Made by a program: the position numbers and the translations under genes
Assembly (NCBI GenBank): GCA_018819225.1
Contig: JAHJQN010000004.1
Location: 160,001 to 224,000, forward strand
From: Candidatus Micrarchaeota archaeon
GTDB taxonomy: Archaea > Micrarchaeota > Micrarchaeia > Norongarragalinales > SBBD01
Direction of reading: 5' to 3'
DNA length: 64,000 bases
The notes under the pieces: model-generated
Databases searched by the model: none
Told to the model about the DNA's origin: nothing
Seen by the model: only the letters and a program-made list of their open reading frames with translations
Shown: positions 1 through 64,000 of the stretch, piece by piece
How the letters are laid out: each line of letters opens with the position of its first letter
Position numbering within the stretch: the first letter of the stretch is position 1

Positions 1-2
1 TC

Positions 3-350
3 CAAAGATACAATCCTCGTAAACCCGACTTTTGGGACCAACTTTACGACTTCCTCGGTGAAAGACAACGATGGGCGCAATACGCGCGCTTGATTACGCG
101 AAATTTGAACGCCGACGAGCATTCCGTGGAATGGCACGATACGCACGAACACGCCGTTTCCGTTATAGCTGCACCCAAACATGTCGCGAATATCCGAGAA
201 ATTTTTAAGCGAGCCGGCTTCGACGTGGATAGCCGCGAAACCCGTCAAGGCGCGCAACTGACCTTAACCCCCCGAGAATCCTTGAAAGAACTGCTTCACC
301 CCCGCGAAATGAGCAAGCTGCGCAAAGAATACGGTCAGCGACCTATTTGA
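3..350 (+). CDS. Hypothetical protein, 5'-partial
   Basis: The frame of ORF 90..350 stays open back to nt 3 (QRYNPRKPDFWDQ...), so the gene probably starts before the window. Confidence 0.55.
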   Translation, partial: QRYNPRKPDFWDQLYDFLGERQRWAQYARLITRNLNADEHSVEWHDTHEHAVSVIAAPKHVANIREIFKRAGFDVDSRETRQGAQLTLTPRESLKELLHPREMSKLRKEYGQRPI

Positions 351-438
351 ATCGCGCTTCACTGGAACTCGACTCTCTCTTTCCCGTTATTAACGCAGCC
401 TCTCCAGCAAGAAAGCGGCTGCAGCTGAGAGGGGGATC

Positions 439-711
439 ATGGGAAGAAGCATTCCGTCGGTTACCTACCGCGTAGAGAACAAGCGACGCGACTGGGAATT
501 ATTTCGGAAGGCCTTGCCGCCCCACGAACAAGAAGCGTTCGAGGAACTCTTGACCGTTATACGCAACCGCCGCACCGCCATTGATGCAGCGGAAGAACCC
601 GATATTGCGGTGGCGATGCTGCTCGCCATAGTAACCCACTTGCAAGGTGCACTGCATGTTCGAACCCGCCCGGCTACCCAACAAAAAAGGCTTGACCACG
701 GGACGCAATGA
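439..711 (+). CDS. Small alpha-helical PolB2-associated protein (arCOG07300-like)
   Basis: MGRSIPS...W..FRKAL...EQEAFEELL pattern; first gene of the radA-like/polB2 operon; purine-rich SD upstream. Confidence 0.8.
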   Translation: MGRSIPSVTYRVENKRRDWELFRKALPPHEQEAFEELLTVIRNRRTAIDAAEEPDIAVAMLLAIVTHLQGALHVRTRPATQQKRLDHGTQ

Positions 712-1336
712 CTTGGATTCACTGCTTGCCTTGCCGGACGGACTGTTCACGCTGCGCTGCCGGAGCACCTCCTGGCTTTTTTGGATGGCAAGCACGCTGA
801 TTGCACGAAACACCGAGCCCGGTTTCCGCATACTGTACTTGCAGTGGGTCGATTACCACGACCGCTACTGGAGCATCGACTACGATTTGTTGATTCGCCT
901 CGCGAAACGCGCGCAAACCGATCCCCAACTCATGCTCGACAATACGATTATCATGCGCGTGTTCTCGCGCGACGGCGTGGAAGAAGAAGAGAACTGGAAA
1001 CAATTGTTTGCGCTGAACGGACCGTTCCGTTTCATCATACTGGATTCCATCAACGGCTTGTACAGCAAGTTCAAGCGCGAGGTAAACGCGAAGCCCATGG
1101 GATACAGCATCGGAAGATTCTCGCAGTTGTGCATGGAAAAACGTTGTGCGGGAATAGTGCTCGACGATTCTTCGGCGCCATTGCACCCGTATCTCGGCGA
1201 GCTTTCCTCCGTCATATTGCAATTCACGCACAAGGGCGCGTGGTTCGCGCACTTGCAGAAGCACCCGCTGCAACCAGAGATCGAGAAAGAGATCGCGTTC
1301 CGCGCGCAGCGGACACTGGCGAGGTGGCTCGCGTGA
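656..1336 (+). CDS. Inactivated RadA/RecA-like ATPase (PolB2 partner)
   Basis: TTGRNDLDSLL matches the RecA-family N-terminal motif; Walker B FIILDS present; Walker A lost; ATG 656 after AAGGTG; stop overlaps polB2 start (GTGA). Confidence 0.75.
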   Translation: MFEPARLPNKKGLTTGRNDLDSLLALPDGLFTLRCRSTSWLFWMASTLIARNTEPGFRILYLQWVDYHDRYWSIDYDLLIRLAKRAQTDPQLMLDNTIIMRVFSRDGVEEEENWKQLFALNGPFRFIILDSINGLYSKFKREVNAKPMGYSIGRFSQLCMEKRCAGIVLDDSSAPLHPYLGELSSVILQFTHKGAWFAHLQKHPLQPEIEKEIAFRAQRTLARWLA

Positions 1337-3420
1337 AATTCAATGCATGGCTTTTAGATGTAAGCGTGCACGGAAGTGAAGCGATCCTCGCCATCAAAAC
1401 GAATGAAGGAGAGCGCGTGGAAGTACGGGACGCGTTCTATCCCTATTTCTACGTGATCCTGAAAGGAAACGCAGAAGAAATCGCGTGGTACGTTTCGCAG
1501 CACCCGCACGTGGCACGCGTCACGGAAGAACAAAAGTACGCGCAGGTATTGAGGCAGGAAAAAGAGCCCGTGCTGAAAGTCGAAGTGGAGTCCACGCGAT
1601 ATTTTCAGCGCGTGATCATCGATGTGAAAAAGGTTCCGGGAGTTGCGGAACTCGCGGAAACACGCATGCCCAACTACTTGAAGTACTGTTTTGAAAAACG
1701 CCTCACGTTCTTCTCGTTTTACGAATGGGAGTGCACGGAAAACCGGCGACTGAAACGCATTCAAAACATTCCGCAAACGCGCTTTCCGTCCCTGAATACC
1801 GCGTACCTGCAAGGCGGTGAAACGGGGGTGCTGCAGACCCCACACGAAGCGATTTTATTGCAACCCGAAGCGCTCGAAGCGATGTTGCGCGAAAAGAACG
1901 TGGACGTGTTGTTTACGTTGAATGGAGACGCGTTCCTCAAACCATTTTCCAAAACGCATGCGTTTCATGGCGTTCAGCTGAAGCACGGCATTCACATCGA
2001 CTTGCAGAAGGATTTGGGCATTGACATCTACGCGGAAGGAGAAGGAGCGCGTCTGACGCCTGAAAACGTGCTCGCGTTCGGGACGGCGCGATTGGAACGC
2101 ATCATGGAGCTCTCGCAGACCGCTTGCGCGAAAGCAGCCATTGTCTCGCGCGTGTCGCCAGGCAGATTGAACACGTACCTGCACATGATGGCCGCCAAGC
2201 GCAAAGACTACTTGATTCCGGATTCCAAAAAGCTCGTGGAACGGCCTAAAACGCTGCGCCTGCTCAAATCATTGGATAAAGGCGGCACCATCTTTTACCC
2301 CGAGCCGGGAGTCTACGAAAACGTGGCCAAATTCGATTTCTCGAGCATGTACCCCAGCATCATCGTGAACTACAACATCAGCCCCGAAACCCTGCACTGC
2401 GATAATGCCTCGCAATTTCTAATAGTGCCGGAAGCGCTTTGGAGGATTCGCACGGACGCGCAAGGCATTATCCCGCAAGGCATTCAACACGTGCTCGAGA
2501 AGCGCTTACTATTGAAAAAAATGGCGAAAACGGAAAAGGATTCCAGGTTGCGTGAAGCGTATACCACGCGACAAAAAGCCTTGAAAAATATTTTGGTCAC
2601 GTGTTTCGGATACTTGGGTTTCAACAACTTCGTGTTCTCTAACGTGGAATGCAAGGAGTGCGTCATATTGTTCGGACGCGTCATCCTTCAACGCGCGAAA
2701 GACATTGCGGAATCCATGCACCTGAAAATCGTTTACGGCATCGTGGACAGTCTCTTCATTACGGGAGGAAGCGACGCGCAATACGCGGCGTACCAGAAAC
2801 GCGTCAGCGAGGAAATCGGCATCGAACTCGACCTCGAAGGCATTTTTCAGCGCATCGTGTTTCCTTCCGCGAAAGACGCGAGCGGAACGGCCAACAAATA
2901 CTACGGTATCACGCGCGACGGAAAACTGGAGGCGCGCGGAATCAAGTGGAGGCACTCGGATGCGTGCGTACTCGTCAAACGCTTCCAATACCAAGCGATG
3001 ATGCACTTGCTAAACGAGCCGTGGGAAACCGCTCGCAAGAACGCGGAGAAGTTGTTGAAAGAGTATTCGCGCACACGTTGGCCGTTACCGGATTACGCCG
3101 TGCATATGGCGCTGCGCAAGCCCTTGCAAGAATACCGGGCAAATGCGGCGCACGTGCGCGCAGCCAAGCAATTGAAAGAAGAAGCGCTGAGCATTGCGTT
3201 TGTACATACCGTACACGGACCCCTACCGCTCGTGCGGGCGAAAGCAGAGGAAATCGATCGGGAGAAGTACGCGTACTTGTTGCAGCAAAGCTTGGAGGAA
3301 CTTATTCGCGTTCCGTTGGCTTTCGTTGCGAACGTCCCGTCGGTGGCGCTTGAGGTAACGCCTCGTAACGAGGGTCCAAGGAACGCTGGAGGAAATAAAC
3401 AACGCCTCTATAAGGACTGA
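1333..3420 (+). CDS. polB2: Family B DNA polymerase, PolB2 group
   Basis: Motif A DFSSMYPSII, motif B KALKNILVTCFGY, motif C YGIVDS (PolB2-type replacement of YGDTDS), NKYYG; degenerate exonuclease; GTG start overlaps upstream stop (the 781 start of the ORF track is a frame extension). Confidence 0.9.
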   Translation: MKFNAWLLDVSVHGSEAILAIKTNEGERVEVRDAFYPYFYVILKGNAEEIAWYVSQHPHVARVTEEQKYAQVLRQEKEPVLKVEVESTRYFQRVIIDVKKVPGVAELAETRMPNYLKYCFEKRLTFFSFYEWECTENRRLKRIQNIPQTRFPSLNTAYLQGGETGVLQTPHEAILLQPEALEAMLREKNVDVLFTLNGDAFLKPFSKTHAFHGVQLKHGIHIDLQKDLGIDIYAEGEGARLTPENVLAFGTARLERIMELSQTACAKAAIVSRVSPGRLNTYLHMMAAKRKDYLIPDSKKLVERPKTLRLLKSLDKGGTIFYPEPGVYENVAKFDFSSMYPSIIVNYNISPETLHCDNASQFLIVPEALWRIRTDAQGIIPQGIQHVLEKRLLLKKMAKTEKDSRLREAYTTRQKALKNILVTCFGYLGFNNFVFSNVECKECVILFGRVILQRAKDIAESMHLKIVYGIVDSLFITGGSDAQYAAYQKRVSEEIGIELDLEGIFQRIVFPSAKDASGTANKYYGITRDGKLEARGIKWRHSDACVLVKRFQYQAMMHLLNEPWETARKNAEKLLKEYSRTRWPLPDYAVHMALRKPLQEYRANAAHVRAAKQLKEEALSIAFVHTVHGPLPLVRAKAEEIDREKYAYLLQQSLEELIRVPLAFVANVPSVALEVTPRNEGPRNAGGNKQRLYKD

Positions 3421-3946
3421 GTAAAGCGCGAAACGCGTTCTTGCGAGCCAACGTAATATCATGAATTTGTACTTGACCATGTTTCGATCCCATGCGTGTA
3501 AAAATGACTTTTTTTGCAGGCTCCCCGGATGGCTGTTCAGGAGAACGCACCACTCTCAACTCCTTTAAGTCTAATAGATCTTTTGCCTTGACTTTAGAGA
3601 GTTTACCCGATGCAAAGCGGTGAAGTATGTTTAATGTTCGAAAACGAGATAACCCCCGGTCTAGGTCAGCAAGATTCACCGTAAAATGCTTGCTAAAATG
3701 AATATCCGGATCAAACCCTAGTTGATCTCGTTCTTTTTTTGGCATCGCATCCATTTCCTTGCGAATCGCTCTTCCGAATCGCCTGATTTGACGCATCGAT
3801 TGTAAACTGCGCAATGAAGAGAGTGGTTCTTCGCTAAAACGAGCGTACGGACTTGACATGCTACCGAGATGAGGTTTTAATAACGAAAAAGCCGCCTGGT
3901 GACGTTCTAAAAGTTCTTGGATCCGCGGGCTCTTCTGCAACATCAT
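3302..3946 (-). CDS. Hypothetical protein
   Basis: 214-aa ORF with ATG and upstream AT-rich promoter-like tract; 3' end overlaps the polB2 tail by 119 nt. Confidence 0.45.
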   Translation of the reverse strand: MMLQKSPRIQELLERHQAAFSLLKPHLGSMSSPYARFSEEPLSSLRSLQSMRQIRRFGRAIRKEMDAMPKKERDQLGFDPDIHFSKHFTVNLADLDRGLSRFRTLNILHRFASGKLSKVKAKDLLDLKELRVVRSPEQPSGEPAKKVIFTRMGSKHGQVQIHDITLARKNAFRALLSPYRGVVYFLQRSLDPRYEALPQAPPTGRSQRKPTERE

Positions 3947-4072
3947 AAGCGTTCACTGACCATACTGAAAATCAGTAATTAAATGCCTTACCATACGCGT
4001 AAAAGGATACACGAATAGTTATATAGTGGGATTTTCATAACGCAAATAATGCAGTGAGCGAGATGATAGGCG

Positions 4073-4309
4073 ATCAACTTCACCCAACGCAAGAAGAAAC
4101 GCTTAGCCTGCAGACTCGATGCTAAAAACCGCTTGGTTCTACCGCTGGAGATCCGTTTGCAACTCGACATCGTGAGCGGTGAGTTCGTGTTTCTAGAACC
4201 CATTGAAAACAATAACGGGGTTTTAGTGCGTTTGGAATCCCGAAAATCTATGAAGGGATACCGAAGGGTATCAAAAAACAATTGGGAGGTGAATGAAAAT
4301 GGAAAGTAA
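4073..4309 (+). CDS. AbrB/MazE/SpoVT-type DNA-binding protein (no canonical start codon)
   Basis: Manual translation INFTQRKKKRLACRLDAKNRLVLPLEIRLQLDIVSGEFVFLEPI...GVLVRL*; LDxKxRLVLPxEIRxxLxI is the AbrB-fold pattern; absent from the ORF track. Confidence 0.6.
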   Translation: MNFTQRKKKRLACRLDAKNRLVLPLEIRLQLDIVSGEFVFLEPIENNNGVLVRLESRKSMKGYRRVSKNNWEVNENGK

Positions 4310-4422
4310 ATCGACGGAAAAAGGAGGTTCGCTTCACGAAAGCCATTCTACGAATTCAACGTGAGATCCCCGCCGGCGATTCTATTGCCAACGTACAGCA
4401 AGGATCGCTATCTCAAGGATTC

Positions 4423-5463
4423 TTGCAAGAAAAACTGAAACCGTTAAGTGATATTGAGCGGGAGTATATAGCGGAACAATTTCAAAGCGTTTTTCAAAGA
4501 TGGCGAGCCATTGAACGCATCGTGGTACCCAATATCTCTGAATTTGTCGAGGTGTTGTTAAAAAAAGATCCAGTAGTGTACAAGGGGGTGAGTTACAATC
4601 CGTTGATTGGTACTCTTGGAGAAAACGTGAACCTCGTTGATTTCTTTGGATGGGCCAAAGCATCGGAAATGAAGTCCGTGATACTCAACGCGTCGGTTTA
4701 TGCAATCATCAACGAATCGCAAACTTCGCCCGTTGAACGATTCAGTGAAAACGCTGGAAAGGAAGCTATTGACTTCATGAGAGAACAGTTGAAATCATTT
4801 CCAACCATTGAGCAGATATCGAACAAGCGGGATAACTACTTGAGAGCTATTGCGCTCTCGTTGTTTCCACCCAGCGAACAACCCATGGTGGTCGATTCAA
4901 GGAATATGTTCCAAAGTCGGAGGTATCCGGAATGCCTGCAGGAAGCCATTTCTTTTTGCGCGGAAAATCCGAAAAACGGCGAGGTTATCCAATTCAAGAA
5001 ATACGCGAACTATATTCGTTATAATACCCCGTATCAGCGTTGGTATAGCGCGTTCGTATTAGCAGAAGCCCTTTACTTGTATAGAGCGTTTGGGGTCAAT
5101 ATCAAGTTGGGGCCGACCACGGAATCCAATTTTGACTCGTTGATACGCGATTTCATGAAACAGAAAGGCATCCCATACGGATTCGTTTGGTACGACCGAA
5201 GCATTGAGAAGCAAGTGCCGTACACGAATGCATTAACGTTCGATGATGGGCTGGATGCCATATCGCAGAAAATGAGCAATGAAACGGTGCGTCAGTGGGT
5301 GTACGAGCTCGTTCAACCCTTTGAGCAGTTTCAAAGTCTCGACATTCAAACCGCAATCGAAATGCTGATTGCGACCGTTCGGGAGAATAGCTTGAAACCC
5401 ATTCCCAAGCTGAACGCTGAAGGCGAGTGGTTTCTTACGTTTCCCCCTGGAGCCTGCGATTAA
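4423..5463 (+). CDS. Hypothetical protein, possibly HUP/class I aaRS-like (CDPS-like); start uncertain
   Basis: 346-aa ORF; frame open from 4297; GVSYN and FVLAEA segments loosely resemble CDPS motifs. Confidence 0.6.
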   Translation: MQEKLKPLSDIEREYIAEQFQSVFQRWRAIERIVVPNISEFVEVLLKKDPVVYKGVSYNPLIGTLGENVNLVDFFGWAKASEMKSVILNASVYAIINESQTSPVERFSENAGKEAIDFMREQLKSFPTIEQISNKRDNYLRAIALSLFPPSEQPMVVDSRNMFQSRRYPECLQEAISFCAENPKNGEVIQFKKYANYIRYNTPYQRWYSAFVLAEALYLYRAFGVNIKLGPTTESNFDSLIRDFMKQKGIPYGFVWYDRSIEKQVPYTNALTFDDGLDAISQKMSNETVRQWVYELVQPFEQFQSLDIQTAIEMLIATVRENSLKPIPKLNAEGEWFLTFPPGACD

Positions 5464-5516
5464 CTTCTAAGCATTGCTAGGGGTGGACTAAGAACCGTTA
5501 TCGTTCGAGGGTCGAC

Positions 5517-5783
5517 TTAAAACTTTTTGTGCTTCTGGAAGCAGTCACGGCAGTATACCGGACGACCTTCCGTAGGCTCAAAAGGTACATCGCACTCCTT
5601 TCCGCAGTCAGAACACACGGCTTTGTGCATGGTACGTGGTCCTCGGAATCCACCGCCACCACCACCGAAGCGTCCGCCGCCACCACGTCCGCCGCCGAAA
5701 TCTCGGTCGCCGCGACCGCCACTTCCATGCTTGTCAAAGTGACCGCCTCCGCTTCCACCATGTCGTTTCTTGCTGTATCCCAT
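5517..5783 (-). CDS. Gly-rich CxxC-x17-CxxC zinc-ribbon protein
   Basis: RGG-rich N-terminus then MHKAVCSDCGKECDVPFEPTEGRPVYCRDCF. Confidence 0.9.
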   Translation of the reverse strand: MGYSKKRHGGSGGGHFDKHGSGGRGDRDFGGGRGGGGRFGGGGGGFRGPRTMHKAVCSDCGKECDVPFEPTEGRPVYCRDCFQKHKKF

Positions 5784-5944
5784 TTATTTATCCACCATAT
5801 TGTGCAGTACGCATCTGAATGCCGTTAAAACTAATTGAGTCCATTAGCAGAACCAGCCACAGCTGCATACGATAAATCTAAAATATGCAGATATCGGTAT
5901 TTAAATGCGCGCATTGAGACCCATTTACGTCCACAAAGAAGGCA

Positions 5945-6436
5945 TTATTTGATGAGAGCTATGTCTTCTGCCAAGCTCTCCAAATCCTCTTCGTGCTCCA
6001 CTTCATCTTCCAGGATCTTGCGGATCATGTGAAACGTGATCGGGTCGTTTCCGAGCTTGACTTTCTCAAGTATTTGGTGGTAAATGGCTATGGCGCAACG
6101 CTCGCCTTGAATATTCTGCTTAAGAATCTTCAGCACATGAGGATCCGACGGCGCGGCATACCCGCAAGCACTCGCTTTCTTGATTTCATCAGGGGAGAGA
6201 AGCGGTTGCCCTCCCAATTGAATAATGCGTTCCGCCAGCATATCCGCGTGCTTCAATTCGTCGTTAGCATGTTCAATGAGTTCTTTCTGCACATCAGGTC
6301 TCATGGGACCTTTCACGATCTTGGAACCCACCCAGTACTGATAATAAGCCAGCCATTCATCCGCCAACGCTTTATTCAGCATTTCAATGAGTTCGGTCAC
6401 GTTCATTTTGACGATTTTAGTTCCCGTGCTTCCCAT
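5945..6436 (-). CDS. Ferritin-like/Dps-like (DPSL) protein
   Basis: LNKALADEWLAYYQYW, EHANDELKHA, GERCAI, EDEVEHE di-iron motifs. Confidence 0.9.
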   Translation of the reverse strand: MGSTGTKIVKMNVTELIEMLNKALADEWLAYYQYWVGSKIVKGPMRPDVQKELIEHANDELKHADMLAERIIQLGGQPLLSPDEIKKASACGYAAPSDPHVLKILKQNIQGERCAIAIYHQILEKVKLGNDPITFHMIRKILEDEVEHEEDLESLAEDIALIK

Positions 6437-6551
6437 GCGATTCACCCGAATAGCTGACAGCATTTCTCTTTATAAAATGAATGAACAAATCCAGCGAAAA
6501 AAACGGTTTATATAGGACTAGACAATACCGAAGGTATTAGAGGCGAATGGA

Positions 6552-7349
6552 ATGAGAAAAAAGACCGGGGCGTTTAACCATCCCTATTTCGACTTGCAAG
6601 CCGAATGGGGGATTACAAAACACTTCAACGGAATCACGTCCTCAGAAGAACTGGTTCGTTTCTGCCGCATCAACCGTTATTCATACGTTTTGGACGTGGG
6701 TTGCGGCGTAGGAATCAGCACGTGCCGGATCGCAAAAAAGCATCGCTGTCGCATGGTCGGAGTCGATATTTCAAAACGCATGGTGGAACGCGCGCAAGAA
6801 CGCGCCATCGAAACCGGAATCGATGATCTCGCAACATTCCGGGAGGCAAATGCAGCGAAACTGCCCTTCAAAAATAATTCATTCGACGCGGTGATCGCGG
6901 AATCCGTAACCGCGTTCACGAAAAACAAGCAAAAAACCTTGAAGGAATACGCGCGCGTCGTGAAAAAAGGGGGGTATGTTGGAATCGTGGAAAGCACGTG
7001 GCTTCAACCACCTAAACCAGAAATTGAAAACTATTTAGTGCGTACAATGGGTTCGCTGCATCCGGCATACGAATCGGAATGGAAATCGTGGTTTAAGGGG
7101 GCGGAATTGACCCTGGTTGAGTCGCGCGTCGTAAAAATGGAGGTTTTGAAACAAGGTTTCGCGGAATGGCAATTGGCCGGACTACTCGTGTTTTTCCGAT
7201 CCATGTACCGAATGATCAAGTTGTGTGCGACCCGTCCGGAATACCGTAAAGCGACCATTCAACTGATTAAGGAAGCCAAACGCGCCCCGAAAGGCCTAAC
7301 GGACACGTTCGGGTACGGAGTATACGTGGGGAAAAAGAAGATGAAATGA
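6552..7349 (+). CDS. Class I SAM-dependent methyltransferase
   Basis: VLDVGCGVG, VGVDIS, LPFKNNSFDAV, RVVKKGG. Confidence 0.9.
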   Translation: MRKKTGAFNHPYFDLQAEWGITKHFNGITSSEELVRFCRINRYSYVLDVGCGVGISTCRIAKKHRCRMVGVDISKRMVERAQERAIETGIDDLATFREANAAKLPFKNNSFDAVIAESVTAFTKNKQKTLKEYARVVKKGGYVGIVESTWLQPPKPEIENYLVRTMGSLHPAYESEWKSWFKGAELTLVESRVVKMEVLKQGFAEWQLAGLLVFFRSMYRMIKLCATRPEYRKATIQLIKEAKRAPKGLTDTFGYGVYVGKKKMK

Positions 7350-7712
7350 ATCCGTTCATTCGTTCGTCAAGGAACCCCGCCGTTCCTTAACGATTCTGCC
7401 GTTTCCCAACCGAAAAGCATTGGAAAACGCGGATGCTCAATGAGTCATATCGAGCGCGCAACGATTGAGGAGGCGTTCATCAATAATATTATTAATCAGT
7501 TTTTGGGAGGCTCGTCTTTCCCGCTCGGCGAAGGAGTGATAGCCCCGGATGTCGATCCGGTGCACTCACGGTACGGATTCGTCTGTCCATCGTTATTTTG
7601 GATGATCATTTCGATGCGCCTGAGCTCGGCAATCCCGGCGGAAACGCTCCAGACCGCGCGCGCAATTCCAACAAATTTTTTTCGATGAAATCCTGGAGAG
7701 GATTCAGGTCCG

Positions 7713-7884
7713 TTAGTCCTTCCCGGAAAGGAATGCGATCAGCGCCTCGTCCAAGTCGGTTCCCTCCAGCATGTTCGTTCCATGTCCAGCGCCTTCATAG
7801 TCCCTCCACACTTTGTATCCTTGGAACTGTTCATACAAATGTCTGGAAGACGCATACGCGTATCCATCCTCCTTGCTGGCGTCA
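7713..7884 (-). pseudogene. C-terminal remnant of an alpha/beta hydrolase
   Basis: ASKEDGYA...YEGAGHGTNML carries the catalytic Asp/His region; no GxSxG or N-terminal part. Confidence 0.55.
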
Positions 7885-8166
7885 ATAGGTTTTTTGGCAG
7901 CCATATATTTCACGTTCTTGCTCTGGAGCGAGACTAAGCGAGAACGCTATTGGGCGTCCTTCATGATGGCCGTGCTTTCTATGGGCGTCAGGGAATGGAT
8001 CGCGATTCCGGTTGAATTGCATTGGCTTTCTCGCGAAACCGGGTTATTGATTCAAGAAATAGCCGCCATTGTGGCCGCCCTGACCATTGCCTATGCGGCC
8101 TACGGACTATACTATTCCATGAAGCGGATTCGAGAACGAATGGGTTCGGTTCCCAAAAGGCGGTAA
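7872..8166 (+). pseudogene. Three-TM membrane protein, probably 5'-truncated
   Basis: Hydrophobic helices begin at LLASIGFLAAIYF; the upstream part of the ORF is antisense hydrolase sequence; no convincing start. Confidence 0.5.
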
Positions 8167-8170
8167 GGCC

Positions 8171-8434
8171 TTGAAATCCGTACTGTTTTATTGGAGCAAG
8201 GGTGCAGAATCGCGTCGCCGCATTATCCTCCTCATGTTAAAATGCGAGCAGAAGAACCAACCTTGTTTCGTTAGCGCGCTTTCGAGGAAACTGAAACTGA
8301 GCCACGTTGCGATTCTGCGGCATTTGGATCTGATGGAAGAGGACGGCTATGTCGAGGTTCTGAATCCAGGGGGAAAACCCGCCTTTCTAGCGTTGACGGA
8401 AACGGGAAAGACTGTCGCTAATGAATTTTCGTGA
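8171..8434 (+). CDS. Winged-helix (ArsR-like) transcriptional regulator
   Basis: VSALSRKLKLSHVAILRHLDLMEEDGYV HTH; TTG start. Confidence 0.8.
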   Translation: MKSVLFYWSKGAESRRRIILLMLKCEQKNQPCFVSALSRKLKLSHVAILRHLDLMEEDGYVEVLNPGGKPAFLALTETGKTVANEFS

Positions 8435-8457
8435 GCCATTCCAAACAAAAGTTGTCA

Positions 8458-8718
8458 TTACTGAGGCAACCGATTCCAGATCCAGGCAAAAAGGCCTCCT
8501 GCAACCAGGCCGCAAATAAATGCGCCAAAGATCCCCAATAGCGCCATCACCGGATCAAATGGCGTCACTAATAACTCGTACGAGAGAAAGTGTATCCTTG
8601 ACAGGCTATCGGCCACGCCTTGACCCGATCCTACCGCAACAAGAGTTACCCATACGGCATGCATCAATGCGAAAAGCAAGCCTAACGTCAGGCCTGCCCG
8701 CTTTACTTCAAACTCCAT
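8458..8718 (-). CDS. Small two-TM membrane protein downstream of copA
   Basis: LGLLFALMHAVW...IHFL...GGLFAWIWN; GAGGTGA SD. Confidence 0.75.
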   Translation of the reverse strand: MEFEVKRAGLTLGLLFALMHAVWVTLVAVGSGQGVADSLSRIHFLSYELLVTPFDPVMALLGIFGAFICGLVAGGLFAWIWNRLPQ

Positions 8719-8752
8719 CTGGATCACCTCACAATTCGCTGCTTGAAATAAT

Positions 8753-10984
8753 TTATTTTGACCTCAAAGGAGGTCTGTAAAATTTCATGAACGAGGCGCT
8801 CGTGGTAACGGAAACGCTGCTCATCGCCATAGCCAACCCCGCAATCGCCGGGTTCAACAGGAAGCCGTTGACTGCAAACAATACTCCCGCCGCAACGGGA
8901 ATGCCTACTACGTTGTAGATGAACGCCCAGAAGAGGTTCTGTTTGATTTTCCGCATCGTATAACGGCTCAAGTCAATCGCAGTAGCCACGTCGCGCAAGT
9001 CTTCTTTAACGAGCACGACATCCCCGGTTTCAATAGCGACGTCGGTTCCGCTTCCGATGGCGATTCCCACGTCCGCAGCTGCAATTGCGGGCGCGTCATT
9101 GATTCCGTCGCCCACCATCGCCACTACCTTTCCTTCTTTCTGGAGCTTTCTCACTTCTTTCTCCTTGTCTTCCGGAAGCACTTGCGCCAGCACGCGCTCG
9201 ATTCCCACTTGTTTAGCAATAGCTTCTGCCGTACGCGGGTTGTCTCCCGTAATCATCACCGTTTCCAATCCTTGCCGCCTCAATTCTTTCAGCGCCTCGT
9301 CCGCATGCTCCTTCAACGTATCTGCAACAGCGAGCACTCCAGCCAGCTTTCCTTGAACGGCTACCAGCATGGCGGTCTTGCCTCGCCGCTCCAATTTCTG
9401 AAGAGCTTGTTCCGCGGCCTCTGGAATATCTATTCGGTTGTTTTTCATCAACCGCCTGCTTCCTACCTTTACGGCTTTCCCGTTGACCGTTGCCTCTATG
9501 CCTGCGCCCGTCACTGCATTAAACTTCGATGGCGCCTGAAGAGCAAGTTTTCGTTTCTTCGCTGCTTCCACGATGGATTCGCCGAGGGGATGCTCGGAAC
9601 CGGACTCCGCTGAAGCGGAATATTCCAACAACGTTTTTTCGCTGAACCCCTGGAAAGGAATCAAGTCCGTAAGCGAAGGTTCACCTTTTGTAAGAGTACC
9701 GGTTTTATCGAATACGATGGTGTCGAGTTTCTGCATTTTTTGCAGGGAGGCCGCGTTCTTGAACAACACGCCATTCTGGGCTCCCAACCCCGTACCCATC
9801 ATGACGGCCGTCGGAGTCGCGAGTCCGAGAGCGCAAGGACAGGCAATAACGAGAACGGTAACAAACACGGTCAATGCAAACGCAAAAGGCATGGCCGCAA
9901 CAAAATACCAGAAAGCGAAGGAGAGAATAGCGATTCCAAGCACGAAGGGCACAAATACCGCGGATAGCCGGTCCACAAGCTCTTGAATAGGGGCTTTGCT
10001 TGCCTGCGCGTCCTCCACGAGCTTGATGATCTGCGCGAGCATCGTCTCTTTGCCAACCTTTAGAGCTTTGAACTGGAAGCTTCCGTGCTTGTTGATCGTA
10101 GCGCCGATTACCGGATCCCCTTTTTTCTTGGAAACCGGGATGCTTTCCCCTGTCACCATGCTTTCGTCGACTGCGCTCTCCCCTTCCGTGACCACTCCGT
10201 CCACGGGAATCTTTTCTCCTGGGCGGATGACGATCGTATCCCCTACCCCGACTTGCTCGATCGGGATTTCCAACTCCTTGCCCTTTCGGATGACTCTCGC
10301 GGTTTTTGCCTGCAGGCCAATCAGCTTCTTGATTGCCTCAGACGTGCGTCCCCTCGCCTTCGCCTCCAGCCACTTGCCTAAAACGATGAACGTGAGCACG
10401 AACGTGCCTACCTCGTAGTACAATTCCCCTTCGAAGCCGAGGGTTACCGCCGCACTGTACAGGTAAGCGGCGCCGACGCCGATGAGAATCAGGGAATCCA
10501 TGGTGGGGTTGCGATTGAAGAACAGCGCCCGGAACCCGCGTACGAAGATAATGCGGTTCACCCAAATCACGGGAGTAGCTAGCATCAATTGGATCCACGC
10601 GTTGAACGGGAGTACCGCGTTTGGAAGGAGAACGGGAATCCAGTTCAGGTGACCGAGAAACAGCACGAGGAGCGGCGTACTAAGCGCTGCGGAAATCCAG
10701 AAACGTTTCCGGTAGTCCGAAATTGCCTTTTCCCTTGCCTCCTTCTCGGCATCACGCTGTGCCCCTTCCTCAATCAATTCGGCCTCGTAGCCCGCGTTCT
10801 GAACGGCTTTCGCTATCGTTTTAAAGTCCAGCTTGCTTTCGTTCACTTGAATGACGGCTTTCTCGATCGCGAAATCGAATCGCCCTTCCAAGTAGCCGTC
10901 CATTTTCTTGAGAGCGGATTCCACGACGCCCACGCAATGAGGCGAATCCATTCCGGAGACATGCATCTTGATTTCGTTCGTCAT
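8753..10984 (-). CDS. copA: Cu(I)-translocating P1B-type ATPase
   Basis: [35 protein letters not shown] and MxxSS Cu+ ligands; N-terminal HMA with GMDSPHC. Confidence 0.95.
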
Positions 10985-11008
10985 GCTTTGCTTACCAGTA
11001 CTTTAATT

Positions 11009-11152
11009 TCATGGAATGGCATGCCGGATGATTTCGAGGTTACAGCTTTTGTGCTCCGCGCACCATAACTCACATTGTTCAGCGGTTTGTTGGTCCGCGT
11101 ATTTAAGGCCGCATTCTTCGCACGCGTACCGTTGGTTTTTCTCCGTTACCAT
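11009..11152 (-). CDS. 47-aa Cys-rich zinc-finger-like protein
   Basis: Manual translation MVTEKNQRYACEECGLKYADQQTAEQCELWCAEHKSCNLEIIRHAIP*; fills the copZ-copA gap. Confidence 0.75.
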   Translation of the reverse strand: MVTEKNQRYACEECGLKYADQQTAEQCELWCAEHKSCNLEIIRHAIP

Positions 11153-11170
11153 GTTTTTCCCATATTTCGT

Positions 11171-11404
11171 TTACTCGATGTCTGAAACTTTCGCTTCATA
11201 GCCCTGTTTGACGATGGCGTCCTTGAGTTTGGTCACGGTGGTTTTTCCTTCCTCGAACTCGACTTCGGCTTTTCCACTCGTAAAACTCACGTTCGCGCCT
11301 TTCACGCCTTCCGTTTGCTTCAGTGATTTCTCGATGCCTACGCTGCACGAGGCACAATCCATTCCGCTCACGGAAAATACGGCTTTACGGTTCGTCATAT
11401 TCAT
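11171..11404 (-). CDS. copZ: Copper chaperone (HMA domain)
   Basis: GMDCASC motif, ~75 aa, same operon as copA. Confidence 0.9.
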   Translation of the reverse strand: MNMTNRKAVFSVSGMDCASCSVGIEKSLKQTEGVKGANVSFTSGKAEVEFEEGKTTVTKLKDAIVKQGYEAKVSDIE

Positions 11405-11480
11405 CACACTCGTTACTTAACAACATCCTCCGGGTCCCATCATATCGATTCACCTTTGGTATTTCTATCCATTTCCAGCA

Positions 11481-11499
11481 TATATCAAAATCGGATATA
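11481..11499. promoter_or_regulatory. Candidate PadR operator TATATC-N7-GATATA
   Basis: Perfect inverted repeat in the divergent copZ/padR intergenic region. Confidence 0.5.
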
Positions 11500-11545
11500 A
11501 CATTATCCGCAATACGTATATATAACCCTTTGCGCGTATTCTACC

Positions 11546-12007
11546 ATGCCCGAACTGAAGGTATCGAATTTCAGCCGTTTTTTCGCATTGCTACTCTTGT
11601 ACGAGAAGCCTAGGCACGGTTATGAACTATTGAAGGAAGTGGGCCATCGCCTGGGCCAGCGGCAGAGTGCCGGACAAGTGTACCCCTTTCTGCGAACGCT
11701 GCAACGAAGGCATTATGTGTCCGTAGAGCAAACGGGAAATCGACGCAAGAAAGTGTTCGAGCTGACTCCCGAAGGCCGGAAGTTCGTGCGTTCGCTACTG
11801 GAAAAGTTCGATACGTTGCTCGAGGCATCCGTTCGGTCTCACCTCCGCACATGCTCGCACTGCAAATGCACTTTATATGAAAGCGGGATAAGAAAGCGCA
11901 TCAATGGAAAAACTAGATTTTTCTGTTGCGAAAACTGCGCCCGCGCCATCCAGCACTCCAAGCAAGAAATCCAACACGCCGCTCGGCACAAAGAACGGGT
12001 GAGTTAA
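11546..12007 (+). CDS. PadR-family regulator with C-terminal TRASH metal-binding domain
   Basis: PRHGYELLKE, GQVYPFLRTL, FELTPEGR; CSHCKC...FFCCENC. Confidence 0.85.
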   Translation: MPELKVSNFSRFFALLLLYEKPRHGYELLKEVGHRLGQRQSAGQVYPFLRTLQRRHYVSVEQTGNRRKKVFELTPEGRKFVRSLLEKFDTLLEASVRSHLRTCSHCKCTLYESGIRKRINGKTRFFCCENCARAIQHSKQEIQHAARHKERVS

Positions 12008-12008
12008 C

Positions 12009-12398
12009 ATGAACATCGAAGAATTCGCGTACGAAGTTGAAACGGAAAAAAAATTCGGGGACGCCGTGGTCTCCGTCTTAAAGTCGGCGGAACAAAAAGG
12101 ATGGGCTTTGTTCCAAGTATACGATATAGCGGAACGACTGGCCGCCAACGGATTTGAGCAGAAGCCCGTGAAGATAATTGAGATTTGTTCCGCCAAGCAT
12201 GCGAACCAATTCATGAACGCGAATAGGCTGGTGGCGCTATGTCTCCCGTGCAAAATCGTCGTCCTGGAAGACAACGGAAAAGTGCGGATTGCCGGAATGA
12301 AGCACGCGCTTGTTTCACAGTTCTTTCCCGAAGTATCTCCAGAACAAACGGTGCAGGCCGATACGGAAATCAGGGAAATCGTGGACAACTCGCGCTAA
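12009..12398 (+). CDS. DUF302 domain protein
   Basis: IIEICSAKHA...LCLPCKIVV pattern. Confidence 0.8.
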   Translation: MNIEEFAYEVETEKKFGDAVVSVLKSAEQKGWALFQVYDIAERLAANGFEQKPVKIIEICSAKHANQFMNANRLVALCLPCKIVVLEDNGKVRIAGMKHALVSQFFPEVSPEQTVQADTEIREIVDNSR

Positions 12399-12440
12399 AC
12401 CCACAAAAGCATGCCCGTGCATTTTTTGGAAGGGGTCAGA

Positions 12441-12779
12441 CTAACCCAAAATTTCCTCCAGCGTTCTTCCCGTCGCTTCCTTCAAGAAAGCGGGATCCAC
12501 TTGCCGCAAACAATCCTCGAAGCGTTCGGGATGATGGCTCAAATGCTGTACGTTGCTTTCGTCCGTCATGTCCCCGCACTCGCTCCCCGTTTGATCCGCC
12601 TGATTCTCAAAAATCTGCTCGTTGTTCGTAGTCTCCAGAAGCATGCCTTCGCTGTCCGTATCCAATACCGGAACCGGTTTAGCGGCAGGCGGAGACAATA
12701 ACGCGATCGCCGAAAACGACAGCACGCCAACCATGACAAACAACACCGCGTATTCCATTACACTTACCATTTCCTTCAC
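12441..12779 (-). CDS. Membrane-anchored small protein with C-x10-HLSHHP-x5-C motif
   Basis: N-terminal TM, CGDMTDESNVQHLSHHPERFEDC; start overlaps upstream stop. Confidence 0.65.
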   Translation of the reverse strand: MKEMVSVMEYAVLFVMVGVLSFSAIALLSPPAAKPVPVLDTDSEGMLLETTNNEQIFENQADQTGSECGDMTDESNVQHLSHHPERFEDCLRQVDPAFLKEATGRTLEEILG

Positions 12780-13330
12780 CTCGATAAAACGAATCTCACC
12801 ACGTACGAAAAGAATATGGCAGCCAGTCCTACCAACGTCATTCGAAGCCTTTCCTTGGACCCGAAAATACGTTGTACTTGAACAGGAAATCCGGACGAAA
12901 GCCCGAATTCATCATGCTTAGATAAAAGGTACGCGATTCCGGCCGCATTCGAGAGCACGCCAAGCAACAAGAACACCTCCCGGTAATCGAACAGGAAACC
13001 CGCGACGCCCGCGAGCCCCACGAACGGAAGAAAGTCGGTTACGTGATGCGCGCAGCAGGCCACCATGGCCGTTCCGGAAACGCCGGCAGACGCAACCATT
13101 CCAGCGGAAGCCGCCCGCTCCTTCAACTGCTTTTGAAGATGCAGGTGAAGACGCGCTTGGATGCCGAAACCTATTGCGAGCGCAATGATCCACGGCCAGT
13201 CAACAGAAAACTGCTGTTGAGCATGCTCCAAGGAATTCGCGAGCGTGATGATCCCGAAATAGAACGCGAATATCAGTGCGGCGGCCAGCACGCCCGCAAT
13301 ACCCGAATGGTTTTCAAGCCAAGTTTTCAT
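12776..13330 (-). CDS. Polytopic membrane protein with MVACCAHH motif (putative metal transporter/binder)
   Basis: About five TM segments; ATG 13330 coupled to upstream stop. Confidence 0.75.
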   Translation of the reverse strand: MKTWLENHSGIAGVLAAALIFAFYFGIITLANSLEHAQQQFSVDWPWIIALAIGFGIQARLHLHLQKQLKERAASAGMVASAGVSGTAMVACCAHHVTDFLPFVGLAGVAGFLFDYREVFLLLGVLSNAAGIAYLLSKHDEFGLSSGFPVQVQRIFGSKERLRMTLVGLAAIFFSYVVRFVLSR

Positions 13331-13428
13331 ACTCTTTTTTCCTCCGCCTTCTTTTTCTCGCATTCCTTGCAGGTGTCGCTGACACTGCAACAGTTAAAAA
13401 AAACCTTACCGCAAACTTTGCAGTTCAT
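13327..13428 (-). CDS. 33-aa Cys-rich microprotein
   Basis: MNCKVCGKVFFNCCSVSDTCKECEKKKAEEKRV*; ATGA overlaps with the neighbours at both ends. Confidence 0.7.
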   Translation of the reverse strand: MNCKVCGKVFFNCCSVSDTCKECEKKKAEEKRV

Positions 13429-14108
13429 AGTATCCCCCCGTAAAGAATGAACAGACCGAGCAACAGCATGCCGGCTCCCAGAACAAGTTTAAAGTCGTTC
13501 AAATGCTTCTGCTCCATTCCCTCGATCCACTCCAACACCTTTCCGTTAGATGAAAACACGAGCGCGAGGATCAAAGGCATGACGAACATGACGTTGTAAA
13601 GGAAAAGGTAGAACAGGCCTTCCCCGAACGTGGCATGAGCGGAAACGAGTCCGAGTACGGCCACGTACAGGCCTCCCACGCAAGGGAACGCGCACAGACC
13701 GACCAAGAATCCGGCTATCAAGGCCGCTGGAACCGTTGCTTTCCGAATCGTGGATTCCACGTTTTCGGAGAATGCGAGGCCTGGAAGCTTCCAATTCATT
13801 CCATAGCGGTTGGCCACGACCGAAAGAATATTGAGCAGCCCCAAAATAATCAGAAGCGTTGCGCCGACCTGCGCCATGAAGTGACCTGAGAAGAACGTAA
13901 AGACTTGGAGGATGCCGAGGCCAATGAGTGAATACGCAAGGAATACTCCGGCGATATACGCCCATCCCATGCTTAGAATCTGTGATCGCGTTCGCTTGAT
14001 GGAAAACAGGAAGGCAATGAAGAAGAGCAGCACCGCAAACCCGCAGGGATGAATACCGTCCAGGAAACCTCCTACGACGACAAGCGGAATCAGGGAAACG
14101 GCGTCCAT
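13425..14108 (-). CDS. ccdA: CcdA/DsbD-family transmembrane thiol-redox protein
   Basis: DGIHPC and GLCAFPC Cys pair, six TMs, YNVMFVMPL. Confidence 0.8.
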   Translation of the reverse strand: MDAVSLIPLVVVGGFLDGIHPCGFAVLLFFIAFLFSIKRTRSQILSMGWAYIAGVFLAYSLIGLGILQVFTFFSGHFMAQVGATLLIILGLLNILSVVANRYGMNWKLPGLAFSENVESTIRKATVPAALIAGFLVGLCAFPCVGGLYVAVLGLVSAHATFGEGLFYLFLYNVMFVMPLILALVFSSNGKVLEWIEGMEQKHLNDFKLVLGAGMLLLGLFILYGGIL

Positions 14109-14112
14109 TTGA

Positions 14113-14685
14113 TCACCTGAACTTGAGAATCAATCCAAGTGGGACCGTCACGATCAGCAACACCAATGCCCACCCGGCATAATCCGCGGTTTGCGGAGTG
14201 CCGGCCAGCGTCACACTTTGACGGGCACAATCAATAATCTCCTGAACAGCCTCGCAGTTCTTTATTTCACCGTTTTCCGTCATGACAATAAAAGGTTCTG
14301 GCTCCCCGCTCATGCTATCCCGAAACACCACCATTTTTTCCGGGACCGGGTTTTTCAAAAAAACCTTGACCTTGTCCGCGGGAACGTGACCCTCGAACAA
14401 GTACTGATTGTCCACCACGGTCACCATGTGGCCTTGCAACGTCAACGGTACGGAAAATGATTCCTGTAGCAACGCAAGTTCTTTCCTCACCGCCGCATCG
14501 TTGATGAACTCCTTCTCCACGATATCGGTCAACCCAATTTCCGTCAAGGCATCCTTTAGATCGACGAGGTAAGGCCCGCAATGCCCGCATCCTGCATTCT
14601 TGTAGATCGTGACCTGCGACGCCTCGACCTGCGCCGAAAGCCCGACAACGGCCAAAACGAGCACTAACCACGTCGCTACTTTCAT
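14113..14685 (-). CDS. DUF411-like thioredoxin-fold metal-binding protein with signal peptide and C-terminal TM
   Basis: IYKNAGCGHC, GHM, FEGHVP. Confidence 0.75.
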   Translation of the reverse strand: MKVATWLVLVLAVVGLSAQVEASQVTIYKNAGCGHCGPYLVDLKDALTEIGLTDIVEKEFINDAAVRKELALLQESFSVPLTLQGHMVTVVDNQYLFEGHVPADKVKVFLKNPVPEKMVVFRDSMSGEPEPFIVMTENGEIKNCEAVQEIIDCARQSVTLAGTPQTADYAGWALVLLIVTVPLGLILKFR

Positions 14686-14700
14686 GCAGAAAACCTCTTT

Positions 14701-14958
14701 TTAACAACCGCCGACCTGGGCAGGCAAATTAGCGATATTCCCGGGAACCTGCACATTCGTTGTCTTTGGCTGCGACGCGGCTTTCTGCACTTGCAGAGGC
14801 GCTTCCTGAGACGTGGAACCCGGCGAGATCTTAACGTTTTGAACCGATGTTGTCAGATCGTTCAGGTTGCCTGACAACGCCGAAAGCTGTACGGCTTGGA
14901 TGAGCGTGATGCCCAACAACACGCCCAACAAACCGGTTACCAACCATTCCGTTTTCAT
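14701..14958 (-). CDS. Small membrane-anchored protein ending LPAQVGGC
   Basis: ATG 14958 after AAGGTGG; TM, low-complexity linker, C-terminal VGGC. Confidence 0.75.
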   Translation of the reverse strand: MKTEWLVTGLLGVLLGITLIQAVQLSALSGNLNDLTTSVQNVKISPGSTSQEAPLQVQKAASQPKTTNVQVPGNIANLPAQVGGC

Positions 14959-14974
14959 GTTTAACCACCTTTTG

Positions 14975-15295
14975 TTATTGGCCATGCATGGTCTCATGCA
15001 TTTCCCGCATACCCTCAAACCCTTCTTCTCCATGCCATTTCCCGCAATCCTCGAACGAAAAATCGTCTCCGTGCATGGCTTCGTGATGCGCGTTCATGGT
15101 ATCCAATGACTCTGGAGACGCGTGCATATCCATGTGCGATGCTTCCGTATTCCAGAAGCTTCCGTGCATGCGTTCCATGAAATCGCCCCCAGAACGCGGA
15201 GTATCCGCTTCCCCTAATCCCCCATGCGCCTCCACCCCGAAGGCAATCACAGCCAACAATAGTACCGATCCAATGACCAACCAATGTTCTTGCAT
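14975..15295 (-). CDS. Secreted His/Met-rich metal-binding protein
   Basis: Signal peptide (..GVEAHG); repeated MxxMH/MNAHHEAMH motifs. Confidence 0.75.
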   Translation of the reverse strand: MQEHWLVIGSVLLLAVIAFGVEAHGGLGEADTPRSGGDFMERMHGSFWNTEASHMDMHASPESLDTMNAHHEAMHGDDFSFEDCGKWHGEEGFEGMREMHETMHGQ

Positions 15296-15312
15296 TTAGA
15301 TCGCCTAATTTC

Positions 15313-16134
15313 TCAACATCCGCCGACTTGTCCCGGCAATTCAACGGACGCTCCAGAACCGGCGGTCAAACCTTTTCCACCGCGATACTTGTTCGACTGA
15401 AGGTTCACGTAGTTCAAATCCACGCCGTTTTCCACGAGAAGAACGGCTTTCTTGACCGAGTCACGCGGGAAGTAAATCGTCTTCCATGCCCCGATTTCCT
15501 CCAGCATTTCATCGTCCGACATCTCGGGATGTTCCGTCACCAAGTATTTCAGTAGTCCGCGCATGGCAAACGAGTGCGCGCAACCGCAAGCCGCCTTTCC
15601 GGTCGGAAACAAAATGGATTGAGCGCCGCAACAATACTCGCAGGAAATCTGCAGCCCGATGCGCGCGTACCGTTCATTATCTTCCGCGTTCGGAAGCGCG
15701 TTTCCGTCATCGAGCTTGGCCATGATGTTCATGCTATTAACGGGATCATCAAAACTAACGCCGAGCTCCGACCCATATTTATTGGGAACGCCCGTTGGAA
15801 TGACTTGCGCCACGAGCGCGTTCAGGTCAAGCTCCCCTGCCGTCGTAATCGGTTGCGTGGTGGTGTCGGCAACCTGAACGGTTTTCTCCGTGTTTTCAAT
15901 GGAACGGGATGGTGCGCTCGCCAGTTTCGCGGACAGAGTCGCAATGCTTCCGGAAACGCCGACCGACTGGACGTTAATGTTATTGATCGTGTACTGGTTG
16001 AATGCAAGAACCAGTGCGATGAATACGATCAAGGCGTAGTGCGCCACGCGCATGTCGAAAACCACTTCGTTTTCCCGATGCCTGGCAAACGTTTTTTGCT
16101 CTTCATGCGCATGCTCTTCATATTTTGGTTTCAT
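15313..16134 (-). CDS. Membrane-anchored Cys-cluster protein ending LPGQVGGC
   Basis: TM, then ISCEYCCG...ACGCAHSFAM; C-terminal VGGC. Confidence 0.8.
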   Translation of the reverse strand: MKPKYEEHAHEEQKTFARHRENEVVFDMRVAHYALIVFIALVLAFNQYTINNINVQSVGVSGSIATLSAKLASAPSRSIENTEKTVQVADTTTQPITTAGELDLNALVAQVIPTGVPNKYGSELGVSFDDPVNSMNIMAKLDDGNALPNAEDNERYARIGLQISCEYCCGAQSILFPTGKAACGCAHSFAMRGLLKYLVTEHPEMSDDEMLEEIGAWKTIYFPRDSVKKAVLLVENGVDLNYVNLQSNKYRGGKGLTAGSGASVELPGQVGGC

Positions 16135-16147
16135 TCAATCACCCAAA

Positions 16148-16237
16148 GCTTTACAAACGATGTAAAGCAACCCTATAAACATACGGATTTATAAGGCTTC
16201 CGTTACAAGGTATGTAAAGCTTAAACATTCGGTGTAA
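16148..16237. promoter_or_regulatory. Three BlaI/CopY-type operators TTACA-N5-TGTAA
   Basis: GCTTTACA-aacga-TGTAAAGC (16148-16168), TTACA-aggta-TGTAA (16203-16217), aAACA-ttcgg-TGTAA (16223-16237) between divergent genes. Confidence 0.75.
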
Positions 16238-16284
16238 TGATAAGCTATATATAGAACGGTTCCTACCAAACCAAGGGGAATGGA

Positions 16285-16674
16285 ATGCGAAGCGCAGAAC
16301 GTGTCCAAAAATCCGAAACGCTGGAGAAGGGAGTGGCGTCGATGTTGAGTCCGCTCGAGACGGAAGTCTGCATCGCATTGTGGAAATACTGCAGTGGTTT
16401 TCGTCGCATGCGCGTGCGCCAAATCCACGCCAAATTGAAAGGAAAAAAAGTCGCGTTGACCAGCGTCGCCGTGATCCTGGACCGGCTCTACAAGCAAGGA
16501 CTCGTGGACCGCGAATCCGGCACGGGTAGGGGTGGCGTATTCTATTTGTATTATCCAAAGGCCACGCGGAAAGAGGTCGAGCACACGCTCATCGATTCCG
16601 CCGTCAATAATTTGATCAAGAGTTTCGGGCCGTCAGCCGTCACGTACTTCAACGAACGTTTTTCAAAAAGTTAG
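16285..16674 (+). CDS. BlaI/MecI/CopY-family repressor
   Basis: LSPLETEV..ALW, ALTSVAVILDRLYKQGLVDR, YLYYP, LIKSFG. Confidence 0.88.
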   Translation: MRSAERVQKSETLEKGVASMLSPLETEVCIALWKYCSGFRRMRVRQIHAKLKGKKVALTSVAVILDRLYKQGLVDRESGTGRGGVFYLYYPKATRKEVEHTLIDSAVNNLIKSFGPSAVTYFNERFSKS

Positions 16675-16682
16675 GTGCTTGA

Positions 16683-17435
16683 ATGTTCGAGTGGGTTACA
16701 GAACACGTTCCATGCATGATCTCTTTCGCGTCCAACCCCGCATACGTGGGGCTCTCGCTCGCCTCCATTATTCTGGCCGCGTTCATTTTCCTGAAATTTA
16801 GGGCCGAACAACGTTCCCTGAAACGCAAAGTGATTTTCGCGTACGGATTCTTTTCGTTGCTCGTGTTTCCGTTGATGCTGTTCCTTTACACGATGGCTTG
16901 TTCTTCGAATCCACTGGCGTGCCACGCCATGGGTTCGCTCGAAATCGCGACCATCCTGATTCCTGGAACGCTCGTGGTCTCGCTGGCAGCGGGCGTAGTG
17001 GGCATTCCGTGCCTATTCATTTTCTCGACTAAAAGCCGTCGCGTAACGGGTCGAGAAGCGCGGTGGGTCCAACGCCAAGCGCGCCGGATGGGCATTCGAA
17101 CGCCTCAGCTTTACGTGATCGACGATGCGCGACCGCAAGCTTTTTCATTTTCATCCGTTCTTTCCGCCGTATTCATTTCATTGGGTGCAATGGAATTGCT
17201 CTCCAAGAAGGAACGCGAAGCCGTACTCATTCACGAACTGGGACACATCCGGTCCGGAGCTTCTTCGCTGAAGTTTTCCGCGTTATTATTGAAGTTGGCC
17301 ACGCCCGTTTCTGCCAAAGCGTTCCATTCGACGTTGTCAACGGAAGAAAAGAATGCGGATGATTTGGCAGCTGCCGTGCAGGGAACGCGCAAGTACTTGA
17401 ACTCGGCGAAGAAAAAATTCGATGCGTTTGCGTGA
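16683..17435 (+). CDS. Membrane Zn-metallopeptidase, M48/M56 (BlaR1-like, no penicillin-binding sensor)
   Basis: Three TMs, PQAFS, AVLIHELGH, EEKNAD; directly follows the blaI-like gene. Confidence 0.85.
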   Translation: MFEWVTEHVPCMISFASNPAYVGLSLASIILAAFIFLKFRAEQRSLKRKVIFAYGFFSLLVFPLMLFLYTMACSSNPLACHAMGSLEIATILIPGTLVVSLAAGVVGIPCLFIFSTKSRRVTGREARWVQRQARRMGIRTPQLYVIDDARPQAFSFSSVLSAVFISLGAMELLSKKEREAVLIHELGHIRSGASSLKFSALLLKLATPVSAKAFHSTLSTEEKNADDLAAAVQGTRKYLNSAKKKFDAFA

Positions 17436-17456
17436 TGTAAGGAGGGTGTAGGATTC

Positions 17457-17972
17457 TTGAATAAAATCTTTTGGGGAGGCGGCGCCGCAATCATTGTATT
17501 AGCGGTTTTGGCGTTCGCGTTAATGGGTTCGCCTAACCAGTCTGCGGGAAACCGTTTGCAGCTTGAAAGCGGGAATGAAGATGAAAACGGTCACGTGGCG
17601 CTTGAATCCATGCAAGTCACGCTTTACAAGTCGCCGAGCTGCGGTTGCTGCATCGGTCACACCAATTATCTGCGGGGAGAAGGCGTGCAGGTTAATATTG
17701 AGGAACGGGACGACATGGCGTCCGTCAAAGCAAAGTATAACATTCCTAGGAACATGCAGAGCTGCCACACCGCCGTATTCGGAGACTATTTCGTGGAAGG
17801 ACACATCCCCTTGGAAGCCATCGCCAAACTATTGGAGGAGCAGCCGGACATTGATGGCATCGCCTTGCCGGACATGCCTGCGGGTTCTCCGGGTATGCCG
17901 GGTCAGAAGAACGGGGACTGGACGGTTTACGCGATCAAGGACGGAAAAACGTCTACGTTCATGGTCATCTGA
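17457..17972 (+). CDS. DUF411/CopG-like metal-binding protein
   Basis: YKSPSCGCC, SCHTA, VEGHIP, GIALPDMPAGSPGM. Confidence 0.9.
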   Translation: MNKIFWGGGAAIIVLAVLAFALMGSPNQSAGNRLQLESGNEDENGHVALESMQVTLYKSPSCGCCIGHTNYLRGEGVQVNIEERDDMASVKAKYNIPRNMQSCHTAVFGDYFVEGHIPLEAIAKLLEEQPDIDGIALPDMPAGSPGMPGQKNGDWTVYAIKDGKTSTFMVI

Positions 17973-17988
17973 ACGGTGAATTCAATCT

Positions 17989-18426
17989 TTGAATAAGCAA
18001 CTATTTGAGAACAAGGCGTGGTTTCTGGCAACGGTCATCCTGTTGTTGTTCGTCGCCATCGTCATCGTGCCTCCGATGTTTGCGCACCCGAACATGGAAC
18101 ACCGGCGCGGCGAATTCATTTCATTGAAAGAGAACATTCAGGACGACATGCGTCATGAGGAAAACTACCAGTGTTGCTTGGAGAAACCGTGCATGTACTG
18201 CATCGAGAAGACGCCGGGTCACGGCGAGGGGGCTGAATGTCAATGCCTGGATGACATCGTTAACGGGAGGCACCCGTGCGGGGAATGCATCGGCGAAATC
18301 CTCGAGGGACATGGGAACCCGCATTTAACAGAGTATTTCGCGGTCGCCATTGCAGAGGAAGTCGGGGAAGAGCACTTGCCTACGCTTCAGATGATCATCA
18401 AGGAAAAGTACGGCGAGGACGCGTAA
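17989..18426 (+). CDS. Membrane-anchored Cys-rich protein
   Basis: N-terminal TM; CCLEKPCMYC, CQC, PCGEC. Confidence 0.75.
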   Translation: MNKQLFENKAWFLATVILLLFVAIVIVPPMFAHPNMEHRRGEFISLKENIQDDMRHEENYQCCLEKPCMYCIEKTPGHGEGAECQCLDDIVNGRHPCGECIGEILEGHGNPHLTEYFAVAIAEEVGEEHLPTLQMIIKEKYGEDA

Positions 18427-18484
18427 GCAACTAATGATCCTCAAACATCACAGTTCATCTTCATGCAGAAAACGAATGGGCGCC

Positions 18485-21064
18485 TTATCCCCGCTTTCTA
18501 TAAAGATAAAGCGCGGCCGACAAAAAGAACGGAATCAGGAATACCGAAAAATCCGGTACACTTCCTGCCACTGCGTTAGGACGTTGGATCGAACACGTCG
18601 CGCTACCAAAAGAAGTCTCCGCCCTCAATTGATAATCGCCCGCCAGTTCCGTTTCAACAGAATAAGTTAACGCATTTTTTTCCTGACTGATAAACGAATT
18701 GGGCGAACCCGTCATTAATATGTCCGAATTGGAACACGCCACCCCGTTCTTCAAACACTGAACAACCACATTCGTCAAATCGGATGCAGTCAAACGGGGA
18801 CAATCCAGTAAAAGCAGATTCGATGGAGGCTGGGAATAATTGGGGTCCTGTGGGCCGTTGTTCCCGTCATTTCCATCACCCAATGCCACAATAACGATTG
18901 CTTGATCCTGACCTTCTGCACCCTCATCGTCCGTAGCCCATAACTGCACGGTATAAACGCCGACTTCCGTACAGGAAAGAAGGGCCGTCGCAGTAACCAA
19001 ATCGGTTCCAATCCCTTCATAAGCCATATCGTTCAGCGTACAAGGAGGATTGCTTATCAAAGACCATTCCGCTTGTTCGATAATGTCACCGGTATCCGAA
19101 GCGGTTCCCGCCAAAGAAATCGTTCCGAACACGTCAGCTGCATAACCGGATCCTGCATCCACAATCGGAGGCTCATTCGGCCCGCACGAACACGAAAACG
19201 GGTTGCATACATCTCCTGGATTCAGACAGTCGGAATCGTCTTCGCATGCTGCACCGCAAGAGCCTATGACACATTCGTACACTCCGGGAACGCACGAACA
19301 AGAGGTTGGGTTGGCGTCGCATGAAAAACCTTGGTACGTTTGCCCGCCCGAACAAGGAAGATTGCAGTCGAAATCATCATTGCATTCAGCGCCGCAAATC
19401 TGCACGGATTCCCAACACGTACCCGGAGCCCAATCTCCGAAAGAACATTCGCAGGCATCCGGACACCCAAACGTCCGTCTTTCAAAGATATTTGACGGCA
19501 TGCATTGCCATGCATCACCCGAGCAATCCGCATCCACCTCACATCCGCACGACTCTACGGTTGTACGAATACTGTCGACTACCGGCCTCATGGAACCGTC
19601 TGAAGTTCTCAATTCAGAGCGCCAACGCACCAGCGCCGAGCGGGGGTTCACGTTGTACCAAACGCCGGGAATAACGGAAGACCACGCGTTTCCCAAACCG
19701 TAATTCAGGAAATAGGATACCGATGTTAGAGGATCCAAGGCATCCACTTTCGTCAATTTCGCTCTTTTAATTTTTCGACCGTCATCCAGCACCGCACCGC
19801 CCAGATCCAAAGACTGGCCGCGCGCCAAGTCCGCGTAACGCGTTTTCGACAAGTCAATGAGAACGCCGCGATTCGGAAATTGGGGCCCACCGACACTGTA
19901 ACTCGTATACCCCGTTTCCGAAAACACGTCGAATCCATAAGCGAAATAAGCGACAGACCCAACGCTGCCGAACCATTTTTCTCCAAGCGATGAAATACCG
20001 TCGATGTTCGTCAAATCGAGTACGTAAAGGGGGTTTGGGTTTCGGGTCGATGAAAAACAAGTAAGATAACCGGTATGATCCTCGATTTGAAGGAAAATGA
20101 TTGTGCCAGGCCATTCGTTTTCGACGCAATCCGCAGGAAATTCCGGCGATGGAATGATGCGGCGGATCGATGGCGCGTTCGGATCGGAGACGTCTAGCAC
20201 ATAGAATTTTGCCAACTTCGGGGCCGTAAACGAATCGTCCGCGACCCAAAGAAATCCGTCGAGCCATTCCGCCTCCACTCCCCCGTCGATTAGAATATTT
20301 CCGCGAACTTGGTAATTGTTAATCAACGAAACATCCAGGACATGCATTCGGACGTCGGATGGGGAAATGATGTATTCCGCAACGTATAGGAAATTGCCTT
20401 GTTTCTCCAAAATTTTGGCCGTATTCGAGATTCCGGGCAACGTGTTACTAAAAATTTCAGTAGGCACAGCCGGAGTGGAAACATCGTATATAAAGAAAGA
20501 TGTTCCGAGCGTGGCGTACAGTCTGTCCCCGACAACCACCAACGAAGAATGCCCGCCGCGGAAATGCGATCCAACCAACACGGGATTCAACGGATCGGAA
20601 ATGTCCCATATGGACAATCGTTGGTCTCCTGCAAGCTTCTCGGAAAGGAACAAGTAATTATCGTCGTAATCGTAGGCCGTAACCATGCCATCGAGTTGAA
20701 ATTCGCGTTCGTACACCGGATTTTTTGGGTCCGACAAACCGTACACGATCATTCGATCACTAGGAGGTAGACAGGAGTTGACAGAGCCTCTCGGAAGGTA
20801 ATACAACGCCTGACCTTTTACTACGAGAGGAATCGAAACGCAATGACGGTAAAAACGGTCGGCCCACGCCAGATTTTCCAAAGACGGAATCAGAGGCAAG
20901 GTGAGTACGCCTGGAGGCGCCGTATCCCACGAAGCGTTCGTTTCCAAGATATCTTTGTAGAGTTCGTCCGTGAATTCTTCCGTGTAAAACGTTTCCTGCA
21001 ACGCGGTAGCGGGTAGGAAGAGAACCGCTAGGAACAGGAGCAACCGCAAACCATGATTTTTCAT
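18485..21064 (-). CDS. Cell-surface protein: LVIVD beta-propeller, Cys-rich region, PKD-like domain, PEF-CTERM-like tail
   Basis: Signal peptide; repeated (I/V)xD(V/I)SDPxxP; PPIVDAG...SLAG; C-terminal VPDF, TM, RKR. Confidence 0.8.
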   Translation of the reverse strand: MKNHGLRLLLFLAVLFLPATALQETFYTEEFTDELYKDILETNASWDTAPPGVLTLPLIPSLENLAWADRFYRHCVSIPLVVKGQALYYLPRGSVNSCLPPSDRMIVYGLSDPKNPVYEREFQLDGMVTAYDYDDNYLFLSEKLAGDQRLSIWDISDPLNPVLVGSHFRGGHSSLVVVGDRLYATLGTSFFIYDVSTPAVPTEIFSNTLPGISNTAKILEKQGNFLYVAEYIISPSDVRMHVLDVSLINNYQVRGNILIDGGVEAEWLDGFLWVADDSFTAPKLAKFYVLDVSDPNAPSIRRIIPSPEFPADCVENEWPGTIIFLQIEDHTGYLTCFSSTRNPNPLYVLDLTNIDGISSLGEKWFGSVGSVAYFAYGFDVFSETGYTSYSVGGPQFPNRGVLIDLSKTRYADLARGQSLDLGGAVLDDGRKIKRAKLTKVDALDPLTSVSYFLNYGLGNAWSSVIPGVWYNVNPRSALVRWRSELRTSDGSMRPVVDSIRTTVESCGCEVDADCSGDAWQCMPSNIFERRTFGCPDACECSFGDWAPGTCWESVQICGAECNDDFDCNLPCSGGQTYQGFSCDANPTSCSCVPGVYECVIGSCGAACEDDSDCLNPGDVCNPFSCSCGPNEPPIVDAGSGYAADVFGTISLAGTASDTGDIIEQAEWSLISNPPCTLNDMAYEGIGTDLVTATALLSCTEVGVYTVQLWATDDEGAEGQDQAIVIVALGDGNDGNNGPQDPNYSQPPSNLLLLDCPRLTASDLTNVVVQCLKNGVACSNSDILMTGSPNSFISQEKNALTYSVETELAGDYQLRAETSFGSATCSIQRPNAVAGSVPDFSVFLIPFFLSAALYLYRKRG

Positions 21065-21143
21065 GATAAAACAACGCCATAAGTCAATTTAATGGTAACG
21101 ACTGCGAGAGAAGCCGGAAAACTCCGATAAACGGTTAGAATAT

Positions 21144-22805
21144 TCACGCATCCCGAGATCGAGGAGGCTCATTTATTATTTTCGTTTGCCCTTGCCTTGA
21201 TGAAAAATAAATGGCGGCTGTCACTATAACAACTACCAACGCGAAAGCCAGTGCAGCATACTTACTAGAAACACCGTACGCGGCCTTCCGCACGTTCCGA
21301 ACGAACGAGCCCCAGGCATCCCGTGCTTCCAGCTCGCGTTTCTCGCGCATGTATTCCTCGTAGACGCGAAGAGCGGCCTCTGATTCCTGCGGATCCTCGC
21401 CCAACTGCTTCAAACGCTTCAGCACCTCCGTCTTGTCTTCGTCGGAGACCGCGCTTCCCATGTATGACCAATCCACGGCCACTTCGTCGTTATCCTGTTG
21501 AATTGTTTGCTGAACGTTTTCTGGAATTATTGAGCTCGACGGAATAGGGGTTTCGTTACTATTACCAAGCGGATTGTCCGTTGGAGTCCCCGGAGGTTGA
21601 GAAGGAATGGGGGAGGGAGTCGTGGTAGGCGGTAACGGAGCTGTGGGCGAAGCGTTTCCAGGCGGTGTTGGTTGAGCAGGAAACGCGGGCAACGTGAATT
21701 CGAGCGTTCCGTAACCATTTACTACCGCATTAAATTCGTGCTCCTCTCCTTGCAAGCTAAATGAAAAAACGTAAGGATTATGATAACTCATTCCCTGCGT
21801 GCTGGAATTCGTATGGTTGAAAAGGGGGATCCACGCTCCTTCCTCCCCGACATTCGTTTCAAAAACGATTTCTCCGGATTGGTCACGAACCGTGAGCTCA
21901 CCTGATGCAGGGGAACCATCGGAGTAGAACAACTTGACGAGCACGTCCCAGCCAATGGCGAACTTCCAATTCATCCAAGCCGGGCCCGTGTTGGGAGCGA
22001 ATCCCTCGGGCGCATTAAGAAACCGATTGAATCCGTTCTGTTCGATGTCTTTTTCGTTGTTATTAAATGTGGAATTGCGGATCGTGAACATGTTGCTGGA
22101 ATGGGATACGCCGTAAGTGAGGTTGATAAATGAATGGTTAACGTAGGAATTGGAAGCGGTGTTGTCGTCATCAACCAACCCGTAAGTGGAATATTGCTCG
22201 CGGTTTCCTAGTATCGTGTTGTGCTCGATCCGATTGTGGCGGGCTCCTCCGGACTCCGGGTTGTCGGATATGACGATGCCCAGGAGGTTACGTTCCAGCA
22301 TATTGCTCTTGACAAAATTGAAATTCGCCCTCTCGAAACGGTAGGAGGCCAAAATGGCGATCCCGGTTTTCGCATCCGACACCCGATTGTTCTCTATGGT
22401 GCAGTTGTTCACGGTTTGGAGACTGACACCTGCACTCTGGAGGGAATGCAGGACGATTTCGTTTCCCCGCACGGAACAAAAATCTGACCGTTCACCGAGA
22501 ATGGCGGTCGGCACGCCATGCTCCCACGGATATTCCGTTGCTTGCAACCGGCAGTTGGCAATGGAAACATTTGGCGCATTAGTAAAATTGATGCCACGGT
22601 AGTAAAAAATGATGGAATGGCCTGCGCAGTCAAGGCCTACGTCGCCGGAAATGATGTTGAAACACGGTGGTTCCAGCGAGGTGGAAACGTTGTTGGCCAG
22701 CACGTAAGCGCCCGGTTGATCGATTACGGAACAGGACGTGAGCACTTGCGCTCCCGCTGTCCCGATTCCCACTAAGAATGCCAGCAACAAGAGCGCCTTT
22801 CGCAT
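21144..22805 (-). CDS. Surface protein with right-handed parallel beta-helix (NosD/CASH-like), Pro-rich linker and C-terminal TM
   Basis: Signal peptide; LDCAGHSI, NxTIxNN repeats. Confidence 0.8.
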   Translation of the reverse strand: MRKALLLLAFLVGIGTAGAQVLTSCSVIDQPGAYVLANNVSTSLEPPCFNIISGDVGLDCAGHSIIFYYRGINFTNAPNVSIANCRLQATEYPWEHGVPTAILGERSDFCSVRGNEIVLHSLQSAGVSLQTVNNCTIENNRVSDAKTGIAILASYRFERANFNFVKSNMLERNLLGIVISDNPESGGARHNRIEHNTILGNREQYSTYGLVDDDNTASNSYVNHSFINLTYGVSHSSNMFTIRNSTFNNNEKDIEQNGFNRFLNAPEGFAPNTGPAWMNWKFAIGWDVLVKLFYSDGSPASGELTVRDQSGEIVFETNVGEEGAWIPLFNHTNSSTQGMSYHNPYVFSFSLQGEEHEFNAVVNGYGTLEFTLPAFPAQPTPPGNASPTAPLPPTTTPSPIPSQPPGTPTDNPLGNSNETPIPSSSIIPENVQQTIQQDNDEVAVDWSYMGSAVSDEDKTEVLKRLKQLGEDPQESEAALRVYEEYMREKRELEARDAWGSFVRNVRKAAYGVSSKYAALAFALVVVIVTAAIYFSSRQGQTKIINEPPRSRDA

Positions 22806-22851
22806 GAATTCGTTGTTGCGTGAACTCCTATATTAAAGCGCTCGGAATCGA

Positions 22852-24654
22852 TTATTGGTCCGCAAACGTCGCCGGATTGATGAACATCGGTTGGTTGTTT
22901 CCGTATACTTCCAACAAGTGGTTCGGGAACGGAGAAAGCGTATCATGAACCGTTCCAAATGCACCGGACCAGTCGCCTGCGTACGCCTCCGTTGCAGCAC
23001 AGGCTAGGCCAATGCAGATTGCCGCAGGTCCCAAATACCTTTTTCCATTAGAAGCAAGCCGTAACAGGCTACGGCCGAGCAAACGGGACTCCGACTTGAG
23101 TGCCGATGAGAAAAGACCGGACTTGATCGCTCCTGGAACGTATTTAAGGGGCGTCTTGAGTACTTCACGATATTCGGCTATCCACGGAGATTTGGCGCTG
23201 GTCCAATAAAAACGTTCGAACGACTTAAAGCCTCCAAGCGCTGCAACTTCTTCTGCCTGCAATCCAAGCGGATTGAACCGCTTGGTCAACGTGGCCTGAA
23301 CGCGCGTTGCCGCATATTCCTTCAACACGTGGCTTTTTGCAGACGCTGATCCTAGATAAGTGCGTTGCGGGATGCCAGACGACCTTTTCAACAACTCGGA
23401 ATTGGAATGAACGCTTTGGAACTGGCCCAAGGCATGCGAAGCCTCGTGAGCGAACACGCCGATGTCGACATTACCCGGGAATACGAGTAATTTTTCCGAC
23501 GCGTCGAAAAACGCTTTATTCGTGTACGGATTAATTCCGACTTGATAACCTGCCTTTATGGGAGCCAACAACCTGCTGAAACCGGATGACGCAAGCGTAT
23601 CGTAATGGAGAGACAAACCGCTCGGAAGGTTTCCGACAGGAGGACCACTCTGAAATCCGTCAGGATCCACGAACTTTAACGGGTTGTTTTCCGCATACGC
23701 GTACGAATTGCCTGTTCCGTCGAACAACGGATCGACGGCCAAAAACCTCCCGATGGAAGGATGGTAGTATCGCGCGCCGAAATACGCAAAACCGCTAGCG
23801 TCAAGCTCGTTTCCGGAAAACTTGAAAGGAGTCAACGCGGCAGGAGACAATGCTTTCCCGAACGGTTCGTAATGCGAATTGCTTACTACCACGGTATCGG
23901 AATTGACGTCTTTGGAGACCACGCGCGAGCTTCCAAGGTAGTCAGCGGCCACGTACTCCAATTGCTTGACTCCCTGGCGCGGCACTTCCTGGGCAACCAG
24001 TTTATCCCCGCCGTAATAGAATTCGGAAGCAGCCGGAGATGGGGTAGGAGTCGGCGTAGGCGTGTTGGTAACCGTTGGGGAAGGCGTCGGAGTGTTCGTC
24101 ACCGTTGGAGTAGGCTCGTTATAGTAACAATTTCCAGAACAGCACACCAAGGTTTCAGAACAGTAGCCTTGGGGGCGGTCATAGCACTGGTAGAAATCCG
24201 AGCACGAACCCGGTAAGCAACGGGAATTCACGTAATAACCGCAGGGAGTAGGAGTCGGTGAGGCCGTCGGTGCTCCCGGACAATTTCCACTACAACAGAC
24301 AAACCCCGTTGAACATCCTTGAATACCGTCACCTACACTATGACAGTCTTGACCAAATCCAAAGCAATAAGAATGCTCACCGTCTTGAGCTACGCAGCGT
24401 CCACCCAATTCATTGCAGAACGCGCCTCCACCGCCTCCACAGTCTTCGCCAATACAGTTACCCATACCGGGCTCAATAAGGCCAATCCAACCTAGGGAAG
24501 ACGCTATACCGCTCGCACCCTTCCAGTCTAAGGCTATCCAAATTATTGCGAGGACCAACAATATGGTGAAAAAGGCTGCCAATGTTTTCTTCGTGAACAA
24601 AGAATGGGTGCGCTGGTGCCACGATTCCTTTTTTCTCCGTTGGCTGGTTGGCAT
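22852..24654 (-). CDS. Membrane-anchored RHS-core protein with C-terminal HExxH effector
   Basis: Basic N-terminus and TM, two Cys-rich repeats, PT linker, DYLGS/YEPFG/ELDASG/ARYYHPSIGRFLAVDP/NSYAYAENNPLKFVDPDG, then ~267-aa tail with HEASH. Confidence 0.88.
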   Translation of the reverse strand: MPTSQRRKKESWHQRTHSLFTKKTLAAFFTILLVLAIIWIALDWKGASGIASSLGWIGLIEPGMGNCIGEDCGGGGGAFCNELGGRCVAQDGEHSYCFGFGQDCHSVGDGIQGCSTGFVCCSGNCPGAPTASPTPTPCGYYVNSRCLPGSCSDFYQCYDRPQGYCSETLVCCSGNCYYNEPTPTVTNTPTPSPTVTNTPTPTPTPSPAASEFYYGGDKLVAQEVPRQGVKQLEYVAADYLGSSRVVSKDVNSDTVVVSNSHYEPFGKALSPAALTPFKFSGNELDASGFAYFGARYYHPSIGRFLAVDPLFDGTGNSYAYAENNPLKFVDPDGFQSGPPVGNLPSGLSLHYDTLASSGFSRLLAPIKAGYQVGINPYTNKAFFDASEKLLVFPGNVDIGVFAHEASHALGQFQSVHSNSELLKRSSGIPQRTYLGSASAKSHVLKEYAATRVQATLTKRFNPLGLQAEEVAALGGFKSFERFYWTSAKSPWIAEYREVLKTPLKYVPGAIKSGLFSSALKSESRLLGRSLLRLASNGKRYLGPAAICIGLACAATEAYAGDWSGAFGTVHDTLSPFPNHLLEVYGNNQPMFINPATFADQ

Positions 24655-24669
24655 GTCCGAAAACCTGTT

Positions 24670-27600
24670 TCAACTACAGCTGATCCCGCTGACAGGAACA
24701 TCCGATAACGTCTGGATGACGTTGCCCCCACTGAAAGCGTAATAGGTAGCAAGTGCTTGCGAAGCGGTTTTAACGACTTTTTTCACGCGGTTGCCGCTTT
24801 CATCGTAATAGTATTGCTCGCAGTTTCCGTTCGCATAACGAATCCGCTTCAAGTTTCCTTCGTAATCGTAATCCAGTTGCCGATCGTAAGATGAACCGCC
24901 GACGCAGTTCGTCATACTTATGACGTGGCCCTGCGAGTCGTACGAGTAAAGACAGCCATTTCCTGTTCCGGCATCTCCTGCACGCTGCAACCGGTTGGTT
25001 CCCGAATAGTACGAATACGTTCGCGGGGGTTCATCCGAATCCTCTTCCGTCATTCGGTTGCCCACGGAATCGTACGAATATCCCATCATGCCTTGCGGGA
25101 AACCGTAGTATCCGTCGTACGCCCAAATGGCGGTCAAGCGGTCAAGGGCATCGTATGAGAAGGCCGCGCCTTTCCCGAGATCCGTCCGGTGCAACGAATC
25201 CAAATTCCCTCCGGGAGTGTAAGCGTACGTTTCCTGCCACAACGGATCCCCATTTTTCGCATAAAACGAATCCGATTCCAAAAGGAAACGGTTATCGTAA
25301 TCAAAGGATTGCCAGGCGTCATGCCCAAAAGTAATACGACTTTGCCGATTATACCCATCGTACGCATATTTTGCGAGTCTCGCGAACGCTCCGTTGAGAG
25401 GCTTCCGCAGGATTTCATCTAATCTTCCCAACGAGTCGTACAGATATTTTATTTGCGTTCCTCCAGGATAAGTCGCTATTTCGAGGAGACCCGCGTTATT
25501 GTAGGTATATGTCAGCCGGAAGCCTACCGAAGAGAAAGGCTTGCCGTTATTGGACTGGAACCGCGTGCATTCGCTTGCGGTTACCGATCCATCCCTATCG
25601 AAGTCGAGCATGGGATGGTAGTACGATCCGGCGTAAGACGCAGGGGTATTTGAACACGTCTGACCCATCTCGGTTACATCCGACGAATCCACGAGGCCAT
25701 CCATATTGATGTCAGGGCACCCGTAGGAAAACACTTCCCCAGTGTCGGTTCGTTTGCACGACCCATGGAAAAACTGCGTTTCCCGCGAGACGTATGCTCG
25801 TGAGTCGTATTCAAACCAATGCGCCGTAACTTTGTTGGATGAAGCAAACAATTTTCCTTTATGGTAAGGCGACGCGGAGGAATCGAAAGTATAATAGCGA
25901 TCAGGAACCCCTCCGAACGACACTTTGCGCAGCCGGTTTATCGCGTCGTATTCGTAATTGAATATTTTTTCGCCTCCGTTCACAGTTTTCGTAACCTCGT
26001 TTCCGGCATCATCATACGCGTGATGGAGTGAACCCGCGTCCGGACTAGAAACGTCCGTGGCACGGCCCAACAGATCGTATACGTTAACCGAAATCAAACC
26101 ATTTGGAGCGAACACCGTGGTGGGCCGCCCAGCGGAATCCCGTTCGTACCACGTAACCCCTCCAGTGGGATCTCGTTCCTCATAAACGCGCCCAAGAGAA
26201 TCGAGATACGACATGTACAAGTTACCACCCGTATCGGAAGAAACGGAGATACCGGGAGTTTCCGCATTATTCTGAAACGAGTCAGCGAATACCTGGAAAT
26301 GTTTGTTTTTCTGCCGGTTGCTGACGACGATGCGCGCTGTAACGCCGTCCGCATAAACACTCGCCCGATAGGAATGCCCCGCTTTCAAGAAAACCGTCCG
26401 CCTGGAATCGGTGACTTGGGGAGCGTAAAACCCGTAAGAACACGTATGCATCGACACCCGACCCACGTAATTGTTCCAAAGTTCTGAAGAGGTTATCGTC
26501 AGGTCTTCAAGTTGTGCTGAAGCAATGTCACCATCTTCCGCACCAGATATACTACAGTAAACGTCGTAGAATCCATCAGATGTAATCATAAAACCAGTCT
26601 CTCCATAACCGCTCGATCGACTAAGATCCGCCCATACCGCTGATTGCACTACTTCCCAGGAAGGCTGGCTTCCCGCAGGGTAGTCGGCCTCCAGAATTCC
26701 TTCCGGAGAATCAGCGAATTCTTTCCTCCAATAGACAGGAGGCAACGAAGCCGTATGCGGTACCGACGATTGAACAATCCGCGAGTACGCGTCGTACGCT
26801 GTTTCCGATATCAAGTCCGAATTGCCGTTCTCGACTTCCGTTCGAATAAGCCTTCCCAATCCATCGAAGTAGCTACGCGTTTCCTTCCAAAGCTCGCCGG
26901 AAATGCGTTCCCGTTCGGTTATGCGGTTAAGGTTTGAACCGGATAACGCTTCGCCAGCAATATAATAATCAAACGTCGTAGACGGAGTTGAATCTCCCGG
27001 TTTCAAGACCGTTCTCAAACGACCGAACTCGTCATAATTATACGTTGTGCGGCTTCCGTCGGGTGCGGTCATACGTTCGAGCATGCCTTTGGAATTGTAT
27101 TTGTACGTCGTTGCTAGCCCCACAGCGTCTTCCGTACACGTGATGAGAGCGTGCGCCCACTGGCCACCTCCGTTGCTGCATTGGTCGTTGTTCCCGAAAT
27201 AAAGCAGAGTTTGTTTTCCGTTCTCATCGCGCTGGAGAGTGGGATTGCCGTACGAGTCGTAAGAATCCGTGAACGAAACGACTTCCGAATTCGCAGTTTT
27301 CGACTCATGAAATTCCTTCGGCCTCTGTACTCCCGAAAAATCGGAATAGACGTTTCTTGAAGATGCAACCAGTTGTCCGTTGGAAGTAACTTGGGAACTC
27401 TTGACTTCAGAAAACCGATTTGCATCGGCCAGCAGATCATTGGTTTCCCATTCATACTCATTTGTGACCACGCGTTCGTTGAAACCGCCGGGCTCCACCG
27501 TCGTTGAACGCATAAAACCATTAACTCCGTCGTCCACGTAATCGTACGATGTTTTCGACCCCACACCGCGAACAGCGGACTCGATCTCCATTGTTCGGGA

Positions 27601-30231
27601 CAGTCTCGAATACTGCTTAGCGATTTCATTTCGACCGATCACTTTACCCATTAGAACGGAATGGTCGTAATTATTCTCGGTAACGGAAACAACGCCTCCA
27701 CGAGCATCGTAAGTCGTGGTCCGAATCGGAAGGCCGTGCAAATCCGTGGAATCAAATCTCCCTCCGAATCGTTGGCCTTCAGGGAGTTCCATCGCATCGC
27801 AGTTGCCGTCCGCGTTACCGTCAAAACAAGTGTAACCCCCATCACCCGAATAATAAGTCACTTTAAGGTGCGCATCATGATTATCGGAATCCGAACACGA
27901 ACCGTACATGGGAATTAACCAGTAGGTTCCGGATGCTAAATCGTTACCGTTGTTGTTTTTCCACCTCAATTGGCAATAACCGTCGGAATCCGTCGTGCAC
28001 TGAACCCCCACATTTTGACCTGCACCAAACGCTTCAACATCAACGTTGGGAGGGCCGAAAAAGAGCGTGGGCTTGCTGGCCGGGTTTCCTCCAATGGAAA
28101 GGGGATAGTTTTCACAGTTGTATCGCGAGCGGACATAAATTTTTCCCGTGCTGGGAAAATCAATTGAAGTCGTGAAATCGTTAACGGTATAACCGTAAGG
28201 AGCGATGGGCTCTACTTCTAAAAAGTGGTCGGAAGTAACGGTCGTAACACGGGAATAACGAACCTGAGCCGGAGTATATCCGCCTCCGAATGACAAGCGG
28301 TCTTCTCCAGCAAACCGAGTTCTCGATCGCGGTTCCAAGGAAGCCACTCCGGAGGTCTCACCACCCGAGTAAACATCATCGTATCCGTCATCCTCATCCG
28401 CATCAAACGGATGGACATTATAGAAATAACGCGTGTGAAAACAATTACCTAGGCCGTCACATGTTGCCATTAGGGATACTCGGGCACCTCCACCATAATG
28501 GGCGTCGTCGCGGTTTGCGAAATTGTTTCCAAAGAGGAATTGGTCGGGGTAGAAGTTGTTGACGCGGTTGTAGCGATCCGATTCGTAAAAAATGGAGGTA
28601 TCGCCACCGGTGGGCCACGTGATTTTGGAAAGCGACCAAACCGTAGGATCTATGCGCGAGGCACCTTGCGGATTGTCGTCATAAGCAGAACAATCCGCGC
28701 AATAATAGCCCCAGCGGTCCGACTTGTATTTCTCGTAGCGCGGATTGGAATATTGGCCTGGGGCGGCATCCTGCGCGTATTCGAATATCGTGGTCTGCAG
28801 CTTCGTTCCGTCGCTCCCGTGTTCTTCGATGCGTTCGAGGGCCAGCCGGCCTTTTCCATCTTGTTGAACGTCTAGAGAGCCTACTGCCAATAAATTCGTC
28901 TCGTGAATTAAGTTAACGCTCTTAAGCTCGTTGCTGAGGTCGTTATTGGAATACAGGCGGATGGAACGCAGACGCGGAGCTTGTGCGGAAAAGTCGCTAC
29001 TGAAACCATCGAAACGCGCATCGTCGTAATCAAGGAACGCGGTATGCGTATCCGTCTCGATGCGGCTGAGAACTTTCACTTGCGTAAACAGTTCGCTTTT
29101 TGCATGCCAATTGTTGTTATCCAGAACGTTCCAAGACCCGTCGTACGGGTACTTGACTCTAAATAAGGGTTCCCACTCGTCATAGAAAAAGGAAATGTGA
29201 TTTGATCCGTCAGGGGATGTAATCGATGATAGCATCCATTCCGTATTGAAATCCTTGAGGAAACGCATCTCATAGAATTCGCTCGAGTCATGAGAATTTT
29301 CGCTGCGGGACATCAAGGCATGCGCTTCACCAAGAGGTTTGAACACCGAAACCGTTCCGCCGTTCCCGCCATATTCGTATCGAGTACCGTCGACCGTTGT
29401 AACCGTGAATGCGTTGATGGTTCCTCCGGATTTGCTCATCAGCACTTCTTCGGCAAATCGTTCCGAAGAGCCAATTTGAAGGTATCCTTTCGACTTGGAA
29501 AAAACGAAGGAATCCTCTTGTGCGTACAAGATGCGCCCTGCCACATCACTCCCCGTGACGAAAAAGATATCGGGCGTGACATTGTCCGAACCGTTGAAAT
29601 AATTGGGATTATTTGAATAAAAATAGCCGGTAGCCCCTCCTTCGTTGCCATTTCCGTTCACCACCAATTCGTCGCACGGAATAGAGCGGCCATAGGTATC
29701 CGCATGATCGGGAAGCGGATCAATATTAAGCGAAAAAACCGCGCGCCCCTTGGCCGAACTTCCCGTAATCAACATCGTCATCACAGACGGAGCAATCGAT
29801 GTGACGAATTTGTTGAAATGCACAAGCAAATACCCGAATTTGAGCCATGGATCACCACTGCACTTAATGAATTGTTCCGTTCGAACCGTATCGCCACCGG
29901 ATGGATAATACTCGTCGGGAATGCCGATGACTTGACGGCTCACGGATCCGACATCCAAACTCCAGCCGAGGCCCACGGAAGAAGCGAATTGCTCCAACGG
30001 AATACCCGCCGTGTAACGAAGCGTGACCGGAAAGTCCATTCCCCCTCGGCCGGGAACGGTCATCACATTGAGGGGAAGCGAAAAATCTCCAGTGGAGAGG
30101 TCGACGGAAGCGCTAGATGAAGCGTCTTGAAAAGAAGAAGGCACCGGAGAAGTGGGAGCAGCCGATGTACCAGTTGAAATCAATGTCAGAAAAAAGAAGC
30201 TTACCAGGAGATGAATTTCGCGCGATTTCAT
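24670..30231 (-). CDS. Secreted YD/RHS-repeat shell protein (SpvB/TcB-like N-terminus) lacking the RHS core
   Basis: Signal peptide; VDLSTG..VPGRGG..LRY..VGLGWSL; many YD-G-R repeats; two DxN/DxDG Ca-binding loops; ends before the core motif. Confidence 0.88.
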   Translation of the reverse strand: MKSREIHLLVSFFFLTLISTGTSAAPTSPVPSSFQDASSSASVDLSTGDFSLPLNVMTVPGRGGMDFPVTLRYTAGIPLEQFASSVGLGWSLDVGSVSRQVIGIPDEYYPSGGDTVRTEQFIKCSGDPWLKFGYLLVHFNKFVTSIAPSVMTMLITGSSAKGRAVFSLNIDPLPDHADTYGRSIPCDELVVNGNGNEGGATGYFYSNNPNYFNGSDNVTPDIFFVTGSDVAGRILYAQEDSFVFSKSKGYLQIGSSERFAEEVLMSKSGGTINAFTVTTVDGTRYEYGGNGGTVSVFKPLGEAHALMSRSENSHDSSEFYEMRFLKDFNTEWMLSSITSPDGSNHISFFYDEWEPLFRVKYPYDGSWNVLDNNNWHAKSELFTQVKVLSRIETDTHTAFLDYDDARFDGFSSDFSAQAPRLRSIRLYSNNDLSNELKSVNLIHETNLLAVGSLDVQQDGKGRLALERIEEHGSDGTKLQTTIFEYAQDAAPGQYSNPRYEKYKSDRWGYYCADCSAYDDNPQGASRIDPTVWSLSKITWPTGGDTSIFYESDRYNRVNNFYPDQFLFGNNFANRDDAHYGGGARVSLMATCDGLGNCFHTRYFYNVHPFDADEDDGYDDVYSGGETSGVASLEPRSRTRFAGEDRLSFGGGYTPAQVRYSRVTTVTSDHFLEVEPIAPYGYTVNDFTTSIDFPSTGKIYVRSRYNCENYPLSIGGNPASKPTLFFGPPNVDVEAFGAGQNVGVQCTTDSDGYCQLRWKNNNGNDLASGTYWLIPMYGSCSDSDNHDAHLKVTYYSGDGGYTCFDGNADGNCDAMELPEGQRFGGRFDSTDLHGLPIRTTTYDARGGVVSVTENNYDHSVLMGKVIGRNEIAKQYSRLSRTMEIESAVRGVGSKTSYDYVDDGVNGFMRSTTVEPGGFNERVVTNEYEWETNDLLADANRFSEVKSSQVTSNGQLVASSRNVYSDFSGVQRPKEFHESKTANSEVVSFTDSYDSYGNPTLQRDENGKQTLLYFGNNDQCSNGGGQWAHALITCTEDAVGLATTYKYNSKGMLERMTAPDGSRTTYNYDEFGRLRTVLKPGDSTPSTTFDYYIAGEALSGSNLNRITERERISGELWKETRSYFDGLGRLIRTEVENGNSDLISETAYDAYSRIVQSSVPHTASLPPVYWRKEFADSPEGILEADYPAGSQPSWEVVQSAVWADLSRSSGYGETGFMITSDGFYDVYCSISGAEDGDIASAQLEDLTITSSELWNNYVGRVSMHTCSYGFYAPQVTDSRRTVFLKAGHSYRASVYADGVTARIVVSNRQKNKHFQVFADSFQNNAETPGISVSSDTGGNLYMSYLDSLGRVYEERDPTGGVTWYERDSAGRPTTVFAPNGLISVNVYDLLGRATDVSSPDAGSLHHAYDDAGNEVTKTVNGGEKIFNYEYDAINRLRKVSFGGVPDRYYTFDSSASPYHKGKLFASSNKVTAHWFEYDSRAYVSRETQFFHGSCKRTDTGEVFSYGCPDINMDGLVDSSDVTEMGQTCSNTPASYAGSYYHPMLDFDRDGSVTASECTRFQSNNGKPFSSVGFRLTYTYNNAGLLEIATYPGGTQIKYLYDSLGRLDEILRKPLNGAFARLAKYAYDGYNRQSRITFGHDAWQSFDYDNRFLLESDSFYAKNGDPLWQETYAYTPGGNLDSLHRTDLGKGAAFSYDALDRLTAIWAYDGYYGFPQGMMGYSYDSVGNRMTEEDSDEPPRTYSYYSGTNRLQRAGDAGTGNGCLYSYDSQGHVISMTNCVGGSSYDRQLDYDYEGNLKRIRYANGNCEQYYYDESGNRVKKVVKTASQALATYYAFSGGNVIQTLSDVPVSGISCS

Positions 30232-30492
30232 GAATTTATTATGTATCGTACGCATATTAAAATCTTGGTTAAAACGGCTTCAAACGTGTTGGAAAGTGTC
30301 CAGTGAGTAGTCACGCACTTTCATTTTATAGAATGAAGTTGAAAAGCATTTTCGGACATAAGGGTAAATCATCAAGGAGTGCACGGCGAGGACGTGTAAG
30401 CGACAAAATGGCATTCCGAAGTAAACGGAATCACCCGTTTCAGCATAACATACCGTGTTAGACGTTCGCGGACACACGCTTTTATAGATTAG

Positions 30493-33400
30493 ATGAATAG
30501 TTTTCGCATGACACGCATTCTGTTCGCAGCAGTGTTGTGGACGCTCATATTTCCAATTGTTTCAGCCGCCAGCATCAATAGCCCGATTATGCTCGAGGAA
30601 TACTTCAATCAAGGAACGCACTCCGGCACGGAAGTCGTCGCGGGCAAACTGCAGCTCGTTCAAGGCGGCGGACAATACGTAGCTAGCGGCACCTGGGTTT
30701 CACCGGCATTCGATGCAGGAGGAAGCGCGCTCTGGAATTCAATGGAAGGAAGCGCCAATTGGGAAGCGTTCGGCCTCAACCTTATCCAGAATGGGGGGTT
30801 TGAACAGCCGCTTGAAGGCTATTGGTACACCAGCGCGAATCGCGGTACCCAGGACTGCACGGACCGTTTTTCAGGCTCTTGCTCGATGAAGCTGGTTAAT
30901 CCGGCGGGAGAAGCCTCTGCAACATTCCGATCGCAAATCAATCCCAGTGGCGGACAGGAATCCGAACAGCACAACATTTTCCGCGTGCTGCCAACAGAAA
31001 CCGTACATTTTACTGCCAGGTTGAAAACAGATATTCCTTCAGGAAAACTGAGTCCGATGCTGCTGTTCATGAAGAAAACGGCCGATGGACGGTATTACGA
31101 TCAGCCCATGGTCGGCAGCTGGCGCGGAATTCCCGAAGTCTGGTTTGGCGGTAGGACCGGAGAGTTTGTACGCTTCCAAGGCGAATGGCGCATGGACGAG
31201 TACCTGCCCAACGATGGCGGGGAATACTACGGTTACCCTTACGCAGGACTGGAATGGCTTACCAATTTCGCTCCCACGAGAACATTCAAATTGGACGATA
31301 TACGGATATTCAAGGACTCCCGCATTAAGGTTGAGGCGCGTACGACGGACGCGCCGGACTGCACCGACATATCCAGCAAAACGTTTTATGGACCACGACT
31401 TCTTTACGACAACGAGATCGCTATTCCTGCTCCGGGAGCCCGATGCATCCAGTTCCGGCTCACATTCACGCGAATCGACTCGACGCATACGCCTGAATTA
31501 AACTCGCTTTCAGTAAAATTCTCCCGCGCGTATCCGTTTACTCGACCAGCCCTCGACACCGTTCCCGCGCCATTCAATTACATTACAAACAATGTGGACT
31601 CCCAAGGCCGCGTGGTTTTGGATCCATCCGATGGTGAACTACGCTACCAAATAACCGGAAAAAAAGCCAAGTTTTTCGGTACCCAAATCGACCCGATACC
31701 CGACGGATTTACCCCGGATACGTGGGGGGATTACATCTGCCATTATGCCGAAAAATACGGTTTCAACTTGATCAAGATGCTAGAGGACAGCGCCCGTTAC
31801 GGCGTGTTCATTGAATCCGAGGCCGATGTCCGGGCGGGACTGGATAAGATGGTTCCATTATTCCGTTCGTGCAGGGCGAAAGGAATTCGGATGTTTTTCC
31901 GAATGATTCCAAACGGATACCTTAACGGAAGACTGGGCAACCACTTGTGCGATGCCTACTACTGCGGCTCATTTGAATTCGTGGACGATCAGGTAACTGA
32001 AACGTTTAAGGAATACGCAAGCATCATCATGAATTACCAGTACGACAGCAGGAGAATCGGCGACGACCCGTTGTTTGTCTTCGCGGAACTCATGAACGAA
32101 TACTCGCTTTTGCAGAACTGGAAGCGCGACCTAGTGGACGGCGCATACAACAACGGTTACGTTGACCGCGGAGAACTCTCCCCGTATTGGGCGGAAAAAC
32201 TGCAATTCAATTTTAACGCGTGGGTGCGACAAAAATACCCGACTTACTCGTCGTTGGTTGCTGCTTGGCAAGTACCGGGTCAAGGCTCGCCCATTGTTGC
32301 GGATGATGGTTCCTGCAACGAATTAACGTATTCCGATCCCGCGGTTTGCCATCTAGCCATTCTCAAGTTCTCGTCATACCATTCATACGACGTTCCCCAC
32401 GTCCGTTATGCCGCGCGAATTCGCGACCTCGTAGAATTCATTGTCCAGCGTGAAGAACGATTCTATTCCCAAATGAAGCAGCATATACAGACTCAAAGCA
32501 CGATGCTCGTTGCGGGAGGCAAACCGCACTGGGAGCTCTTCCCGGCCAACGGCGTTTCCACAGAGAACTTGGACCTCGTCGATCAACATCCGTACGTTAC
32601 CGCCACCGACCAGATAACCAAAGGCTCCAAAACGTTCTTGGTAGTGACGGACCAAAGCGTCATCAACCAATACGCTGACAAACTGTTGGGTAACAACCTA
32701 TGGAAGGGACGTTACGTCGGTAAAGCGTTCGTTGCCGGTGAAACAGGGGGCTCTCCATTTACGCAGTACGCTCCCGAAATCATGCTCGTGCCAACACTGG
32801 GGGGCCACGCCGGATGGGATGCCTCCATATTGTTTATGATGGGCTTTGCTGCCTGGGATGTCAACCACGAAGGCATGGGCACTTGGACGGTGCAACGCAA
32901 TTCTCCGTTAGTCGCCCTATACCCAACTGCTTCGCGACTGTTTCGACGGGACATGCCTAAAGCCGAAAGCCGTCCGCTTTACATGAAGCGGTCAACCGCA
33001 TTAAGTTACCCACAGACCTGGCCGTTCTACATCGGATACCGGGACCCGGCAAGCACACTCGTTTACGACGTGTCATGGGCGAGCTCGAATTACGGTTCCG
33101 ACGTACTGCCCTCAATTCCCAACGAAATCACGCCTCCATACGTGGCCAGCACGGGAGCCATGGTCTACGACACGGTAAATGAACGCGTTACTGTCAACAC
33201 TCCCGGCACGCAAGGAGGGTACGGCAACTTTGAGGGATTTAATGCCGATTTAGGTTTCCTGTCATTTTCAATCCCTAAACTTCAAGGTCTCAAGAGCGTC
33301 GCAGTTTTCGCTACAAGTCTCGACAACCAACCGTTAATGAGTTCGCAAGACGTTCTGGTGACGGTTTCTTCAAACGCCGACAATTCAAAACATCTTTGGG

Positions 33401-34578
33401 ACACCTATCACCGACGCGCTGAAACCATTGGAGAAAACCAGCCTTGGGGTCGCAACCCCGTACTCATGTCCACTGTTGAAACCGATATTACTTTGTCCAT
33501 TGCTCACATTGTAACCGTATACCCGTTGGATTCCGAAGGAAGGCGCGTGCCTGGGCAGGCATTCGAGCTAACGCCCTCAAATGGCCGAGTTTCATTTTCA
33601 TCCGTTCCCCGGCACGCCACGCCATGGTATGAAATCACTTCCGAATGCTCCGACCTTTGCGTCGAAGGCGAACAGACGTGCGTCAGCGATACGGAATACG
33701 CCGAATGCGGACAGTACGACGCCGATGCATGTACTGAATTAGGGCCTCCCCAACCTTGCGGAATGGTTTCATGCGATGCAGGCATTCATTTAGAGGGATC
33801 TTGCGACAAACAATGCGTTCCAGGCGATATCGACGGCATGACATGCGCCGATTGCGTGCCCGAATGCATTTGCGAAGAAGGCTGGGAGGATGAGGATGGG
33901 GATTCCGTCAATGGATGCGAGTATTGCCAAGAGGAATGGACTTGCACGGAATGGAGCGAAGGAACTTGCGGCACGCGCACTTGCGCCGACGGAAACGATT
34001 GCGGTACCGAGGACGCCAAGCCAGAGGAAGAACGTTCCTGTGACAACAACGTTCCGTCAAGCCCACCGCCTTCAGGAGGCAATGATGGAGGAAGTAATTA
34101 CGGCGGTAGCCCGACACCAACTCCGCATGTATCGCCAACGGACCAACCAACGCCCACTGAAACAGGCCAAACCCAGTTCGTAACCATACCCGAAACCGAT
34201 AACGACATTGAAAACGCCATTTTGGAACTTCCGGATGGGGAAGAAAAGATGGCTTTGCAACAGATCATCTTTGAGGCGAAGAAATTGGAAAAGAACGGTA
34301 ATACGGTTGAAGCCCGCATGCTTTGGGCGAAAGCGAAAGAGCGTTTGATCGCCCTTCTTGCCAACGCCCGAGCCAATAAGGCGAATTATTACTATGGCTT
34401 CGGATTAATGGTTGTGCTGATCATCGTCGCGGCAGCAACCTATTATGCGTCTACGCTACGAAAACCGCCCTCCCAACCACCGACGCCTAACGAGGCCATC
34501 CAACTCCCTGCGCTTCCGTCAGAACCGCACCCGCCGAAGTACAAGACGGAAATCACTCTGTTCAATCGGCATGAATAA
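30493..34578 (+). CDS. Membrane-anchored glycoside hydrolase (clan GH-A, GH5-like) with CBM-like domain
   Basis: Signal peptide; NLIQNGGFE CBM start; ELMNE acid/base, DQHPY, VAGETG nucleophile; Cys-rich and PT stalk; C-terminal TM (start may be 30508). Confidence 0.75.
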   Translation: MNSFRMTRILFAAVLWTLIFPIVSAASINSPIMLEEYFNQGTHSGTEVVAGKLQLVQGGGQYVASGTWVSPAFDAGGSALWNSMEGSANWEAFGLNLIQNGGFEQPLEGYWYTSANRGTQDCTDRFSGSCSMKLVNPAGEASATFRSQINPSGGQESEQHNIFRVLPTETVHFTARLKTDIPSGKLSPMLLFMKKTADGRYYDQPMVGSWRGIPEVWFGGRTGEFVRFQGEWRMDEYLPNDGGEYYGYPYAGLEWLTNFAPTRTFKLDDIRIFKDSRIKVEARTTDAPDCTDISSKTFYGPRLLYDNEIAIPAPGARCIQFRLTFTRIDSTHTPELNSLSVKFSRAYPFTRPALDTVPAPFNYITNNVDSQGRVVLDPSDGELRYQITGKKAKFFGTQIDPIPDGFTPDTWGDYICHYAEKYGFNLIKMLEDSARYGVFIESEADVRAGLDKMVPLFRSCRAKGIRMFFRMIPNGYLNGRLGNHLCDAYYCGSFEFVDDQVTETFKEYASIIMNYQYDSRRIGDDPLFVFAELMNEYSLLQNWKRDLVDGAYNNGYVDRGELSPYWAEKLQFNFNAWVRQKYPTYSSLVAAWQVPGQGSPIVADDGSCNELTYSDPAVCHLAILKFSSYHSYDVPHVRYAARIRDLVEFIVQREERFYSQMKQHIQTQSTMLVAGGKPHWELFPANGVSTENLDLVDQHPYVTATDQITKGSKTFLVVTDQSVINQYADKLLGNNLWKGRYVGKAFVAGETGGSPFTQYAPEIMLVPTLGGHAGWDASILFMMGFAAWDVNHEGMGTWTVQRNSPLVALYPTASRLFRRDMPKAESRPLYMKRSTALSYPQTWPFYIGYRDPASTLVYDVSWASSNYGSDVLPSIPNEITPPYVASTGAMVYDTVNERVTVNTPGTQGGYGNFEGFNADLGFLSFSIPKLQGLKSVAVFATSLDNQPLMSSQDVLVTVSSNADNSKHLWDTYHRRAETIGENQPWGRNPVLMSTVETDITLSIAHIVTVYPLDSEGRRVPGQAFELTPSNGRVSFSSVPRHATPWYEITSECSDLCVEGEQTCVSDTEYAECGQYDADACTELGPPQPCGMVSCDAGIHLEGSCDKQCVPGDIDGMTCADCVPECICEEGWEDEDGDSVNGCEYCQEEWTCTEWSEGTCGTRTCADGNDCGTEDAKPEEERSCDNNVPSSPPPSGGNDGGSNYGGSPTPTPHVSPTDQPTPTETGQTQFVTIPETDNDIENAILELPDGEEKMALQQIIFEAKKLEKNGNTVEARMLWAKAKERLIALLANARANKANYYYGFGLMVVLIIVAAATYYASTLRKPPSQPPTPNEAIQLPALPSEPHPPKYKTEITLFNRHE

Positions 34579-34656
34579 GTATGCGTTGGAGTCCCTGGGG
34601 CGCAGCCAGCCAAGTAAAGATATCACAGTAATACCCAAACGAGCCCATAATACATT

Positions 34657-34690
34657 AAAGCGCCCGGCGGGAACCGCAAAAAAGTGAAAA
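34657..34690 (-). repeat. Degenerate copy of tRNA-Thr 3' end (att-like)
   Basis: 34657-34676 aaagcgcccggcgggaaccg is 17/20 identical to 40855-40874; direct repeat of 35319-35352. Confidence 0.55.
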
Positions 34691-34785
34691 AAACCAGGGC
34701 TCACAAGGTAACGTGGGGATGGGCGTATAGGCTTAGATAATAACGCTGCATTTACGTCAAGCGACAAGGCCATCCAGTAAGAGAT

Positions 34786-35235
34786 TTAAACGCCAATCCG
34801 TGTCCCCGATTTTCGATTACTCCTAGTAATAACATCTTTTATCGTTCCCAATCGAACATTTAAATCGGCCTGTTTCCCTTCTCGAATGGCATCTTTGAAT
34901 GCAATAACTCGCGGATTTTCCATACCGTGATCTCGTAAGTGATCATGAATAGCGGTTAAAACGGAGGACACACGTTCTGACGGAATTCGTGTCAAATGAC
35001 TTTGTTCTATTTGTAGCAATAGTTGATCTTCAACCATTTTTCCATGAAGGGCGGTCGTAATATCTCTAAAAGTTGCAGATGGAAAAATTTTTCTCATTAG
35101 TTTGGTATGCGACTCTCCATTTCGTCCCAACATTACTATTGGTTCGGTTGGATGCACTATAAAAGTAATGTCTGAAGTCGGGGTCCGAATTAATCGACTG
35201 CTTTTCCGAACTATAATTTCTTCATTCCGATTCAT
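34786..35235 (-). CDS. Hypothetical protein
   Basis: 149-aa AT-rich ORF between the two att-like repeats; TATA-like tract upstream. Confidence 0.6.
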   Translation of the reverse strand: MNRNEEIIVRKSSRLIRTPTSDITFIVHPTEPIVMLGRNGESHTKLMRKIFPSATFRDITTALHGKMVEDQLLLQIEQSHLTRIPSERVSSVLTAIHDHLRDHGMENPRVIAFKDAIREGKQADLNVRLGTIKDVITRSNRKSGTRIGV

Positions 35236-35318
35236 AATTCCGTTTCTTGTTAAGGGTATTTAAATCAGGCGCTGGGGATGGGAGCAGGAAGAAAAGTTCC
35301 GGTCCCTCTCGCAAAAGG

Positions 35319-35352
35319 AAAGCCCCGGCGGGAACCGACCAAAAAGGTCAAA
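35319..35352 (-). repeat. Degenerate copy of tRNA-Thr 3' end (att-like)
   Basis: aaagccccggcgggaaccga versus tRNA aaagcccccggcgagaatcga. Confidence 0.55.
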
Positions 35353-35455
35353 GCCCTCAATAAAACGACTCGGAAGCGGGAAAAAAAGGCTAAATGAACC
35401 TATTCAATAGATATACAATAATCAGATCCGCACCATTATTCATTTAAAGCCCTTA

Positions 35456-36676
35456 ATGAGTATTAAGTTGATGTTAATTGAGCTTCGAATAAAGCCAGGT
35501 AAGTTAAAGCTAGTTCGAATGATAAACAAAATTTCTAAAAAATGTCATTTATCAAGTCGAAAAATACACAGAATACCTCACATTACAATATACGGCCCTT
35601 TCAAAGGTCGTGGTTCAAATATTCGAAGTATTAATCAGATTTTAGCTCAAATTGGATCAAAATATGGACCATTGGAATTCCAAGTAAAAGGTTTCGAGTG
35701 GATGCAGGGCGAGCATGGAAAAGTCATTTACTTCAACATTATACCTTCACCAGATTTAATAAAAATTCAAAAAGAACTTGCGTTTGAATTAAGTACAATT
35801 ACGCCTAGTAATAAAGAATGGGATAAATTTGGAAAATATACATTTCATTCTACTTTAGCATACCGACTAACTGATTCAGAGTTTAAACGCGTTTGGTCTT
35901 ACGTAAATAGTGTTCCAAATTTTAAAACTAAAGTATTGAGTTATTTTGGAATTATTAGTCCTGATCGGAAATTTAAAATTAATGATTTTCATTTTCCAAT
36001 GACTGCGTTCCGAATTACATTCCTCAACGACTATAGCAAAATCATTTCAGAATATGATTTTGTTACTCATCATATTCTAAATCGTTATGAAGCATTAAAC
36101 CCAAAAGAATGGTCTAAAACTTTATGGAAATATCGCATAAATCGCGGAATAGAATTGTCTAACAATATTTCTTCAAAATCCTCTAGCGGACCGTACATAA
36201 TTAGCGATACTCATTTTGGTCATGAAAATATTATCGAGTATTGTATTCGTCCGTTTTCGTCTATTCATGAAATGAATCGAGTACTTATTTCAAATTGGAA
36301 TCGGATTGTCAAACCTAATGATATTGTTTATTTCTTAGGCGATTTATCGTTTGGAAGAAGTAAAAAACCTCCGTCTTATTGGCTAAACCAACTAAATGGA
36401 GATATTAGATTTATTAGGGGAAACCACGATGACTTAGTTTTGTTAGGGAAAAAACACGAATACATTGATTTTGAAGGGGAAAAAATACTATTAGTACATG
36501 ATCCAAAAGAAAAACCAAAAAATTGGAGTGGATGGATTATACACGGTCACAATCATAATAATGATCTTTCACGATATCCTCTGGTAAATAATACGAATAA
36601 AACAATCAACGTTAGCAGTGAACTAATCAATTATTCCCCGATTTCTCTTAAATATTTACTTTCTTTTCGAAAATAG
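35456..36676 (+). CDS. 2H phosphoesterase fused to calcineurin-like metallophosphoesterase
   Basis: HITI and HSTL 2H motifs; SDTHFGH, LGD, GNHD, HGHNH. Confidence 0.85.
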   Translation: MSIKLMLIELRIKPGKLKLVRMINKISKKCHLSSRKIHRIPHITIYGPFKGRGSNIRSINQILAQIGSKYGPLEFQVKGFEWMQGEHGKVIYFNIIPSPDLIKIQKELAFELSTITPSNKEWDKFGKYTFHSTLAYRLTDSEFKRVWSYVNSVPNFKTKVLSYFGIISPDRKFKINDFHFPMTAFRITFLNDYSKIISEYDFVTHHILNRYEALNPKEWSKTLWKYRINRGIELSNNISSKSSSGPYIISDTHFGHENIIEYCIRPFSSIHEMNRVLISNWNRIVKPNDIVYFLGDLSFGRSKKPPSYWLNQLNGDIRFIRGNHDDLVLLGKKHEYIDFEGEKILLVHDPKEKPKNWSGWIIHGHNHNNDLSRYPLVNNTNKTINVSSELINYSPISLKYLLSFRK

Positions 36677-36709
36677 ACGGTATTCATTCTTCTTTTAAAG
36701 AAAATCTAT

Positions 36710-36943
36710 CTAGCTGCCTTCAATAACAAATCGGTGTATGGGAAGATAATATTCGTCATTCCCATCAACAATCCATAAATTAACGATATAAACTCCTGGC
36801 CCATCCGTTAAATAATCACCAATTCCTGCTTCGACTTCAAATAAACCCGAAGGATTCGCATTCCATTTTCTTGGATACATGTATCGGGCATCATCTAGAA
36901 AATGACCGGGTTCGATAATTGCGGTTACATAATTATTTTCTAA
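36710..36943 (-). pseudogene. Possible C-terminal gene remnant
   Basis: 77 open codons (LENNYVTAIIEPG...GPGVYIVNLW...IEGS*) with no start at the 5' end, abutting the HNH stop. Confidence 0.35.
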
Positions 36944-36950
36944 CTTAAAT

Positions 36951-37349
36951 TCACCAGCCGAATTTAATCGGCTTCATAGAAAAACCAAACGGCGATACCC
37001 GTTTTCTACGTTTTTTTCTTTTCATTTTCTTTCTTGGTTTAATCGCTTCTCGGGCATGCCTTTGCATTCGTTGAAACTCAGCCCACGATTTCCTTCCCAT
37101 GTTCTTGTTACATTGATAGCAGAGAACAACCGTGTTCTTAATCGTGGTTTTGCCTCCAGTTGACCAAGCCCGTTTATGTCCAAATTGAGCGGCAGGGTAA
37201 TCCAATCGTTTTCGACAATTTTGACATCTTTTTCCTTGTTGAGCCCAAACGATTTGTTTCTGATTCGTCGGAAGTGTTCTTTTGTTATCCCTCCTCGGAT
37301 CATTAGCCCCCCATATCATGCGTTCAAAATTTCGGTTAGTTCCATACAT
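36951..37349 (-). CDS. HNH endonuclease
   Basis: CQNC...GHKRAWSTGG....N...LCYQCN; basic tail. Confidence 0.85.
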   Translation of the reverse strand: MYGTNRNFERMIWGANDPRRDNKRTLPTNQKQIVWAQQGKRCQNCRKRLDYPAAQFGHKRAWSTGGKTTIKNTVVLCYQCNKNMGRKSWAEFQRMQRHAREAIKPRKKMKRKKRRKRVSPFGFSMKPIKFGW

Positions 37350-37375
37350 CTAAATCCCCCATTAAATCTTGATCG

Positions 37376-37672
37376 TTAGAATCTCCAGACTTCATAGCTT
37401 CGCTTGTGCTTCCTATAAGTCTTCCGTTGTAATTTTGAAAGACGTGCTCTACCCGATTTGACTTCTACTAGTTTTTTCTTTTTCCTTCCAGTACGCCAAC
37501 TACGCTTTGAAACCTCGTAGTCAGACCCCCGACCTGTTCTTTTAATACTATAGCCGTGTAGTCCATAACGGGTAATTGCCAGGTCTTCCGCCATCTTGCC
37601 TTTTGTTTTATTTCGAACTAAACGTGTACGTTTTGCTTCTCGCAATAATCCGCCAAGAAGACCCAATTCCAT
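37376..37672 (-). CDS. Small PD-(D/E)xK nuclease-like protein
   Basis: GKMAE...RTGRGSDY...VEVKSG..LSKLQ. Confidence 0.75.
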   Translation of the reverse strand: MELGLLGGLLREAKRTRLVRNKTKGKMAEDLAITRYGLHGYSIKRTGRGSDYEVSKRSWRTGRKKKKLVEVKSGRARLSKLQRKTYRKHKRSYEVWRF

Positions 37673-37791
37673 CTCCTAATGGCAAAGCGTTAAACTCCTT
37701 TTTTAAGGCATATCCTACAAGAGAGTACAGGGACCTTTTTATTAGAATAAAAATATGAAAATCGATAGTGCACTTTAATAGTTGACGACAA

Positions 37792-38760
37792 ATGGAAGTA
37801 TATGAAATAATGTCAACTCCGCCAATAACGGTTAGATTAACGGATAGTGTACATAAAATTCAAAAATTATTTTACAGGCATAAAATTGCTAGTATTTTTG
37901 TCGTTGAAAATGGAAGAGTTGAAGGGCTAGTTACAAGAAAGAACTTTTTTTCAAGTAAACATTTTCTTAGACACAATTCAACTGCAAAAAATGTAATGAC
38001 AAGAAACGCATATACAATTCATTCAACTGCCGGCGTAGATACTGCTTCGGATTTAATGATTCAATATGGTGTCAATAGTCTTGCTGTAATCAGAAGTGGA
38101 AAAATTGTAGGGGTAGTCACCCGATTTGACTTTAATAAACGCAAACGAGAGCATAATCCGCCAACCTACATTCAGTATACGCCAAATCCGCCATCAAACA
38201 ATAAAAGTTTTGGTTTTTATATTTTTATAAGCATTATTTTATTGTATCTAGGCTACACTTTTATCTACCCCATTATTGAATTTAGTAATACTAGTTCAAT
38301 AGAATTTCTAATACACCAAAAAATCAATTATGAACGCGGTAAATACAGACTTCCACATTTAATGTACGATAGTTCATTACAAAGAACTGCAGACAAGCAT
38401 AGTATAGATATGGAAGAAAATAATTTCTTCGACCATATTAATAAACAAGGGAAAGATCCCGCTCAAAGACTCTACGAACAAGGATTCTCGTGTTCAAAAC
38501 AATACGGTAACCTAATTTATTCAGGCGTTGGCGAAAATATTGCAAAAGAACCAATTTTTAGCCAAAGGGGATTTTTAGCCATTTTTCCATACGTTATTTG
38601 GAACGATAAAGAAAAAATTGCCTCGGCAACAGTGGAAGGATGGATGAAAAGCCCAAGTCATAGAGAAAATATCTTAACTGCTCATTATTCGTCTGAAGGA
38701 ATTGGTGTTCATAGAAGTACTTTTGGAGAGTATTTCTATATAACTCAAAACTTCTGTTAG
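37792..38760 (+). CDS. CBS-pair / TM / CAP(SCP) domain fusion protein
   Basis: IMS.PP..V, GLVT, VMT, GVVTRFD; TM; INYER, HSIDM...FFDH, GENIA, WMKSPSHRENIL, TQNFC. Confidence 0.85.
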   Translation: MEVYEIMSTPPITVRLTDSVHKIQKLFYRHKIASIFVVENGRVEGLVTRKNFFSSKHFLRHNSTAKNVMTRNAYTIHSTAGVDTASDLMIQYGVNSLAVIRSGKIVGVVTRFDFNKRKREHNPPTYIQYTPNPPSNNKSFGFYIFISIILLYLGYTFIYPIIEFSNTSSIEFLIHQKINYERGKYRLPHLMYDSSLQRTADKHSIDMEENNFFDHINKQGKDPAQRLYEQGFSCSKQYGNLIYSGVGENIAKEPIFSQRGFLAIFPYVIWNDKEKIASATVEGWMKSPSHRENILTAHYSSEGIGVHRSTFGEYFYITQNFC

Positions 38761-38844
38761 ACCGTTTTATATTGAGTAGTTAGGGCATTGTGATATCGTG
38801 TTCAAACCCGGCCTGCGGCATAGACAACGGTATACGGAAAAAAG

Positions 38845-40608
38845 CTATTTCGTTGGAATCAATCTCTCCAGATCATGCAAAATATGGGCAACGGATGTCC
38901 TCAATTCGTCCAAAATGTTACTTAACTCCGCGATTGTTACTTCAAGTGTTCCTACCCGTCCTTCAAGATCGGAACTCCCAAAAGGGGTAACCGAAGTGCA
39001 TCCCTTGCTTTGTTTCTGAAGCCCCACAAGAGTACACATGTATTCCGTCTGGAACTTATTATTTTTTCCTTCAATGCGACGATGAGTGTAAGCGTTCACA
39101 CCCGTGCAATAGAAGTCATAAAACGTGTTGCAAACCTGATTATCGTTAATGATATTATTTCCACTGGATAAAACAATTCCCCTCTCATTTCTGGAAATAT
39201 CGTTATTCGTAATATTAGTATCGGAGGTCACTTCAAGAGCAAGAAATTGATCTCTGAACTTATTACGAAAGATCGTTAGTGTTCCCTCAGAATTACCTAA
39301 GTTGGATGCGATACCCACATAATTGTTGTTTATTGTATTGTTCTCAAATAGCGATTGGGAAGCCGAATAATTGTGCCAGTACAGGATGTATCGAATGCCG
39401 TACTTGAAGTCTTGGATGATGCAATTCTTAACTGTTAAATTGCCATGGTGCAAGCTGTCTACTCCGCTGCCGAATCCTGATTCATAACCCGGCCCAGTAA
39501 TGGAATGACCCTGACAATCCAAGGTTACGTCGTCTGATCCGATTATGATACAGCTATCGTTGTAGGTATCCACATGCAAGTCTTCTTCCAAGTAAGTGTC
39601 TTCGAAAATAATACCGCACGCAGAAGGCTCCGGTTCAGTTTCGTTCTGGGAATTGATTACGAAGTTGTCGAAAACGGAGTCCACGACGCCATCATGGCCG
39701 GCAACCGTCTCAAAAGAAAAAGTGATGGGATACTGATCGGTAAAATCGGTAATAATTGGAGGAGAACCATACACGTGCCACTCATTCGTCTGCGTAATCG
39801 TTCCGTTCGGCAATATGGTTGTTAAAACGGCGGAAGAGTTACTGAACGAAATGTGGAGCTGGTAGTCTCCCAAATCGTTCCCCAACTGAACTTCCCCGTT
39901 CCAATTACCAACCCATTTCTCAACCAACGTGCCATCCCTGAGTTTCAAGACCGTGCGAATCAAGCGGTTGCCGGAACCACTCGGGTAATACACGTAATAG
40001 GAAAGCTCATTGCCAGGATAGAATGAATGATTAGTCATAGTCATTCGTGTGCGGGCGTCACGGGCACCAAGCTGGCTGAGCCGATAGTTTTGAGTGAAGT
40101 TGTCACGGTAATGCAAGTCAACGTGCCCAGACCCAGGCGTGCTTTCGTTCCATAACAGGTTCGTAGCCACTTCGTTGGAAAAGTCGTCGTATAACTGCTC
40201 GCCTTCATCTAGAACTGGAAGAGTCGTAAAGTTCTGGTTAGATGAATTAAGACAACCGAATTCATTGCAGTTCATTGTCATGACGTGATAAGTCGTGTTC
40301 GGCTCAAGGTCATCGGAAATATTGAAGAAAAATGTTTGATTATAAGGAATACCTGCCCTGTAGTAAGAATACGTGTAATTATTCCAACCGCTACCCTCAC
40401 CACTTCCAACAAAAAGAGTTGAATTAGCTGGCTGGTTAGTATACCAAGCAAACCACGCACTCGAACTCGTAATAAAGTAGACAGACAAATTGATCAGTGC
40501 AGGCGGTTCCGAAGGAATGGAAGGCGCTGACCCGAAATCATCTCCAGAAACGTAAGGAAAACTCGCCGCTAAACACAGAATCAATGCCCAAAAGCTAAAA
40601 CGGTTCAT
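38845..40608 (-). CDS. Secreted protein with FN3-like and parallel beta-helix domains
   Basis: Signal peptide at ATG 40608; WYTNQPANS..LEPNTTYH; VTLDCQGHSI and N-rich repeats; short coiled-coil C-terminus. Confidence 0.78.
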   Translation of the reverse strand: MNRFSFWALILCLAASFPYVSGDDFGSAPSIPSEPPALINLSVYFITSSSAWFAWYTNQPANSTLFVGSGEGSGWNNYTYSYYRAGIPYNQTFFFNISDDLEPNTTYHVMTMNCNEFGCLNSSNQNFTTLPVLDEGEQLYDDFSNEVATNLLWNESTPGSGHVDLHYRDNFTQNYRLSQLGARDARTRMTMTNHSFYPGNELSYYVYYPSGSGNRLIRTVLKLRDGTLVEKWVGNWNGEVQLGNDLGDYQLHISFSNSSAVLTTILPNGTITQTNEWHVYGSPPIITDFTDQYPITFSFETVAGHDGVVDSVFDNFVINSQNETEPEPSACGIIFEDTYLEEDLHVDTYNDSCIIIGSDDVTLDCQGHSITGPGYESGFGSGVDSLHHGNLTVKNCIIQDFKYGIRYILYWHNYSASQSLFENNTINNNYVGIASNLGNSEGTLTIFRNKFRDQFLALEVTSDTNITNNDISRNERGIVLSSGNNIINDNQVCNTFYDFYCTGVNAYTHRRIEGKNNKFQTEYMCTLVGLQKQSKGCTSVTPFGSSDLEGRVGTLEVTIAELSNILDELRTSVAHILHDLERLIPTK

Positions 40609-40856
40609 GTAACTACACCCCCTATTGGCTACGGACAAACAACATTTTTTAAGGAGTGGCTTTGGTCGATTTCGGTTTGTTCGAGCGCATAACGATTTCA
40701 AAGAGGCGAATCTCGTCGATGGCCAAATAGAGCAGGGCTTAAATAGGGGTTTGCGGTCAGGGCAAGCGGGTGCGAGGCCAAAAGCCAGCCGGAACCGGCT
40801 TGGGATAGTAGATTATGAGGGAATTATGGCGGGGGGCTTCGCTACCGTGGGCTGAA

Positions 40857-40986
40857 AGCCCCCGGCGAGAATCGAACTCGCGACCTCCTGTTTTCTCGCT
40901 CTTGCTTTTTTGGTCGAGCTTTTCTTAAAGAAAAGGTCGGGTGGCAAGGTTACGAGACAGGCGCTCTTCCGCTGAGCTACGGAGGC
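40857..40986 (-). tRNA. tRNA-Thr(CGT) with 58-nt canonical intron (40893-40950)
   Basis: Cloverleaf GCCTCCG/CGGGGGC, anticodon 40954-40952, BHB with CTCG/CGAG helix, U discriminator. Confidence 0.93.
40910..40939 (+). repeat. tRNA-associated hairpin element, copy 1 (inside Thr intron)
   Basis: ttggtcgagcttttcttaaagaaaaggtcg. Confidence 0.8.
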
Positions 40987-41015
40987 ATAAATGTTTTTTC
41001 AAATGCCCATTTCAT

Positions 41016-41078
41016 TTGGCGGAGCTTTTCTTTATAAAAGAAAAGGTCCGCGCTTCCTTCCGCTGAGCTACGGAGGCA
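41016..41078 (+). repeat. Hairpin element copy 2 plus duplicate of tRNA-Thr 5' end
   Basis: ttggcggagcttttctttataaaagaaaaggtccg followed by cttccgctgagctacggaggca (copy of 40966-40987). Confidence 0.8.
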
Positions 41079-41332
41079 ACTTTATTTTTTATGAACCGTT
41101 TGTTTTAAATGGCAATGGGGGGTAGGGGCGACCCGCGTAAGGGGAACTCCCCTTGGAGGGGGTCCTGGGGTGCGGAGGCATTCTGACAACAAAATGCGCA
41201 TTGTTTATGGACGGCTTTTGTTTAAAAAAACGTTGGATACTGGATCCGGGGATGCAACCAGACATTTAATAATATTCAGGCGCTCTTTTCAATCGTATTT
41301 CACGAACGAAATCAAGGGAGGCTGATAAACGG

Positions 41333-41917
41333 ATGCCACACAAATGCGTCAAATGCGGAAAATTGTATCCGAACATGGCGCCAGAGCTCATGAAAGGCTG
41401 CGAATGCACGTCCCGCATCTTCTTGTTCTTGCGCGAAAGCCAAGTCAGCGTCAAGGAGACCATGGAGTTGCTGCAGGAAGAGAGCCAGAAGCTCGTGGAA
41501 GACACGAAAGCCATTCAAGAACTCGCCGAAGCCACGCCCATCACCATAGAAAAAATCGAGCTGCCTTCCGTACCCGTCAAGTCCATGGTGGAACAACAGG
41601 ACGTGCACGGCAAGCCCCACGTCATTCGAGTACAAGAAAAGAAGGATCCTGAAAAAGCCGTGGATGAAATCGAGGAAGCGGACATGGAATCCGATCAAGA
41701 AGATGACACGGACGGGCTCGTGGACGGGGACATGGAGAAAACCGTTTTACCCGTTGACGCGGACGGAGAACCCGTTGAAAACATCACCATCCTGGAAAAG
41801 GGATCGTACGAGCTCAACATCGAGTCACTCATGGCGGGTAACCCGCTCGTCATCCGAACCGAACGCGGAATATTCTACATACGCATTCCGACGCCCGTCA
41901 ACCAAAGGAATCGGTAA
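41333..41917 (+). CDS. Zn-ribbon protein (COG3364/DUF2072, OapC-like)
   Basis: MPHKCVKCG...GCECTSRIF; ENITILEKGSYELNIESLM. Confidence 0.85.
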   Translation: MPHKCVKCGKLYPNMAPELMKGCECTSRIFLFLRESQVSVKETMELLQEESQKLVEDTKAIQELAEATPITIEKIELPSVPVKSMVEQQDVHGKPHVIRVQEKKDPEKAVDEIEEADMESDQEDDTDGLVDGDMEKTVLPVDADGEPVENITILEKGSYELNIESLMAGNPLVIRTERGIFYIRIPTPVNQRNR

Positions 41918-42213
41918 TGGCTATTAACGAGATCGCATCCAAACCGGCTATCGACGTAGCGGAAAGCGTGGCGTTTTCCGGAGCGGACTTGATCATCATC
42001 GCCGGAGTCGTCATTATTCTGGCACTCATCGTCCTCTTTATTTTCCGGCGGTTTCTCATCAACTCCGTCATCGGAATCATCGCCCTCATCGTACTGAATT
42101 ATGCGGGCGTAGAGATTCCGTTGAACGTGGCCACCATTGTCGTCACCGCGATTTTGGGTTTAGTGGGCGTGGCGCTGCTCATCATCCTCAAGCTATCGGG
42201 AATCGCCTTTTAA
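41917..42213 (+). CDS. BofA-like small membrane protein
   Basis: FLINSVIGII...IPLN...AILGLVGV. Confidence 0.75.
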   Translation: MAINEIASKPAIDVAESVAFSGADLIIIAGVVIILALIVLFIFRRFLINSVIGIIALIVLNYAGVEIPLNVATIVVTAILGLVGVALLIILKLSGIAF

Positions 42214-42245
42214 TGGTTCCCGGGACTAATTTTGTTTCCAGGCAA

Positions 42246-42369
42246 GGGCCCGTAAGAGAAACCATCTCCGGGACGCTCAGCTTGGATAGAGCGATTGCCT
42301 CCTAATCACTCGCGGATTGCAAGTGGAGGGGAAAGCAATAGGTCGTGGGTTCGAATCCCACCGGGCCCG
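42246..42369 (+). tRNA. tRNA-Arg(CCT) with two introns (9/10: 42255-42274; 37/38: 42305-42333)
   Basis: GGGCCCG/CGGGCCC acceptor, ATTGC/GCAAT stem, anticodon 42301-42303; BHB at both introns. Confidence 0.88.
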
Positions 42370-42394
42370 CTTAATGCCAGTTCCCGTGGTTTCA

Positions 42395-42446
42395 TTGGTC
42401 GAGTTTCCTTCCCAAGAAAGGTCGTTCAGAATCCCGACCGGGCCCG
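42395..42446 (+). repeat. Hairpin element copy 3 plus duplicate of tRNA-Arg 3' end
   Basis: ttggtcgagtttccttcccaagaaaggtcg then ttcagaatcccgaccgggcccg. Confidence 0.78.
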
Positions 42447-42485
42447 TATATTAATTAAACTTGTTTTCCTGCAACCTATACCATT

Positions 42486-42602
42486 GCGGAGGTCGCATAG
42501 TGGCTATTGCGGCAGCCTGCTATCTTTTTGCAGCGAAGGCTGCGGAAGGTTGGAAAGCTGTTGGCGCTTCGCGCCTCGTGGGTTCGAGTCCCACCCTCCG
42601 CG
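42486..42602 (+). tRNA. tRNA-Ser(GCT) with 33-nt canonical intron (42523-42555)
   Basis: GCGGAGG/CCTCCGC acceptor, long variable arm GGCGC-TTCG, G discriminator, relaxed BHB. Confidence 0.88.
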
Positions 42603-42653
42603 CTCAATAATGCGGTCGTTGGATACCATGGAACATATGGGTAACCGGTTTCT

Positions 42654-42708
42654 TTGGTCGAGCTTTCTTTACAAAGAAAGGTCGTTCGGAATCCTTACCC
42701 TCCGCGCT
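42654..42708 (+). repeat. Hairpin element copy 4 plus duplicate of tRNA-Ser 3' end
   Basis: ttggtcgagctttctttacaaagaaaggtcg then ttcggaatccttaccctccgcgct. Confidence 0.8.
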
Positions 42709-42755
42709 ATTAACAGTTATGGATTGCGCGTAGGTTAATCATACAGGTAAAGCAA

Positions 42756-43694
42756 ATGAATTTCCGAAACGTATTGTATTTCATTGCGTTGATTGCCCTT
42801 GCGTACGCATTGCTCAAGATTTTTCAAGCCGAGCAGGCGCTCCCGAAACTCGATGCATTCATCGCGGCAGGCGCTATAGTCAGTTACTTGATCAGCATCG
42901 TGCTATGGAACGAAGCATGGGGCCAGTATTTGAAAATTGATTTTTGGAAAAGCAATACCATTGGATGGAGCGCGCAGTTCGCGGCATTGACGCCGTTAAG
43001 CATCGGAAACGACGTATTGAGAGGTTATTTCGCGAAACAGCACGGCCACCGGTTTTCCGCAGGGATGGCGGCGAGCCTGGCCACCAAGTTTTATAAGATT
43101 GCGTTGGCACTCGTTTTTTCAGCTGCGGGTATCGCGTTATTGTTTTTGCGAAATGAAGAACTCCAGCAATGGATTGGATTAGGCGTCGTCGTACCGGTAC
43201 TGCTGTTGCTGGGGCTATACGTTATCACGAAGGAAGGCTTCGCGGGAATCGTCAACAAGATCACGTTCAACCGTATCGCGAAAGGGCGTATGATCGAGTT
43301 CTCCGGCAAAATGAAGTATTACGTTCACGCTCCATCGGGAAGCGTCTTGCTGATATTAATCACTTCACTCGCGTTCGAATTTCTGGCGTTCTACCTGTGT
43401 TTCCAGGCGTTCGGCGTGTTCTTGGAACCGTTCACCGCCTATTTGGCTTACGCGCTATTGTTCTTTTTGTCGAAAATTCCGTTGCTGCCGCAAGGCATCG
43501 TCATAACGGAGATAGCGGGCGTCATGATTTTGAGGAGTGTCGCCGCGTTACCACTGGTGGCAGCAGGAATCCTGTTATGGAACGTTTCACGCGTGTGGGT
43601 TCCAGTCGTCATGAGCTTTCTCGTTCTATCGTTATCAAAGCAAAAGTTGCCGGACTCCAACGAAATGAGGAAATGGGAGACCGAACGCCATTAA
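42756..43694 (+). CDS. Lysylphosphatidylglycerol synthase TM domain / flippase-like (UPF0104) protein
   Basis: Polytopic; LTPLSIGNDVLR, LPQGIVITE. Confidence 0.75.
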   Translation: MNFRNVLYFIALIALAYALLKIFQAEQALPKLDAFIAAGAIVSYLISIVLWNEAWGQYLKIDFWKSNTIGWSAQFAALTPLSIGNDVLRGYFAKQHGHRFSAGMAASLATKFYKIALALVFSAAGIALLFLRNEELQQWIGLGVVVPVLLLLGLYVITKEGFAGIVNKITFNRIAKGRMIEFSGKMKYYVHAPSGSVLLILITSLAFEFLAFYLCFQAFGVFLEPFTAYLAYALLFFLSKIPLLPQGIVITEIAGVMILRSVAALPLVAAGILLWNVSRVWVPVVMSFLVLSLSKQKLPDSNEMRKWETERH

Positions 43695-44335
43695 GCATCC
43701 GCAGCAGCGGCTTGAGCGAGGCGTTGCTTGGTGAGCTTCAAGGCGAAAAAGCGTTCGGATTCCAAGCGGTTCAAGTGATCGGAAATCGATTTGATCGTTG
43801 CTTTCAGTCGGGGCTGCACGTTGAATTCCAAGGCATTGACTTTGCGATTCGTGATCTCGATTTCCTTCAACAAACGTTTGAGAGCGGTTTCAAATTCGGC
43901 GAGCTTGATGATGAGATTCAACGATTTTTCGAAGTGTTCGACGGCTTCATCGAATTTCGCGGAAGACCCTTGAAGACTGTAACCGCGGGAAAGCAAGTCC
44001 TTCGAGACATCGACTCCGCGAATCTCGGCAATGCGCACGCCCATGATGTTCTTGGGTTTGACCTCGATTTCAGGCACTTTCTTGGAAGAAAGTGCAGCGG
44101 TTTCCACGAACAAATCGCCGTGGAACGCGCGGGCAATGGCGAGTGAACGAAAAGAAGATTTCAATTCACCATCGACTTCAGAACGCAGGTTCTTGGCTTT
44201 CTTTACCACTTGAAAGAACTCCAAAACAAGCGCATCACGTTTTTGTTTTAAAAGTTTGTGGCCTTTCGAGGCGAGAATAAGGCGTTGTTTCGTGTTCAAC
44301 ATTTCCATTCGAGTGGGCCTGACGCCTTCCACCAT
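43691..44335 (-). CDS. atpD: A/V-type ATP synthase subunit D
   Basis: PTRMEM, GHKLLKQKRDAL, NIMGV, TNRKVNALE. Confidence 0.95.
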   Translation of the reverse strand: MVEGVRPTRMEMLNTKQRLILASKGHKLLKQKRDALVLEFFQVVKKAKNLRSEVDGELKSSFRSLAIARAFHGDLFVETAALSSKKVPEIEVKPKNIMGVRIAEIRGVDVSKDLLSRGYSLQGSSAKFDEAVEHFEKSLNLIIKLAEFETALKRLLKEIEITNRKVNALEFNVQPRLKATIKSISDHLNRLESERFFALKLTKQRLAQAAAADA

Positions 44336-44377
44336 ACGATTACACCAATCCGCAAGAAAAAGAATGCAGTAGAGGAA

Positions 44378-45127
44378 TTATAATCCTTTGGACGCGATTT
44401 CGATGCCATAGATTCGGCGAGCGGTTTCCGATAGAACGCGGTCGACTTCAGAAATGGGAATGTTTCGTTTGGAAGAGATGCGCTCGTACACCTCCTGCAC
44501 GTTCTTGGACTCGTTTCGGCCGTTCAACCATAAATAAGGGGAATCGGTTTCCGCTTGAAGCGAAGAAAGAGGGGCTTTCTTGATGATGGTGTCTCGGGCC
44601 TTGTTTTTCATAGTGCTTAAAGATAAGGTGTAATGGCGTCGAAGCGCTTCGGAGAGAAAAGGCGGGGCGTAGAAACAATGGAGAATCACGCTCAGCTTCG
44701 GGAATTCCGCCAATATCTCGAAGGCAGGAGCGTGCGACTCGCGCAAGTGAATTTGGACGGGCTTGGAAAAGGATTCGGCGAGCTCGAGCTGCGCGCGGAA
44801 CGCCTGAATTTGAACCGCATGATCTTTTTCCTTGAAATAATGGTATTCGAGACCGATTTCGCCGATGGCGATGGCCTGTTCCGCATGTTTCTTGAGAAAA
44901 GAGAGCTCGAGTGGAAGATTTTTTGTGACGGCGTCGTGCGGGGATAAGCCGATGACGGGATAGAGGAATCGGGGATGGCGTTGGCATAATGAAAGCACGT
45001 GCTCGGAATCGATTTGAGACGTGCCAATGCATAAAACAGCGGATAGCGATTGGCGTGCCCGAGCGATTACGGACTCGACATCGGATTGAAATTTCTCATG
45101 CGTGAGATGAGCATGGCCGTCGAACAT
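44378..45127 (-). CDS. tatD: TatD-family nuclease
   Basis: DGHAHL, IGEIGL, IHLR, LHCF, ETDSPYL. Confidence 0.92.
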   Translation of the reverse strand: MFDGHAHLTHEKFQSDVESVIARARQSLSAVLCIGTSQIDSEHVLSLCQRHPRFLYPVIGLSPHDAVTKNLPLELSFLKKHAEQAIAIGEIGLEYHYFKEKDHAVQIQAFRAQLELAESFSKPVQIHLRESHAPAFEILAEFPKLSVILHCFYAPPFLSEALRRHYTLSLSTMKNKARDTIIKKAPLSSLQAETDSPYLWLNGRNESKNVQEVYERISSKRNIPISEVDRVLSETARRIYGIEIASKGL

Positions 45128-45309
45128 ACGGGTATATAGTTTCAATCGGAATAAAACGGTTTGGGGTGAAAGAAGAAGGTCAACTGCCATGTATATAAAT
45201 GTTTTACACCCTCAAAGAAAAACATCCGATTCCGTTTTTCCTAAGTGCCTGCAGACGCTTAGAAGGCAAGGGAAAAAAGGAAAACGATTCGATTGAAAGG
45301 ATTGGAAAA

Positions 45310-47055
45310 ATGGCTGATTCGGCTTACCTATCCAAAATCGCGGGACCGGTGGTAGAAGCGACCAGCATCCGCGGATCTCAAATTAACGAACTGGTTCGAG
45401 TGGGGAGCGATCAGCTCATGGGCGAGATCGTCGCGCTAAAGGAAGATCGCGCGACCATTCAAGTCTATGAAGATACGAGTGGCTTGCGGCCCGGAGAAAA
45501 AGTCGAGCGGACGGAACAGCCGTTAAGCGTGGAATTAGGACCCGGATTACTTTCGGGAATTTTTGATGGAATTCAACGCCCGCTGGATCGCATCAAGGAA
45601 ATGGCGGGCGATTACATTCCGAGAGGCATTGATGTCCCTGCACTGAATCGGAAAAAGAAGTGGACGTTCAAGGCATCCGTGAAAAAAGGGGATAGCGTCA
45701 AGGCAGGAGACGTGCTCGGAACCGTCAAGGAATTTGATTTCGAGCACCGGATTCTCGTCCCGTACGGGTTCGAGGGAGCGGTGAGTGACGTCAGGGACGG
45801 AGAGTTTACGGTGACTCAAAGCATTGCAAGCGTGGGAAAGAAGGATGTGACGATGATGCAGAAGTGGGGGGTGCGCACGCCGCGAAAGTCCAAGGAGAAA
45901 CTGCGCATCGATCGGCCGTTAATTACCGGGAAGCGTATTGTGGACACGTTCTTCCCGATTGCCAAAGGAGGGGTGGCGGCCATTCCCGGACCATTCGGAA
46001 GCGGTAAAACCGTTACCCAACAAGATTTGGCGAAGTATGCGGATGCGGATTTGATTGTGTACGTGGGATGCGGAGAGCGCGGGAACGAAATGACGGACGT
46101 GTTGTTCGAGTTCCCGAAGCTGCTGGACCCCAAGAACAAGAAACCGCTCATGAACCGAACCGTTTTGATCGCGAACACGAGCAACATGCCGGTCGCCGCC
46201 CGGGAAGCCAGCATTTACACGGGGATCACGATTGCCGAGTATTATCGGGATATGGGTTATGACGTGGCGTTGATGGCGGATTCAACGAGCCGGTGGGCTG
46301 AAGCCATGAGAGAAATTTCAGGTCGCATGGAGGAAATGCCGGGGGAGGAAGGGTATCCGGCATACCTGGCCAAGCGTTTAGCGGAATTCTACGAGCGCGC
46401 GGGAAGAGTGCGCTGCCTGGGAACCAAAGACAGGTTCGGAAGCGTATCCGTTATCGGTGCCGTATCGCCGCCTGGAGGCGACATTTCGGAACCGGTTTCT
46501 CAATCCACGCTGCGCGTGACGAAAGTATTTTGGGCGTTGGACGCCGATTTGTCGCGTCGCAGACATTACCCGGCGATTCACTGGTTGAAAAGCTATTCGT
46601 TGTATTTAGACGATCTCGAGAAATGGTATTTGGAGAACGTGGCCAGTGATTTTTACCAGATTCGCGGACAGTGCATGGCCTTGCTGCAGAAAGAAGCGGA
46701 ACTGCAGAACATCGTGCAATTGATTGGGCCGGACGCATTGCCGGACAAGGAGCGTTTGGTATTGGAAGTCACGAAAATGATTCGGGAAGATTTCTTGCAG
46801 CAGAACTCGTTTGAAGAGATTGACGTGTATTCCTCGTTGAAAAAACAGCACCTCATGTTGAAAACCATTCTCAAGTTCTATGACAAGGCGGAGCAAGCGC
46901 TGAAAATGGATGTGACGTTGGATCGCGTGTTGTTGGCGAAAGAGCGGCAGGTCATTGCCGGATTGAAACGGTTGAAGGATGAGGAAACCGTGAAGGCCGC
47001 GAACGGCGCCATGAAGAGCTTGGAGACCTCTTTCGGAAAAGGGGAAAAGAAATGA
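45310..47055 (+). CDS. atpA: A-type ATP synthase subunit A
   Basis: [26 protein letters not shown]; no intein. Confidence 0.97.
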
Positions 47056-48500
47056 TTAAGGAGTACCAAACCGTGCGGGAAATCTTCGGGCCGATTGTCT
47101 ACGTCGAGGGCGTGGAGAATGCGGGGTACGGGGAAACCGTGGAAATCATTCTGCCGGACGGCACGAAAAAGAAGGGGCAAGTGCTTGAAACGCGTAAAGG
47201 GTTGGCGGCCGTACAAATCTTCGGTAACACGGAAGGGTTGGATACCCAGGAAACGCGCATTCGTTTTACAGGGGATACGTTGCGGTTGGGCGTTTCCGAG
47301 GACATGCTGGGACGCGTGTTCAATGGAAGCGGTGACCCCATCGACAAGGGATCACCCATCATCAGCAAGGAAAAGTCCGATATCAATGGTTCGGCATTGA
47401 ATCCAGTGGCGCGGGACGAGCCCAAGGAATTCATTCAAACCGGCATCTCGACCATCGACACGATGAACACGTTAGTGCGGGGTCAAAAACTCCCGATTTT
47501 CTCGGGAAGCGGTTTGCCCCACAATGAGATTGCCGTGCAGATCGCGAGACAGGCAACGGTTCTCGGAAAGGAGGAAGCGTTTACCGTCGTGTTCGGAGCC
47601 ATGGGAATTACGCACTCGGAAGCCTCCTTCTTCATGCAAAACTTTGAAAAAACCGGGGCCTTGGAACGAGCGGTCTTGTTCTTGAATTTGGCGAACGATC
47701 CGTCCATTGAACGATTGATTACGCCGCGATTGGCGTTAACCACGGCCGAATACTTGGCGTTCGAAAAAGATTATCAGGTGCTGGTTATCCTCACGGATAT
47801 GACGAATTACTGCGATTCGCTGCGCGAAATTGCGGCGGCACGACAGGAAGTGCCGGGACGACGGGGATACCCGGGATACATGTACACGGATTTGGCCAAT
47901 ATTTACGAGAGGGCCGGACGCGTGCGCGGCAAAAAAGGAAGCATTACCCAGCTCCCGATCCTGGCGATGCCGGACGATGACATTACGCATCCGATCCCGG
48001 ACTTGACGGGATACATTACGGAAGGACAAATCGTGTTGTCGCGCGATTTGTATCGAAAAAACATTTATCCGTGCATAGACGTGTTGCCGTCGCTATCGCG
48101 ATTAATGAATGCAGGAATCGGAAAAGGCAAAACGCGGGAAGATCACGCCGGAATTTCATCGCAACTGTACGCGTCGTACGCGGAAGGAAGGGATTTAAGA
48201 AACTTGGTCGCGGTCGTCGGGGAAGAAGCGTTGACGGAACGGGATAAGAAGTTCCTGAAGTTTGCTGACTTGTTCGAGAAACGGTTCGTGACGCAAGAAC
48301 GCATGGAAAATCGCGGGATCGAAGAGTCATTGGATCTGGGATGGGAGCTGGCGAGCCTGCTTCCGGAAGAAGAGCTCAAACGCGTTAAACCGGAACACCA
48401 AGAGAAGTACGGGAAAAAGTTCCGGGGATCCGACCCTGAAAAGAACGTCGTGGAACACGAGGAACGCCAGGCCGCCAAACAGGAAGCGCGACCCCCGTGA
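47052..48500 (+). CDS. atpB: A-type ATP synthase subunit B
   Basis: [28 protein letters not shown]. Confidence 0.97.
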
Positions 48501-48503
48501 AAA

Positions 48504-49169
48504 CTATTTGGGGACAACGCATTCGCCGTATCCGCTCGCCGGAACGCCCAAATGGTGCAGGCACGTATAACCCGACGGGCATAGCAGAGAGGTGACGCCT
48601 CCGCACGCCATACCCTCGCTGGATTGAGAAACGAGCGGTTCGTTATTGAATGAAACGTGCACGGCATCCACGCGGTTATATACGGGGAGTACGGCGGAAT
48701 AATGGGCGTTGCCCGTGCAGTCCTTGCATAACGCCGGATTCTCTGCAATCGTAATAAAGTTCACGGTGAGCTCCCGGTTTTTTAATTCCCATTCCGCGTT
48801 CGCGTAATGGGGACACGTCGTCATACCGCGGACCACTGCAACGTATACGCCGTTGGAACGCCCGGAAATAATATTTCGGTTCATTTGGGGGCCGCAAGAG
48901 GATTGGACGCGCGCGGAAAGAACGCCGTTTCGATGCGGACCCGGAGGAACCGGGGTGGGAGTCACGTATTGCCAGGGATCCGGAACCCAGTAGACCAGAG
49001 ATTGACTGCGATCACCGCGGGCGGGATACGTGGGAATGGAGGTGGGTTCGATAGTGGACAAGACCGCGTGAGGTTCGGATTCCGTTGGAACTTTTTCCGA
49101 GGAAGCGACTTGAAGACAACCCGATAGGTATAAGGCGAAAATCAATAAGGAGAAGGTTGCGATCTGCAT
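48504..49169 (-). CDS. Lipoprotein with Cys-rich C-terminal domain
   Basis: Lipobox LSGC; CGG...CPSGYTC...GEC. Confidence 0.7.
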   Translation of the reverse strand: MQIATFSLLIFALYLSGCLQVASSEKVPTESEPHAVLSTIEPTSIPTYPARGDRSQSLVYWVPDPWQYVTPTPVPPGPHRNGVLSARVQSSCGPQMNRNIISGRSNGVYVAVVRGMTTCPHYANAEWELKNRELTVNFITIAENPALCKDCTGNAHYSAVLPVYNRVDAVHVSFNNEPLVSQSSEGMACGGVTSLLCPSGYTCLHHLGVPASGYGECVVPK

Positions 49170-49300
49170 AACAGTCCGTAGACCATTCCAATCACAACCT
49201 TTATAAAGTATTTTCAGTACTTAGATGTTTCCGTCTCGTTGGATGGACTCCACCGGAGGGTTGAAAGCAACCGCGACGATTGCTCGAAAGCTGAGAGCCT

Positions 49301-49576
49301 ATGGATCCCAATGTAAAGGCGTTCCTGCTCTCGGAATTCATTGGAGAAATGGTCCGCGTTCAAACCAGTAGTTGCAGAGACTTGCAAGGTGTCGAAGGCT
49401 TAATCCTGGACGAGACGAAATACACGTTCTTGCTGCATACCAGCAAAAAGCGTAAACGCGTTCCCAAAGCAGGTAACACGTTCTATTTTCCCGAAAGGAA
49501 AGTGGAAGCGAAAGGCTCTCTGTTGCTTTACAGGCCGGAGGACCGAACCAAGCTGTTGGGACGACGACTCCGATAA
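49301..49576 (+). CDS. rnp1: RNase P protein component 1 (Rpp29)
   Basis: EFIG..V, GLILDETK, VPK, RPEDR; upstream of uS17. Confidence 0.92.
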   Translation: MDPNVKAFLLSEFIGEMVRVQTSSCRDLQGVEGLILDETKYTFLLHTSKKRKRVPKAGNTFYFPERKVEAKGSLLLYRPEDRTKLLGRRLR

Positions 49577-49589
49577 GCGAGTGAACGAT

Positions 49590-49910
49590 ATGGCGAAGGA
49601 AATAACGCCTTCTCCCGAGAAGAAGGCATCCAAAACAGAATGCGCGGACCGACGGTGCCCAAAACACGGCGGCCTGAAGACGCATGGACGCATTTTTGAA
49701 GGCGTCGTGTCCAGTACGAAGGCGCCGAGTACGGCGAGCATCGTCATCTCGTTCCACCGGAAGGTCCCGAAGTACGAGCGGTTGGAAAAACGCCGCAGTA
49801 AATTGCACGTTCATATTCCCGCTTGCAGGACCGTCAAAGAAGGCGACCGCATCAAAATCATGGAAACCCGCAAGCTCAGCAAGACCAAGAATTTTGTTAT
49901 CATTGATTAA
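49590..49910 (+). CDS. rps17p: 30S ribosomal protein uS17
   Basis: CPKHG, PKYER, RKLSKTKNF. Confidence 0.95.
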   Translation: MAKEITPSPEKKASKTECADRRCPKHGGLKTHGRIFEGVVSSTKAPSTASIVISFHRKVPKYERLEKRRSKLHVHIPACRTVKEGDRIKIMETRKLSKTKNFVIID

Positions 49911-49920
49911 GGAATGGCGT

Positions 49921-50316
49921 ATGCTCGGAATGCCTGCTCGAATCACCAAAGCGTTGACCACGAAGAGTCGGCTCATCTGCGACGACAACAGCGGCGCAAA
50001 AATCGTGGAAATCATTAACGTGAAAGGCGCGAAGGCGCGTGCGCGACGCTATCCCAAAGCGGGGATTGGCGACATCGTGATGGTGGCGGTCAAGAAAGGA
50101 AAACCGGAGATGGTCAAGCGAAAAGAATTGGCCGTCATCGTGCGCCAGAAAAAAGAATTTCGTAGAGGAAAAGGACGCGTTAAGTTCGAGGACAACGCCT
50201 GCGTATTAATCGATGATCAGAACTTGCCGAAAGGAACCGAAATCAAGGGAGCCATCGCGCGTGAAATCGCGGACCGTTTCCCGAAAGTCGTGGCCATTGC
50301 CGCATCGGTCGTGTGA
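49921..50316 (+). CDS. rpl14p: 50S ribosomal protein uL14
   Basis: CDDNSGAK, VKFEDNA, PKGTEIKG. Confidence 0.95.
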   Translation: MLGMPARITKALTTKSRLICDDNSGAKIVEIINVKGAKARARRYPKAGIGDIVMVAVKKGKPEMVKRKELAVIVRQKKEFRRGKGRVKFEDNACVLIDDQNLPKGTEIKGAIAREIADRFPKVVAIAASVV

Positions 50317-50329
50317 GGAGAAACGATTC

Positions 50330-50737
50330 ATGAAATTGAATGCAACGATTACCAAACAACCGCGAAAGAAGCGCAAGGCCTTCTATCAAGGCGGGCTTCA
50401 TCTCAAGCAGAAGAGCATTCACGTGCACTTGAGTAAGGACTTGAAAAAGAAATTCAACAAACGCTCCATGCTGGCGAAAAAAGGGGACACGGTGCGAGTG
50501 ATGCGCGGCACCTTCCGAAAACGGGAAGGAAAGATTTCAAGCGTGGACACCAAACACGTGCAAGTGTTCGTGGAAGGCGTGATTCGCAAGCGTCAAGCGG
50601 GTCAAGAAGTATTGGCCGCTTTTCATCCATCGAACCTCGTTATGTCAGAATATCAAGAACCGAAACACAAGATCAAGAAAAGCAAAAAGAAGGCGGTCAA
50701 ACAGGAGACGGCTTCAAAATTGGAAATGAAAAGGTGA
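50330..50737 (+). CDS. rpl24p: 50S ribosomal protein uL24
   Basis: KQPRKKRK, KGDTVRVMRG, HPSN. Confidence 0.95.
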   Translation: MKLNATITKQPRKKRKAFYQGGLHLKQKSIHVHLSKDLKKKFNKRSMLAKKGDTVRVMRGTFRKREGKISSVDTKHVQVFVEGVIRKRQAGQEVLAAFHPSNLVMSEYQEPKHKIKKSKKKAVKQETASKLEMKR

Positions 50738-50745
50738 ATTGGGAG

Positions 50746-51468
50746 ATGGCCCGCCATGGCAACTATCGACACTTGAAACGACTGGCTAAGAGCAAAGCGA
50801 TTAAGATACCGAAAAAAGGAATGGTTTGGCTCGCGAAATCCGAACCCGGAAAGCACGAGAAAAACCATTGCATGCCGTTAGTGGTGCTCCTGCGGGATGT
50901 CATGAAGCTCACTAAAAACGCGTCGGAAACCAAGACCGTGTTGAATGCGGGCCACGTGCTCGTCGATGGAGTCGTACAGAGAAAAACGGACGTCGGGATC
51001 GGTCTCATGGACATCGTGTCGTTCCCGAAACTCAAGAAGCATTACCAGATCTTTATGGTGAGGGGAGCGTTGGCCCCCGTCGAAATCTCGGATAACGAGG
51101 CGAAATTCAAGTCCTGCCGAGTCGTCAACAAAACGTTGATTAGCGGAAACAAGGTGCAATTGAACTTGCACGATGGACGCAACGTGATTATTGAAAAAGA
51201 GGAGGACCGCTTCCGGGTAGGGGATACGGTTCGCGTCACGATTCCGGACAACAAAATAGACTTGTTTATCAAGCTGGAGAAAGGCGTCAAATGCTACATT
51301 TTCAAAGGAAAGCACTCCGGCACGATCGGAGTCCTTGAAGAGATCGTGGCGATGCCCGGAGGACTGCCGTCGCAAGCCCATTTAAGCCTGGACGGTAAGC
51401 AGCTCATCACCCAAAAAAATTACTTGTTTGCCGTCGCGAAAGATTTTCCAGGAGTTGAAACGAAATGA
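50746..51468 (+). CDS. rps4e: 30S ribosomal protein eS4
   Basis: HLKRLA, PGKH, GLMDIV, QLNLHDGRN. Confidence 0.95.
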   Translation: MARHGNYRHLKRLAKSKAIKIPKKGMVWLAKSEPGKHEKNHCMPLVVLLRDVMKLTKNASETKTVLNAGHVLVDGVVQRKTDVGIGLMDIVSFPKLKKHYQIFMVRGALAPVEISDNEAKFKSCRVVNKTLISGNKVQLNLHDGRNVIIEKEEDRFRVGDTVRVTIPDNKIDLFIKLEKGVKCYIFKGKHSGTIGVLEEIVAMPGGLPSQAHLSLDGKQLITQKNYLFAVAKDFPGVETK

Positions 51469-51989
51469 ATCCCATGGAGGCCGTACGCCTCGAAAAAGTG
51501 ACGTTGAATATCGGCATTGGAGGCGCCGGCGAGCGGCTGGACCAGGCGAAAGCGTTACTCGAACGCATTGCCAACCGAAAATCGATTTACACGCGAGCGA
51601 AAGCACGCAATTCAACGTTTAAAGTCCGGAAAGGACAGCCGATCGGAGTGAAGACGACGCTACGGGGAACCAATGCAAAGGAAGTGCTCACGCGTTGTCT
51701 GGAAACACTGGACAATCTGCTTCGAACCACGAATTTCGATCGGTTTGGAAACGTGTCCTTTGGAATCAAGGAATACATTGACGTCCCGGGATTGAAATAT
51801 GATCCGAAAATCGGTATGATGGGTTTCGACGTGAGCGTGACGCTGGCCAAACCAGGAAAACGCGTGTCGAGACGACGGATTGCCAAACGCAGGCTATCCA
51901 TGAAACAGCGCGTGACCCCGCAGGAAGCCAAGGCCTACGTGGAAACGACGTACGGCGTCAAAGTCGAAGAACCCGAGGAAGAAGAATAA
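51465..51989 (+). CDS. rpl5p: 50S ribosomal protein uL5
   Basis: MNPM..V.LEKVTLNIG, FD.FGN.SFGI, KYDPKIG. Confidence 0.95.
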   Translation: MNPMEAVRLEKVTLNIGIGGAGERLDQAKALLERIANRKSIYTRAKARNSTFKVRKGQPIGVKTTLRGTNAKEVLTRCLETLDNLLRTTNFDRFGNVSFGIKEYIDVPGLKYDPKIGMMGFDVSVTLAKPGKRVSRRRIAKRRLSMKQRVTPQEAKAYVETTYGVKVEEPEEEE

Positions 51990-52000
51990 AGGTGTGTTGG

Positions 52001-52162
52001 ATGACGAAGCTAAGCGTGGATTTGAAATTTAAACACCGCGGAAGACGCAAGTGCAAGTTCTGTGGAAACGTCAGCGGATTGATCCGCAAATACAACTTGT
52101 ACGTTTGCCGAAAATGTTTCCGCGATAAAGCCGTTGAATTCGGTTTCAAAAAATTCGGTTGA
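52001..52162 (+). CDS. rps14p: 30S ribosomal protein uS14 (Zn-binding)
   Basis: Manual translation ...RKCKFCGNVSGLIRKYNLYVCRKCFRDKAVEFGFKKFG*; below the ORF-track cutoff. Confidence 0.93.
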   Translation: MTKLSVDLKFKHRGRRKCKFCGNVSGLIRKYNLYVCRKCFRDKAVEFGFKKFG

Positions 52163-52554
52163 TGGATATGACGGACACCCTCGCCAACGTATTGAACACC
52201 ATGAAGGTCGCGGAAATTCGAGGCAAGCAAGACACGCTCGTCCGGCCCGCTTCCAAAATGATCCGCAGCGTACTGGAAATCTTGAAGGAAGAAGGGTACA
52301 TCGATGAATTCGAGCTGCTGAACAACGGATTGGACGGAGAGTTTTCCGTGAAACTGAGTGGAAAGATAAATGCGTGCGGAGCCGTGAAGCCGCGCTTCCC
52401 CGTTAAAACAAGTGATTGGGAAAAATATGAATCGCGATTTCTCCCCGCCAAAGGAATGGGAATCTTACTGGTATCCACGTCCAAAGGCATTGTAACGCAC
52501 CAGAAAGCAAAGGAACAGAATGCGGGTGGACGATTGATCGCGTACGTGTATTAA
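52162..52554 (+). CDS. rps8p: 30S ribosomal protein uS8
   Basis: DTLANVL, INACGAVKPRF, STSKG, GGRLIAYVY. Confidence 0.95.
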   Translation: MDMTDTLANVLNTMKVAEIRGKQDTLVRPASKMIRSVLEILKEEGYIDEFELLNNGLDGEFSVKLSGKINACGAVKPRFPVKTSDWEKYESRFLPAKGMGILLVSTSKGIVTHQKAKEQNAGGRLIAYVY

Positions 52555-52564
52555 GGGATTGAAC

Positions 52565-53074
52565 ATGATTTTAGAGTTGCCAAGCAACGTATCCGTCGAA
52601 GTCCAAGGTATGCGGATCGCCATCAAAACCCCGAAAGGAGAGGCGACGGTTAAATTTAACACGCGATTCACTTCCGTTAAAAAAAATGAGAAGGGACTGG
52701 AAATTCTTCCGGCTCGAAAGGAAAACCGTGCGTCGAAAGCGGCCATGAACAGCTTCAAGAAACACATTCAAAACGCCATCCAAGGATTGGAAACGCCTTT
52801 CCAAAAGAAAATGCGCATCATATTTGCCCACTTTCCAATTTCCATCGAGGTTAAGGGCAATGAAATCTTGGTCAAGAATTTCCTGGGTGAAAAGGTGCCG
52901 CGCGTGGCCTACATCCAAGGAAACACGAAAGTGGAGATTAGGGGCCAGGAGGTTATCGTGAGTGGAAACAGCAAGGACGATGTGGGTCAAACCGCGGCCA
53001 ACATCAGAAAATCCGGACGCATTCGAAGAAAAGACGAACGCGTGTTCCAAGACGGCATTTACTACGATGAATAG
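52565..53074 (+). CDS. rpl6p: 50S ribosomal protein uL6
   Basis: AHFPI, NFLGEK, VGQTAANI, DERVFQDGIY. Confidence 0.95.
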   Translation: MILELPSNVSVEVQGMRIAIKTPKGEATVKFNTRFTSVKKNEKGLEILPARKENRASKAAMNSFKKHIQNAIQGLETPFQKKMRIIFAHFPISIEVKGNEILVKNFLGEKVPRVAYIQGNTKVEIRGQEVIVSGNSKDDVGQTAANIRKSGRIRRKDERVFQDGIYYDE

Positions 53075-53077
53075 GTC

Positions 53078-53422
53078 ATGATCATGAAGAAACATCCAAA
53101 ATTCCAACGCCCGAACCTGTCCGGTCGCAACATCAAGAAACGCGTCAAAGACTCGTGGAGGAAGCCGCGGGGTATTGACAGCAAACAGCGTCAAAAGCTC
53201 AAGTGGGCGGGAGCGGTCGTTAAAATCGGTTATCGAAGTCCGAGAAGCGAGCGCGGGAAACACCCGAAAGGGTTGCCGGAAGTCCTCGTGCATAATTTGA
53301 AGGAATTGGAACTCGTCAAAGGAAATACGGTGGTGATCCGGTTGGGAGGAGCCCTCTCAAAGAGAAACAAAATAGTGCTAAGAACGAAAGCGAAAGAAAA
53401 CAAGATGCATGTCGTCAACTAA
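53078..53422 (+). CDS. rpl32e: 50S ribosomal protein eL32
   Basis: WRKPRGIDSK, GYRSP, HPKG. Confidence 0.95.
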   Translation: MIMKKHPKFQRPNLSGRNIKKRVKDSWRKPRGIDSKQRQKLKWAGAVVKIGYRSPRSERGKHPKGLPEVLVHNLKELELVKGNTVVIRLGGALSKRNKIVLRTKAKENKMHVVN

Positions 53423-53439
53423 TGAAGGAGATCCCGGTT

Positions 53440-53886
53440 ATGGCTATACATACGGTTCGAAGACTGGCGGCGAAGATTTGGAGAAGCGGCGAGTCCCGCG
53501 TTCGGATTATGGACGCGAAGCGCGCGGGCGAAGCGTTGACGACGGAAGACGTGAAACAATTGATTGAAGAAAAAGTCGTTATTCTGCTACCCAAACAAGG
53601 CGTTTCGAGAGGAAAAGCGCGCATCAAGCAATCCCGGAAAAAAATGGGGAGAGGTCGCGGTAAGGGAAGCCGTAAAGGCTCGAAATATGCCGGAATTTCC
53701 AAAAAAGACCGCTGGATTCGTAAAGTCCGAGCGCAACGAAGGCTGTTGAAATCCCGACAGGGAAAAATCCCGAATGCGGTGTACCGAAGCACGTACCGAA
53801 TGATCAAGGGTAACGCGTTCCCCGACAAGAAGCGTCTGGAGGACTATTTGAAGAAAATGGCGCCCATTAAAGGTGAAAAAGCGTGA
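53440..53886 (+). CDS. rpl19e: 50S ribosomal protein eL19
   Basis: RRLAAKI, GRGRGKGSRKG, YRMIKGNAF (alternative start 53422). Confidence 0.93.
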   Translation: MAIHTVRRLAAKIWRSGESRVRIMDAKRAGEALTTEDVKQLIEEKVVILLPKQGVSRGKARIKQSRKKMGRGRGKGSRKGSKYAGISKKDRWIRKVRAQRRLLKSRQGKIPNAVYRSTYRMIKGNAFPDKKRLEDYLKKMAPIKGEKA

Positions 53887-54386
53887 CCGAAGCAACTGGA
53901 GCCATATTTGATGTCCATTTTCGGAGGAGACGAGAAGGAAAGACGGATTACGTGAAGCGTCTTCACCACCTGAAATCCAGGAAAACGCGATTGATTGTGC
54001 GTCGAACGAATCGATTCATCATCGTGGCATTTGCCCAATATGATCCGAAAGGCGACCACATCATCGTGTCCAGGACCTCGAAAGAACTCAAGAAGATGGG
54101 CTTCGACGGGAAATGCAATGTTCCGTCAGCCTACTTAACCGCGTATTGGTGCGCCAAAGAAGCGCAAAAGAAGAACGTGAAGGACGCCATTCTGGACATG
54201 GGGTTGCATGCCGCCACAAAAGGAAACGTGATTTTTGCGGCGCTGAAAGGCGCGGTGGATGGAGGCATTGCCATACCGATGGGTAACGACATTGCGCCGT
54301 CCGATGACCGGATCAAAGGAAAGCACTTGAATGAAACGTTGCAGAATCAATTCGACGAATCCAAGAAGAAAATCGACGCTTCGTGA
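53883..54386 (+). CDS. rpl18p: 50S ribosomal protein uL18
   Basis: RRRREGKTDY, N.PSAYLT, FAALKGAVDGG. Confidence 0.95.
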   Translation: MTEATGAIFDVHFRRRREGKTDYVKRLHHLKSRKTRLIVRRTNRFIIVAFAQYDPKGDHIIVSRTSKELKKMGFDGKCNVPSAYLTAYWCAKEAQKKNVKDAILDMGLHAATKGNVIFAALKGAVDGGIAIPMGNDIAPSDDRIKGKHLNETLQNQFDESKKKIDAS

Positions 54387-54401
54387 ACAGGGGGATGACT
54401 T

Positions 54402-55238
54402 TTGGCAGAACGAGAATATCGAAAACGAACGATTGAAGCCCCTCCGTGGGTACCGCGAACGGAACTCGGAAAAAAGGTAGCCGCGGGACTGGTTACGAGT
54501 ATCGATGAAGTCCTTAAAAGTGGAAAACCCATTCTGGAGACACAAATCGTGGACGCGTTGCTCCCCGACTTAAGGGAAGAGGTGCTGGATGTCACGAACA
54601 CGCAACGCATGACCTCCTACGGGCGAAAGATGACCATGCGCGCCATTGTGATCATCGGAAATCAGCGCGGATACGTTGGAGCCGGTGTCGGAAAATCGGC
54701 GGAAGCACGAGATGCCATTCAAGAAGCCATTACGGATGCAAAGAAAAATATCGTTAAAGTCATGTTGGGATGCGGTTCATGGGAATGCGGTTGCGGAACC
54801 CCCCACAGTATTCTTCACAAAGGCAGTGGAAAGAGCTCGAGCACATCCATTCAAGTGATTCCGGCACCGAAAGGAGTGGGGATCGTGGCCGGTCAAACCT
54901 CCAAAAAAGTATTGGAACTCGTGGGGATTAAGGACTGCTGGACGTTTACAAAAGGGCGCACCCGCAACATCCTGAACATGGTTCTCGCAACGCTGCACGC
55001 CCTGGATGCATTGAATCATTTCAAGAAAGGAAGAACGTACATGGAACCCGAACCCCTTCACGAAGGCGTGACTCAATCCATTGAACAGACTACGATTGAA
55101 GAGTCCCCGAAGAAAGAAGAAGCACCTGAAAAAGAAATAGCGGAAACCACTCCGAAACCTTCCAAGCCTAAAAAATCGCCCGTCAAGAAAAAAGACGTTG
55201 AAACGGATCAAGAAGTCAAGGAACCCGAGGAGGATTAA
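54402..55238 (+). CDS. rps5p: 30S ribosomal protein uS5
   Basis: WVPRTELG, GCGSWECGCG, PAPKGVG; acidic/Lys tail. Confidence 0.95.
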   Translation: MAEREYRKRTIEAPPWVPRTELGKKVAAGLVTSIDEVLKSGKPILETQIVDALLPDLREEVLDVTNTQRMTSYGRKMTMRAIVIIGNQRGYVGAGVGKSAEARDAIQEAITDAKKNIVKVMLGCGSWECGCGTPHSILHKGSGKSSSTSIQVIPAPKGVGIVAGQTSKKVLELVGIKDCWTFTKGRTRNILNMVLATLHALDALNHFKKGRTYMEPEPLHEGVTQSIEQTTIEESPKKEEAPEKEIAETTPKPSKPKKSPVKKKDVETDQEVKEPEED

Positions 55239-55240
55239 GC

Positions 55241-55711
55241 ATGAGCAACGTATTCGCCATTATTCGCATTCGAGGAAGCATGGAGACCCAACGAACCGTC
55301 GAGAAAGCACTCGTTCAATTGCACCTCACCCGCAAGAACCACTGCGTTTTCATAACGAACACGCCCTCTCACAAAGGAATCCTCCAAAAAGGAAAAGATT
55401 TTTTGACGTGGGGCGAAGTCTCCGCACCCGTTGTTCTTCAATTGTTGCAGAAAAGAGGCCGCGTCGCAGGAGATAGGCCGGTATCAGACGAATACGTGGA
55501 GAAAAACAGTCCGTTCAAGACCCTCAATGAATTGGCGGATGCTCTCGCACAAGGAACGGCGACCATGAAAACCGTGAAGGGATTGCGCCCCATGCTGCGT
55601 TTGTCTCCCCCGTTAAAAGGATTCAAGGCCAGCGTGAAACGCCCGTACCCGAAAGGCGTGTTAGGCTACCGCGGTGCCGACATCGAGAAACTGCTCGCGC
55701 GCATGATGTAA
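55241..55711 (+). CDS. rpl30p: 50S ribosomal protein uL30
   Basis: IRIRG, TWGE, RLSPPLKG, LGYRG. Confidence 0.95.
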   Translation: MSNVFAIIRIRGSMETQRTVEKALVQLHLTRKNHCVFITNTPSHKGILQKGKDFLTWGEVSAPVVLQLLQKRGRVAGDRPVSDEYVEKNSPFKTLNELADALAQGTATMKTVKGLRPMLRLSPPLKGFKASVKRPYPKGVLGYRGADIEKLLARMM

Positions 55712-55875
55712 ACCGTTTGGTTTGGAGATTAAATAGTTCATCACGAATAGCGTGCGCCTTAAACGCAATCCATATAAAACGGGAACGCGTATTCTTGTTA
55801 AGCGTTCATATTGGATAAAGAGGTGGAGCGAGATGAATGGACCAGGCGGGTGTTGTTAGACAAGTGACTTCCCAT

Positions 55876-55908
55876 GCGCGTTTCGGCGCGCCCTTTTTTC
55901 TTTTTTTT
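55876..55908 (+). terminator. GC hairpin (UUCG loop) followed by long T tracts
   Basis: gcgcgt-ttcg-gcgcgc then cc-tttttt-c-tttttttt. Confidence 0.65.
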
Positions 55909-55957
55909 CCATCCACTCGAAGCATACCTTAATATTCTCAATTTTACCTATTTCTAA

Positions 55958-56020
55958 TAGATGATGAGATTGCCCCAGACGGAGCCGAAAGGCTGTGACG
56001 AACGAGGTAGCTACTGATAA
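55958..56020 (+). ncRNA. Candidate C/D-box guide sRNA
   Basis: C ATGATGA 55961-55967; 12-nt guide; D' CGGA; GCC-GAAA-GGC hairpin; C' GTGACGA; 12-nt guide; D CTGA 56014-56017; TATA-like CTTAATA ~30 nt upstream. Confidence 0.7.
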
Positions 56021-56042
56021 ATTCAATTAAAGTGATACCCGC

Positions 56043-56408
56043 ATGACCGTAGTGGAATACACGGATCCCAGAAGGCTGAAATCGCGGATTATGGAAATGA
56101 GGCCCATACTCGTGCATTTTGCGAACGAAGGAAGAATAAGGGGAGAAACCCATGCGACGGTATTCGAGCAGGTACCCCGGGGACTGCCGGTACGCCACGT
56201 GGATGTGGCACGCATACTAATAAAAGATCGACTGGGTGGATTAAAGTCAGCTGATCATTCCGATTTGGTTATGGGTCACCAGATACGCGAATTGCCTACG
56301 GTCGCGCTATTTCATATGGGAAAACTGATTGCGCAAACGTCCGAGCCCATCGACCGCACTCATTTTCCGACTTGGTTGAAACAGGCCTTGGAAAAAATTG
56401 GAAAATAG
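56043..56408 (+). CDS. Thioredoxin-fold protein lacking CxxC
   Basis: PILVHF, VDV, IRELPTVALFHMGK; no Cys. Confidence 0.65.
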   Translation: MTVVEYTDPRRLKSRIMEMRPILVHFANEGRIRGETHATVFEQVPRGLPVRHVDVARILIKDRLGGLKSADHSDLVMGHQIRELPTVALFHMGKLIAQTSEPIDRTHFPTWLKQALEKIGK

Positions 56409-56418
56409 GCGATCTGAA

Positions 56419-57081
56419 ATGAGAGCCATCGATATGCTGTCGGTTTCCCTCGTGATCATTGCATTTCTTTTAGCGATCGGTAGTTACGGAAATCTACCGG
56501 ATCGGGTGCCCACGCATTGGGACATTTCAGGCAAACCGGATAAGTACGATAGCCGGGAAATGGGGGCGTTTCTGATTCCAGGGATCATGGTCGTTCTGTT
56601 TGTTTTATGGGAATTCATTCCCCGAATCGCCGTGTTTAAGAAAAATTTCAAGGCGCACATGAGTGAATACAAGCAGTTTCGAGCGGTATTCCTCTTGTTT
56701 TTCCTGCTTGTTTATGGCGCCATGCTCGCTCCGCATTACGGAATCTATTTTCACATGGGACAATCGATGCTAATAGGTATCGGCCTGCTCTTCCTGTATA
56801 TTGGACAGGTGTTACCGCGTTTCAAGCGCAATTTCTTCGTAGGCATTCGGACTCCGTGGGCCATTGCCAGTGACGAAGTCTGGAAGAAGACGCACATCCT
56901 GGGAGGTAAGGTGTTCAAAGTTCTGGGAGTCATCATGCTGTTGTCTCTCTTCCTTGACCAAAAGGATGCGTTCCTCGTTATGATGGCGTCCATATTGGTA
57001 GGGGTATTCGGATTATTCGTTTATTCGTATCTTGAATACCGAAAAATGCCTGCCAGCAAGCGAAACAACCGCTTTCAATAA
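56419..57081 (+). CDS. SdpI/DUF1648-family membrane protein
   Basis: LPDRVPTHW..SG.PD, NFFVGIRTPW, VWKKTH. Confidence 0.9.
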   Translation: MRAIDMLSVSLVIIAFLLAIGSYGNLPDRVPTHWDISGKPDKYDSREMGAFLIPGIMVVLFVLWEFIPRIAVFKKNFKAHMSEYKQFRAVFLLFFLLVYGAMLAPHYGIYFHMGQSMLIGIGLLFLYIGQVLPRFKRNFFVGIRTPWAIASDEVWKKTHILGGKVFKVLGVIMLLSLFLDQKDAFLVMMASILVGVFGLFVYSYLEYRKMPASKRNNRFQ

Positions 57082-57155
57082 TGAATGGCTGCGGAACGAA
57101 AAGACTTAAAATGGTTGTAATGCAATCATTATTGCACTGATAACGTTCAGCGCTA

Positions 57156-58100
57156 ATGGGTTTGGACATGTACGACGTGCTAATAGTAGGTGCTGGTGCG
57201 GCAGGGCTCACGTCCGCGTTGTATACGGCAAGGAAGAAACTCAAAACCCTTGTGATCAGTGCCGATGTGGGAGGACAGATGAATTTGACCTCGCATATCG
57301 AGAATTATCCGGGAGTGAGCACGTCAACCGGGCCGGGTTTGATGAAAAAGTTTCAGGACCAAGCCGTGAGGCACGGCGCCGAAATCGTGATCGGACACGT
57401 TAAAAAAGTCGAGAAGAATGAGAAGGGATTCAAGTCGTTGATGGCGAACGGACAGAGCATTGAAAGTAAAACGGTGATCCTCGCGTTCGGATTGGTGCCG
57501 CGAACGCTCGGTATCCCCGGAGAAGAGCAATTCATCGGAAAAGGCATTTCGACTTGCGTAACGTGCGACGGCCCCCTGTTCAAAAACAAGACCGTGGCCG
57601 TCGTCGGCGGCGGCAACTCGGCCATCGAAGGCGTTTTGGAATTGGCCGAGTATTGCGAAAAGGTTTATTCCATTCACAGGCGAGATAAATTTACGGCGGA
57701 CGCGCATACCATTGACAAGCTCAAGCATACCCGAAACGTGGAAATGATTATGCACAGTGCGCTCAAGGACGTGAGAGGCTCTCCATTCTTGAAAAGCACG
57801 ACGGTTATCGACGTGAATACGCACAAGACGCGAGACATCGACGTGAGCGGAATATTCCTGCAGATTGGTCACGTGGTGGATACGGCCCTTGTCAAAGGAA
57901 TCGTGGAACTGACGAATCGAAACGAGGTCGTCATCAACGACCGGAACGCCACATCCGTTCCCGGCATCTTCGCAGCTGGCGATTGCACGAATATCCCGTT
58001 TAAACAAACGGTGATTTCAGCCGGGGAAGGCGCGAAAGCCGGTTTGGAGGCACAGCGCTATTTGAAAGGAGGCAAAGGGGTCTCCATCGACTGGAGTTAA
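57156..58100 (+). CDS. trxB: Thioredoxin reductase
   Basis: GAGAAG, IENYPG, CVTCDG, GGGNSA, TSVPGIFAAGD. Confidence 0.93.
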   Translation: MGLDMYDVLIVGAGAAGLTSALYTARKKLKTLVISADVGGQMNLTSHIENYPGVSTSTGPGLMKKFQDQAVRHGAEIVIGHVKKVEKNEKGFKSLMANGQSIESKTVILAFGLVPRTLGIPGEEQFIGKGISTCVTCDGPLFKNKTVAVVGGGNSAIEGVLELAEYCEKVYSIHRRDKFTADAHTIDKLKHTRNVEMIMHSALKDVRGSPFLKSTTVIDVNTHKTRDIDVSGIFLQIGHVVDTALVKGIVELTNRNEVVINDRNATSVPGIFAAGDCTNIPFKQTVISAGEGAKAGLEAQRYLKGGKGVSIDWS

Positions 58101-58163
58101 GGGGCTCCGAGTCTCCGCGAACCCTTTTTAATTTGCTTCACGTCTACCCCCACGGGTCTCATC

Positions 58164-58838
58164 ATGAATTCCATCAACGAACGGTTAATGCAGGTGGAGA
58201 AACGAATCGCGGCCAGTTGCGCGAAAGCCGGGCGTGATTTCGGAGAGGTTCGCATTGTCGCCGTTAGCAAGGGAAGGACGTTCGACGACATGCGGGAAGC
58301 TTATGACAATGGAGTACGATTTTTCGGAGAAAATCGTCTTAAAGAAGCAGAAGAAAAGTGGCCGTTGATGCCGGCGGAAGCGGAATTGCACATGGTGGGA
58401 TCGCTGCAAAAAAATAAGGTCAAGAAGGCCGTGCAGATGTTCGAAACCATTCATTCACTGGATGACGAGGATCTGGCAAAGAAATTAAATCGGCACGCGG
58501 AAGACCAACAAAAACGCCTGAAAGTATTACTGCAAGTGAACATTTCGGGCGAAACCAGCAAACACGGTTTTTCCGTGAATGAAGCCTCACGGGCCGCGGA
58601 ACGAATCTTGGATTTCAAGAGCTTAGACTTACAAGGGCTCATGACTCTGGCGCCGTTCACGAAGAACGCGGAGGAGTCTCGCCCGGTCTTCAAAAACCTT
58701 CGCGAAATAAGGGACGGTATGGAAAAGGATATGGGATTGCGTCTGCCTGAATTATCTATGGGTATGAGTCAAGACTTTGAAGTCGCGATTGAGGAAGGGG
58801 CAACGTATATTCGTTTGGGCACCGCCATCTTCGGATAA
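58164..58838 (+). CDS. yggS: YggS/PLP-binding protein
   Basis: VAVSK, FGEN, LQKNK, LSMGMSQDF, RLGTAIFG. Confidence 0.95.
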   Translation: MNSINERLMQVEKRIAASCAKAGRDFGEVRIVAVSKGRTFDDMREAYDNGVRFFGENRLKEAEEKWPLMPAEAELHMVGSLQKNKVKKAVQMFETIHSLDDEDLAKKLNRHAEDQQKRLKVLLQVNISGETSKHGFSVNEASRAAERILDFKSLDLQGLMTLAPFTKNAEESRPVFKNLREIRDGMEKDMGLRLPELSMGMSQDFEVAIEEGATYIRLGTAIFG

Positions 58839-59249
58839 TTACAGCTTTTCCTTGATCTTATTGCGGTACGAATCCATCTCTCCTTCCTTATACAAGTTGC
58901 GCGGCCATTTGAGTTCAAGATCATCGCCCTTGAACCGCGGAATCACGTGAAGGTGGTTGTGGAAGATCAATTGGCCCGCGGATTCCCCGTTATTCTGAAG
59001 AATATTCACTCCGTCGCACTGAAGAGCGTCTTTCAATGCTTTCGCTATGCGCTGCGCCAATAACGCCATGCCAGCCAACTCCTCCTCGGAAAGATTCCAT
59101 ACGGATTCCGAATGTTTTTTGGGAGATATTAATACGTGGCCTTTGTTGGCCGGATACAAATCCAGAAAGGCCATGAAAAGAGAATCCTCGTACACTTTAG
59201 AGGAAGGCACTTCCCCCGAAGCCACTTTGCAAAAAAGACAATCCGCCAT
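58839..59249 (-). CDS. HIT-family hydrolase
   Basis: DCLFCK, AGQLIFHNHLHVIPR. Confidence 0.93.
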   Translation of the reverse strand: MADCLFCKVASGEVPSSKVYEDSLFMAFLDLYPANKGHVLISPKKHSESVWNLSEEELAGMALLAQRIAKALKDALQCDGVNILQNNGESAGQLIFHNHLHVIPRFKGDDLELKWPRNLYKEGEMDSYRNKIKEKL

Positions 59250-59303
59250 CGCATTCACCCCCTAATCCACTCATGACTTAAAGAGCGGCGAATCTTTTAT
59301 AAA

Positions 59304-59579
59304 CTAGGCGTTCTTCCAACAGCGAAACATGCCTCTGGCGACCGGCGTCAACGAGTAGCGTGAAGACAGGGGACGCTTACGGAGAATGTGGCGGTTGACC
59401 AAACCGCGTTTTTCAAGTTCGCGCAGGCGCGAGCTTAATACGCCTTGCGTAATACCCCGAAGCGCATGCTTTAATTCGTTAAATTGACTGGGATGGCGGT
59501 GTAAGTTCCGGATAATGCGTACGGTCCACCGTTTTTCCAGAACGTCAAAATTGAGCACAATAGGACAATCCGGATGCAT
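59304..59579 (-). CDS. HxlR-family transcriptional regulator
   Basis: CPI...DVLEKRW, FNEL, LSSRLRELEKRGLV, YSLT; divergent from suf. Confidence 0.88.
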   Translation of the reverse strand: MHPDCPIVLNFDVLEKRWTVRIIRNLHRHPSQFNELKHALRGITQGVLSSRLRELEKRGLVNRHILRKRPLSSRYSLTPVARGMFRCWKNA

Positions 59580-59627
59580 GTTATCGACCCGATGCGACCA
59601 TTTACCGAAAGGTATTAATAGGGTCAA

Positions 59628-59646
59628 AGGTATTAAAAACATACCT
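59628..59646. promoter_or_regulatory. Candidate operator AGGTAT-N7-ATACCT
   Basis: Inverted repeat in the hxlR/sufC gap; AAAGGTATTAA directly repeated at 59608 and 59626. Confidence 0.45.
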
Positions 59647-59684
59647 ATTGGCGACTCCTTTTTAATCCGTAGTGGGAGAGATTC

Positions 59685-60428
59685 ATGAGCGTTCTCGAAA
59701 TTAAGAACCTGCACGCAAGCGTGGACGGGAAGAAAATCCTTAACGGATTAACCCTTACGATACGCGCGGGAGAACGCCACGCGCTCATGGGTCCGAATGG
59801 ATCGGGAAAAAGCACGTTGAGTCACCTCATCATGGGACACCCGAAGTATGAAGTGACGAAGGGAGACATTCGGTTGAACGGAAAAAGCGTATTAGAATGG
59901 CCTCCGGATGTTCGTGCCCGAAACGGAATCTTCCTGGCATTTCAGTACCCGGAGGAGGTTCCCGGCGTATTGCTTCCGAGCTTTCTTAGAAATACGTATA
60001 CGGCGGTACACCCGAACGAAAAATTGCTTTCCGTTAAAGAATTCATGGATCGATTGCGAAAACAAATGAAGCTCATCCAAATGGATGAGAGCTTTATTGA
60101 CCGTTACCTCAACGAAGGATTCTCAGGCGGAGAGAAAAAAAGAAACGAGATTCTTCAAATGGCACTGATACAACCCCAAATCGCGATCCTCGACGAAACC
60201 GATTCGGGGTTGGATGTGGATGCCCTCAAAACCGTGGCTGAAAACGTGAAGCGAATAGCCCATGAGGATATCGGGCTGCTCATTATCACGCATTACCCCC
60301 GGATATTGAAATACATCCGGCCGGCATTCGTCCACCTAATGGTTAAGGGAAAAATCATCAAGTCGGGCGGACTCGATTTAGCCACGGAACTGGAAGAAAA
60401 AGGGTATGCGAAAACGCTTCGAGCGTGA
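59685..60428 (+). CDS. sufC: Fe-S assembly ATPase SufC
   Basis: GPNGSGKS, FLAFQYP, GFSGGEKKR, LDETDSGLD. Confidence 0.96.
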   Translation: MSVLEIKNLHASVDGKKILNGLTLTIRAGERHALMGPNGSGKSTLSHLIMGHPKYEVTKGDIRLNGKSVLEWPPDVRARNGIFLAFQYPEEVPGVLLPSFLRNTYTAVHPNEKLLSVKEFMDRLRKQMKLIQMDESFIDRYLNEGFSGGEKKRNEILQMALIQPQIAILDETDSGLDVDALKTVAENVKRIAHEDIGLLIITHYPRILKYIRPAFVHLMVKGKIIKSGGLDLATELEEKGYAKTLRA

Positions 60429-61891
60429 AGACCATGAAAACGCAAGGATATCGCGATTCATACACTAAAAAATACGGGTTCAAAACCCGGGCGAAAGTGG
60501 AGTACGAAACCGAAAAAGGATTATCGCCGTCCGTAGTCGGAACGATTTCCAAAACGAAAACGGAAGCCCATTGGCTCACTCGTTTTCGATTGAATGCATT
60601 GCAACATTTCGAGAAACGAACCCTGCCGCAATGGGGCGCTGATTTGTCAGAAATCGACTTCAATGATGTGGTATATTACTCGAAGGCCACGGAATCTCAA
60701 GCCAATCAATGGGAAGACGTGCCAGTCGAAATCAAGAACACATTCGAAAGACTCGGCATCCCCGAGGCGGAACGAAAATTCCTCGCCGGAGTCGGAGCCC
60801 AATTCGACAGTGAAAACGTGTATCATAGCCTACAACAAGCCCTTCACAAAAAAGGCGTCGTATTTGTGGATCCGGATACCGCGCTGAACCCGACTCCCGA
60901 ACGCCTGAAAACGCTGGGTTTGAAAGCCGGTGCCATGAAAAAAGCCTCCCAAAAATTCAGGGAGTGGTTTGGAAAAATCGTCCCGTTCCAAGACAATAAG
61001 TTCGCCGCACTAAATAGTGCCGTGTTTTCAGGCGGCAGCTTCATTTACATTCCACCGCACGTGGACGTCCAACTCCCACTTCAAGCCTATTTCCGAATCA
61101 ACCGCGAAGGCGTTGGTCAATTCGAAAGAACGTTAATCATTGCAGATGAAGGCAGCAAAGTCCATTACATTGAAGGATGCACCGCCCCCACGTATCAAGA
61201 CAAGAGCCGCTCATTGCACACAGCAGTCGTCGAACTGGTCGCGCTTCCAGGAGCCCAAGTCCGTTATACGACACTGCAAAACTGGTCGAACAACGTGTAC
61301 AATTTAGTCACGAAACGCGCATTCGCTTACGAAAATGCGGTGGTGGAATGGCTGGATTCCAATATCGGGAGCCGCGTGACCATGAAATACCCTAGCGTGC
61401 ACCTTAAAGGCGCTCACGCAAAAGCCGACATATTATCGGTTACCTACGCAGGCGAAAACCAATATCAAGACGCTGGAGGAAAAGTCCTTCATCTCGCTCC
61501 GTACACGTCATCCAAAATCGTTTCCAAATCCGTCAGTAAAGACGGCGGGCATTCGTCATACCGAGGATTGCTTCATGTCGCGAAAGGGGCCACGAACGCC
61601 ACCTCGTCCGTGCGCTGCGACGCCTTGTTATTAGACGAAAAATCGACCACCGACACCTACCCGTATAATATCATTCGCGACGAATCCGCCACCGTGTCTC
61701 ATGAAGCCAGCGTCGGAAAAATCAGCGAAGACACCGTCTATTACTTGATGAGTCGAGGCTTAAGTGAACCTCAAGCACTCAGTCTCGTCGTCAACGGATT
61801 TCTCGAGATATTCAGCAAGGAACTTCCCATGGAATACGCTGTTGAATTCAACCGCCTCATCCAACTCGAAATGGCGGGATCCGTAGGTTAA
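60425..61891 (+). CDS. sufB: Fe-S assembly protein SufB
   Basis: LGIPEAE, GQFERTLII, YIEGCTAP, HEASVGKI. Confidence 0.96.
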   Translation: MKTMKTQGYRDSYTKKYGFKTRAKVEYETEKGLSPSVVGTISKTKTEAHWLTRFRLNALQHFEKRTLPQWGADLSEIDFNDVVYYSKATESQANQWEDVPVEIKNTFERLGIPEAERKFLAGVGAQFDSENVYHSLQQALHKKGVVFVDPDTALNPTPERLKTLGLKAGAMKKASQKFREWFGKIVPFQDNKFAALNSAVFSGGSFIYIPPHVDVQLPLQAYFRINREGVGQFERTLIIADEGSKVHYIEGCTAPTYQDKSRSLHTAVVELVALPGAQVRYTTLQNWSNNVYNLVTKRAFAYENAVVEWLDSNIGSRVTMKYPSVHLKGAHAKADILSVTYAGENQYQDAGGKVLHLAPYTSSKIVSKSVSKDGGHSSYRGLLHVAKGATNATSSVRCDALLLDEKSTTDTYPYNIIRDESATVSHEASVGKISEDTVYYLMSRGLSEPQALSLVVNGFLEIFSKELPMEYAVEFNRLIQLEMAGSVG

Positions 61892-61895
61892 CGCA

Positions 61896-63212
61896 ATGAA
61901 GAATCTACCGATATCCGAACAACAGATACGGGCCATTTCAACCGGTAATAACGAACCCGCTTGGATGCGTCAACGACGGATCAGCGCATTCAAGAAATAT
62001 GACGAGCTGCCTCCCGAAACTTCCCCGCTTTTTAAAAAGAATTTAGACTTATCGGACATCCCGTGGAATCAATATCAGTTAAAACGAGCGGTACCTAATC
62101 CAACCAAACCGCTCATGCCGCAACCCGCGAACGCCATTATACTCGATTGGCCGACCGCGCTAAAAAAACACGAAAAGACCGTCCGGACGACGTTGAAAAC
62201 ATTATATTTGCACGAACCCGAGAATGCGTTCACGGCATTAAATGATGCGGTTTTTCAAAACGGCTACGTCGTCATCATACCCGATAACACGCAATTAGAG
62301 ACGCCCATTTACCTTCCTGCTTACGTTAAAGGAACGAATGGAATTCAAGGGGTTCAAAACCTGATTATCGCGGGGAAAAAAAGCCGTTCTACTTTGATAC
62401 AAGAAACCGTTAACCAACTTCCCATCGGTAAAGGCACGTGTTTTCTATCGATGACGCGAATAGTCGCTCAAGAAAACGCGCACGTCAACGAAGGAACCTT
62501 GAGCGCACTCAATTCGCAAACCGTATCCTTCACGCATAAAATGGCGGTGGCCGGACCCCGTGCCCAACTGGCGCTAGCCAACGGATTATTCGGAGGAAAA
62601 ACCAGCATGTCAAGAACCGAAATCATGTTGCTCGGCGAACGCTCGCACGTTCTGGATGCGGAACTTTCATTTAGCGACGGAAACCAGCGAACCAATAGCA
62701 CGGCAAATTTGCATTTTAAAGGATTCAATGCGACTGGAAAAATAGTGCATAAGAGTATTTTTACGGACCATGCTAAAGGCGTATTCAAGGGAATTATCTC
62801 CATTCCGGAAAAAGCATTCGGTTCCAGTGCGTATCTTTCCAGCCATTCCGTTCTATTAAGCCCATACGCTCAAGCGGATACCATCCCGGCCCTTGAAATT
62901 AAAAACAATAACGTGAAGGCAACCCACGCCGCATCCGTCGCACGATTGAATGATGAGACCTTATTTTACATCATGAGTCGCGGCATTCGATTGGAAGCCG
63001 CGAAAAAAATGGTCGTCCAAGGTTTCATGGAACCGGTGTTGCGCCAAATCCAAGTACCGGAAGTCCGGCAACACGTCCGGCAATTCATTGCACGAAAAAT
63101 GGATGGAGAAAGCATTGAAAATGCGAAACCGACCTGCGTTTCCTATCTGAAAGAAATTCCCGTTAACGCGCCTGCTCCTCCACAATTCGAACGCCACTAT
63201 AAATACCGGTAA
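61896..63212 (+). CDS. sufD: Fe-S assembly protein SufD
   Basis: EPAWM, IPALEI..NNVKATHAASV, FYIMSRGI. Confidence 0.9.
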   Translation: MKNLPISEQQIRAISTGNNEPAWMRQRRISAFKKYDELPPETSPLFKKNLDLSDIPWNQYQLKRAVPNPTKPLMPQPANAIILDWPTALKKHEKTVRTTLKTLYLHEPENAFTALNDAVFQNGYVVIIPDNTQLETPIYLPAYVKGTNGIQGVQNLIIAGKKSRSTLIQETVNQLPIGKGTCFLSMTRIVAQENAHVNEGTLSALNSQTVSFTHKMAVAGPRAQLALANGLFGGKTSMSRTEIMLLGERSHVLDAELSFSDGNQRTNSTANLHFKGFNATGKIVHKSIFTDHAKGVFKGIISIPEKAFGSSAYLSSHSVLLSPYAQADTIPALEIKNNNVKATHAASVARLNDETLFYIMSRGIRLEAAKKMVVQGFMEPVLRQIQVPEVRQHVRQFIARKMDGESIENAKPTCVSYLKEIPVNAPAPPQFERHYKYR

Positions 63213-63237
63213 CGAAACCGTATCGAAGGTTAATAAA

Positions 63238-64000
63238 ATGATCAACGCCGAACACGTACGAAATGATTTTCCCATTCTAAACAAGAAAAAACAAGGTCAG
63301 CGATTCGTCTATTTAGACTCCGCGGCCAGTTCTCAAAAACCAATGTCCGTCATCGAATCCATGTCAAACTATTACAAGGAAACGCATTCGAATGTGCATC
63401 GCGGACTCTATGATGCCAGCGTGGAAGCCACGCGACTCTATGAAGAAAGCCGGAAGAAACTGGCCCGTTTCGCGAATAGCCAACCGGAGGAAATGATTTT
63501 TACACGAAACGCCACGGAGTCCCTCAACCTCGTTGCCCGCTCGTTAGGCGATCAGCTCATCACCAAAGATGATTGCGTGCTCACCACGTACCTCGAACAC
63601 CATAGTAACCTCGTGCCTTGGCAACTCCTCGTTCAAAGAAAAAAAGCCCGGCTCGTCGCCGCCCGCATCACTCGTGAAGGCACTCTCGACATGGCCGATT
63701 TTGAAAAGAAATTGGACGAACAGCCCAAATTGGTCGCGATTACGCTTTGCTCGAATGTGACCGGAACGCTACCGGATATTAAAAAAATGGTCATGAAAGC
63801 CCACCAACAGGGAGCCGTAGTCGTTGTGGACGGAGCGCAAGGCGTTCCCCATATGGAAGTCGACGTGAAATCCATGGGAATGGACTTCATGGCCATAACG
63901 GGTCACAAAATGCTGGGCCCGACTGGAATCGGGGCCCTGTACGGAAAAAAAGAGTGGCTTGAAAACATGCCCCCCTTTCTAGGCGGAGGGGACATGATCA
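63238..64000 (+). CDS. sufS: Cysteine desulfurase SufS, 3'-partial
   Basis: Manual translation: RNDFPIL, YLDSAASSQKP, NVHRG, EHHSN, DGAQ, GHKMLGPTGIG; runs off the window. Confidence 0.93.
   Translation, partial: MINAEHVRNDFPILNKKKQGQRFVYLDSAASSQKPMSVIESMSNYYKETHSNVHRGLYDASVEATRLYEESRKKLARFANSQPEEMIFTRNATESLNLVARSLGDQLITKDDCVLTTYLEHHSNLVPWQLLVQRKKARLVAARITREGTLDMADFEKKLDEQPKLVAITLCSNVTGTLPDIKKMVMKAHQQGAVVVVDGAQGVPHMEVDVKSMGMDFMAITGHKMLGPTGIGALYGKKEWLENMPPFLGGGDMI

Follow-up and report, generated by a model that had tools for sequence, protein, structure and literature searches.

A candidate two-chain RHS cocoon in a Micrarchaeota archaeon, with plug and payload encoded apart from a secreted shell

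The closest described relatives of the locus reported here are the BC cocoons of the Tc toxins (TcdB2-TccC3 and YenB-YenC2) and the B/C gene pairs of Bacteroidota. They share with it a cocoon made, or in our case proposed to be made, of two chains, an SpvB-like start, an aspartyl plug with the PxxxxDxxG motif, and a payload of about 25 to 30 kDa. In the published structures that we considered, one chain comprises both the plug and the shell repeats that precede it, so that the cargo is caged while the protein folds. The plug seals one end of the cocoon, and the N-terminal domain gates the other (PMC8765631). Secreted RHS toxins of the TcdB/TcaC type (PMC3482391) have in common with our locus a signal peptide, an SpvB start, RHS repeats, and variable tips of the metallopeptidase or papain-like kind. 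The Rhs effectors of type VI secretion systems (T6SS), such as RhsA (7q97), Tre23, and Tse5, have a homologous shell end and plug followed by variable tails. In teneurins, too, a YD shell sits on a Cys-rich stalk that is anchored in the membrane. Bacterial teneurin-like proteins (PMC13018210) resemble the system proposed below in keeping a toxin in a shell without an obvious delivery machine.

The window that we analyzed is a 64,000-nucleotide stretch of the genome of a Candidatus Micrarchaeota archaeon, and all features of the two genes described here lie on its minus strand. The upstream gene (24670 to 30231) encodes a secreted RHS/YD shell of 1,853 aa that has no RHS core. An alternative in-frame ATG at 30255 would extend it to 1,861 aa; the public gene calls give 1,853 aa. 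A TATA-like TTTAATA (30255 to 30261), 30 nt ahead of the ATG at 30231, is the probable promoter of a two-gene unit made up of shell and plug. No TATA-like element was found upstream of the plug gene, and the next gene downstream, at 22805, has its own. The first 24 residues of the shell (30160 to 30231) are hydrophobic and are predicted to be a Sec signal peptide, which we regard as probable, and an equivalent hydrophobic N-terminus is present in 4/4 close shells. Such close relatives amount to only three 50% clusters, and database searches with the shell are dominated by generic YD proteins.

The first-pass annotation of this DNA had described an SpvB/TcB-like start. The SpvB likeness stands, weakly for this shell alone (29917 to 30093; E 0.052) and with matches in 4/4 close shells (best E, 1.9e-6), but no TcB likeness was found beyond it: Pfam returned no TcB propeller family, and the N-terminal half of the shell had no PDB match. 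That half is homologous to the TcB-like first gene of the Bacteroidota two-gene B/C RHS pairs, for example the Jejuia pair of 1,701 plus 1,390 aa. The YD/RHS repeats match RHS_repeat (PF05593, E 2e-20), TIGR01643 (E 3e-12), and Rhs proteins in the PDB, and there is a DUF6443 match too. Profile searches placed no TIGR03696 core in the shell, in agreement with the earlier description of a shell with a signal peptide and YD repeats that lacks the core. Within a shell loop lies a dockerin-like EF-hand pair (25570 to 25713; PF00404, a weak match) that is kept in 4/4 close shells and that the first-pass annotation had not noted; no cohesin partner was found for it in this genome. Elsewhere, a coreless metagenomic shell with a dockerin-like end, recognized by eye, is followed by a secreted cohesin gene (L078:407-5944; PF00963, E 3.5e-6). 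The last YD strands (24673 to 24813) were placed by alignment with single-chain Rhs proteins and with RhsA (7q97) profiles. By this alignment the shell stops one strand short of the RHS plug, and the break coincides with the turn before the first plug strand.

The downstream gene (22852 to 24654) encodes the plug and payload in 600 aa and starts 15 nt past the shell stop, the gap (24655 to 24669) containing AGGT, a ribosome-site-like word. It opens with an n-region of 23 aa and net charge +6 that leads into a hydrophobic helix of 19 aa at aa 24 to 42 (together 24529 to 24654), in this copy probably a type II signal-anchor. The motif SGIASSLG that follows the helix (24490 to 24513) fits the xG(F/I)(A/V/I) pattern of the anchored class described below and is possibly a processing site. 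For this genome, the motif was rejected as a genome-wide sorting signal, given 3 matches in 1,303 ORFs, two of them apparently due to chance. Next comes a stalk with 18 Cys, built of two Cys-rich modules ending in CCxGxC (24127 to 24417) and a Pro/Thr stretch (24025 to 24114). The Cys module had no Pfam match. Counting this plug, 11 or more surface proteins encoded in this genome share it (on contigs C2, C4, C5, C7, and C8), a recurrence that would suit a spacer in an anchored protein.

The RHS sequence resumes at EFYYGG (aa 211), and the TIGR03696 core covers aa 262 to 333 (E 4e-21). Neither Pfam nor a profile search against solved Rhs proteins found shell repeats ahead of the plug. The core/plug (23656 to 24024) contains R295, D308, and D330, the PxxxxDxxG motif, and DPDG at 23667-23656. 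All three residues are invariant in 38/38 cores aligned, and the two aspartates correspond to D651/D674 and PxxxxDxxG of TccC3 (PMC7861908). The sequence and the TIGR03696 match thus bear out the first-pass picture of a partner gene with its own ATG, basic N-terminus, transmembrane helix, Cys-rich stalk, DPDG core, and 267-aa tail. As read from the DNA, the two genes are intact and adjacent, complement each other at one strand, and bear separate predicted export signals, and the autoprotease residues of the plug are kept.

The same arrangement recurs in relatives. RHS cores were found in 10/11 genomes of this Micrarchaeota family, compared with 12/401 genomes of a phylum sample. Counting similar genes in the present genome, as the first-pass annotation had proposed, gave exactly two shells and two plugs. 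The shell of the second pair (C2:343304-350748; L001:12003-19447) is 31 to 33% identical to that of the window and has the same end strand. The second plug bears a signal-peptide-like export signal of its own. Its stalk, rich in N-x-S/T sites, differs from that of the window plug, and its tail, hydrophobic and Gly/Ala-rich, is unrelated and has no family match.

A search of relatives for the same breakpoint was also fruitful: 12 coreless shells end at one same strand, T-x-Y-x-Y...GNVI-x-E, after which there is a stop or a dockerin, Cys-rich, or Pro/Thr appendage. In a shell of 3,331 aa (L023:2278-12273), about 950 residues are inserted before the last two strands, and the end strand is again the same. 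By eye, this insert is Cys-rich and propeller-like; the gene is flanked by one cleaved-type and one anchored-type plug. In all stand-alone plug genes with a complete start (17/17), a hydrophobic segment at the N-terminus and a stalk precede the RHS sequence, which picks up at the next strand. Throughout this type the core has a gene of its own and is never on the chain that holds the last YD repeats. In single-chain Rhs structures the shell and core profiles are contiguous (836-1159 and 1154-1291 in 7q97; 625-1026 and 1032-1151 in 8h8a). Single-chain RHS genes and true orphan cassettes do occur in the same family (G005, G009, and G010) and constitute another subtype. In genus g4 (G003, G006, G007, and G010) the shell itself is split over two or three genes in a row, and every piece has a signal peptide of its own (L029:6873-13449, L027:4592-11236, L031:7858-11935, and L036:1-3010). 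At a Nanoarchaeota locus (L081:7419-11268), a signal peptide is fused directly to a degenerate plug without DPxG, and the shell that comes after it is made up of secreted pieces.

The place of the cut distinguishes this type from the systems named at the outset. Tc and Bacteroidota pairs are cut in the middle of the shell, whereas here the cut comes after the last YD strand, with the B and C parts of the shell fused and the plug and payload separate. TcC combines half of the shell with the core and tail; the partner here is free of shell repeats. Each chain, unlike those of Tc toxins, has its own export signal. Compared with the TcdB/TcaC type, the plug and tip form a separate exported or anchored gene, and the integrin-like propeller was not detected; Pfam scans of the pair and close shells found neither FN-plug nor NHL families. 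Whereas teneurins and teneurin-like proteins consist of one chain whose anchor precedes the shell, two genes are involved here, and the anchor is on the plug chain. Orphan rhs modules (PMC7043789) have no delivery part, but each of the plugs here begins at a start of its own and brings along an export segment and a stalk. The stand-alone plugs also differ from T6SS Rhs proteins and orphan modules in having no adjacent co-oriented immunity gene.

The first-pass claim that no T6SS is involved agrees with our searches. Neither PAAR (PF05488) nor VgrG (PF05954) was found in this genome, which is 90% complete, and the controls matched. The TcA families PF18276 and PF03538 had no match in this genome, nor in the control genomes, and no translocation device lies beside the window pair. 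The locus has the repeats, catalytic core, and hypervariable tail of RHS/YD polymorphic toxins; it has neither a core on the same chain nor an adjacent immunity gene. It is a variant of the RHS polymorphic toxins and would work much as a BC cocoon of Tc toxins does, or a secreted RHS toxin of the TcdB/TcaC type. We found no description of a plug-only split in the literature searched, which mostly excluded subscription papers.

Relatives also bear on whether shell and plug must be neighbors. In G001, the shell closest to that of the window (contig C12) is followed by a housekeeping gene, and two plugs of the matching clade lie elsewhere, on C57 and C40, where the roughly 18 kb read around each contained no shell. 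Over 390 aa of plug and tail, the C57 plug shares 31% identity with the plug of the window (E 7e-44). Three plugs surround one shell cluster in G006, and G003 likewise has three plugs. These cases, with several plugs per shell in relatives and an unlinked matching pair in G001, speak for the earlier idea of action in trans with exchangeable payloads. In the plug tree, clades follow shell types (support, 89/82 to 100/99), and G001 has two shell types and two plug clades. The pattern is consistent with partner specificity; support for the window's own clade is moderate (89/82), and kinship accounts for part of the correspondence. Since the family keeps both anchored and released plugs for each shell type, often with more plugs than shells, one shell can probably carry different payloads. 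We consider it likely that shell and plug assemble in trans, and the recurrence of one cut point throughout the family makes it probable that assembly of the cage takes place outside the cell. Because shell and plug would cross the membrane separately, caging may be possible after export.

The variable tail of the window plug comprises 267 aa (22855 to 23655). It contains HExxH (23448-23434) and, close to its end, a hydrophobic segment with CxxxxC, and is probably a zinc peptidase payload. A protein database search returned the tail itself alone, and the PDB returned nothing. Fold leads toward zincins stayed below threshold (feature score, at most 0.78; TM, below 0.5), and the single-sequence model had a pLDDT of 35. 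The tail's one homologue (29% identical, E 2e-16) keeps HExxH and the hydrophobic CxxxxC, the third zinc ligand being not clearly conserved. All 19 tails are 185 to 267 aa long (mean, 235) and mostly unrelated in sequence. Tc cocoons hold about 30 kDa (PMC8765631), close to these tail sizes, and the size limit fits a Tc-sized cage. By eye, 12/19 tails have peptidase motifs (6 HExxH, 5 Cys-His-(Asp), and 1 caspase-like); one tail is kinase-like (Pfam E 1.6e-5), and Pfam found no nuclease family among the tails.

Our preferred reading, to which we assign a probability of about 0.6, is a two-chain RHS cocoon assembled outside the cell. The shell and plug genes would be cotranscribed. Sec would export the shell, and the partner would stay behind as a type II membrane protein, N-terminus in, with its disulfide-rich stalk outside. 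The first strand of the plug would pair with the last strand of the shell and so close the open end, leaving the unfolded tail of about 29 kDa inside, and D308/D330 would cut after DPDG. With the plug sealing one end and the N-terminal domain gating the other, a stalk on the plug would point the SpvB-like end away from the cell, from where the payload would be released on contact. The payload would be a zinc peptidase acting on envelope proteins of a neighbor or host, and peptidase-rich cargo in combination with the lack of an injector does point to a target at the exterior of another cell. That the payload is caged and used against other cells seems likely to us. We found no precedent in the literature for a folded shell taking up a tail through one open end. 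More tentatively, and with rather less confidence than in the cocoon itself, we propose that this DPANN archaeon exports empty RHS shells of one to three pieces along with separate plug-payload cartridges that are loaded outside and either displayed on stalks for contact or released. Without any delivery machine, their payloads, mainly peptidases, would breach or reshape the envelope of a cell that serves as host or prey. The locus makes directly testable how an RHS cocoon is loaded and opened without a T6SS or TcA, a question stated as open for bacterial teneurin-like toxins (PMC13018210), and offers a specific candidate mechanism by which archaea with reduced genomes could affect neighboring cells.

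Membrane tethering appears to be one of two modes among the plugs. We classed the N-termini of the 17 complete plugs by eye. The anchored type (9/17, including this plug) has mostly a long basic n-region, a helix of 15 to 24 residues, and an xG(F/I)(A/V/I)-like motif, and the cleaved type (8/17, including the second plug of this genome) has a short n-region and a signal-peptidase-like small-x-Ala site. Both types are present in each plug clade, and G000 (this genome), G001, G003, and G006 each have one cleaved plug and one to three anchored ones. The same two-chain cocoon could have a partner whose N-terminus is cut, by signal peptidase or at the post-helix motif, and would then be released or held by dockerins rather than by a stalk. 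Besides the mixture of types within clades and the signal-peptide-like paralogue, a possible cleavage site after ASG in the window plug and the dockerins of the shells, one of which adjoins a cohesin gene in a metagenome, are in keeping with this alternative. Against it, the 23-aa, +6 n-region and 19-aa helix of this copy contrast with cleaved-class n-regions of 4 to 14 aa and +1 to +3, several members of the anchored class have Phe at the would-be −3 position, and no cohesin was found in this genome. We hold a cut partner to be unlikely here and think that this copy probably stays anchored. The tether claimed in the first-pass annotation is retained as likely for this copy, which resembles a type II anchor, but not as a defining feature of the system.

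Departures from the preferred two-chain cocoon that go further appear less probable still. The shell could dock on the plug merely as a scaffold, with the tail outside or shed, giving a teneurin-like surface adhesin or enzyme display that serves attachment or feeding, not killing. Teneurins are themselves type II proteins with an empty shell (PMC8765631), the locus sits amid anchored surface proteins, the payload motifs are mostly those of peptidases, and no immunity gene, PAAR, or VgrG was found. Teneurin plugs are uncleaved, however, whereas the aspartate pair is kept in these plugs, and tails that are largely unrelated and yet tightly limited in size are what caged cargo would be expected to look like; we regard display as improbable. 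It is harder still to see the two genes working independently, the plug as a stand-alone self-cleaving release module and the shell as an unrelated surface protein. Several plugs lack a neighboring shell, one shell lacks a neighboring plug, and some contigs are short, but exact strand complementarity at one conserved break, repeated adjacency in both gene orders, and the agreement of plug clades with shell types make this very improbable. We give almost no weight to a sequencing error, a pseudogene, read-through, or a classical orphan rhs cassette. The shell TGA is in frame with the partner ATG, a point that the first-pass annotation had not noted, but homologous pairs, whose gaps measure 11 and 2 nt, do not preserve this frame, and no stop codon is used more often in this genome than TGA; read-through was rejected on these two grounds. 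Two other assemblies (ENA and Logan), possibly from the same sample, match the 7,501-nt region at 100% identity. The first-pass view that the split is neither a frameshift artifact nor an orphan module was upheld: 210 non-RHS residues with a membrane helix intervene and homologues conserve the breakpoint, and true orphans, in G005, repeat their parent's YD sequence and have no export segment, as opposed to 17/17 complete plugs that have one.

No immunity gene lies beside the window pair, and the next gene, at 22805, encodes a 553-aa beta-helix surface protein. On both sides (18485-22805 and 30493-34578) the pair is surrounded by surface proteins with C-terminal membrane anchors; besides the beta-helix protein, the neighbors include an LVIVD-repeat protein and a divergent 1,361-aa protein that is glycoside-hydrolase-like by eye and has no Pfam match. 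A convergent gene that encodes a membrane protein with a basic and then a hydrophobic part comes after 6/8 cleaved-type plugs, all in relatives, and after 0/9 anchored-type plugs (L029:13548-14147, L040:3370-4212, L034:3095-3868, L036:5985-7310, L031:7210-7689, and L049:8669-9400). The genes after plugs are homologous neither to each other nor to the tails, and the convergent membrane proteins are possible outside-facing immunity proteins. Beside the G008 plug (L034:5582-11999) are genes for a dockerin-bearing M36 peptidase and for a 1,507-aa surface protein with GFAI, the post-helix motif of anchored plugs. Just past the second RHS pair of the present genome (L001:8680-10281; C2:339981-341582), genes resembling those for ubiquitin-conjugating E2 and JAB proteins were recognized by eye.

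Follow-up and report, generated by a model that had tools for sequence, protein, structure and literature searches.

The hairpins that lie in and beside the tRNA genes of this stretch of DNA are best read as copies of a non-coding, non-autonomous insertion module, here called HP1, that belongs to one order of Micrarchaeota. We propose, with a probability of roughly one half, that HP1 is a protein-free module which duplicates its target and can seed introns. In the window (i.e., the whole 64-kb stretch analyzed here, from an uncultured Micrarchaeota genome of 1.37 Mb), four copies, all on the + strand with their TTGG motifs at 40910, 41016, 42395, and 42654, belong to a single covarying family (E values 3e-6 to 4e-9 under a covariance model). 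A covariance-model scan of the 64-kb window returned no copy beyond these four, which bears out the statement of the first-pass annotation, made from the sequence alone, that no copies lay away from tRNA genes; its observations as a whole were confirmed.

The covariance model was made from 19 copies and describes a non-coding hairpin of ~37 nt with a 5′ tail (TTCTTTGG), an outer stem of 3-4 bp, a G.G mismatch, a pyrimidine/purine stem of 7-9 bp, and a 3′ foot (GGTCG); a short variable stretch together with this imperfect hairpin makes up the module. Paired cells occupied 90% of the alignment versus 82% in shuffles, and none of 500 shuffles equaled the real value. True compensatory changes were found in the outer stem (CG>GC in 4 copies, plus one G-U, and GC>AU in 3), and the CGGA/TCCG change reported earlier for the second window copy is present. 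The G.G mismatch had likewise been described as conserved, and across the 19 copies its 5′ G is invariant and the partner is G in nearly all. The pyrimidine arm is repeated in mirror image by the 5′ tail in most copies, with the T-count of the tail following that of the arm (TCTTTT with CTTTTCT, TTCTTT with CTTTCTT), as in bacterial intrastrand-triplex repeats, although a triplex is only putative here; three window copies carry imperfect mirror-repeat tails.

Genome-wide, the model gave 23 matches. There are 18 dispersed copies and a tandem array of identical 47-nt units. All 18 dispersed copies lie in or beside tRNA or 16S rRNA genes: 13 at tRNAs called by Rfam, 4 at tRNA genes or tRNA-like 3′ ends recognized by eye, and 1 within the 16S rRNA gene. 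The enrichment at tRNAs was thereby checked over the whole genome (at least 15 of 17 copies; binomial P ~1e-24 to 1e-30). One and the same variant, with an identical hairpin (TTTCC), occurs at tRNA-Arg in the window (42391..42424) and at C7:14726, beside the tRNA at C7:14811. Copies were seen beside gene ends without duplication, between duplicated ends, in canonical, D-loop, and T-loop introns, and in 16S rRNA. Across the order, HP1 was detected patchily in 25 of 68 genomes, with 0-4 matches in relatives of the same family compared to the 23 here, and it has been gained and lost among these relatives.

The first window copy (40906..40939, + strand, E 4e-8) is antisense to tRNA-Thr(CGU), which occupies 40857..40986 on the - strand (Rfam match of 54 bits; boundaries read from the sequence) and consists of exon 1 (40986-40951), a canonical 58-nt intron (40950-40893), and exon 2 (40892-40857). 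As had been noticed, the copy sits inside this intron; HP1 occupies introns in this genome, and the suspected involvement with introns holds to that extent. The intron folds as a bulge-helix-bulge (BHB; CUCG/CGAG helix, 3-nt bulges AAC and AAA, z = -4.0) with HP1 forming its apical stem. At the same intron position, a related hairpin (HP1b) is found in G002, and none in G001 and G004. Upstream of the gene, a spacer (40987..41011) that carries the working gene's A/T-rich upstream stretch, partly duplicated, leads to the second copy (41012..41049, + strand, E 3e-6; the CGGA/TCCG outer-stem variant). Its foot is directly adjoined by a stranded copy of tRNA-Thr nt 1-26 (41078-41050) with ~12 nt of upstream flank (41050..41090 in all, - strand), and over 41 nt aligned with the working copy there are no mismatches and one 2-nt indel in the tRNA part and 5 mismatches in the flank. 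Further out, an older stacked cassette was read from the sequence (41117..41181), in which 9 nt left over from the Thr 5′ end (41173-41181) come after a GC-rich hairpin (41130-41164). A homologous stack at 72% identity, a GC hairpin cassette and then an HP1 cassette, lies upstream of tRNA-Thr(GGU) in G001.

The other two window copies are in 3′-end cassettes. tRNA-Arg(CCU) (42246..42369, + strand) has a 20-nt intron at ~nt 9/10 and an anticodon-loop intron, as determined by comparison with intron-poor orthologues. It is followed by a spacer read from the sequence (42370..42390, + strand), which shares with the intergenic region of G002 a short 9-nt match only (p = 0.04), then by the third copy (42391..42424, + strand, a covariance-model match), and then by the segment 42425..42446 (+ strand), where a TTCA junction (42425-42428) leads into a stranded and decayed tRNA-Arg nt 57-73 (GAATCCCGACCGGGCCCG, 42429-42446) whose T-stem is broken by an extra G. 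The position of this junction is common to the orthologues in G001, G004, and G008. Similarly, the intron-containing tRNA-Ser (42486..42602, + strand, Rfam match of 44 bits) is followed by a spacer (42603..42649, + strand, read from the sequence), by the fourth copy (42650..42684, + strand), whose E value of 4e-9 makes it the top-scoring copy of the genome, and by a TTCG junction (42685-42688) with a stranded, decayed tRNA-Ser from nt 57 to the 3′ end (42690-42707) and ~5 nt of trailer (42685..42712 in all, + strand). At the same place in G002, a stranded Ser end stands behind a degenerate hairpin. A flippase-like gene flanking the locus has its nearest homologue at 59% identity, and a related-locus search of metagenome contigs found no strain-level relatives.

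The three cassettes, at the Thr 5′ end and the Arg and Ser 3′ ends, are all real and share the order that had been described for them: intact tRNA end, spacer of 12-47 nt, hairpin, and stranded copy of the same end. In 13 cassettes of this genome, part of the tRNA stands as a direct repeat at either side of a non-coding insert of 35-110 nt. In all 13, the foot GGTCG points to the stranded copy and the tail to the working gene, and thus the orientation of HP1 is set by the gene end involved rather than by chance, in contradiction to the earlier view that it was independent of the tRNA strand. Order-wide, all 12 antisense intron copies likewise have the foot against exon 1, and it is always the 3′ foot that is joined to gene-derived sequence; some feet lie directly against nt +1 of the mature tRNA or against its 3′ end. 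The direct duplications that flank the inserts measure 4 nt (16S rRNA), ~12 nt, 20-45 nt, or 72 nt (20-72 nt at tRNA ends). They run past the tRNA into its flank, by far enough at C7:91715 (72 nt) to include non-conserved trailer, and in five cassettes they reach to within 0-12 nt of the hairpin. Mismatches between the copies amount to ~11/169 positions in the tRNA part versus ~33/96 in the flanks. In all 3′ cassettes the stranded tRNA begins at nt 57, whichever hairpin family is involved, and three unrelated hairpin families produce this one layout. At tRNA-Arg(CCG) (C2:102760) and at C1:168120, the distal site appears splice-competent. Because independent genomes show the layout again, an assembly artifact as the source of the duplications was ruled out. 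We also rejected an origin of the junctions from restriction sites (TCGA / TTCGAA), as the junctions are unlike simple cut-and-join products.

Comparison with relatives provided both filled and empty alleles. In the 16S rRNA gene of this genome (G000), a 60-nt insert is bounded by AAAA on both sides, and the site is empty in G010, G005, G006, and G007. The insert has BHB geometry (GAGU/ACUC with A-rich bulges); the whole-fold energies of this insert and of a T-loop intron precursor were no better than those of shuffles (z ~ -1.2), and of these predicted folds, the local BHB geometry alone carries information. Orthologues of tRNA-Arg(CCU) are found with no insert in G003, with a hairpin alone in G006 and G007, with a cassette in this genome, G001, G004, and G008 (three hairpin families being involved), and with a T-loop intron in G002 and G005. 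The G005 intron aligns to the 3′ trailer hairpin of G007 and G008, with a 14-nt gap exactly at the proximal tRNA end. As 6 of the 7 genomes of G005's genus (g4) have no T-loop intron in this gene, the intron is most simply derived, and change may have run from cassette to intron, judged by parsimony within a single gene of a single genus. Together, these related species suggest that the two states of HP1, an intron and a cassette with a dead copy of a gene end, interconvert. The cassette layout also occurs at 3′ and 5′ ends of protein genes in G002, G007, and G049. The interpretation offered in the first-pass annotation, a non-autonomous micro-element targeting tRNAs, is therefore partly supported: a short, structured element that has moved is upheld, and strict targeting of tRNAs is not.

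We suggest that the fate of an HP1 insert would depend on where the duplication falls. Where it extends past a gene end, an intact end would lie proximal to the hairpin and the other copy would be stranded behind it and decay, of which the Thr 5′, Arg 3′, and Ser 3′ cassettes in the window may be the outcome. Where a short duplication falls inside a tRNA or rRNA gene, the insert would survive only if the broad-specificity splicing endonuclease removes it as a BHB intron, and the Thr intron copy and the 16S insert may be examples of such rescue. A cassette that loses its proximal gene end could become a T-loop intron, with the formerly stranded end serving as exon 2. Strand transfer might be carried out by an enzyme acting in trans or by host recombination and repair, and not by an HUH transposase; counting against an ordinary transposase, we know of no characterized one whose target duplications vary as these do, between 4 and 72 nt. 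Existing cassettes could also pass among diverged lineages by homologous recombination through the flanking gene, in which case the two copies would differ like alleles and not like a decaying duplicate. For the splicing step, the epsilon-2 EndA of Micrarchaeum cleaves relaxed BHB motifs at 59/60 (PMC3239211). Counting against this reading, the stranded tRNA parts appear too well conserved for a neutral target-site duplication, and an added assumption (i.e., recombinational refresh or gene conversion) is needed. Their conservation fits equally a model whereby the working end arrives with the element, and the reading leaves unexplained the start at nt 57 and the feet at mature tRNA ends.

The model just mentioned, which we consider unlikely, holds that the mobile unit is a miniature cassette of gene end, spacer, and hairpin from another lineage, recombined by homology (Campbell-type or homology-anchored) such that the resident end is displaced and nothing is duplicated. 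The copies indeed differ as alleles do: in the 39-nt copy at a protein gene in G007, all 7 differences are synonymous (TGA>TAA among them) and the duplicated peptide is encoded by six sister genomes too, while the copies in G002 differ by 4 synonymous and 1 non-synonymous codons. Moreover, the tRNA part is near-identical where the flank has diverged, the stranded end in G007, with its TAATGTCA trailer, resembles the working end of G008, and in G001 and G004 the identity of the copies ends exactly at the mature tRNA 3′ end. The same allelic signature, however, would arise from homologous transfer of an existing cassette, and a unit of 60-130 bp would need its own version for at least 15 tRNAs and several protein genes. 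One hairpin variant is found at different tRNAs with nothing else in common. Nor does the model account for the 16S insert, which has a 4-nt repeat only and no surrogate end, or for the 72-nt duplication at C7:91715 with its non-conserved trailer.

Rather improbable, in our judgment, is a history in which hairpin introns in the T-loop or D-arm were ancestral and were bypassed when an intron-less end from another allele was patched in, leaving the old exon stranded. The arrangement of a T-loop 3′ splice site is indeed preserved in the stranded 3′ copies (foot, 1 nt, 4 nt pairable with T-loop nt 55-58, AAU, and T-stem strand), with perfect pairing to nt 55-58 in 3 of 9 copies; real T-loop introns at L049, L065, and G005 have the same layout, the T-loop intron of the orthologous tRNA-Arg in G002 ends in TTCGGAGAAAG, and T-loop introns are common in Micrarchaeota (PMC3239211). 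However, this history requires many separate entries of an exact exon copy at the splice site and leaves the identical layout at protein-gene ends unexplained, and in g4 the intron is missing from 6 of 7 genomes and, where present (G005), consists of what is 3′ trailer sequence in its sisters.

No match to PF01797 (Y1 transposase) was detected in this 90%-complete genome, where a control search was positive in 6 of 14 reference genomes, and searches of the same genome found no TnpB, serine recombinase, or reverse transcriptase. Its sole tyrosine recombinase (C2:97226-98143, 306 aa) is truncated, matches in the catalytic domain only, and lies away from the HP1 inserts; its only Cas1 match was discarded as a candidate, being part of an ordinary CRISPR-Cas locus whose true array (C2:21-945) has an unrelated 36-nt repeat. 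We regard it as quite improbable that the cassettes are scars of kb-sized tyrosine-integrase elements, inserted at tRNA ends with att repeats and reduced by deletion of the interior to a terminal hairpin. In favor of such scars, partial duplicates of tRNAs are a classic mark of integration borders (PMC3293823, PMC9897764), and the tyrosine-recombinase family (full length ~400-420 aa) is present, patchily and in multiple copies, in 30 of 68 genomes and adjoins tRNA genes in this genome, G001, and G022, in G001 beside a tRNA-Thr with HP1 cassettes. Yet integrase and HP1 show no association across the 68 genomes (both in 13, HP1 only in 12, integrase only in 17, and neither in 26), the HP1-only genomes include ones with 11 and 8 copies, and the tyrosine recombinase was rejected as the trans-acting enzyme on this ground. 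We saw no full-length element with HP1 at its boundary, the DNA examined around the recombinase in this genome and G022 contained no distal tRNA repeat, and three unrelated hairpin families, protein-gene ends, and the 16S insert give the same layout.

That the hairpin is a functional RNA module, a terminator or processing signal of tRNA units with the partial tRNA copy as decoy or pairing partner, seems very improbable. In its favor, the hairpin is rich in T whichever strand is read and is found just past gene ends, stranded copies are more conserved than their flanks, and HP1 stands in 5′ leaders directly at tRNA nt +1 in three relatives. However, orthologous genes differ in whether a hairpin is present and in the family it comes from, T-stem complementarity has been lost from the stranded Arg and Ser copies of the window, a stranded protein end in G003 has an in-frame stop, and a terminator role explains neither the intron copies nor the 16S copy. 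HUH peel-and-paste transposition makes no target duplication. The REP- or IS200/IS605-like (RAYT/REP) mechanism that had been inferred, with an HUH (Y1) transposase recognizing a guide sequence and an imperfect hairpin, agrees with the conserved mismatch and 5′ flank of HP1 and with its strand asymmetry. It is hardly credible, because the 90%-complete genome has no match to a Y1 transposase and no TnpB, the hairpins are single (no left-end/right-end, inverted REP, or REPIN pairs), and the direct duplications are long.

We found no published description of the HP1 hairpin-cassette phenomenon, although it shares features with several known systems. As in integrated archaeal elements (SSV1, pNOB8, and the Caldiarchaeum tRNA-Thr; Sugahara et al. 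2012, PMC3293823), the insert lies between an intact tRNA and a direct copy of that tRNA's 5′ or 3′ portion; those inserts measure 1.8-20 kb, whereas HP1 inserts have 35-110 non-coding bases with no integrase in or at them, one hairpin serves at least 15 tRNAs, the 16S gene, and, in relatives, protein genes, and the duplication length is not fixed. The 2012 model ties partial tRNA duplication to intron gain in the same gene and is based on one locus, where the element is 1.8 kb long and bears a recombinase (PMC3293823). Like the transposing tRNA introns of Thermoproteales, where unrelated tRNAs have introns with related short sequences, both at the canonical position and at other positions that permit a BHB (Fujishima et al. 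2010, via PMC4090602), HP1 is found in introns, and the Thr(CGU) intron and 16S insert have the BHB of archaeal introns, with a 4-bp helix between two 3-nt bulges at the exon-intron junctions, a class that covers the intron copies only and not the three cassettes. According to the account in PMC4090602, movement there was inferred from intron similarity alone, with no intermediate, whereas HP1 is additionally present outside genes, flanked by duplicated ends, and intermediates are visible at one orthologous gene. With MITEs and REP/BIME repeats HP1 shares short, non-coding, hairpin-forming sequence, a lineage-specific and patchy distribution, copy-number bursts, and a putative trans-factor dependence; it differs in its variable duplication length, in having no related transposase (among Y1, TnpB, serine recombinase, and reverse transcriptase), in a strictly polar foot end, and in entering stable-RNA genes, where host splicing machinery would rescue the gene. 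Integron attC sites are alike in the imperfect hairpin, whose mismatch and strand asymmetry could define the strand, in tandem arrays, and in a junction at the 3′ foot (often G|TT) with variable content on the opposite side. In contrast to attC, HP1 lacks R-box core sites (RYYYAAC / GTTRRRY) in its consensus, no IntI-type integrase was recognized, the genome's one tyrosine recombinase matching in the catalytic domain only, and its cargo is a few dozen bases and not an ORF. Integron recombination does not duplicate the target. HP1 differs as well from CRISPR repeats, which alternate with unique spacers next to cas genes, since its tandem array is built of identical 47-nt units.

HP1 bears on how archaeal tRNA introns arise, as one small repeat family is found in all the states described above; a 2026 census of Asgard tRNA genes states of these introns that "how they arrive remains open" (bioRxiv 10.64898/2026.10.13.758758). 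Tentatively, and with some doubt, we extend the insertion-module reading to propose that HP1-type modules are a vehicle of archaeal tRNA and rRNA intron gain, through protein-free, foot-first insertion into stable-RNA genes, target duplication, which would leave a harmless cassette where it spans a gene end, and conversion of such a cassette into a non-canonical BHB intron by loss of the proximal copy. This may be a duplication-degeneration route that needs only host recombination and a broad-specificity splicing endonuclease, and the recurrent junctions at mature ends and the splice-site geometry leave room for an RNA-level step. With one orthologous tRNA in these different states among sister species, the birth of an intron becomes directly testable. 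On the practical side, ARAGORN reported 0 tRNAs in the window, the Rfam start for tRNA-Arg(CCU) (42270) was too late, and standard tRNA finders fail in these genomes on stranded tRNA ends and on genes with several introns.

All four hairpins described in the first-pass annotation were recovered on the plus strand (TTGG starts at 40910, 41016, 42395 and 42654), and they belong to a family, here called HP1, of ~37-nt imperfect hairpins made of a 5′ tail, an outer stem, a G.G mismatch, a pyrimidine/purine stem and a 3′ foot, GGTCG. ARAGORN called no tRNA in the whole window because the tRNA genes are heavily interrupted, and Rfam located three: tRNA-Thr(CGU) (40857-40986, minus strand), tRNA-Arg(CCU) (42246-42369, with a 20-nt intron near nt 9/10 and an anticodon-loop intron) and tRNA-Ser (42486-42602, plus strand). 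The extra intron near nt 9/10 caused Rfam to start tRNA-Arg(CCU) 24 nt after its true start at 42246. HP1 copy 1 (40910) lies, as had been claimed, within the Thr intron, a 58-nt canonical intron with a bulge-helix-bulge (BHB) fold whose apical stem is the hairpin itself. Copies 2, 3 and 4 each stand 12-47 nt past a tRNA end, part of which is repeated directly after the hairpin: for Thr, nt 1-26 with ~12 nt of upstream sequence; for Arg, nt 57-73; and for Ser, nt 57-73 with a few bases of the trailer. This is the layout the annotation had reported for the Thr 5′ end and the Arg and Ser 3′ ends. We refer to this arrangement of intact working end, spacer, hairpin and stranded partial copy as a cassette. 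At 41117-41181, upstream of this HP1 cassette of tRNA-Thr, lies an older one built on another hairpin family, in which a GC-rich hairpin precedes a 9-nt remnant of the tRNA-Thr 5′ end; the same stacked pair was seen upstream of tRNA-Thr(GGU) in the related genome G001. The Thr and Arg loci are separated by two small genes (41333-41917 and 41917-42213), which matched OapC (origin-associated protein, PF09845) and BofA (PF07441). An extra gene (protein starting MD...) was present just downstream of tRNA-Arg in G001, G002 (in both, between tRNA-Arg and tRNA-Ser) and most genomes of genus g4, and was absent from the source genome, G000. Going by the source names of homologues of a neighbouring gene, G000 is a Candidatus Micrarchaeota archaeon.

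The covariance model and genome scan proposed in the annotation gave 18 dispersed HP1 copies in the 1.37-Mb G000 genome and a tandem array. Of the 18, 13 belong to gene-end cassettes (nine at the 3′ end of a tRNA, four at the 5′ end) and two to tRNA introns, with one copy each 3 nt away from the 3′ end of a tRNA (no duplicate), 17 nt upstream of a tRNA and inside the 16S rRNA gene; the suggested enrichment test excluded a chance association with tRNAs (P ~1e-24 or less). The array, outside the window, consists of identical 47-nt units (HP1 plus TTTGGTTGG), at least six of them visible; it lies upstream of the PCNA gene, with a dihydroorotase-like gene on its other side, and breaks the assembly between contigs C1 and C6 (C1:268172-268305 and C6:31-164). 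In a 19-copy alignment, 90% of cells were paired compared to 82% in shuffles (0/500 as high), the outer stem showed compensatory changes (CG to GC in four copies plus one G-U, GC to AU in three), and the 5′ G of the mismatch was invariant. Across this alignment (A1) and the loci read in relatives, the 5′ tail repeats the pyrimidine arm in mirror image, and the number of Ts in the tail follows that in the arm (TCTTTT with CTTTTCT, TTCTTT with CTTTCTT); the tails of window copies 1-3 are imperfect in this respect. A tail that mirrors the pyrimidine arm is, at sequence level, the mark of an intramolecular pyrimidine-purine-pyrimidine triplex.

Hairpin orientation had been described as independent of tRNA strand, but a fixed rule emerged instead: in 13/13 G000 cassettes the 5′ tail (TTCTTTGG) points toward the working gene and the foot abuts the stranded copy. 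The four window copies share the plus strand because Thr is on the minus strand with a 5′ cassette, and Arg and Ser are on the plus strand with 3′ cassettes. Across the order, the foot of antisense intron copies lay directly against exon 1 (12/12), and that of sense copies a few bases off exon 2.

The proposed mobility of the hairpins was borne out by several observations. HP1 is patchy (25/68 genomes of the order), with 23 covariance-model matches in G000 versus 0-4 in ten family relatives, and an unusual variant (GAGTTTCCTTCCC...) is identical at the window tRNA-Arg and at another tRNA on contig C7, which have nothing else in common. The cleanest comparison of filled and empty alleles, also recommended by the annotation, is the 16S gene, where the empty site in G010, G005, G006 and G007 reads GGGGTAAAATCCTGTAATCC and G000 carries 60 extra bases (HP1 in antisense and 19 further nt) between two AAAA stretches. 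The insert lies in the conserved 690-loop region and has local BHB-intron geometry (GAGU/ACUC flanked by A-rich bulges). A different 16S insert of about 55-60 nt, with a pyrimidine/purine hairpin, was seen in G006, G007 and G005 (loci L104, L105 and L106) following GTAGCGAA, ~45 nt downstream of the point where G000 carries its own, so that small hairpin introns are a recurrent feature of 16S genes in the family. In G046, G009 and G006 (L052, L056 and L058), HP1 occupies a tRNA 5′ leader downstream of a TATA-like box, with its foot exactly against mature nt +1 and no duplicate.

The orthologue of the window tRNA-Arg(CCU) was read in ten relatives. No hairpin lies downstream in G003, and in G006 and G007 one stands directly after the 3′ end, with no duplicate; G000, G001, G004 and G008 have cassettes of three hairpin families (HP1, the related HP1b and a GC-rich hairpin), and G002 and G005 have a T-loop intron and no cassette. 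Cassettes and introns are alternative states, and the suspected link to introns holds. All of these cassettes strand the tRNA from T-loop nt 57 onward (GAATCC), at the centre of the TTC|GAA palindrome. By alignment, the G005 intron is the same GC-rich hairpin as the 3′ trailer of G007 and G008, with a single 14-nt gap exactly where those two have the proximal tRNA 3′ end, and the intron is absent from six of the seven genomes of G005's genus; given both, the simplest history would run from trailer hairpin to cassette, then through loss of the proximal end to an intron. G000 stranded 3′ copies keep a T-loop 3′ splice-site layout (the foot, 1 nt, 4 nt that can pair with nt 55-58, AAU and the T-stem strand), with perfect nt 55-58 pairing in 3/9, which would fit either direction of change. 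Relaxed motifs at 59/60 are known substrates of the Micrarchaeum epsilon-2 splicing endonuclease, and in ARMAN-2 56% of the tRNA genes carry interruptions (PMC3239211).

In relatives, HP1 also lies between duplicated ends of protein genes. The last 12 codons and stop of a G007 gene are present twice with 7/7 differences synonymous (including TGA to TAA), and six sister genomes encode the peptide likewise; in G003 the stranded homologue shows decay, with an in-frame stop and two Leu to Met changes, and the two versions of a duplicated gene start in G002 are distinguished by four synonymous codons and one replacement. The two copies at such sites differ like alleles. Duplications in G000 tRNA cassettes often run on into the flank (up to 72 nt), with mismatches at about 11/169 in the tRNA part and about 33/96 in the flank, a ratio of ~1:5 instead of the roughly 1:2 expected for a neutrally decaying target duplication. 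Therefore, either the working end is derived from a different lineage, or homologous recombination moves cassettes between lineages and refreshes the stranded copy, or gene conversion acts between the two copies. We consider the best explanation (probability around 0.5) to be that HP1 is a protein-free insertion module, duplicating its target and able to seed BHB introns. The main rival, in which the module brings a surrogate gene end, seems unlikely. The earlier reading of a mobile, non-autonomous, tRNA-associated and intron-linked micro-element stands, except that the protein-gene ends remove its tRNA exclusivity.

The HUH mechanism put forward with that reading is almost certainly wrong: the TnpA/RAYT search found no Y1 HUH transposase in the 90%-complete G000 genome, nor were TnpB, a serine recombinase or a reverse transcriptase found there. 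The Cas1 found is part of an ordinary CRISPR-Cas locus where contig C2 begins, outside the window, with an array of 13 repeats (GCTTCAATGGAGCCACGGTTTTTCAACCATGGGAAA; C2:21-945) unrelated to HP1 beside two ORFs (C2:1111-4636), one of 99 aa and one of 558 aa containing Cas1. The single tyrosine recombinase (C2:97226-98143, also outside the window) is truncated (306 aa, catalytic domain from residue 29) and overlaps a tRNA gene at its 3′ end. Its family (about 400-420 aa at full length; 30/68 genomes of the order) is patchy, multi-copy and situated next to tRNA genes, and a G001 member (C50:57345-58256) abuts the tRNA-Thr(GGU) that bears HP1 cassettes; the G000 and G001 loci are probably integrated elements. 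The distribution of the family is not correlated with that of HP1 (both in 13 genomes, HP1 only in 12, recombinase only in 17, neither in 26), and no full-length element bounded by HP1 was found near the recombinase genes examined.

For DPANN archaea, we found no published account of gene-end duplications bounded by hairpins. Closest to them are the integration model for Caldiarchaeum (PMC3293823), the transposition of introns in Thermoproteales (reviewed in PMC4090602) and the tRNA fragments that integrated elements of kilobase size leave behind (PMC9897764), and a 2026 preprint (bioRxiv 10.64898/2026.10.13.758758) regards the route of tRNA intron arrival as still open. A second hairpin family, HP2 (CCGACCTTTTTCAAAAAAGGTCGATCAAAAAGTCGCT), directly follows several G000 tRNA 3′ ends outside the window (C7:14777-14810, C7:91750-91800, C1:18788-18821, C1:145560-145600 and C3:46370-46405), and at C7:91715 it was duplicated along with the tRNA end.
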